DNA from: Eledone cirrhosa
Lineage: Eukaryota
Assembly (NCBI GenBank): GCA_964016885.1
Contig: OZ024745.1
Coordinates: 62,620,001 to 62,684,000 of the forward strand
Direction: 5' to 3'
Length of the DNA stretch: 64,000 nt
Position numbers and translations under genes: made by a program. The notes under the pieces were generated by a model. The model made no database searches and was not told the DNA's origin. It saw only the letters and a program-made list of their open reading frames with translations. Below are positions 1 through 64,000 of this stretch, piece by piece; within the stretch, counting starts at the first letter, position 1, and each line of letters begins with the position of its first letter.

Positions 1-1349
1 CAAATAGACGTACATACAAAACCTTGCTCGTTTGTATTGCGTGGTGATACATGTGCATTTTATTTACATAAATGTATATTTGCCTGTTTAATGAAGTATA
101 TGGTTGAGAGTGCGTGTGTGTATTTGCATGTGCGTGAGTTGATGTGCATAGGTGTGATTAAATCAGTTGCAGTTGGCAGATAATGTTATATAATGATTTA
201 TTTCAGTTAGTAACACTATAGCGAAAGTGTAAGCATTCACTGGATGTTGCATGGCAGTTTTATTATTTACCTAATGTTCTCCTATCTTAGGAAATAGATA
301 AAACTTAATCAAAAGAATTAATCGCTCCTTCAATATATATTAATCTGACGAATTAAACCTGATTCCAACTGTTAGAATAAAATAAGGCATTTAAGATGAT
401 ATCCCTATTCAACCTAGTTTAGACATCAATCTAGAAAGACTGATAACAATTTATTGTCTCCCTATCTTCATAATATCGATACAATTTTAATTTATTCTAT
501 ACATGTAGAAAGTCAATATTTCATCACTATAAAGTTCAAACTTAGCTGATATGAAAATGTAAAAAAATCAATATCATAAATGCACTTGAGTATTCCCGTC
601 TCTCATTAGACTAAGTTTGTCATATACAATATACCCCATATCCAAATATTATCTATATCATTCCAGCACTTTTATTTCTTTTACACTTTGTATTTCAATA
701 TTTGCAGATTTTGGTGTCCGATGTTATTTTAAGACGTGTTTCCATTTAATAGATCGATGGCAACATATCAGTAGAAAAACGTGACCGATAAAGACAATAA
801 AGTAAAATATGGGAAGAAATGTTTCAGTAAGATGTGATCAATATTGTTAAAAAGCTATTGCTAGTAGTTTGATATTTAGACGACAGACAGCTGGGTCACA
901 ATATCTGAAATGTAAACGGATGAACAGAGGGATCATACTAACGGACGGAGATTGCATTTAATAACCAGGTGGTACGAGGAAGCAGGTGTCCTTTATTATT
1001 AATACCGGTACACTTAATGCACACACACACACATATATATATAATAATAAAGTATATATCCCTACACGCAAAAAGCGTATAGGGACACATGTATTGTCCA
1101 ACCATATGCCAATGTCGTTCAATAGCAGGTTAATAAATTAACGAGCCAGAACATATATGATCAGTTTCGAATCGGTTTCGAGTCTATTTATAGTAGTAGT
1201 AGACTGACCTCCCTGCCTCTGCTTCTATCTTTACACACGGCACTGGACAGAATTGCTTCCACATCATTCAATCTCATCTAGGAAACAATTTTGAATAGCG
1301 ACAGTTCGTAATTTGAACTCGGGAATTTTATATTCTCCGAGTGAAAAGA

Positions 1350-1436
1350 ACCTTGTGAAGAGAGTTTATCTTTTCAATGGAAGCCCGCAAGGACTGTACA
1401 TTTATTTTTGAGACTCGAAACCGATTCGGTAAAGGT
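1350..1436 (+). ncRNA. Type I hammerhead ribozyme relic (core C3 mutated to G)
   Basis: ACCTT-GTGAAGA-GAGTTT..AGACTC-GAAA-CCGATTCGG-TA-AAGGT. Stems I, II and III all pair. Lies in a ~470 bp island between microsatellites. Confidence 0.6.
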
Positions 1437-1506
1437 AACCATAGTAAGTACAGTGAATTTTTTGAAATTTATTTTGAAACTCTTTCTTATGTGTTAAACC
1501 TTGATT

Positions 1507-1556
<50 letters not shown>

Positions 1557-1566
<10 letters not shown>

Positions 1567-2441
1567 TAGGATTTCGCTTCAAGCATAGCTTTATACAATA
1601 TGTATAAGTATTTCGTATCTCCAAGGAAATACGGTTTTAGGAAGCCGTAGCTATGCAAACACCGGTGGGCTAACGCCCTCTGGTGATGTCCAGCAGAAGC
1701 AAGTGGGACAACCGTCTATGCATTTCAGGCTTAACTGGCCTTCGTCAGGACGGTCTCTCCCACCGCTTGCGACTGCTGGACTAGAAGACAGCCGAGAATA
1801 TATACATTTCTCGTCTGTGTAAATGAGGTGATTAATCTCATTTGCATATGAAGCTGCATAAGTTGACTTAACTTATAATAAAAAAGAAATAGGATTTCGC
1901 TTCAAGCATAGCTTTATACAATATGTATACATATTTCGTATCTCCAAGGAAATACGCTTTTAGGAAGCCGTAGCTATGCAAACACCGGTGGGCTAACGCC
2001 CTCTGGTGATGTCCTGTTGGCGCCAACTTATGCAGCTTCATATGCAAATTAGATTAATCACCTCATTTACACAGACGAGAAATGTATGTATTCTCGGCTG
2101 TCTTCTAGTCCAGCAGTCACAAGCGGTGGGAGGGACCTCCTGACGAAGGCCAGTTAAGCCTGAACTGCATAGACGGTTGTCCCCCTTGCTTCTGCTGGAC
2201 ATCACCAGAGGGCGTTAGCCCAACAGTGTTTGCATAACTACGGCTTCCTAAAACCGTATTTCCTTGGAGATACGAAATATTTATACATATTGTATAAAGC
2301 TATGCTTGAAGCGAAATCCTATTTCTTTTTTATTATAAGTTGAGACAACTTATGCAGCTTCATATGCAAATGATATTAATCACCTCATTTACACAGACGA
2401 GAAATGTATATAATCTCGGCTGTCTTCTAGTCCAGCAGTCA
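1557..2441. mobile_element. Retrozyme-like element, family A (323 bp monomer; 1.4 direct copies then 1.3 inverted copies), flanked by (TA)n
   Basis: The repeat restarts at 1564 and 1887. The reverse-complement copy runs 2024-2441. The junction is the palindrome GTTGGCGCCAAC. Contains a hammerhead. Confidence 0.85.
1711..1754 (-). ncRNA. Minimal type I hammerhead ribozyme (family A)
   Basis: ACCGTC-CTGACGA-AGGC cagttaa GCCT-GAAA-TGCA-TA-GACGGT. Perfect 6 bp stem I, 4 bp stem II, palindromic stem III. A mutated copy (GAAC) lies on + at 2135-2177. Confidence 0.9.
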
Positions 2442-2452
2442 TATATATATAT

Positions 2453-3238
2453 ATTTGTCTGACCCGAATTTTCTTGGTCGTTTTTTCGGCTGTGCGAATG
2501 ATTTTAAGCATTGTCTCAGTGTGTTGGTATTTAAACGTTAGTTATAGCTCTGGTTTATCCAAACTATTGAGCCCTTTGCCACGCATTTCGAAGATTGTGT
2601 TTCGCTATTTCGTGGGCCGAGATTCCGATTCTCGATAATTTATTTGTATTTACCTCCAATCTTTAGCTATTGACAGTTAATTTTATTGATTTTTTAGTTG
2701 ATCTTATTGACTGATGAATAGCTCATGTTAATTTTAACCCGTCTGTTGAGTACTCTAATTCGATATGTGATATTTTGTATTTTTACAATAATATACACTA
2801 CTGAATTCATTCGCCTAATATATTGGTTCCCTCCCTTGCTAGATCCCACGTGGATTTAGTAACGGGTTCCTTTGTATATTTGAACGAAATGCCTGTTGAG
2901 AAAGTGGTTTCCTCGTTCATCATTCTACCAGAAGCCGGATATTTTCTATGTAAGCTGGCGGTAACTGATTTAGGAGCCGCAGAAACCAAAATGCTGGAAT
3001 TTACTATCCTTCTAGCGGGTCCGGGTAAAGATTTTTCATTCATATATATTATTATTTGTCTGACCCGAATTTTCTTGGTCGTTTTTTCGGCTGTGCAAAT
3101 GATTTTAAGCATTGTGTCAGTGTGTTGGTATTTAAATGTTAGTTATAGCTCTGGTTTATCCAAACTATTGAGGCCTTTGCCACTCATTTCGAAGATTGTG
3201 TTTCGCTATTTCGTGGGCCGAGATTCCGATTCTCGATA

Positions 3239-3245
<7 letters not shown>
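2453..3245. mobile_element. Partial tandem repeat element (601 bp period) between (TA)n tracts
   Basis: 2453-2645 is nearly identical to 3053-3245. Same partial-tandem layout as the neighbouring hammerhead elements. Confidence 0.6.
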
Positions 3246-3277
<32 letters not shown>

Positions 3278-3283
<6 letters not shown>

Positions 3284-3430
3284 AGTATGCGGTAAGATAC
3301 CAGGTGGACCATAACCAAACCAGATTACTCAATACTTGGGGTAGTGTAGTGGGTAATATGAAAAGATTCAGGACCCCGTCGGCCGAGCTTCGGCCGTTTC
3401 GATTATTTGAAGTTTAATTGAAAATTAATT
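3278..3430 (-). mobile_element. Truncated family B' element (3' half of a hammerhead plus tail)
   Basis: Similar to 34231-34351 and 51081-51210. Minus strand reads GAAAC-GGCC gaagctc GGCC-GAC-GGGGTC. Confidence 0.65.
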
Positions 3431-3634
3431 GAAGAGAGAGGTAGAACACTGGAATGTAATATCCGTAGTGGTAGAGCACTCAGTCCATGGGACCAGTTAG
3501 GTAGAAGTGGTAACACAACAGTTAGTTCACCAGACCGAGAACAATTGTTTCACCTTAGCGGATCTTCAGCTGAAGATCTGCTAAGGTGAAACAATTGTTC
3601 TCGGTATGGTGAACTAACTGTTGTGTTACCACTT
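3430..3634. mobile_element. Family B hammerhead element with fold-back palindrome (3505-3634)
   Basis: 65 bp arms with 2 mismatches, centred on CAG|CTG. Each arm reads CTGAAGA-TC(C/T)GCTAAGGT-GAAAC-AATT-GTT-CTCGG. Confidence 0.85.
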
Positions 3635-3728
3635 ATATATATACATATATATAAATATATACATATATATAATACAAATAGTGAAAACAATGAAATTAAA
3701 CAAAATACGGGTACTTCATAGTAAAACA

Positions 3729-3865
3729 CATTATTTTACGATCGTTTCTGTGGGGTAGTTCTCCGTATGTTCATTCTATTAGTGATCTAGGTAAAATATA
3801 TTACAAATTATCAAAGTAACAAATTATACATACGTCTTCCCTACCCGCCGTCTTCAGAAATAATG
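3729..3865 (-). ncRNA. Type I hammerhead with ~100 nt stem II domain
   Basis: CATTATTT-CTGAAGA-..GGGTAG..CGTATG[loop]CATACG..CTACCC..-GAAAC-GATC-GTA-AAATAATG. Perfect 8 bp stem I. The host island also has an inverted repeat, 3671-3699/3991-4019. Confidence 0.8.
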
Positions 3866-4154
3866 AGTTTTGTTTATTGAAGAATATAAAAATATGTATG
3901 AATAAGAACAAGGTTGAGATTGACCAATAGTAAACATAGGAAGGGGAAATATAGATGATTAAGCTGGTAGTAGTAGATGAATAAATTAATTTAATTTCAT
4001 TGTTTTCACTATTTGTATTATTTTGACTCTGCTTCCAATGAATTATATCGTCGAAATTTTGGATTTTCAAATTTGCTTCACGACATCTTCTACATACGGA
4101 TTACATTGATTTCTTCATACGGCTTGGACCCTACCATTAATTGGTGGATTTATC

Positions 4155-4159
<5 letters not shown>

Positions 4160-4187
<28 letters not shown>

Positions 4188-4188
4188 G

Positions 4189-4227
<39 letters not shown>

Positions 4228-4255
4228 GGGGGAAGAGAGATAAATAGATAGATAA

Positions 4256-4320
<65 letters not shown>
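4160..4320. repeat. Compound (TA)n-(GA)n-(GATA)n microsatellite
   Basis: Direct reading. Confidence 0.95.
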
Positions 4321-4519
4321 AAAGTTGTTAATACAACCATGTAAAGAAAGGCAAATAACATTTCAAAGCTCATTACGATTTTATAGTCCACGGCAATTTC
4401 GATAAGAGACAATCGGTATAATTCCAATTAAGATTATTATAACAGGGATTAATATTCCTGTTATCTTAACGAAATAATCGTCAATCAATAAAATGTTTTA
4501 ATTTCAATCCTAGTTATTA

Positions 4520-4700
<181 letters not shown>

Positions 4701-4703
4701 ATG

Positions 4704-4907
4704 AGTAGTAACACAAAAGTTAGTTGACCATACCGAGAACAATTGTTTCACCTTATGCGGATCTCCGGCTCGGACTGAAGATCCGCCTAAGTTGAAACAA
4801 TGGTACTCGGTATGGTGAAATAACTGCTGTGTTACTACTTCTACCAAACTCGTCCCATGGACTGAGTGCTCTACTACTACGGATATTACCTTCCAGGGGT
4901 CTACCCT
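4704..4907. mobile_element. Family B hammerhead element, fold-back copy with diverged arms
   Basis: Homologous to 3430-3634. The minus arm supplies stem I (CCGAG...CTCGG). The plus arm has CTGAAGA..GAAAC-AATG-GTA-CTCGG. Confidence 0.8.
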
Positions 4908-4908
4908 T

Positions 4909-4980
<72 letters not shown>

Positions 4981-5042
4981 CGTAAAATAAGAACATTTAA
5001 AAAAAAAAAAAAAAAAAATTAACTTACTTACTTAAATTTTCA

Positions 5043-5122
5043 CTCCAACTAATTAGTTTCTGCAATGGGATAAAGACATTTACGTAATGAACTGTTGAGA
5101 ATTTCATTGCGTCATCAGGGAG
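5043..5122 (-). ncRNA. Type I hammerhead (family C, inverted copy)
   Basis: Reverse complement of 5663-5742 with intact core. Confidence 0.8.
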
Positions 5123-5662
5123 ATCATTCTCAGCCAAGTCTGTCTTTATCCCATTGCAGAAACTAATTAGTTGGAGTGAAAATTTAAGTAAGTAAGTTAA
5201 TTTTTTAAAAGATTTTTTTTAAAATTTTCTTATTTTACGTCTTTTATATTATTGTTCTGCATCCTCCTGCATTGAACCACCTAGGTACTATGACATAACC
5301 TGTGTATTTGCTGGCATTAGCGTACATCTGTGCGCTTATGTTAGTAGATATATTAAATTATCTATATTTATCTCCAAATCACTGATTTGTCGAGCAAACC
5401 TGCCAAAACCACTTCTAAAATTTTTTTTTTTTTGGGGGGGGGGGTGTTAGTAGGCGTCTGTCATCTTACCATCCCATTCCTACTGACTAGCCTCTGTGTC
5501 ACGTGATTGATTCTTTAGAATCGGCCATATGACCAGTAGCAGTGAGAATTTTCAGTACCTGGAATCCAGTCCTCGATAGCTGTTCCATTTACCGAATTAT
5601 TATTATTATTTTTATGAGTCCCCAGTGTCCGCGCATTGCCTGGAGACTTGGCTGAGAATGAT

Positions 5663-5742
5663 CTCCCTGATGACGCAATGAAATTCTCAACAGTTCCTTA
5701 CGTAACTGTCTTTATCCCATTGCAGAAACTAATTAGTTGGAG
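5663..5742 (+). ncRNA. Type I hammerhead with extended stem II (family C)
   Basis: CTCC-CTGATGA-C-GCAATG[37 nt incl. ACAGTT/AACTGT hairpin]CATTGC-A-GAAAC-TAATTA-GTT-GGAG. Confidence 0.8.
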
Positions 5743-5959
5743 TGAAAATTTAAGTAAGTAAGTTAATTTAAAAAAAATTTTTTTTTTTAATTTTCTTATT
5801 TTACGTCTTTTATATTATTGTTCTGCATCCTCCTGCATTGAACCACCTAGGTACTATGACATAACCTGTGTATTTGCTGGCATTAACGTACATCTGTGCG
5901 CTTATGTTAGTAGATATATTAAATTATCTATATATATATATATATAGTATATATATATT

Positions 5960-6082
5960 AAACCTTCACCCTGATCACCTTGACCGACCAGCCTGTCGGG
6001 CGCCATTCGGCGCCGCTGGTCACAGCACGTGCTGTTTTAGCCTGACGATGACGCCATCCCACTGACTGGTCGGGCAGGCCGA
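5960..6082 (-). mobile_element. GC-rich structured fragment, probably a SINE/LINE 3' tail
   Basis: Several hairpins (GACCAGC/GCTGGTC, GGCGCC x2, ACAGCACGTGCTGT) between microsatellites. The resemblance to an octopus SINE tail is from memory only. Confidence 0.4.
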
Positions 6083-6088
6083 TATTAT

Positions 6089-6144
<56 letters not shown>

Positions 6145-6202
6145 CTGTAGACTTAGCACTTTCCTGTAAACAAGTGCTATTATGCCTTTTATCATGTTAC
6201 CT

Positions 6203-6272
6203 TATTTTATCTGATGAGAACACAAGTTTTCTCCCAGGATGAATTTGTATTCGAAATGCGCATAATAAAATA
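6203..6272 (+). ncRNA. Type I hammerhead ribozyme
   Basis: TATTTTAT-CTGATGA-GAA(C)ACAAGTTT..GAATTTGT(A)TTC-GAAA-TGCGCA-TA-ATAAAATA. Perfect 8 bp stem I, palindromic stem III. Sits in a 170 bp island between microsatellites. Confidence 0.88.
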
Positions 6273-6304
6273 CATGGAAATATTTTAACCATCTTTTAAT
6301 TCCT

Positions 6305-6349
<45 letters not shown>

Positions 6350-6582
6350 TAAATATATATATTTATTTATACATATATATATGTGTGTGTATGTATATAT
6401 ATATGTGTACATATATATATATGTATATGTGTGTGTGTGTGTATGTGTGTAGATATATATAAATGTTTCATCCATTCAAGATGGTTAAAATGTAACAGTC
6501 TAGTACTGGAGTGGATTCTTCTTCCATATCTCTTTCTTATTTCCACTCTCTCTTATTCTCTATCCTTCTAAGGAAGAAATAA

Positions 6583-7069
<487 letters not shown>

Positions 7070-9399
7070 GAGCAGGATATAATTATTGTTCAGCAATATA
7101 CAAGCCAAACACTGAATTGTAAAAACACAGTCTTATTAGTTTCACGCTTGAAAATTGACTTAATGAAATCCGGTGTGTTTATGGTTGTATTTGTGTTAGT
7201 GTGTGTGAGAGAGACTGCGGTTATACGTTTCTGCTTTCTTAAAGCGACACTTATTGTGTAAAGATTTGTTGAAAACTTTACCATCTAGACCATTTCCTAA
7301 CTCGTTCCATGCATAACATTGTGTCCCCTTTCTTGTCAGTGGTAGCATTGATTTAAATGATATTCAGGATCTTCGACGTAAGTTGTCAAAAGCAAGGTTT
7401 ACCATAGGGATATCTTTTGTTTATATTTTTATTTAATGGCAACATTGTTTCTTATTGTTCTTCACTGGTTGATAGGAGACAATTTATTTCGTAGATTCTT
7501 TTTATTCATAATAATTTTGGGCAAGATTAAATTGAAAATACTCACAAAACAAATTTCGTCTTTGAAAGATAATTTAAATGAAAAGAGATTATCTTCGTAT
7601 TCGCAAGCTGAATAATTTCTAACGGCTGTTTAGAACGCAAGAGGCCATCATACTAAACTGTTCGATTTGCATATACTTGATCGACGTATCAAATATAGTA
7701 AAACCATACTAACCTATTTAGAAAGCAAATATGCTTTTAGAATAATAATCTAATATATCTGTTACACACTGTCTGCAGAGAACGGTTATATTGTAATTTT
7801 AATTTGGTTCGTTCTTGAAGCATAAACAATTGACTATACTTTGGATTCTACAAACTGATATGTTTTCAAAAACCATAGCAGTTTTAGCTTATATTTTAAT
7901 TTTCATATAATTATATAAGTTTTGCTCGATAGATTTAACATGTCACTATCGGAAACGATTGAGGAATCATGACAGAGGAAGTATAACTTTTCGAGTATGT
8001 ATCCCGATATATAAAATACATTGAGTTTACTGAGGAAGAATCCGAACGTTTTCTAAACTGTTATAATAAACTTGAAAAATATTTAACTATAAATGCGATA
8101 ATTTACAAGCTTTCAGTAAAGCAGAATTGAAAGTTAGCATATAGCTGGACGGCAAAGTTGAGAACCGATATAAGGTATCAATTATCTGTATAAAATATCA
8201 AATCTAAGAAAAATATGTTTCTGTCCAAAGTGTACTTACAAATGCAGGGAAAATGCTGAAGTAATAATTGACAAAACTGTTGTGGGGATAGGATGAGTAC
8301 GACATTCCACTTTACATAGTTTTTGGATATTTTCCAGAAATACTATGACGACCTATATGCTTTCAATAATACATTATTCTAATGGAAAAGAAGTATGCAA
8401 ACCATTAAAAGTTTAGTATGGTGATCGAATATGTATGGTGCTTGAAGCAAAATCAAACCATCTACAACTTAGACTCACATTGTACATACGTATTTACTAG
8501 AAATCATATCATATTGAATTTTATAATCTAAACATATTTGTAGATTTATTATGTATTTCAAATACCAATAATATATAAACGGGTCCTAATAACAATTTCA
8601 GAATGAGTCTATCAAATTATATGGATATTTTTAGAAAAAGAAATTAACTTCCCATAATACAATTTCTAAGAAATTTGAATGGAAAAAAATAGATGATAAT
8701 ATAAAAATATAATCAAAATGAATAATAATTACAGTCGATAATTACTTAGTAGATGAATATTGAAAAAGATTCATTTCTGAATGATTCTGTGTAGGATATT
8801 ATTATCATCACACAATTTACTTTTCATGTTTACCTCCAACCTTCATATGAATAAAGACTACACAAATTATTGGTTTTATATTTTAGAATTTTCACTATAT
8901 TAATTTCCAATATTGAATTTCTGCTCGAACCCTTTCAGTGACTGAACTACCAGGTTTAATACATTTTAAATTCCTCTCGGCATCAACTATAATTATAAAT
9001 ATCTATAAGTTTGAATGTGTGAGATTCTTCCTTAAATTTAGAATAGTGTTTATCCATTTTATGTCTTTCCCTTTTCTAATTTCCACATTCACCAAGAAAA
9101 TAATACAAGTTATTTATCATAAATTACTACAAATGTATATAGGAAGGCCAAGGTTAATTGCATTGTGTTTTAGTTTAGGCAAATATATTGATAATTGCTT
9201 TGATTCAAAGTTCATTTAATGCAGAAGGAATAGGTATTAACTAATCGTATTTATAACAAGGCTTGAACAAGTCAATCGAGACTGGATTGAAATGTATATA
9301 TATATAACCAAAGGGGATATACTGATTTTAGTTTCTCCTAAATAAATCATTGCTAGGTTGTACTTGCAGATTCAAGATGGAACATATGACTGATCACAG

Positions 9400-9760
9400 C
9401 TGAACTTTAAGAGGTGTCGCTTACTCTCTCAATCAAAACCAGTAATAGCGGGTATTGGCTTAGTCAGCTGGAATATGTAGACAATATGGTAGTACTTAAC
9501 TTGTCAGGAGATGATATTTGACATACCCTGGATAGGTTTAATGCGGTGCTGTACGGCAAGAATGAATATAATTTCTGCGGAGACTGAGATACTTGTCTTC
9601 TTGAGGAAGCCTATCCTCTGCATTTTACAATTGATTGGAACTACACTGAACAGGTCGAGATGTCATTAGAGCCGTCTTTATGAAGGATAGAATGCATGAG
9701 GCTGCATTAAGAGCAATAATTGCAGTTGATGGTGCAGTGATGTGCCAGCTTCAGCATTTG
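9400..9760 (+). pseudogene. RTE-clade LINE reverse transcriptase relic
   Basis: Translates to LSQLEYVDNMVVLNLSGDD..LDRF, which aligns with the (F)ADDMVLL region of the RTE at 33200-33330. Confidence 0.55.
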
Positions 9761-9940
9761 GTCATCGGTGTAAACGCCCATTCCTTTTCTTCAATTCGAT
9801 ATTAGTGGTAATCTATATCTATGTTCATGAACCTCGATTAATGACGGAAAGAATACGATCGTTAATAAATAGTGTGTTTAAACTGATATACACATGCACA
9901 CACACGCAAACACACGCATAAACATATATTAAGTATATTT

Positions 9941-9973
<33 letters not shown>

Positions 9974-10161
9974 GTACATACATATATGTATACAGACGTA
10001 CAGTAGTATGTATATATACATACATGCACACATATATATATGTACGTATGGATTCACCGAACATTTATTATAATGCTCGGTGTGTTTGTAAACAAACATC
10101 CCGTATTAAGCCGTAGTGTCCAGCAACCACCGTTGCTCATTTCTTCAACACTGACAAAGGA

Positions 10162-10204
10162 ACGCTGTACTAGTTTCAAGCTTATTAGCTATCGTCAGCA
10201 ACGT
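10162..10204 (-). ncRNA. Minimal type I hammerhead (family E)
   Basis: ACGTTG-CTGACGA-T-AGCT aata AGCT-T-GAAAC-TA-GTA-CAGCGT. The second copy (10594-10636) has a mutated GAAA. Confidence 0.88.
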
Positions 10205-11221
10205 ATACCTTCCTGCCAGATGATTGAACGTCTGAAAGTATATACTTTCCTTATGCATATTAACGGCTGAGCAGCCTAATTTGCATATCGAGTGAGTTAA
10301 TTGGCCGGGCGTACCGAACAGGATAAACGAAAAAAATGAAACGAAATTTCATTTCTCACTCTTAGTACGGCTGTTAGTTAAATATAAGTATATATATCTA
10401 CATACATATATGCATACAAACGTACAGTAGTATGTATATATATATATATATACATGCATACATATATATTTGTACGTATGGATTCACTGAACATTTGTTA
10501 CAATGCTCGGTGTGTTTGTAAACAAACATCCCGAATTAAGCCGTACAGTGTCTAGTAACCATCGTTGCTCATTTGTTCATCACTGACAAAGGAACGCTGT
10601 AATAGTTTGAAGCTTATTAGCTATCGTCAGCAACGTATACCTTCCTGCCAGATGAGTGAACGTCTGAAAGTATATACTTTCCTTATGCATATTAACGGCT
10701 GAGCAGCCTAATTTGCATATCGAGTGAGTTAATCGGCCGGGCGCACCGAACAGGATAAACGAAAAAAATGAAACGAAATTTCATTTCTCACTCTTAGTAC
10801 AGCTTTTACTTAAATATAAGTATGTATACGTACATACATATATGTATACAGACGTACAGTAGTATGTATATATATATATACATACATGCACACATATATA
10901 TATATATATGTACGTATGGATTCACCGAACATTTATTATAATGCTCGGTGTGTCTGTAAACAAACATCCCGAATTAAGCCGTACAGTGTTTAGCAACCAT
11001 CGTTGCTCATTTGTTCAACACTGACAAAGGAACGCTGTACTAGTTTCAAGCTTATTAGCCAGATGCAGCCTCATGCCTTCCATCCTTCATTTTTTCCGTT
11101 TATCGTTTTCGGTGCACCCGGCCGATTAACTCACTCGATATGTAAATTAGGCTGCTCAGCCGTTAATATGCATAAGGAAAATATATACTTTCAGCCGTTC
11201 AATCATCTGGCATGAAGGTAT

Positions 11222-11264
11222 ACGTTGCTGACGATAGCTAATAAGCTTGAAACTAGTACAGCGT
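11222..11264 (+). ncRNA. Minimal type I hammerhead (family E, inverted copy, intact)
   Basis: Identical motif on the + strand. Confidence 0.88.
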
Positions 11265-29169: not shown

Positions 29170-29357
29170 CTACTATAGTCACATTTTGGGGGAGGGGATA
29201 GTCAATTGAATCGACCCCGGTGCCTAACTTGTGCTCGACCCAGTAAGGATGAAAGACAAAGCCTACACCGCCGGGATTTGAACTAAGAACGCAAAGGGAC
29301 ATAACTCTATGCAAAGTTGCTTTCCGACGCCCTATTGATTCTACTAATCCACCGTCC
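29170..29357 (-). mobile_element. tRNA-derived SINE
   Basis: B-box GTTCAAATCCC on the minus strand. Body shared with the 33.6, 50.2, 52.1 and 56.6 kb copies. Confidence 0.75.
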
Positions 29358-29408
29358 TACTTCAAAAAATAAGCAAATAGAAACGTATACACAACTACTC
29401 TAACACAC

Positions 29409-29524
<116 letters not shown>

Positions 29525-29550
29525 GTATATTAATATATATATATATATAT

Positions 29551-29700
29551 ATATAATATTTTGAGAATAAGCTCTCAGTCCTTTACAATAATTAAGCTCC
29601 AGGAAAGGGGCATTTCCGAGCAGTTAACTGCTCGGAAATGCCCCTTTCCTGGAGCTTAATTATTGTAAAGGACTGAGAGCTTATTCTCAAAATATTATAT
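29551..29700. repeat. Perfect 150 bp palindrome abutting (TA)n
   Basis: 75+75 bp, centred on CAGTT|AACTG, with no spacer and no mismatch. Confidence 0.95.
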
Positions 29701-30156
29701 AGTATATTGCTCCTTAAATGTTAGAGCTGATAATTAATCCCGCATATATGGCTGTTATTTCTAGCACCGTTAATGCGGGACGGCTAGTTTGGTCTGGCTA
29801 TACGCGTGTAGTCAGTCTTGCAAAATGTTTTGATGTGAGATGTACTGATTTCTACTGGATTCCTGTTGATATGCACAGAAGATTTGGATATTTCACTTTT
29901 TATTTCAATTCCATTTCGATTCTCTTTATTTTTTAAATTCACATACCACCATTGCGAAACGGATTTAGGTTTCGAGGTTCAAATTCGTCTACAGAACAGG
30001 TTTGGATTTTGAAATTTAAATCTGTCCAGGAATCATGGCAGTTGCCAATATAAACTTGTCTTTATTGACTTATATCGAGACAGACAAATTGTATTCACTT
30101 TAATTAGTTTATTTCATTAATAGCTGACTGTCTGTTGCAATGCAAACACGTTTTGT

Positions 30157-30220
<64 letters not shown>

Positions 30221-30225
<5 letters not shown>

Positions 30226-32185
30226 GTAAATTTGTATTCCAATGTTACTAAGTAGTTGCATTGGATGGAGTCAACCGACGTCAGAGATTGCTCAACGTGT
30301 AATAAAGTGTGTTTTAAAATCCGGAGAAAATATGGAGAAGAAGTTTATGAAGTGGAAATGCAGGTATAAAGAATTTATTAGGTAACAATTGTTTCTATAG
30401 TGTATGGGTTACCTATACCTCGCTATTTGAATAATATAAAAATATTATCATAAACCGAAGGTACACTGTAAGCAAACACATCATGTCGTCAGACCTTTGT
30501 ATTGGAATGATATGAAAATATTTTATACACTAGATAAAAGAGAAAGAAGGAGGTAGGAAGAGAAGGGAAGAGGGAAGTGAGTAAGGTGGAGGGAGTCCTG
30601 GGATTTAAAACTGTCAGACTAGTAGAGATTGTAAGGAGAGAATGTTTTCGCAGCAGTTAGCTTAATGAGGCGTGTTAGGGTTGGCGGGGGAAGTAAATTC
30701 TTCTAGTGGTGTTGTTCGGACAAAATTTAGTTAAAGGGGTCAAAGTGGTACAGAGTTACAGACAAGTTATCTAAAGGGGTCCAGAAAACAGTGTTTAGTA
30801 CTATTATTATAGAAAGCCATATCTTGTGTATAAACATATAAAACAGAAATTTGCAAACGGTGGTGTAAAAAGGTAACATTATATGCATTTAAAAAAAGAA
30901 AAAGTCGTTTTCAAACGATGGTTACAGTATAGTGAACGTTCAATTTTGCTGTTCAAAAGTTTGTTTACCGACGTTAAAATGCAGTATATCTCCAAATTGC
31001 ATAACTTGCAGAAGCGATGATTTTGCTCATATGCAGGCGCAGCTGCAATAATTTGCCAATCAAGGGAGAATGCTTGATTGTTCCTCCGGAGCTGCCAGGC
31101 TTTATCGGCGAGGGTTGTTACAGAGCGCATTTTCTCGTGCCTGATCGAAGATCGATGTTGGTATAGGCGAGCTTTGAAAGAAGTTGCGGTACATCCGACG
31201 TAATACCATTTGTTGGTTCCGGAATTTATTGTACATCGGTAGACAATATTGCGTGCTAGGCACTGGTTATTCAGTGGGCACGTACCTGGTTTGGTGCAGT
31301 TACAATTATTTTTATGTTTTGAAGTAGAATCATGGATAGTTTGGTGGGGTTATAGTTGCGTGTTAGTGCGTTGTATGTTGCTATGCTGGTGCGCTGAGTC
31401 ATTAGGGATGTACTTATTTAGTATTGCTGAGTTGAGTTTTTTAATTAGTTGTCTCTGTTAGGTGCGGTGGAGTATGAGAGTCTAATGGTGCGCGGGTTAA
31501 AGATTTTATAGTATTTATGTGAAGTTGTAAAGTGTTTATTGATTAGTGTGTATAATTGTGAGATAATCTTAGTGCTAATAGAAGTATTGTACACGGGGTT
31601 ATACCATATGTACTCTCTACGTCTGACTCTATTTGCTGGTTTGCACCTATTAGTATGCCTATTGATGTGTGTGTGTGGTGCAATACTAGTTCTACTTAGA
31701 TGTGTTTTATTCATAGTACTTATGTGGTTATCGTCAAGATATTCCATTTTCTCGCAGTAACCAGCTTTTCTAAGTGCGTCATTATAATATTCAGCATGCT
31801 CGTTGAAGGTCTGCAAATTAGACGACAGTTGGGAGATCCTTATGGATATATTTTTAGGGATAGATTTAATAATGGAATGGGGATAGTTCGATTTTACATT
31901 AACGTACTTGAGATTTTCATTAAGTTTGTGAAATGGCTCTATATTACCGTTATTAACGTTGAAGGTGACATCCAAGAAGTTGACCACCTTAAGATTGTGT
32001 TCGAAGGTACTATTAAGCCCTAGTTCTAAGAAAAGTTTTCAAATGTTTTTAAGTCGCCTTTCTACGTTTTGTTTGCTCATATTCTTGACTAATAGAAGTG
32101 TATCGTCGCGGTATATTCCGCCGTGGAGGTCCGTAAATTCGCTCTGGAGTCTGTGGGCTATATAGATCCCAACCAAATTTGTGCC
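30221..32185 (-). mobile_element. 5'-truncated Naiad-type Penelope-like element: disrupted RT + GIY-YIG ORF (32185-30879), 3' UTR and hammerhead-bearing terminus at (TA)n
   Basis: GGIYRDD, VNFLDVT, SNYP, WYNP, KIFNPRTIRLSYS, CNC..CPL..C, IVY..YYVG, CKLC, LLN..CNH. Frameshifts and stops present. Confidence 0.92.
30380..30496 (-). ncRNA. Type I hammerhead in the PLE 3' terminus, long stem II domain
   Basis: AGGT-CTGACGA-[~90 nt with hairpins]-GAAAC-AATT-GTT-ACCT. Confidence 0.72.
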
Positions 32186-32595
32186 TAAATAGAAACAATT
32201 ATTATTCAAACTAAAATGTATTTGGATGTATTTAAATAAAATATCTTCATAAGACGCATTTGTTTTCATAATAGTGTGATATAGTAATAGAATAAATATT
32301 TTACTCTACTTTAATTCCTCCTGTAATATTTTATTCCATTTTATGAACGTAAAGGTTCTTCTAAACTTGTTACAACTATTTTATAGAAAGCTTAGCAGAT
32401 ATTATGTGAGAGGCAGCTTGCAAACAATGTATCAAGTCCAACATTCGTAAATACTTTCAACCCAAATAGAAATATATACCACGCTTTATTTCCATTTTTG
32501 TTGTCTAACACTTACATAGTTAGTCTCTCATAATTCTGGTTCTTATAGAGCCAGAATTAATGTAAATACACACACACACGCATATATATATGTAT

Positions 32596-33530
32596 TCTTC
32601 TTCTTCTTCTTCTTCTTCTTCTTCTTCCTGGATGGTCATGGAGGAGAGTCCTCAAACACTCCTTCCAGCGGATCCTGTCAGAAGCAACCGTCCCAAATTA
32701 ATCCGATTGGATTCCCAAGAGAGATCTTGCTGGGGTTCTACACCTGGGTCTCCTGCCGATTCTTTGCTGAGAAATTGTAACCCCATACCCATAATGTTCG
32801 TAGAAATAATCGCTTTACCTAGAGTGACTAACTGATCTCCGAGCTACGCACTTTATCGAGTAAAGTTACTCTAAAAACCTTTCGGAGGAACCCCATTTCG
32901 ACCACTTTTATTCGCGATCGTAATCTTTCGGTTATTACCCAAGATTCATGACCATAGGTAAGGGTTGGCACGAAAACCGAATTGAAGGAAGCAAGATTGG
33001 GCTTTACACCTATATGTTCTGATTACTGAATGCTGAAGCTGGCGCATTACTGCAGCAGCTTCTGAAATTCTTGCACTTAATTCAGCCTCCTTCCTTCCAT
33101 CACCCGTGTACACGTCTCGGAGATACTAAAACTTCTCTACTTGCTTCAGTGGAACTCCATTCAAATGTAGAGCTCACTGAGCAGGCTTCTTCAAGAAGCC
33201 AAGCACTAATTTACATTCCATCCATGCAGCACTCGGCACCAAACCTATTGGGTATAAGTCGGAGATCACCTTCTCTCGAGTTAAGTAACACCATATCGTC
33301 AGCAAATTCCAGCCGACTGATTGTATACACGCCAGTCGTGATACTACTTCCAACGCGGTTTCATGTGTCAATCCTATTCATGTAAGTAATGAATAGGAGA
33401 GGTGACAATACGCATCCTTCGCAGAGTCTGTTTCCAACATTGAATGCTTTCGATTTAGCTCCATTTATCCGAACTGACATATTCAGGCATGCGTATAGAG
33501 ACATCAGCGCCGAAAGTAGTTGACACTATA
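32596..33530 (-). pseudogene. 5'-truncated RTE LINE with (GAA)n tail
   Basis: EGCVLSPLLFITYM, LEFADDMVLL, VPTLTYGHESWVITERLRSRI..EMGFLR, LDKVRSSEI. Confidence 0.9.
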
Positions 33531-33554
33531 AGAAAAACGTCAAGGTATGGAAAT

Positions 33555-33745
33555 ACTCGAAACTGAGATGCCAGAATAGACGGTCAGACGTTATGCTTTC
33601 CACCATAGAGTTATGGCCCTTTACGGCCTGAGTTCAAATCCCGCCGAGGTTAACTTCGCCATTCATCCTTACGGGGTCGATAAAATAAAGCAGAAGTAAT
33701 GCATGGAGATAATTGCTTGTCTCGTGCCAAAAGTAGAAACAATTA
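33555..33745 (+). mobile_element. tRNA-derived SINE
   Basis: GAGTTCAAATCCCGCCGAGGTTAACTT..CATCCTTACGGGGTCGATAAAATAAAG. Confidence 0.8.
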
Positions 33746-33754
33746 TGTGTGTAT

Positions 33755-33786
<32 letters not shown>

Positions 33787-34198
33787 CCGGGAGAGTTGAT
33801 CCCTTAGCCTTTGTCAAGGCAGAATTTTAGGAGAAGAAAAACTCTGATATAACACCTGCAACCCTGATGGTATCCAATGATGTTGACTTGTTCTTCTTTT
33901 TGGTAAATATGATCTTGGTTAAGAGAGTGGGACTAGCTTTGTGCTGTGCCTTTGCTCACTATAAAAGCTTCACGGCACAGGCATTGCTTTATATCTGGCG
34001 ATCTCTCTGCACTTGTCGTCACATGGTACCATGGGCCCAGCACTATGTGTCAATAATTGTCACAAGTGTAGTGTTTGTACCAGAGTTTTCAAGTCGCTGG
34101 CTGGACTAAAAAGTCACACTCGTTCAGCGCATCGGTAGAGGTTCTCCTACATGTATATAAACTAGTGGCCGTACTCGAAAACGAGTTGGCAGCCACCA
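33787..34198 (+). mobile_element. Bipartite non-autonomous RTE-derived element, second copy, between (TA)n tracts
   Basis: Reverse complement of 13868-14278. Encodes CSVCTRVFKSLAGLKSHTRSAH. Confidence 0.7.
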
Positions 34199-34199
34199 G

Positions 34200-34230
<31 letters not shown>

Positions 34231-34231
<1 letters not shown>

Positions 34232-34431
34232 CGGAAGAAATGTGGTAAGGAACCAGGTGGACCATAACGCACCAAAGTACTCAATACTCAGGGTAGTAGA
34301 GTGGGTAATAGGAACGAGTAAGACCCCGACGGCTGAGCTCAAGCCGTTTCGACGGCTAATTCTGGACTAAATTTTAGTCCAGAATTAGCCGTCGAAACGG
34401 CTTGAGCTCAGCCGTCGGGGTCTTACTCGTT

Positions 34432-34436
<5 letters not shown>
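34231..34436. mobile_element. Family B' element with perfect fold-back (34308-34436) carrying hammerhead 3' halves
   Basis: 64 bp arms around a single T at 34372. Each arm reads GAAAC-GGCT tgagctc AGCC-GTC-GGGGTC. Confidence 0.85.
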
Positions 34437-34487
<51 letters not shown>

Positions 34488-35405
34488 CATGCATATAGAG
34501 ACATTTGTATAAAATATGTTTGCGTGTGTGTGTCAGCATGGGTGTGCATAGCAAGTGTGTATGCATATTATCAATCAATTGATTACAATTTCAGCAGTAG
34601 GTTGTGTAACTGGAATGACAAGATTTCCATGTCATATTATGGTTCTTCCATCCATTTTGTTGTTGAAGCACACTATGGTATCAGAAAGATTGCTATGAGA
34701 ATAATGTTCAAGTGGACTGGAAATGTTCATAAGATATACGATAGCTGCAGTACACTTGAAAAATATAATTTGTTTGCGTATCACTGTCATACTGTGAAAT
34801 ATACATCATATGGTAGGATGCAATTCGCTTTGATGTAATAATTAGATTTCTAGTCATTGAAGCTGGCATTAACATACGATAAAACACTTTATATTAAGGA
34901 TTCAGATAAAAGGATTCTAGTTTTCTCCTTAGAACATTGCGTTATATAATTGGTTGTAAGGAAAGGAAAAAAGAAAGAGGTCATTAAGATTATGCCTAAT
35001 TAATATATACTGATCAATTATTATTTGCGGGATTTTCACATCTTAAAACTGTACCATTGTTATAGAATATGGATGCCATTTTTAGCGGGCACTCTAATGA
35101 GCGGGTTATTTATGCTTCACATTACCTCATCAATTCACAAGAAAACTTCATGCCTGATTTTGTTTATATATGCTGGCAAATATTAAAAAATCTAGAATAT
35201 TTGCAGTAACACATTTCTCCGTAGATGTATTATAATTATGACAATTGAAGAGTAAATCGTATTTAACAAAAGGAAGATATACTCGGTGATTTCATTGCAA
35301 ATATTTCCGCAATGGTAATGCATTAAATGTAATTTTCAAATTCACCTGAATGCAGAAGTACAGCTTGAATAGGATGATTAGAAGTAACATATTGAGAGGG
35401 CCCTT

Positions 35406-35449
<44 letters not shown>

Positions 35450-35450
35450 G

Positions 35451-35483
<33 letters not shown>

Positions 35484-35600
35484 GTGCTGTTGCTGCTGTT
35501 GCTGCTGCTGTTGCTGCTGTTGCTGCTGCTGTTGCTGCTGCTGTTGCTGCTGCTGCTGTTGATGATGATGATGATGACGATTTTGATGCTGATGTTGATA
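35406..35600. repeat. (CTA)n-(CTG/TTG)n-(GAT)n compound trinucleotide repeat
   Basis: Direct reading. Confidence 0.9.
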
Positions 35601-36071
35601 CTGAAGCTGCAACTGTTGGTGTGTCATTCCTAATTAATGTGTGAATATTAATCAACTCCATAGCTTAATAATTATTAGCATCATTATTTTACATAGGACT
35701 ACATAACTCCATATATCTGCTATATTGCCCACACTTTAACACGATTACATTTCAAAGTTACATCTTTTAGTTCTTTCCCTTTGTTATACTGCGTTTTCTT
35801 AAAGAAACGTTTTCCTCACTATATTTTAACGGCATCTTCAAACCCAACACTTGGTCACAAATTTGATCCCTCTTACAATCTAGGGATATGATGAAAATTG
35901 AATCTTGAAACATTAGGTAGCGCTTTTGTTCCAGGGATAAATTATATATATAGAGCTTCATTTTTGAAAAAATTAAGTTTCGGCTTAAAATTTGGAACAA
36001 TATTAAAAGTATTGCAAGCAACATATAAATTTTGATATAAAAAAAGAATTTCACCTACAATTTTTTTGCTT

Positions 36072-36134
36072 TTTCCACGGTTTCGTTTAGGCAAAGAAAT
36101 CAATGAATTAAGACGCGTTAAACTCATCAGGAAA
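36072..36134 (-). ncRNA. Hammerhead relic with damaged cleavage site
   Basis: TTTC-CTGATGA-GTTTA..TAAAC-GAAAC-C-GTG-GAAA. G occupies position 17. Confidence 0.55.
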
Positions 36135-36282
36135 TAATGACTTAAACCAAATCTTTCTCCCTATATATGTATGTTCAACAAATATAAATGTTTATAACTC
36201 ATTCAGAGCACTCAACAGTTTTTCTGGAGTATAATATACAATGATATTAAATAAATGGAAACTATATTTATAAAACAATATT

Positions 36283-36344
36283 TATTCTATTATATATATT
36301 TCAAGGGTACCACAAATTTTGGTACGCTATCATCAGATAAAATA
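36283..36344 (-). ncRNA. Type I hammerhead (family D, intact core)
   Basis: TATTTTAT-CTGATGA-TAG(C)GTACCA aaatttg TGGTAC(C)CTT-GAAA-TATATA-TA-ATAGAATA. Confidence 0.85.
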
Positions 36345-37369
36345 CGAAGTGTTTTATAAATTTTAACATAACGGTTCAAGTTATCCCTGGATATATATAA
36401 CCTTTGTTGCGTTTGATCGCCAGCGTAATGCTGGAGAGATACTAATAACGTGTAGTCTTCTTACCTTCTTACACCTGTTTGTCAAGAAGACATTTACGGT
36501 TAAGCAACAGAGTAGTTACTATTATGTATGTGTGTTTATATATATACATATATATATATATGTGTGTGTGCGTGAATGTGTGTTGTGTGTTTGTGCATGT
36601 GCATGTGTCTGTCATATATATATGTGTCTGTGCGTGTGCGTGTTTGTGTATTTGTGTCATATATATGTGGGGGAGGGGTATAATGTTTTAATCAGACAGT
36701 ATTTATAAAAAGTTTTAATTGTGACATCAATTTGTGTAGATAGTATATTACTATAAAATCTATAGGTCAATCGTACTTACAGTTTAGGGTTGGTGTATAC
36801 TACTCCATTGTATGCTTATAATATATGACATTAACCATATATCAGTAAAAATAAGACCCTGTCCATGTTTTTCATAATTAATGTAACCGTATAACTCGAA
36901 CTCTATTCATTGTCCGATGACATGTATCAGATGATAGCAATCGAATAACATACAGACTCCACCAATACCGAATGAATCTATAGTCAACCTGCCATCATCA
37001 TGGACTGCAATTAATAGTGTCATTAATAAGAGTCATAATCTTTTGAAATTGATTATATTTACTAATAGCTAACAATCTCATATATGAATAATCATATTAA
37101 TATAATTTTATTTTATTTTTTTCTTTGAGAAATAAAAAGGAAACTTCAAACAAAATGATATACTGTCTAGTAAATTAACTGTATTAACGCAGATAACAAC
37201 ATACTAACATTTGCAGCAGTTATTTTAATTAGACTTGTCAGATGTAGGAAATTAAATGACTGCATATTGAAGCATAATGAAAGAAAAAATGTAGGAAATA
37301 CCATTTGTTTAATAGTAGCAGCTGTGCTGCTTGACAAATTACGCAGTGTGCCAACGAATGGGTGAGTAA

Positions 37370-37481
<112 letters not shown>

Positions 37482-37510
37482 AAGAGAGAGATAGAGACAG
37501 ATATATAGAT

Positions 37511-37544
<34 letters not shown>

Positions 37545-38379
37545 CTCTTTTGGAGTAACATAATAAATAACGATTGGTGTTGCTTCAAATATATATATAA
37601 TAATATAAATGTGTGAGCTTTATTCTTTCTGGCTACATAAATGCGGGGAACATCTGCCTGAGAATGCGTTAAAACATATTTATACACTAAAAACAGAATT
37701 ATTCAATTGTTTAAACCTTCCGCCTTGCAGAGTGCTATAAAAGAATAGATTCCCAATCGTACAAACATGCACTTCTAGAAGCAGCCATTTACCAATCACT
37801 GACGTTGTTCCGGGTTCATTCCAATGATATGACACGTTTGAAACATGTTTCCAATCAGATTCCGATATACCTCCCGAATTTGCCGAATACATTCAGCTGC
37901 AGTTGAAAGGGATACGCCAGTTATTTGAATAACAATGGAATGTTAGCATCTGCAAAGTTACTTCACCTCAATTTACTAATCAATAGCAACATTGTTTCCC
38001 TTCTAAAATCAATTTCTAACTCCGTCTTAGCTCTGAATCTCAAGCAAAATGCAGTGCAGGGAAATATTCACTGTCCGTAGCCAGATTCGATAGCTCTCAT
38101 ATTGATATATTCATTTGTAGTATTAAAAACCGAAATAATTTCTTTTAACATCGGATATTTCCGTCCGTATAATTGCTTTTACGTACGCTTGTACATGACC
38201 TTAGAAATGAAAGTTTAGATCGCACCGCATAACATTAAGCCCGTTTGTAGTATACAGAATTAACTCGCAACTTTGATGTCTTTTACAAACACTGTCTTCA
38301 CTATATCTGTGGTTATGCAATTTGTGCCAGAGTTTCAACATTGGTGGGATTGTGTTATTTCTGATTATATTCTAATTTT

Positions 38380-38720
38380 AAAGATGACTGAGGACACGGT
38401 ACAGTCGGCTTTATAATGGTGCACGTATTGTACGCTGATCATTACTGAGATATAAAGACAAACTACGGTACAATCATAAATCTGTACACATATGTCTTAT
38501 GTCTGTTGAAGTCCTAACAGCTGACCGTGGAAAATAGCGAACTACCTGGCATAAAGGTATACAAGTTTGAAAATTCTCATCTGGTCCATCTCCGTGATTT
38601 ATGATCTAACACCAAGATCCGATCAACCCTTCAATGGTGATTCGCTCAAAACCATGTTTGTACAAATCGTATGGCTTTGTGTATAAACCAGCAACTGCAT
38701 TAAGTGGCATTTAATACTTT
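38380..38720 (+). pseudogene. Possible RTE C-terminal relic
   Basis: EVLTADRGK*RTTWHKG resembles the E.LA.DR..WR....G motif. Confidence 0.35.
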
Positions 38721-38781
38721 AGAACCCTCATACCTCGATATACGATGTGGGAGTCCATCACACACACAAACTTACACACAA

Positions 38782-38823
<42 letters not shown>

Positions 38824-41017
38824 TTTATACCTTCAGCTATCTACTAAAATGTCAAATGTCTATGAGTATAAGATGTAAATGAAAGGAGAGAATTAATCGT
38901 TACGAAAGAAATACGTTATTTCACTATAATATTCTATTGTATACAAGTTCTGTTCATCTCCAATTCTATGTGATAATTTTATGTGATAGAGCTTTTCATT
39001 TGTTTCTTGATTTGTATTATTTTAATTTATGTTCTGCTTGTACATGTCTTCGTTTTGTAACTTTTTTTGTATCCACATTTGTGAAATTTTAATTCATTTA
39101 TCGATTCTCCACCGTGTTAACACATTCTAATTCCTCTAATTCCATCCATTTGATTTATTGTCTTGCCAATTTTTTTCACATTTGTTTTAACTTTCTCTTT
39201 TAGTTTGCTTTAGCATGTTGTTATATGTTTATTCTTGTTTAATGTTCGTAATGTTTATGTTTTATTTGCTAAGCTTTTTTTACATTTGGTTTTGGAGGAC
39301 CGATGTCCAATAGCAAACATTCTAAATATTTAAAGGTGTCTTTTCCTTCCTTTTTAATGATCTGATCTTAACTGTTGTAGATTTATTTGGTAATTTCGTC
39401 CTGCTAACGATTACAAATTTGCACAAATATTTCAAAAGAGGATATTCGCTAAAGTTACATTAAGATATTCTCAGCTGCATTAATAATAATGTCTCCATAT
39501 ATCTAACTATCCTCATTATACTAAAAACACAGACAGTGTAAAATAGATGACGGTGAGAGAGATACGTTATCATTATGACAGTGTAATAGAGAAAGCCGAC
39601 CTGGAGAGAGAGAGAGGGGTGAGAGTGAGAGAGAGAGTGAGAGTGAGAGAGGGAGAGAGAGGCGGGATTGAGAGTGAGAGGGAGTGAGAGTGAGGGAGAG
39701 AGAGACAGACAGACAGAAGCAGGAAAGATGAGAAGTGAGCTCTTAATATTCTATCAAACTGAAAATATTTTTTTCATTGTATAGAGATTTCGTTTGTACT
39801 CGGAATTTTTTAAAAAGAAATATTTAGGAAATCATGTTGTTACTATAGTAGCAATCTCTAAAATAATATATTGCATACAATAAGGCAGGTGAACTTAGGG
39901 CAGGAAATAAGGCAGCTAAACAATAACTGCGAAAAGGAAAATGATTGTGTTTTATTGTGTTTTTGTCTAATATTTTCCCATATTCCGGAGGTCATTTTTG
40001 TGGTTGATTTCAATTTGCGGTACATAAAATAAATGGAATTACTTTAGTAATATACGAACGTACTACTATAGCAGTATTCAAATAAATGTATACACCGACA
40101 CTTGACTGAGATACAATTAAAAATACCCATGAATTGGGTGAAGCAGTGCTGTTGAACCGACATATAGAGTAAACAGCTCTTTTCCTAAATACACGTTCAG
40201 TAAACCAACAAGGTCTATGAGGAATTCTATGTAATTGGTTCCACTAAAATGTATTGACTATAGAATAATAAAAGGTAAATTGTTAGCATTTTATAATCGG
40301 ATCGTGGATTTAAATGTTTGAAACGCTTTCACGTGAATAACGCAATTAGGAAATTCATTCACAACACAGCCCCCGACTCAGATTACAGTATATCAAACAA
40401 AAAACAAAAAATAAAATAAGATGAGTACTGTTATAGCAATGATATTCATTTTTGAATAATTATTAAAATAATTTTCACTGGAAATTTTTATTGCGCATAG
40501 AAGCATTTAAATGTTTTGTGAGGGAATATTGCATTTGTTACAAGGAATAATAGAGAAAGACACAATGATTTATTATAATTGATGTCGAAAACTAAAAACA
40601 AAACACGTCCTAATGAATATTTAATATATCCGCTAACGAGAGGAAAATATGAATATAATTAGCTTGCAAAAAATATGCATGTCGCTAACGAGAAGAGATT
40701 AGCAAATTTAAGCTTTATGGAGGATAAATATTTCATCATGGATACCGAAAACGATTCTGCGTTTTTTTTTTTAATTCTGAGCTTTATAGAAAGAATAACA
40801 AAATGACTGATATGTTTTCTCGTATATGTGTTTATTGTTCTCCAGTAAATCTAATATAAATTATAATAGGTCAGTAAGTAATCTTACTTTAAATATACTT
40901 CTATATATTTATGCACTAAGAAATAAACATGAGTCGGTAAATTAATGAAACCAGAATAAACATGTTCTTAAATATAGCTGAGAGTGACCTAGATTGTGGA
41001 ATAGAAAGTATTTGGCG

Positions 41018-41095
41018 ATGGAGAAATAAACATGTATTAAACATGGAGAAATAAACATGTATTAAACGATGGAGAAATAAACATGTATTAAACAT
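41018..41095. repeat. Three ~26 bp tandem repeats (ATGGAGAAATAAACATGTATTAAAC)
   Basis: Direct reading. Confidence 0.85.
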
Positions 41096-41477
41096 GAATT
41101 TAAGGGGAATTGATATATTTAGCTTCTTTTTTTAATTTTTTAAAAAATGGTATTGATTACCAAATCAATAGCTCGAATATGATTTCAATAGCTTTTAATC
41201 ACTTGTTTGATTGGAGATAAAACATTCTTCTTTGTCACAGGGAGTCTTCTCTGAAATAGCAATGTACAGTCCAGTACCTTTTCTTTGGTGCAGATGGGAA
41301 TGCCCCTCATAACATAATGTATTTCTATTTAGCAGTGTACTATTAATTGGTTTAACAATTAAATAAAATAGACGTATATATGTGAGACACCTTCACCGAA
41401 AAGGTTTAATCGATAATGTAAACACACAGACACACACACGCTGACACACACACATACACACACACATATATATATAT

Positions 41478-42035
41478 TTCTTCTTCTTCTTCTTCTTTTA
41501 CTTTTTCATCGTCTTCTTCTTCACCCACTTATTCCTGAGAGGGTCGTGGGAGTAGTGTCCCCAAATACTTATTCCAAATACTTATTCCTGTCAGAGGCAG
41601 CCGTCACCACATGATCCGACTGGAGCCCCGAACGACACCAGCCAAGCTCATGGATTTTATCCAACCAGTTTACTCAGAGTCTACCATTGGGTCTCCTGCC
41701 GTTGGTTTTGACCGTAAAATCTGTTGAGACATTCTAACCACAAGCTCGTAATACTTTAGCTGTGATCACTCAATTCTGAGAGGTAGCCGCTTTATATAAA
41801 GTGACTCTCTGATCTCCGAGTTACCCATTCTATAGAGTAATGTTAATCCAAAGTCCCTGCGGAGAAGCCTCATTTCAGCCGCCTGTATTTTCGATCGTAT
41901 TCTTCCGGGGATTGCTCAAGATTCATGACCATAGGTAAGGGATGGCATGAATGAATATGTATTTAAGATATCTAATTTGGATTTAGCACCTACCTCCAAT
42001 CTTCTGGTTACCGAATGCTGATCCTGGCGCATTAC
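41478..42035 (-). pseudogene. RTE LINE 3' fragment with (GAA)n tail
   Basis: Shares AAGATTCATGACCATAGGTAAGGG (LTYGHES) with 32940-32965. Confidence 0.8.
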
Positions 42036-42965
42036 CAGTCATATTTCCAATTTAATTTATACTTCACATATTTCTTTTCAAATTAAATTGCCTAAATGAC
42101 ATTGCAAGTACTCTTAAAATAGTTTCTAAGAAGTTGCCTTAATAAAATTAATGTAATCGCCAATAGCATACTCAGTCAATAAAGAAAATCACATGCGATA
42201 GTCATTCTTTTACTTACACATTTTCTTGCTCTGGTTGGTGGCAATAATAAGTATATTTGGAGTCTTTTGAAATGTTGAAGCTTATAATGCATGAGCTGGA
42301 ACAAGAGACATTGACTGGAGGATTCCATTTTAAACGAACATGATAAAAGACAATGCCTGTATTATTAACGCCCGATTATACTATTGAATATCTGACTGTG
42401 GATTCTGTGCTAGATTGTACAGGAAATTAAAATCAGCTGACACAAATTACGCTTGTCTTTACATGATTTTCTTTGTAATGTCTAAATATTTTAGGGACAT
42501 ATACTCTATACAAATTAAATATAAATGAGGTGTAACTTTCTAAGCTATATCCACTTTGCACTGTATAAATACGAATAATTATTATAGTACCATCTTGTGT
42601 GATACCATTTTAAAATATCACCCTATATTTTATATACGATATTGATGTCTGAAGTATATATCTTCAGAAAGCGTTATTGATTTCCAATTCCAGGTAATAG
42701 GAGGGCTTCTAATAATGCATATAGCTACTAAGTGATGGCGTTATGGTTAAAAAAATACAAATACACATATATACATAAAAACATATACACATCTGCACTT
42801 ATACAAACAGAGGCACAAACAACACACACACACACATATATATGTGAGTGTTTGTGATTCTGCGTGCGCGAGCATGTGCGTGTGTGTTTATATGATAATG
42901 TATATGATAGGTTGTGGCTTTACTGCTATATAGGGAAAATATCAATCAAAAGATATCACAATATA

Positions 42966-43029
<64 letters not shown>

Positions 43030-44089
43030 CTAATAAGTATGTATTATAATTCGCGCACACATTATTTCCTGTGAAATACATGGTTTCATAAGAAAAAAAA
43101 ACTCAGCCTATATTTGACATCTCTTCAGGCAAAAGTGTCAACAAATGGCTGACCATTATTTCGTAATTGTAAGGATGAGAAAAAAAAGTGAAATAATTCG
43201 GGGAATATAAACGCCAACTTTGGTATGTAAAACAGTTTACCTTGGAAAATATCAAGGAAAAATATATTTTCGAAAATTAACTTGTATTCATATATATTAC
43301 CAACATTTTCTAAATATATATGAGTGAAAAGCAGAGTTTTACGATTATCTTCAGCCCTACGTGTTTTCGTTATGTAAGTACAACGAATATGGTGGCATAA
43401 CGGACAGACCAGTAGACAAGAATTCCTTTGAAGTGGAGGGAATGTTGAGCAGGAAAGAGGTGCAATGATAAAAAGAAACCAGATGGGTATGAAGGTAGCA
43501 TATCCGTTGTTAGAGATTTGATGATGGTCTAAAAATGGTAAAACAGTGTTAGGTAACGTATGGTGTATATAATGGATGGTGTATTAATAGTGATAAGTTA
43601 GAATCTGGGAAATGGTAAAGTAATAGTAAGGTGGATTTTAAACGTTTATCTCTGCAGGATTTATGTTTGGAGTGGTGCCATGACGAGGAAGAGTGGGCAT
43701 ATTTTATATATTAAAATAATTTTTACCTGCCTATCTGATTTTGGAATCATGATGACCTATAAATGATTTAATTTCAGAGATATTCCGGTTTTCTAACTGG
43801 TACAAATCCCACTTCAGTTCGATCCATTACCATATCTGGTATTCATTTAATTTATGAAGTATACAGTTCTCTTCTAATTGCCATATTTGTATGGGCAGGT
43901 AACTGAGGATTGCACTTCTGGCATTCTGAAAGTAGAAACATGCATGTAAAATAACTGCATAAACTTATCTTCAAACCACTGCACATATTTATTGGTCATT
44001 TTTTTTTTGGTATACTCATATGTAAATTCTGCATTATTTAAAACATAATTCATATTAGAAAAACCAATATCGGTATCTTCAATTCAGTA

Positions 44090-44549
44090 TCCAAGCCAGC
44101 CCTTATCTACGGACATGAGGTTTAGTTAATTACTGAAGGAATACGAGCGCGAATACGAGCGACCGAAATGTGATCCCGGCAAAGGTTCTTTGGAATAACC
44201 TTACTCGATAAAGTGTGTAATTTAGGGATCAGAGTATCGCATCAGGTCGATCCACTATATTTCTCCGGATTGAGAGATTACAGCTGCGATACTATGAACA
44301 TGTAGTTAGAATGTCTTAGAAAAGAATCGCCGAACAGATTGTGCGGGAAACACTAACTGGTAGGAGACATAGGGGTAGAACCCGAGCGAGAGGGTGCAGT
44401 TGGAAACGGTTCTTTCTGACAGCACCCACTGATCCACTCACCAATAAATATGCGAAGAAGAGGGGGGGGGGAGAAGAAGGAGAAGAAGAAGAAGAAGAAG
44501 AAGAAGAAGAAGAAGAAGAAGAAGAAGAAGAAGAAGAAGAAGAAGAAGA
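44090..44549 (+). pseudogene. RTE LINE 3' fragment with (GAA)n tail
   Basis: PALIYGHEV, ITLLDKV, QLRYYEHVVRMS, GRRHRGRTR, followed by (GAA)n. Confidence 0.85.
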
Positions 44550-44899
44550 AACTTGTTGCAATAGGTGTTGCATCTTTTCTTGCATGTGCTAAACTTGTAT
44601 TTTCTAAGATCTTTAGTCCTATCTTATATTTTACTATTAGTTCTTTAGGGAACGTCTAAAATATATTCATTACAATTTCGTGATATGGACAGAATGTCAT
44701 TTCGGTATATACTGACGGAGAAATTTGTGGAATTTATTCATTATTAAGTCAAGAATATATCATACAGCTAATACAGTTACCATTGCTGTCTTTTGAATAC
44801 ATCAAATTTATCACGTGATTTAAATTTTGCCCAAATAGACCCTGGAACGTCAATTGTGAGATATATATAGTCCTTCCCTGATCATGTGCCATTCGTGTG

Positions 44900-45715
44900 C
44901 AGCATTTCTCAATTTTCTCGAGGTACTGACCAGTTTTTGGTGGTCTTAGATTCTTGTGTAACCTAGTGAGGTCGAAAAGGTGATGGAGTTGTTCCATCCG
45001 TTGTCAATCATTCTGGCAATGTGTCTTGCTCACTTCCATTTTGCTTTGCTAATGATTTCCAGGTTGTCGTGAATATTTGTTTTTTCTCTGATCCATTCAG
45101 TGGTTTGTGGATCCCCCCGGGGGATTATTAACATGTCCCTTTCCTGGGTTTTGGATTGTTCATAGATCTAGAATTTGCTTTTTTTGTTTGGGTCCAAGTT
45201 TCTGATCAGTATGTGTCGGTCGACAGAATACACTGGTCATAAACCTGACGTTTCGAGACAATTAGAATGTTTATTTTCTTGATGATGGCTAAGTCTACAA
45301 TCCCAACGTGATGCGGCGCGCGATATATTGTTCTTTGGACACCGAGCCCATTGAAATGCGCTGACGGAAGTCTCGTTGCTATTGTTAATGATGACCATGC
45401 CTGCATACTCAGCATATTTGTTGCACATGATTTTGTTGTTTTTTTGCGGTTCAAGCCCAAACCTTCTACTAAGCTAGCTCTGTTCAGTTTGCTGAGCATT
45501 TCTTGTAGTACTTATTTGTTGCTGTGAATATGGGGATATCGTCAGCCAACCTAAGGACATTTAGATATACAACGGCAATGTTGATTCCTCTTTCTCCACA
45601 TCTGAGTTTTCGAAAGTAGTCTTAGAGCTCTTTGGAGCACAGACCTCCATATGCCGTACTCCTCTTTGAACTTTATAAAGTGTTGACTTTGTGTATATGA
45701 TTTAGCAGATGTACA
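44900..45715 (-). pseudogene. RTE-like LINE RT relic (second family)
   Basis: NVLRLADDI, KRQVYDQCIL, EWIREKT, KWK*ARHIARMIDNGW. Confidence 0.75.
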
Positions 45716-46008
45716 CATGTGTTTGAGACTTTTGACTTAGACAGGCATGACACTCTATTATTGAAGCCACCCGATAACGCTCTGGATCTTAATATATTTA
45801 TACAGATAAGTTATTCTACATTACGATTGATACCTTTTTGTCATATATATATATATATATTGAGTATATGTTGGTTGTTTACCGACACCTCAGTATGCAG
45901 AATGGAGCACTCGACGAAGTACGTAGGTTGGTTTGGTTACTCCGGAGTAATGTAAAATAAAGTAATTAAGTCAAATATTTAAAATTTGGCTTTGTTTATT
46001 AAAGATGT

Positions 46009-46063
46009 ACTGCTATATATATTTCGGTGACAGCCATCATTGGCTGTGACCTCTTCAGGCAGT
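46009..46063 (-). ncRNA. Type I hammerhead ribozyme
   Basis: ACTGC-CTGAAGA-GGT(C)ACAGCCA atga TGGCTGT(C)ACC-GAAA-TATATA-TA-GCAGT. The element ends at (TA)n near 45860. Confidence 0.9.
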
Positions 46064-46464
46064 CCGAATTGGTGTGGTAGAGACAGGTACACATGTTGTG
46101 AAAGTGTTTTACTCCGTCAATAATCCGATGTGTCCAGCTCCTGGTTGGGTTGTTATTTCTCTGAGGAACTGGAATCATATGAATTCGAACAAACGAATTT
46201 CGGCATCATAGGACACTCTCTCCTCCCATTGGTCAGTTGTGAGAACATTCCTCAGTCAAAAGTCTATAGAAATTGTTTTCTGAGGCAAGACAATCTGTTT
46301 TGGTTGTTTTTGTTTAAGTACAGCTGACCTCCGCCCTTGTGGTTATTGGTGTTAGGGGTTTAGCTAGCAGGTCAGCCTTAGTTCTACTGCTGCTGTCTTT
46401 AGAAGAATGAGTGTGTGTGGGTTGACATCAATCCCACCACCCTTTCACGTGAGTGCCAAACAGA

Positions 46465-46727
46465 TATAAGATAATAAGATAAAGTATATAAGAAATAGAT
46501 AAATAAATAAAGTATATAAGATAAAGTATATAAGAAATAAGATAAAGTAAAATGAAGAAATAAAATATAAAAAAATAAAAAAATAAAAAAATAAAAAAAT
46601 AAAAAAATAAAAAAATAAAAAAATAAAAAAAATAAAAAAATAAAAAAATAAAAAAATAATAAAATAATAAAATAAGATACAATAAAATGAAGAAGTAAAA
46701 AAAAAAAATAAAAAAAAAAAAATAAAA
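46465..46727. repeat. A-rich (AAAAAAAT)n-like low-complexity tract
   Basis: Direct reading. Confidence 0.85.
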
Positions 46728-47312
46728 TGCGTGTTTGCTATAGCCAATATCAAATATCAAAGAAGAATAAAGTGCGTGTGTTATAGCCAATATCAAAGTT
46801 TGAAAGATTTGGAAAATATTGACTGAAGTAGAAAGGCTATGTGTCAGAATCGGGAAATGCAAAGGATTACGATCTTTACAATATCATGAGGTGGTGCGTT
46901 TTGAGAGCAAATGAGGCGAAAGTGGAGTGTAAAACACCATAACCTGAGTGTCAAAATCCGGAAATGCATAGGACCACAGTTTTTAATTCGGCACAGATTA
47001 CATATGCGTGTATGTCAACCCACATCGTTGCAAGCCCACACGCACAAACACGGGACCAGGTGATTCCCATATGCACACACACCCATACACACAGCCACAC
47101 ACACACAGTTTATACAAACACCCACACACCCATATACATATATGTATATATATACCCGCACACACACGCACACACACACATATACACGCACACACGCACA
47201 TACATGTAAGTATCAGTGCATGTACAATCTTAAATAACAAGATCTATGTATGGACATATGTATAAGTCTGTTGTGCTGCCATGTGTGTATGTATATATCT
47301 ATATCTATATCT

Positions 47313-47366
<54 letters not shown>

Positions 47367-48779
47367 AGGAGGATGTAGGGAGAGAGAGAGAGAAATATTG
47401 AGTGACAGAGAGAATTAGTCCGCTCGTAAAAATGTACAATGTTGTGCACGAGGAAACCTGGCATCAATTCCGTCCTCCGTGAAGCTCTTCAAATTCCATT
47501 AACTCGCTTTCCACACTGGTTTAACCAAATATTTCAACTTACTAAAGAAAACGCACATAAATAATTCTAGTTAGAAAGGAATTTACAACTGGATAAGATA
47601 GCCCGATGATATTTGATAATCGTTTTGGCAAAAATAGTCGTTATCAATAAAATTCTATATGCTTTATTTAATGTATAATCACTAGCGCGCCCAAAACACG
47701 TCCCTTAGAAAATCCCAAAATGGTTTTCCATGTGTGAACCGGCCATTTTACGTCTAGTTAGTACTTTTTAAAATCTGCTCCAGAATATCTCATCTGACCA
47801 CACAACTGGACAATTTAAATAGAATATATATACTCGCAAAACGTTAAAGCTATTACTGGTGCACATAGATTTATATAATATTTCAATAATTTTTAAAAAT
47901 ATGAAAAGCATATAAAATATTTATGAAATACATTGAATATGGTTCTTCTTCATACATTTATTCATAAACACTCTGTCTTGGTACTACGAAATTAACCTAA
48001 TTGAAATAGTATTGCTACTCGAAGAGAACTCTTTATTAATTAAGTACTTACAGGAATGGCAAGAAATTTTAAACATATTTTCTAAGAGATTTGATTGAAA
48101 TTCCTATTAATAAGGTCGATATAAATTTGTATTTGAAGAGAGTCGATTCACGAACTTTCCAGTATCTCTGGTTCTAATGGTTGGCAATTAATAGAATTGT
48201 TCAAACTGTATGGCTCAATTTGACTGTCATTGAGAATAAAGAAATAATATTTTAATGTATATGCAAATATGAATTTGAATACTTTATCGACAGAGAATAT
48301 GTTTCTGTTGAAGTTAGTTTGTAACTGACACAAACATACTTTTAAAATGCAAATGCCATTGTAATATTCAGTATGGGCTGATACTATAAAATCCTATTTA
48401 TCGAGGTCAGTATATTTCCATAAATTTATATAAAAAGTGTCACAATCATTATTGTTTTTCAGTAAATATAATAGTTATATAAGAAAAACTGAAAACGTTT
48501 GTTGCAGAAATATTTTATGTTGGTAAATTATAAATCCATATATTTTCAATTAATGTTCAAGAATTTATTTCCACACGAATCGATTTATATCTTCTTTCGA
48601 TTTGAAATGAGTGAAAGTGGAGTGAGAGAAAGAAAATGCGCGACGAACTAACGAGTATTCCCCACCTCCAAGTAACTTACCCTTGGTTACGGCGGACAAG
48701 ACGGAAAATACATTGTCTCGGAGGACTGCGAGGGAGACGCGCTGGAACAGCCAATTCACCTTGCGGGACTCGCATTTCT

Positions 48780-49906
48780 GTGATTGATGGAATATAATGT
48801 TTTGAAGTTACATTGTATTTCGTAATAAGTTTCATTCCTTTTCTTGTCTTGACAGATTTCCAAGGAAATATTTCATTCACCATTTCAATTTCCTTCTGAA
48901 TATTTATCCTCCGGGGTGGTTTCCTTTCTATTACCGTTGCGGCTACATAAATAACCTCATTAAATTATGATATATCAGGCTTAATCACTTCAAATATTGC
49001 TTTAACAGCCTGATTTCCAGTCCTATGAGTCTTATTTTTTCTGGTTGCTGCTTGTCAATTTTTGTAAAAATTCTCTTTCACCCACACTGATGGTTTGTTT
49101 GTTCCATCTAATCTTTGATATAAACATTAATATGAAGGCCACACTCAGTCACGAATGACCATGGTTTTGTACCAAGAAAGTTTCCCTCTGATCCACAAGC
49201 CTGGGCAAGGTTTGTTTTGTGGAAGTCCAGTAGTCGCTCATGCATACCAGTCTCCTCTCTCAACGCCACCGATGCTGTCCAAGGGCGATACAGCTTGGCA
49301 CCAATGACGTCGCAACTCATTTCTACGTGAAATAAAGTGTCTTGCTCAAGGACATAACGCAGCACCCGCTCCGAGAATCGAACTCACAACCTCTCAATTG
49401 CAAACCCAGTGGTCTAACCACTAAGCCATGTGCCTTCATCTGATCTTTAAATTCATGAGTAGAATTCGCTCATCATATTGTCAATCTGTCTTTCAGCTTG
49501 ACTTTGCTTTGTTGTGATACCTTTAATATTCTGTGAAATCTCTCCTACTGAATACGTTTTGTGGTGACAGTTCTGTCACATATTCATCTTTATTTATTTC
49601 TGATATCGGTGTTCTCAAACATTTTGCAACATTTTTCTTAATTTCATTCAAATCTGCATCTGTTATTCCCTTGTTTCTAAGAATACCTATTTTGATATGT
49701 GCTAATTTGATTTCGTGCTGGTTTGGTCGTCTTTCGGCACTTCGTTCCCTCCATACCCTAAAATATTTTACTGTCTGTTTTGATTTTGAGGGATTTCCCA
49801 ATGAGTGATACAATGCGTATATTGCGTCGTTGAGATTGTTGTCTTTCTTGTGTTGATGAACTTTAAGTGTTTTGTTGAGATTATTCTCGTTCAAATTACC
49901 ATCCAT
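48780..49906 (-). pseudogene. N-terminal relic of a probable R4/Dong-like LINE ORF, interrupted by a SINE
   Basis: VWRERSAERRPNQHEIKLAHIKIGILRNKGITDADLNEIK and NEVIYVAA..KPP..IQKEIE resemble, from memory, RLE-LINE N-termini. Confidence 0.45.
49127..49438 (-). mobile_element. tRNA-derived SINE (second family)
   Basis: Minus strand: GAAGGCACATGGCTTAGTGGTTAGACC..GAGTTCGATTC..GTGTCCTTGAGCAAGACAC-like head with A and B boxes. Confidence 0.85.
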
Positions 49907-50112
49907 GTTCGTATTTAGGGAAGAGCTTGTTTTTAGCTGCAGACCTTTCGAACATGGGCTGTCAGTACTCTAATGGACGCGGCCTTGATGACCCGGGGGA
50001 TGACCGACCTGGTATGAGTTTTTGCCTGTACACATTATAGGGCATTGTTTTTGACATCTTTATGCGTTTTATATTTCATCGCTTATGATTAAGATTATTA
50101 TTATTATTATTG

Positions 50113-50310
50113 ACTGGCAGTATCGGTAAAGCGTCGAACACCATGCGTCAGAGCATAGAGTAATGGCTCTTTTCGTTCTGGGTTTAAGTCCCGCTTTGTA
50201 GGTTCCTCCTTACGGTTTCGATAAAATAATTTACCCATAGTCACTGAGTTCGATTCAATCGACTATCCCCTTCTCTAAAAATACAGGCCTTGTGCCGAAA
50301 CATAAACCAT
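50113..50310 (+). mobile_element. tRNA-derived SINE (decayed)
   Basis: TGGCAGTATCGGTAAAGCGTCG head with the shared body. Confidence 0.7.
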
Positions 50311-50888
50311 TATTATTTTTTTTTTTGTTTTTGATTTTGTTTCTAAAGATATCTAAACGTTTAATTTAATTTGCCACAAAACCGATGAATGTGGTGGCAA
50401 TTAAAGTAATAATTCTTTGGATTGATCGGTTGTTACACGATATCCGACTCGTGGAAATTCTAATAGCAGGTGATGAACTAATTTTAAACAGAAATCATGT
50501 CAAATTTCTGTTTTAAATCACATGAAAAAACAACCAACATATTCTGCAGCTTTCTTTCCTTAACCGGAAACATGTTGCCTTGACAGCTTCTGTAAATGGA
50601 TTTAAATATTTACTAACGTATGTCTATCTCAATCATTATGTCATATATCAATCACCCGTGACAGTTTCCCAAACGTTAAATAAGATTAAGCAATTTTAAC
50701 AATGTATGTGTTTGTGTATACATACATACACAGAAACATATTCAAAAGTGTATGTGGTTTACAGGAAGATAAACAAATGTGATGACAACATTTGTGACTG
50801 ATTGTGTGTAAGTGCTCGCATATGTATGTATTCATTTACATAAGTAATCACACACACACACACACCTATATATGTACATGTATTTGTG

Positions 50889-50921
<33 letters not shown>

Positions 50922-50980
50922 ATATATATATTTGTATATATATATACATATGTACATACATATATATATATATACACATA

Positions 50981-51266
<286 letters not shown>

Positions 51267-51529
51267 AGTGAGGGTCTTTGCATGTGTATGTGCTCGAATG
51301 CATTATATGTCTACGAATGCATTATATATCTGTTATAAGTTCTTCTTCGCACAATTATTTCTTAGAGGGTCCTCAAATATTCCTTCATTGATAAGAGGAC
51401 TGTCTCAGATTTCGCAGCAGCTCATTTCATTCCAACTATGCAGCACTCAGTATCAAACCTATCAATTACAGGTCAGATATTAAATTCTGTCCAGTTAACA
51501 AGATGAGCAATTAGAGAGTTGAAATGTGC

Positions 51530-51880
51530 CAAGGCCACTGGGGAGCATGAAATGTGGCCCGAGATGTTAATAACCTTAAATAGAGAAGGTATTCTGTGAC
51601 TGCCTTCCTCGTCTATGGAAAGAAACATAAGCAATGGCCCGGGAATAATAAACCCAATTTTCCAAAAGCGAGATAAGCAAGATTTCTCTAAATTTAAACA
51701 TCATCGGTAACGTGTATGCTAAGTATCTAGCAAAGAGATGTAGGAAGATCTTCGATTTCAGGTTCGCTGATGAACAGTGTAGTTTTCTCCCCGTATGCAG
51801 CACTGTTAAGCAAACATTTATACTTCTGCAGTTCTTTGAGAAATCGTGGGAGTACTGCCAAGATGTGTATTCTTGCAGTT
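51530..51880 (+). pseudogene. RTE RT N-terminal fragment
   Basis: GNVYAKYLAKRCRKI..DEQCSFLPVCSTVKQTFILLQFFEKSWEY. Confidence 0.8.
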
Positions 51881-52057
51881 GTAAGTTATATTTTCAAATA
51901 TAAATATTATCTCATATTTAAATCTTGATTCCCTACAAGGAAAGAATGCTATGCGTCGTCATGTGAACGGAACAACATATACTGTATTACGTTTTTATAA
52001 AATGTAAGAATCATTGACTTTGTTTTATCAACAATGCTCATTCGTGCCATACTGATG

Positions 52058-52446
52058 GCACATCTGGCAGTGTCGGTAGAGCGTCAGATACCATGCTTTG
52101 CAACATAGGGTAATACACCTTTATGTTCTGGGTTCAAATCCCGTAGAGCTTAACTTTGCCTTTCATCATTACGGGGTCGATAAAATAAAGCACCAACCAG
52201 TAATGCACTGGGATAATTGCTGGCCTTGTGCCAAAAGTAGAAACAATTATATATAGGACGGTGCATTGGCAGTATCAGTAGAGGATCGGACGCTATGCTT
52301 TTCAACATAGAGTTACGGCTCTTTACGGTCTGAGTTAAAATCCCGCCGTGGTTAACTTTGCTTTTCATCCTTACGGGGTTGATAAAATAAAGCCCCTGTA
52401 ATGCACTGTGAATATTGCTGGCCTTGTGCAAAGAGTAGAAATAATT
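52058..52446 (+). mobile_element. Two head-to-tail tRNA-derived SINEs
   Basis: Units ~52058-52250 and 52256-52446, each with A/B boxes and the shared body. Confidence 0.85.
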
Positions 52447-53799
52447 ATATATATGGCTAGAAACATAATACGCCTTAAATATGGAGATTTGCTTATTCTG
52501 AAGTTATGTAGTGCCATCTTTGATTTGAGAAATGAAAGAAGCAACTTACAAAGAAATAATATTAAATTCGCAATCGACAAAAAGGAACATTATCAGGAAT
52601 TATAATTCCGAAATCATGAGAAACAGCGAGAGCTGTTTTCGAGTGTAGCGTAGAAATCGAGATATCCAGCGTACATAAATTCATAAACCAAATTACAAAT
52701 TAATTAAATCGCTAAGTTAGGAGAAATCCTCAACGAAACAGAAAATGTATGTATTAATGATAGGGATATCCACTAATATCTATACTAAAGCTTCCTCTTT
52801 GTAGATGTCATAGATTCAATTCCAAAAGATGTTAATCTCTATTGACAAAGTGGAAGCAAAGTAATCGTTAGAGTACACAAAGAAAAGCGTAGTGACTAAT
52901 TCATTTATACATACATACTTTAAAGTGAGTGCAAGTAGCTCGAATACAATATTATGTGTGCTAGACACTTCCTAATAAAATATTAGAGTGTAATCGATCA
53001 ATAATTAAAACAAATTTTCAATTTCATTTTTAATCACAATTAATCTGCAAGTTTAAACATGAGGCCAAATAGGAGAACAATTAAAGACGTCATTAAAAGT
53101 AACAACAAATTTTGATACTTGTTCGAAATGATAACTAAACATCCTTGTCAAATAACACCTCATCACAGCCTTATTCCTTGTACTGAAATATACAGAGAAC
53201 CACAAAAGCGTATATAAAAACCCACAGTTGCCATCGATTCCAGTAATGAGAATACCGACAATTTGCGAATTAAATAATGAAACTCAAAACAAAAATCAAC
53301 AACTTTCAAGAACACAAAAATCATTGGTTATGCTAGAGAGAATTATTACCATACTTCATTCCACATGAACACTAGATACAACTACAATATATATATATCA
53401 GGACCTAGCCTTGAACACAACATATAATCAACTTAACATTTCCAGCTTAGAAAACAACTTTCAGTTTACAAAATGACAGAGAAAGAAACAATACATCCTT
53501 CACAGAATTTGATGACGGTATACGATATCGAAATATTACTCGTGGTATACCTCTGTGTCTTCTGCAGATTAGGCTTTCCCGTAAAATCTATGCAAAGAGA
53601 TACACTCCACGCTCCTTCTCACCACATGTCCCTTTTACCAAATATGTTATCTATCAATTCAGAGATGTAGCAGCTCTGCTCTTCAGGAGCGGATACCTGT
53701 TAAACGATATATATATATATATATATACTATCGACTACCGCCCTAGTAATCCTGCATCATTGTGGAAAACACCCTCCAGTTCCTTAAATACCTCTACCT

Positions 53800-54700
53800 T
53801 CTTCAGTGTAACTCCACTCATGTGTAAAGGACACCCCGAAGGTTTTCATGAAAGGAGGAATGCGCCAGTGTTTGCATTACTTATTTTCATTCCTGTCATG
53901 CATAACCAGGCATAAACCTGTTTAATGCATATCGGAGATAACCTTCCAATGCATTAAATGGCACATATAAAAGGGTATTTCAATTCGGACATGAAAGCTG
54001 CAAGCGGTTGCCGGGCGATCATATACTCATGTAAAACCTTCCACAACTTTTCCGTGAAATACAGTCGTATGCATCTCTGGGGCCCACGTAATAAGAATGC
54101 ACAGTTATTTGAAGACCTGCCGCGCATCTCTATGCCAGACACTTACCTTTAACTGTATCGGAAAGCGTTATAAGGGGATTCCAGTGTAATTTTAGAGCAA
54201 CCTCTCTTCCCACAAATTTTAGAATTGGTATTATTATTTACAATTGCCATACAACGCGTGTTTTTACTGCAATCCATGCCCCCTGGCTCAGCACACAAGT
54301 CAACCAGAGTATAATCGTTCTATTGAAAGGTCAAAATTCATCGTCTAGAGCCGCATTTCATCGCTTTAGTTGCCCTGATGATCTCGTTCCCCGAAAGGTT
54401 AGTCTTAGTCCCGATATGCCCCTCAATTTCATACCAAGTTAATTTTTGTGACTGGGCTTAGGAAAACTGTAACGTATTTACTCTACTGGGTGAACATGCA
54501 CCTCACTTCAGAGAACCTAATAACAGACACGGGTAAGATTCACCATTACGAAACCGCCGGATAATCTGCCAGAACATTTATTTTTCAGACTCGTGCTTAA
54601 ACACACTGTTTTCACAATTCTTAACTTTGGACGTCTTTACTGCATATGTTGCAACCTTCACTGCTTGGGCGGTATCTTTAAACTCCTGAATGAAGAGCAG
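53800..54700 (-). pseudogene. Decayed RTE LINE RT region
   Basis: EIIRATKAMKCG and EKLWKVLHEY..QPLAAFMS. Confidence 0.55.
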
Positions 54701-56494
54701 AGGTTATTCTTGCACCATGTACTACACTGAGAATTCATGACAGTGAATATCATGGCAAAGTAAATATGTAGGGCAATCAGTCCTTATTAGTATTAACCTT
54801 TTATCCCGGTACAAGAAAAACTCGATACATTTGAGAACAGCTAGTTTATAGAATTTGGGTGTATTAAATGTCAAACTCTATAGGACCTATATATTAAATG
54901 CAAACTCTATAGGACCTAAATACCCTTAATACTGAAAACATTTTGAATAAGATTACAGCCAAGTGTGACTTAGCTGATTCAAGGACAGCAAACTATGTAT
55001 ATATGGATAATACACATATGATATCAATGTTATAGCCCACCTAAATATTAGTAGATATAAGTGTTAGTATCGTCATAACATTAAACAAGTTGAGAAATGT
55101 AAATTAGTAAACACCTTTTTAAACTATAACATCCGGAATTTTGTGAAAACGTACCATATTTATATCTTCACATGCACCATGGTAGAACATATTTAGCGTT
55201 TCTCATCTTCAGAAATGAACACTACATGTATGCGTTGTAGCAACTAAATATCATGTTACTTATGCTACCGTTATACCTTCAAATCTAAACATAAAATCAA
55301 AGAAACAAATTAGTATTTTATTCCGTCATACTACAATAGCTTCCTCTAATTGTTCTGATAACACGCATATTTGAAGTCGGAAGGTGTGTTTGATATCAAT
55401 ATATGTGAATTACATAGTTTCTCTTGAAATAGCATAGCGACACGTGGAATCAATTTCCATCAAAGTATTTCTTTCTATCTTCAATTAAGTTAACTAGCTG
55501 GAAGCAGTAAAACATCCAGAGAGAATGTGATCTTGCTATCGAATAACGGCATAAATAAATATATTATATTCCATCAACTATGTTCCATTGAAAACACAAT
55601 ATTATACACTTAAATTTAATATGAATATTTGTAAATGTATGTTCCGTGAGAAAACGCTTCAAGGGACATTTAATTCATCATTTATAAATTAACCATTGGA
55701 TTCTATGATATGTTTCCACTAACAACAGTTGGTATCCTAACCAAATATATTTGAAATAAGACCTGGGATGCAGACCAACATTTAAATTAATGAGATACGA
55801 AAATGCATGTATTGAGAGACATTTCGACTGTGACTAACAATAGCATTCCCCGGAAAGTGGGCAAGGAACTGGCAACATGAAGACATCTAGGGAAATGAAT
55901 AACCAGGATTTGCGATATAATGTTAAAAATAGTTAGAAAAAGAATGGTAGCACTCGCAGAGGTGTAAAGCATTGCAGAGTTTGTGGAAATATACACGATT
56001 TTAAACACCGTTAAAATATTGCTCTGCGAGTCATATCCCACATTCCACGCTGAATGCAAACGTGCAACTCGCTCTATACAGTAAATACACAAAATATCAT
56101 CAACGCTATACAATCTCTATCTATGAAACAACAGACAAATGAATTTTAAAATCGATAGCACATCCTAGCAACAACCTACACAATTCTGGTCCTCTAAAAT
56201 TGCTATAGATTAAAAAATATATATATATTCAACTATGCCGCTACTAACGTCTATAAAATAACATATAAATAAAAAACACTATAAAGAAAATATCATACCT
56301 CACTTTGTGTATATTCTGCGTAAGAGAAGAAACGATAAAATAATACAAGCACCCGAAACCATGATGAATTATACAAATGCATTCACAAAAGAAAATGTAT
56401 CATACTCATAAATATCAATGTAATACAACTGCTGGTAGAATGGAAAATCACACGAGGAATTGAAAATAATAATAATAATAATAATAATGATAAT

Positions 56495-56697
56495 AAGGTT
56501 TCTGATATAGGCACAAAGCCAGCAATGTTGGGGGAGGGCAAAGTCGATTAAATCAACCCAGTACGTGACTGGTGCTTTATTTTATCGACCACGTAAGGAT
56601 GGTAGGCAAAGCTAACCTCGGTGGGATTTGAACTCAGAACTTAACGGCCATAATTATATGCTGTGAAACATGTTGTCCGACGCCCCTTCGGTACTGT
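56495..56697 (-). mobile_element. tRNA-derived SINE with adjacent (AAT)n tail
   Basis: GAGTTCAAATCCC B-box on the minus strand and the shared body. Confidence 0.8.
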
Positions 56698-58896
56698 AAT
56701 AATAACAATATAGATAAAAACGTAAATAGAGATAATGTATATGTGTGGGAATGAAACCTGGAAGCAATTTCAAGAATTATGTCCTTACGTCATGAGTAGT
56801 GATATCCAAAGCAAAATAGTTAAACAAATCCTTTCAGATACGCGGAATAAACACATAGTAGTACCACCATGTATTTGAAGCATAGGAGAATTAAATTCAC
56901 CCACCCGGAAAACATAAATCATATGAAACAAAGAAAATAGCACTGCAAAAGATATATATTCGGGGAGTTTTTCCTCGGCAATGCAGAGAATACAGAAATA
57001 TGAAATAATAATAATTTTTATAAAAGTAAGAAAATAATGGTTATTTTCTAATTTTCCTGTTGCTATTGCAATACAGGTAGTTTTAAATAAAGTAATAATC
57101 ATAATAACACTAAATCAAACAATAAACTTATGCAAATTATTGCAATTTCTATCCCAAACATTACGACTAACAATGGTATGATTTTCAGTCACAAAACGTT
57201 TTAACCCATAAGAAGTATAGTAAGAAATAAATATATATTTCTTCACGAAATCTTCATCAAAATAGATCTGAATTCCCTAAATATTGCACATATCCTATTT
57301 TCGCTGCAAATAATATCTTCCTCGAAGTGTAAGCATAGTGATGCAGAAGTTACAACCTCAAAATATTAATGCAGCATTGATAGGATTAAACAATGCATGT
57401 TTTCAATAGATAGAAATAATTTAAAGAATTTTGCAGTAATGCAGAAACGAAGCCCCTAGTGTAATGTGATGCAGAAATAAAACACTAACAGTTTAGAGCT
57501 CAGTCGTTTTCGATGAATGTGGTGAGAAAATAAACTACCCCACAGTCAATCACCATGATACAACAACATATTTAGGGAACTCTTTTCATTCCAAATGTTA
57601 ATCCATCTTTGTCTCCGTGCATTCCTTGATGCATTGTTTAAGATATAGCAATCATAGAATGACCCTATTTTTGCTATATAATTCAAAGATATCATGAAAG
57701 TCAACCGAAGATCGACACCTCAGTTAAATAAAGATATCCAATGAATAATTGTCAAAAAGCTACGGTGAATGAGAGTGTAAACACAATATGAAAGACGCAA
57801 AAATGAACCGTAAAGACCTATATATAATAATATAGAGGAACAAATGTATACATGTGATTCAATAGAATATGAAACTGAGAAAATATGACAGGTGAGAGAA
57901 TATGAAACTTATGTACCCATATCTATCACACTTTTATATAAAATACATATATATCTCATTCTGATATCATGTCGAAATATTATAGGGAATATATTTAAAT
58001 TATTGCCAAATGTTTACGTTAGGTTTAGGACGCCAGTACATAGAAATCAGAAGGAAACTTGTATGAAATGCTTAAGGATTATTTGTTGAATAAAAGTTTT
58101 TAAAATCGGTCTGATTCGCAAAGTTAAAGTTAAACACCAAAAGCAGTCAACATACTACAGAATGAAAAAGCCAAGCCATGTCACTTACCAGGCATACCTA
58201 TAAGAAAAATGCAAACATTTGAAAATATCTCCATAGCAAAAGATTTTACCAACCAAATCAAATGTAATGCAGAAAGTGCAGAACTAACAGGACAATTTCC
58301 AGTCATTATGTAGCTATCCTCTTCAGCATTATGCCAAGGTACCAACTGAGGAGTAGCACATACAGCCACTGCAACGTGTCACTAAAATTATCAAGTCACT
58401 ATACACTAACATATTAGAGTCTAATGTGATAAGATTAAAGTAAGCATCATGATGGTATTAAAATTGAAAGCAGAGTAGGTTCAACTAAATACAATATACT
58501 TAGGAATGCACTAGAATGAATAAATTGATATATTTAATCTCGTTATCAAAATCTATTATTTCCAATTTAAATTCATGGCCACAAGTTTGTCAACCATATA
58601 TCCAATTATATCAAAATAAATTCTTAACAACAATCTCTGGTTTTATTGATTTCTAAATGAACAAAAGCAAAATAAATTACCGTGAGGTTTGAACTCAAGA
58701 CAGCCTGGATGACTTAAAAATATACTTCAATGCATTCTGTACGGATTAAGGCAATTCGCCGTTTTCGGTAGGTAATAAAAATATTTTTAAGGTAGACATA
58801 CCAGAAACGTTTGCACATTGTGTAGCGTCCAGAATAAAGCAATATAAGACATTTAGATAATCAAATGCAATAGTAAGTCAGGTGTGGTTGTTTGTT

Positions 58897-58979
<83 letters not shown>

Positions 58980-59462
58980 CTGCGGTTCAAGCGGGGGTAA
59001 CCACACTCAGTAAGGTACTCAATACAAAGCAGAATATAAGTATTTAATATAGAAATCGCATCTACCAGACAAGAACTGTTACATTCGAAGGAAATTATCA
59101 GGAAAGCCGACTGTCAATGTGTTATGGTTGTATTTATACATATACTGGTGGTAGAGGAAGGTGGGGATGGGATGATTTGAGGTAATTGGTTAATGAATTT
59201 AAAGAATCGGATTCTGTGAAACAACTATACTTAGAGAAATATACAGAGTGATACAGAATGAAACAAATGGAGGCACTCCTAATTTTCAAGGTTCATTTAT
59301 TCTAAGCAAACAAAGATTTGCATTAAGTCGTTGTATTAACATGGTGTGTTAAAGTCTGCAAAATGGTCAGGCGTTTACTATCATACACACACACGCACAC
59401 ACAAACACACTCACACCAATGTATACACACACACACACACACAGACATATATATATATATAA

Positions 59463-59529
<67 letters not shown>

Positions 59530-59555
59530 TGTAATAAACAACATAAGGCAATTAT

Positions 59556-59613
59556 TCCATTTACCAGTGGTTTCTTAAAAGCAAAAAATGTTGCTTTCAA
59601 TCCTCAGAATGAA
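59556..59613 (-). ncRNA. Type I hammerhead ribozyme
   Basis: TTCATT-CTGAGGA-TTGAAAGCAA..TTGCTTTTAA-GAAAC-CACTG-GTA-AATGGA. Confidence 0.85.
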
Positions 59614-59710
59614 CAAATCCTGGTCTGTTTATTGAATTTGGATTTTAAAATCAAAAATCTCGGGTTATTGTTTTTAAAATCCAAATTCAATAAACAGACC
59701 AGGATTTTTT

Positions 59711-59764
59711 CATTCTGAGGATTGAAAGCAAAATATTTTGCTTTTAAGAAACCACTGGTAAATG
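59711..59764 (+). ncRNA. Type I hammerhead ribozyme (mirror copy)
   Basis: CATT-CTGAGGA-TTGAAAGCAAAA ta TTTTGCTTTTAA-GAAAC-CACTG-GTA-AATG. Confidence 0.82.
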
Positions 59765-59854
59765 CCTTATGTTGTTTATTACATAACTATTAAGCTCTAT
59801 TACCTACATAGAGCACTCTTTTTTCCTGGACTTTTCCGACGGAATTACTTCATT

Positions 59855-59896
<42 letters not shown>

Positions 59897-59968
59897 GTAA
59901 TAATAATAAATTTGAAGACTAAGATCTAAAGAGGGCTCGATAAGGATAAATATATATCAAATATATAA

Positions 59969-61699
59969 GTACCTGTAACTAAGGATTACCGTAAAACTAA
60001 TCGGAGCGTCATTAATGAAATCAACGACGCTGGGTTTGAAATCACCTCTGATCTCAACATCCTGGACCGGGCTGAACCTCTGGACCATATTTCTCCCCAC
60101 TTTACCCTGAAGGATCACAAATCCAATTTTCCGAACAACCCCTCTATTCGGCTTATCAACCCTACGAAGGCCGATTTAGGTAGACTTAGTAAAAGGATTC
60201 TTGATAGAATTATACCTGAAATTGTAAGTGTGGCCCCTCTTGCACTGTGGAACAATTCTTTCGCGGTGATTGATTGGTTCAACGGCATATGCAACAAGGA
60301 GCATTGCCGTTTTATCCAATTCGACGTCAATAATTACTACTCCTCCATCACTTTACCACTTCTCCTTAGAGCTTTCAATTTCGCTAAAACACTCACAGTA
60401 GTTAAGGATTTCGAAGATGATGTCATCCTTAATGCCCGTAAGTCGGTGATTAATTTCGACGACTCTATTTGGATAAAAAAATCTAATAGTACCCCATTCG
60501 ACGTGAGTATGGGCGCCAGCGATTCTGCTGAGGTTACTGATCTTATCGGCCTTTTCCTTCTTTTCTCTATCAAGGAAGAATTCCCCAACGTGGGCGATGG
60601 TTTGTACCGTGATGATGGTCTTTTGACCATGACTAAGTGCGGCCCACGTGCTTGCGACAGGTTCAGAAAATAACTCACAGCCTTCTTTAAACGCTTCAAC
60701 CTCTCCATACAGTTTGAGGCCAACCTCTCGGTGGTTAATTACTTCGACGTTACCCTCAATTTATCGAATGGCTTGCATTACCCGTATAGAAAGCCAAATA
60801 ATACGCTTATTTACATAAGTAAGCATTTTAACCATCCTGCCAGCATGACCAAGAACCTGGTAAGAAAGGTTTCTTTGAGGCTTTCCCGTCTATCTAATAA
60901 CGAGCATAAATTCAACGACCATTCCACATATTACAATGAAGTTCTTGCTCGGAGTAGATTTGTCGATTAGGTATCATATACAGAGTACGAGAATAAACCT
61001 AGAAGAAATAGATCCCGACGCATTATATGGTATAACCCACCATATAATATGGAGGTGGCCACACCATTAGCTAAGATCTTTATCTCCCTTATTAGGAAGC
61101 ATTTTCCCCCTACACATAAATATAGTAAAATTTTTAATAGAAATACTATTATAATTTCTTACTCTACGACTCCTAACCTTGCACATAACATCACAGCTTC
61201 AAATTTAGCTAACCTACCCAGCCGTAGTAACACGTGCATCCCTGTATTTAGTACTAACTGTAATTGTAGGAATCGGGTTGACTGCCCCCTATCCGGGAAA
61301 TGCCTCTCTAGTAACATTGTCTACAAATGTAAGGTTGAAACACCCACGTCCCGTAGGGCCTACATAGGATTAACCGCCAATAGATTCAAGCAGCGTCTTT
61401 ACAGTCATACCCATTCTTTTCGTTACCCTTTAAGAAGGAATATGACGTCACTTTCAGCTTATATCTGAAGTCTAAAAGATGACCACACACAATATAAGTT
61501 ACACTGGGAGATCCTAGTTAGGGCTAGATCGTATAACGGAAATAAAAGACCATGTGACCTCTGCACCGCTGAGGCCCCGGAAATAGTCTACGCCAAAGAC
61601 CGCATCTTAAACAAAAAATCTGAGGCATTTTCGGCTTGTAAACATAAATTGCACAAAACTTTCCTGTATTACAGCCCCACATTATACCCTAACGGATAG
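59969..61699 (+). pseudogene. Naiad-type Penelope-like element ORF (RT + Cys linker + GIY-YIG), 5'-truncated, one frame with three premature stops
   Basis: TLKDHK, RLINP, FIQFDVNNYYSSI, FDVSMGASDSAEVTDLIG, GLYRDDGL, WYNPP, CNCR..CPL..C, IVY..AYIG, CDLC. Stops at 60671, 60968 and 61466. A TG-rich 3' UTR runs to ~62400. Confidence 0.93.
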
Positions 61700-62379
61700 T
61701 ACGAACTATACGCGGATATTTTACGTCTTGATGTGGTAACTAAGTATATGTTATGTTTATACCATTACTTATTTGTATAGGTAAGTATATATTACCTGTA
61801 TGTTTGGTGAAGGTATGTATACTTTCTCGTACGTATACTTGATTTTATATGTTATGGCGTATATATTACATATTCTGGTACATATGCTTTTGGTTATGTG
61901 TATACGTGAGTTTTGCGTCTGTGTGAGTATGCGGGTTCGTACGTGTGTAGGGTCTGTCTATATGTGTACTTCGTGTTTTGGTTGAAGTAGTTTCCGAACA
62001 TATGTGTATTTACATGTAGGTATCTGTGCGCGCTTGTTATAAATGTATTTATTTATATACGTTTATTTAATTATATGTATGCACGCGCACACACACACAC
62101 ATATATATTTATATTTTTTTTTTCATATATATTTTTATGTGTATTTGGTGTATACATTCGTATGCCTGTGGGTACAGGCGTTGCGTGGGTTCTGTATGTG
62201 CGTGTGGTTTTTTTTTTGCTTTTTTTAGTGTACGTGCGTGTATTTGTATATCTTGGCGAGTATTTCCGCGTATGCTTGTGTATGTACGTATATGGATGCG
62301 TGTATGTATTTATTTAATTTCAATTACCTCTGTATTTTATTTACTTTATTCTTAACTCTGAAGCCGAGAACCATTCGAT

Positions 62380-62765
62380 TTCCTAGTTAGAATTTTACTC
62401 TACGACTTCAGTTATACCATTTACGTGGTTTTGTCTTTGCGTGCAATTATTCTCCCCGCTCCACATATGACGTATTATCTTCGTTCTTTGTTCGTTCATT
62501 GCCAGAGAACGTCTCTATGAACCACCTAATAGAATATTAGTGTACGACATCTTTTATACCATAATCGTGGTTTTGTCTTTGCGTGTAATTGTTTTTTATC
62601 GCTCCAAATAATTGTTTCTACTTTAGGCACAAGGCCAGCAATTACCCAGTGCATTACTGGTACTTTATTTTATCGACCCCGTAAGGATGAAAGGCAAACA
62701 AATAATGACGTATTATATTCGTTTTTTCCCGTTCTTTGCCAGGGTACGTTTCCACGAACCAAAGT
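62380..62765. repeat. ~145 bp tandem duplication interrupted by a truncated SINE (62608-62697, minus)
   Basis: TACGAC..TATACCAT..CGTGGTTTTGTCTTTGCGTG and ATGACGTATTAT..GCCAG each occur twice. Confidence 0.7.
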
Positions 62766-62944
62766 ATCGTCTTCCTATCTTCCTCCGGTTGCAACGATTT
62801 TTGAAATATAGACTTTGAAATATTCACGTCCAGTAGGTATATTGGTGTTGTACTAGGCTGAGTGTAATAATAATAAACTAATAATAATAATCAAGGGCGT
62901 TGCCCCAGCATGGCCTCACCCAGATGGCTGGAAAAGGTAAAAGA

Positions 62945-63002
<58 letters not shown>

Positions 63003-63357
63003 GGGAAGAAAACGCACATGGTGGATATATAGTTATGGAAACGCTCCCGTAAGTTTTTGATTTTTACTTATTTAAAACAACTGTGATAGAATAATTCTTA
63101 TTACAAATGAAGTATAATATTACAGTTTAACGCTCAGCAAGCCACAACGCATCACATTACGGTATAGGGCCCCAATATTTAATATTTAATTTTGGATCAG
63201 AAATGTTATAGCCGAAAAATAGAAAAATGGCAAAAATGGCTAAGTGGACAGGCAGGAAAATAATTTCATCACCACTACCAAGCCAAAAGCTCTAGTCAAG
63301 GTACCTCAACTTCTATTTCTACTTCAACTTCAACACCATCACTACAGTACTACGATC

Positions 63358-63506
63358 ACATCACCACCACCACTGCCTCATTATCGCTACCGCCGCTATT
63401 CTCTCCCACTACCTCCTGCTAATTACTACTAGCAAAGCACCACCTCCACCACCACCACTGCCTCATTATCGCTACCGCCGGTAATCTCTCTCACTACCTC
63501 CTGCTA
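63358..63506. repeat. ~87 bp tandem duplication, C-rich
   Basis: CACCACCACCACTGCCTCATTATCGCTACCGCCG..CACTACCTCCTGCTAA occurs twice. Confidence 0.75.
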
Positions 63507-64000
63507 AGACAGGCATCGTAGTATCCCTACTAAAAAAGGAAGGCATCAAAAGATATAAATAGACTGATTTGATGACCCGGTCAAAAAATCAAAAAACCAA
63601 AAATAAAAATAAAAACAGCACAGCAGCAACGAAAAACGTAAAGAAAAGAAAAAAGAAAAGAAAAACAAATAGACTGAGAAGAAAAAAAAAAACTAAGTCA
63701 GACATTCAAACATTACATTACAATGAAACTTATGCTTATTCTTTTTTTTTTTTTTACCTATTTGTTTGTTTGTTTATTTATGTTCGTCTACGGCGTGATA
63801 GTGCCACACTAAAATCACCGGGGGTGATGAAATCAGCGGTGGTTATGTAACCATACATTCACCAATCCTCGATAAGAATGTTTAAATGTCGAACCTAAAC
63901 AGTTCAGATAACGGTGAAGTGGAGACTGGAATGTCATGTGACAGATTCACACCCAGCAGATGCTCCCTGGCTCAGCAGCAGGGACCTGGCTGTCAACCAA

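What the first reader, a model, noticed from the sequence alone, without database searches (positions are those of the whole stretch)
1557..2441. Family A: 323 bp hammerhead monomer in tandem, then inverted
Seen: 1.4 direct units, a GTTGGCGCCAAC hairpin junction, then 1.3 inverted units, with circularly permuted ends and no ORF. Established: non-LTR retrozymes are tandem monomers of a few hundred nt with one type I hammerhead, and give circular RNAs. Inference: greater-than-unit-length copies come from reverse transcription around a circular ~323 nt RNA.
Basis: partly seen in the sequence, partly recalled or inferred. Interest (0 to 1): 0.78.

Follow-up and report, generated by a model that had tools for sequence, protein, structure and literature searches.

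The report
Ribozyme mini-retroelement copied by Penelope enzymes
This is one of more than a thousand genomic copies of a 323-base, protein-less repeat with a hammerhead-ribozyme sequence; the way its copies begin and end indicates that Penelope-type retrotransposon enzymes likely pasted it in, probably by reading around a small circular RNA that has not yet been observed.

Summary
Confirmed: a 1.4-unit arm and an inverted 1.3-unit arm of a 323-bp unit, with one intact type I hammerhead sequence (minus strand, cut 1717/1716) and one mutated copy. The family has at least 1,244 hammerhead 14-mer matches. Copies do not end at random: 217 of 247 arms end at one of two sites about 39 nt apart, mostly in (TA)n, and 61 of 65 head-to-head pairs carry one of each. 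This is the Penelope-like (PLE) 'tail' signature; the genome's own Hydra-type PLE shows the same two-end pattern. Arms run through the ribozyme site without stop or scar (93 of 116 cross, 1 stops), 39 of 116 exceed one unit, and both arms and successive turns usually share a haplotype. It fits a non-LTR retrozyme mobilised in trans by a PLE, with a circular template favoured (about 60%) over an uncleaved tandem transcript. It is not the pseudo-LTR of the four PLE families examined. The GTTGGCGCCAAC hairpin is private to this locus, which has one hammerhead per arm and cannot itself release a monomer. No RNA evidence; helper PLE not identified.

The parts
1506..1559 (.). (TA)n target tract at the left end
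   Evidence: 107 of 117 arms of this end class run into a TA/CA repeat
1560..2014 (-). Main arm, 1.4 units (q196 to q323, a full turn, then the outer fixed end E1)
   Evidence: E1 modal last matching base q328, range mostly q323-328
1564..1886 (-). One complete 323-nt unit, 42.7% GC, strongly folded
   Evidence: fold -113 kcal/mol, z -6.7; GC
1560..1597 (-). Tail: the about 39 nt between the inner fixed end E2 (q289, window 1598) and E1
   Evidence: E2 modal last matching base q289, spread q272-290 because of TA microhomology; E2 falls in an AU hairpin loop in the predicted fold
1710..1755 (-). Type I hammerhead, intact core: helix I 7 bp, CUGACGA, helix II 4 bp, GAAA, short palindromic helix III (UGCA), cut predicted between 1717 and 1716; helix I extends through an internal loop to about 1690-1775
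2015..2027 (.). Head-to-head junction with the 12-nt palindrome at 2016-2027; private to this locus, built from the unit's own q13-25 stem-loop sequence
2024..2440 (+). Inverted arm, 1.3 units (q22 to q323, then q1-116); outer end is atypical (not E2)
   Evidence: 30 of 247 arms have atypical ends
2133..2178 (+). Second hammerhead copy with GAAC in place of GAAA and a one-base loss in helix I; predicted inactive
2441..2454 (.). Short (TA)n tract at the right end

Best explanation
This is one insertion of a non-coding 323-bp hammerhead repeat family (a non-LTR retrozyme) whose copies end at two fixed sites about 39 nt apart in (TA)n and are joined head-to-head, likely written by a Penelope-like RT/GIY-YIG protein acting in trans and probably reading around a circular 323-nt RNA. 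Shown from sequence: the unit, ribozyme motif, copy number, two-end rule, longer-than-unit arms, no stop or scar at the ribozyme site, and shared haplotypes within a locus. Inferred: (1) loci with two hammerheads in tandem are transcribed, cut pairwise by a dimeric hammerhead and ligated to a circle in which the lone ribozyme is idle; (2) the PLE protein nicks both strands of a (TA)n tract and primes one cDNA at E1 and one at E2, usually on the same RNA or the same lineage of RNA; (3) both cDNAs run the same way round, displacing each other, stop at scattered points and are end-joined, giving tandem-then-inverted arms. This locus itself is a dead-end copy with one hammerhead per arm.
For: Family size: 1,244 exact hammerhead 14-mers vs 3 control, 376 exact 37-mers. 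Ends: E1 117, E2 100, other 30 of 247 arms in 134 loci; E1+E2 61, E1+E1 3, E2+E2 1; 29 of 30 in the set least biased for length, p 3e-8. The autonomous Hydra-type PLE1 has two fixed ends 88 nt apart (25 and 21 ends) with one of each in L182, L183, L188, L189. Published PLE features match: inverted 5'-truncated copy and 30-40 bp tail at one end (PMC8557442); both strands cut and extended, two internal RT starts defining the tail (PMC11167929). 93 of 116 arms cross the cut site, 1 stops within 3 nt, 39 exceed 323 nt, longest 870; 0 indels at q170-171 in about 215 passes. Same template: rare variants shared 63 vs 6.4 expected between arms and 16 vs 2.5 between turns; haplotype discordance 10/102 between turns, 20/186 between arms, 43% between loci. 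Fold-back excluded in 30 of 61 pairs and L1-type twin priming in 60 of 61. No homogeneous master array found: 29 tandem-hammerhead hits are all isolated; of 17 hits of a second tandem pattern only one array appears, and its diagnostic variant is at 0.8% in dispersed copies. Stop rate roughly doubles after about one turn.
Against: No RNA was observed. Three-way comparisons are mixed: 7 variants in both turns and the other arm, but 8 shared by the two first turns only (chance about 1.7), 5 within the arm only, 2 other; L219 has two linked subfamily variants that differ between successive turns. An estimated 12-22% of pairs disagree in haplotype. The 50-vs-4 within-arm figure is inflated by one minor subfamily (28 of 50 from L218, L219, L229). 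In the one PLE tested in vitro, uncleaved RNA is the main substrate (PMC11167929). No helper was found: none of four PLE families shares sequence with the unit, measured tails are 88 and 109 nt, and junctions to PLE pieces involve three different families. Gene conversion between inverted arms could add to variant sharing. A master array may be lost or unassembled.
Confidence: 0.6

Rival explanations
1. Same element and same PLE machinery, but the template is a linear, uncleaved tandem transcript (or a dimer circle) from multi-unit source loci; circles, if made, are a by-product.
For: Also predicts no stop or scar at the ribozyme site. Excess of variants shared only by the two first turns (8 vs about 1.7); heterogeneous turns in L219; rising stop rate with length fits a finite template; uncleaved RNA is the substrate in vitro for PAc; a 10.8-unit array exists.
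Against: Several haplotype lineages each give multi-turn arms with matching turns, which would need a homogeneous array per lineage; tandem-pattern searches show none. Truncating copies cannot lengthen their descendants. Two hammerheads in one transcript are expected to cut as a dimer (PMC4209133).
Confidence: 0.28
2. The copies are orphan pseudo-LTR fragments of an autonomous PLE (5'-truncated insertions), not an independent element.
For: Identical insertion grammar; short head-to-head pseudo-LTR pieces of PLE1 exist (L188); one locus has PLE RT sequence directly upstream.
Against: Arms that continue upstream return to the unit's own end after 323 nt instead of entering a UTR or ORF; 1 of 147 loci has an adjoining upstream PLE frame, and that family's own pseudo-LTR is different; 59 unpaired 5' flanks share no common sequence at the junction.
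Confidence: 0.05
3. The inverted arm arises by self-priming (fold-back) at a hairpin junction, as proposed for rotifer PLEs, or by later DNA rearrangement of a satellite unit.
For: This locus has a perfect 12-nt palindrome at the junction; self-priming on an antisense template is proposed in PMC3846280; the long array shows a 5-unit DNA-level duplication.
Against: Palindromes at 2 of 91 junctions; the inverted arm is not contained in the main arm here or in 30 of 61 pairs, and arm lengths are uncorrelated; fixed ends in (TA)n at dispersed loci are not a satellite pattern.
Confidence: 0.05

Closest known systems
Metazoan non-LTR retrozymes (Cervera and de la Pena 2020, PMC7229834; Li, Clavereau and Pollet 2026, 10.64898/2026.07.22.740005)
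   Same: 150-450 bp unit, GC under 50%, one type I hammerhead, no ORF, tandem copies; helix III of one pair plus a palindromic tetraloop like axolotl HHR_Amex1; PLEs proposed as mobiliser and circles as template.
   Different: Mostly dispersed 0.3-2.7-unit arms in head-to-head pairs, not arrays; no sequence match to a pseudo-LTR of the four resident PLE families examined; RNA and cleavage untested here. The parts of these papers that I read do not map insertion ends.
EN+ Penelope-like elements, Hydra clade (Craig et al. 2021, PMC8557442)
   Same: 5'-truncated partial tandem, adjacent inverted copy, tail at one end only, (TA)n target, hammerhead upstream of the ends. PLE1 and PLE2 of this genome carry RW[KR], DKT, CxCX5C, CxxC and CxH motifs.
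   Different: No ORF; tail about 39 nt vs 88 and 109 nt in the two resident families measured.
PAc (Poseidon of Anolis) in vitro mechanism (Frangieh et al. 2024, PMC11167929)
   Same: Two internal RT start sites that define the tail, AT-rich target, both strands extended, predicted dimer.
   Different: No strand preference for start site was seen in vitro, whereas here the two ends are almost always one of each; uncleaved linear RNA was the substrate in vitro.

Membership tests
non-LTR retrozyme | Repeat unit of 150-450 bp, GC under 50%, no ORF | tested here: met
   323 bp, 42.7% GC, no ORF of 100 aa
non-LTR retrozyme | One type I hammerhead per unit | tested here: met
   descriptor match, 0 of 20,000 shuffles; 12 core bases intact in 172 of 223 passes; strict descriptor met in 43 of 99 passes; no Rfam match on the window
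non-LTR retrozyme | [quoted passage not shown] | tested here: met
   29 tandem-hammerhead hits and a 10.8-unit array
non-LTR retrozyme | At least two consecutive hammerheads at this locus ('active' criterion of Li et al.) | tested here: not met
   one hammerhead per arm, on opposite strands, the second mutated
non-LTR retrozyme | Expressed as linear and circular unit-length RNA; self-cleaves | not testable with these tools
   needs RNA data or bench work
non-LTR retrozyme | Target-site duplication longer than 4 bp when present | tested here: inconclusive
   ends lie in (TA)n, which hides duplications
PLE-mobilised insertion | 5' truncation, adjacent inverted copy, 30-40 bp tail at one end | tested here: met
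   scattered 5' ends; 61 of 65 pairs E1+E2; modal spacing 39 nt
PLE-mobilised insertion | (TA)n target as in the Hydra and Naiad clades | tested here: met
   107 of 117 E1 and 84 of 100 E2 ends, vs 6 of 30 other ends
PLE-mobilised insertion | Recognition sequence shared with an autonomous partner | tested here: inconclusive
   no significant match in four families; other families not examined
autonomous PLE / pseudo-LTR of one | RT and GIY-YIG ORF within the repeated unit | tested here: not met
   the unit closes on itself after 323 nt

The most novel reading that the evidence does not exclude
The family preserves a genomic footprint of rolling-circle reverse transcription by a PLE dimer: two active sites, each primed by one strand of a cut (TA)n target, start 39 nt apart on one 323-nt RNA circle and chase each other round it. 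That would explain in one model the PLE tail, the inverted arm and the tandem units of animal retrozymes.
Probability: 0.42. Interest if true: 0.72.

Novelty: new member of a known kind. Interest (0 to 1): 0.52.

Why it matters
How animal retrozymes move and how PLEs make their tandem/inverted/tail structures are both described as open in the papers read. A 323-nt element with over a thousand independent insertions gives a countable readout: one end with and one without the tail, both arms from one template lineage, and read-through of the ribozyme site. It also offers a very small substrate for testing whether a PLE protein copies an RNA circle.

Tried and rejected
Rfam: no hammerhead hit on the window region; a genome search with Hammerhead_1 scored only 74 candidates and its 18 hits do not include this locus, uninformative. 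Sequencing runs: no RNA holder listed; three runs of unknown kind laid on the locus behaved like repeat-rich genomic contigs and say nothing on expression. Helper search: four PLE families taken from the window and from chimeric junctions showed no significant similarity to the unit; L050 first looked like a related family but is a 24-nt inverted piece of the same unit. Pfam gave only a weak GIY-YIG hit (E 7e-4) for one of four window PLE fragments. Pile-up of 5' ends at the ribozyme cut: not seen. Hairpin junction as a family feature, fold-back synthesis and L1-type twin priming: rejected. The long array as master: rejected on its private variant. Earlier scan notes: two look-ups, nothing. 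Rows dropped: duplicate loci; L145; L139 (a duplicated locus) in between-locus and between-arm counts; L214-216, L224, L225 as overlaps; 23 best-BLAST and 8 multi-hammerhead loci. The host taxon was not tested; an octopod is a guess from genome size and microsatellite load, used only to aim literature searches.

Full report
Observation. The window holds a 323-bp unit 1.4 times in tandem (1560-2014) and 1.3 times inverted (2024-2440), 96-98% alike, between (TA)n tracts. Read on the minus strand the unit has a type I hammerhead: 7-bp helix I, CUGACGA, 4-bp helix II, GAAA, a short palindromic helix III and a cut after 1717; 0 of 20,000 shuffles match the descriptor. The inverted arm's copy has GAAC and fails. 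Rfam does not report it. The unit folds far better than shuffles (z -6.7). No ORF overlaps it. I use unit coordinates q1 = 1886 to q323 = 1564.

Family. The genome (3.0 Gb) gave 2,027 candidates of which 40 were scored, 376 exact matches to a 37-nt hammerhead stretch and 1,244 to a 14-mer against 3 control matches. I fetched 150 loci by three routes (best BLAST, hammerhead 37-mer, a 22-mer near the 3' end) and later 17 more; after removing duplicates and L145, 134 loci with 247 arms were aligned to the unit with wrap-around. Arms differ from the family majority by a median 2.5%.

Ends. 117 arms end at E1 and 100 at E2, 30 elsewhere; 107 and 84 of them run into a TA or CA repeat, against 6 of the 30. 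The modal last matching bases are q328 and q289, about 39 nt apart, blurred by TA microhomology. 90 of 134 loci have head-to-head arms. Where both outer ends are canonical, 61 pairs are E1+E2, 3 E1+E1 and 1 E2+E2; in the 22-mer set it is 29 of 30. 5' ends are spread over the whole unit and arms are joined with short overlaps or inserts. The window copy has an E1 end on the left and an atypical end on the right.

This is PLE grammar. Craig et al. (PMC8557442; passages, section 11 and a supplement search seen) describe partial tandems, an adjacent inverted 5'-truncated copy, a 30-40 bp tail often at one end only, and (TA)n targeting by Hydra and Naiad elements. Frangieh et al. (PMC11167929; parts 1-2 of 4) show both strands cut and extended and two internal RT starts that define the tail. 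Fragments in the window led to two abundant families with intact frames of 713 and 778 aa (29,017 and 50,071 candidates) that carry Hydra-clade motifs. PLE1 has two fixed ends 88 nt apart, one of each in four loci where both are visible; PLE2 has two ends 109 nt apart. None of four families examined shares significant sequence with the unit. A PLE frame adjoins an arm upstream in sense at 1 of 147 loci, and other junctions involve other families, so the helper is not identified and the unit is not their pseudo-LTR.

Template. In the 22-mer set (116 arms, 74 loci) 93 arms cross the ribozyme cut site, 1 stops within 3 nt of it, 7 cross it twice, 39 are longer than one unit and the longest is 870 nt; over all arms there is no indel at q170-171 in about 215 passes. 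A linear cut monomer with sloppy jumps is therefore unlikely. The two arms copy overlapping parts of the unit in 58 of 65 pairs; the E2 arm is not contained in the E1 arm in 30 of 61 pairs and only 1 of 61 E1 arms is 60 nt or shorter, which excludes fold-back and L1-type twin priming as general routes. The self-priming model of PMC3846280 (passages) expects junction palindromes; they occur at 2 of 91 junctions, this locus being one. Arms of a locus share rare variants 63 times against 6.4 expected, successive turns 16 against 2.5; at four haplotype columns discordance is 10 of 102 between turns, 20 of 186 between arms and 43% between loci. So both arms and successive turns usually come from one template lineage, while several lineages exist.

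Circle or tandem transcript. For a circle: turns match as well as arms do; several lineages yield multi-turn arms; 29 tandem-hammerhead hits are all isolated; the one long array found (10.8 units, E2 end) has a variant in 10 of 11 units that is at 0.8% elsewhere, so it is not the master, and it also shows a later 5-unit duplication; stops double after about one turn, with 16 against about 7 expected near E2. The helix III type is reported to cut as a dimer and to rest in monomeric circles (PMC4209133, passages; PMC7229834, passages and parts 2 and 4 of 6). Against: three-way patterns are 7 all-shared (one counted twice), 8 first-turns-only, 5 within-arm-only and 2 other; 12-22% of pairs look like different templates; the larger within-arm count is inflated by one subfamily; gene conversion is not excluded; uncleaved RNA is the substrate in vitro for PAc. 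I put the circle at about 60% and the linear or dimer template at about 28%. This locus, with one hammerhead per strand, cannot release a monomer.

What is known. Retrozymes as non-autonomous PLE derivatives are argued by Li et al. 2026 (parts 1-3 of 5) from co-occurrence and pseudo-LTR similarity, and circles as templates for more-than-unit copying were proposed in 2014 and 2020. Eight full-text searches listed no paper on this family, on insertion-end mapping of a retrozyme, or on the one-of-each rule measured with shared variants; subscription papers are not covered, the supplement of PMC7229834 could not be read and bioRxiv supplements are closed, so a prior listing of the family cannot be excluded.

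Verdict. A real, new member of a known class, with an unusually clear record of how it was inserted. The PLE-driven, two-start, same-template insertion is well supported; the circular intermediate is likely but unproven. Interest 0.52.

Noticed in passing
window 3440-3637 and 4699-4905: A second hammerhead-like mini-family (CUGAAGA...GAAA) in head-to-head pairs, one arm about 70 nt longer than the other, ending in (TA)n: apparently the same two-end grammar.
   Followed up: no
window 4976-5250, 5644-5940, 6200-6300, 6715-6972, 59525-59790: Further short inverted or hammerhead-like repeats next to (TA)n; 6715-6972 resembles the hammerhead-plus-tail region of the third and fourth PLE families.
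   Followed up: no
window 59894-62810 (+) and 30879-32038 (-): Copies of two very abundant Hydra-type PLE families with intact 713-aa and 778-aa frames elsewhere in the genome; PLE1's ribozyme-like motif reads CAGAAGA instead of CUGANGA. The Craig et al. supplement search showed only Naiad rows among the first two of four Octopus hits.
   Followed up: partly
L145 1331-4635 (G000:C2:83.92 Mb): A 10.8-unit array of the family, 5'-truncated with an E2 end, one private variant in 10 of 11 units and a later 5-unit duplication; a candidate single long rolling-circle product.
   Followed up: partly
L030 1827-1906, L083 1-1372, L219 1961-2760: Family arms fused directly to pieces of three different PLE families of similar age; template switches or shared (TA)n targeting.
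   Followed up: partly
window 1840-1847; L231-L269 3' UTRs: An octamer (ATGCAAAT) at q40-47 of the unit, and a similar TCATTTGCATA...CATAA stretch in the opposite orientation about 110 nt before the hammerhead of two PLE families; a possible internal promoter element, noticed after the fact.
   Followed up: no
L209-L212 (G000:C4:204.1-204.6 Mb): A cluster of tandem, near-identical intact PLE2 units about 3.0 kb apart, possibly an active source.
   Followed up: no
window 19264-22490: A 3.2-kb degenerate (AT)n tract directly followed by a PLE1 RT fragment.
   Followed up: no
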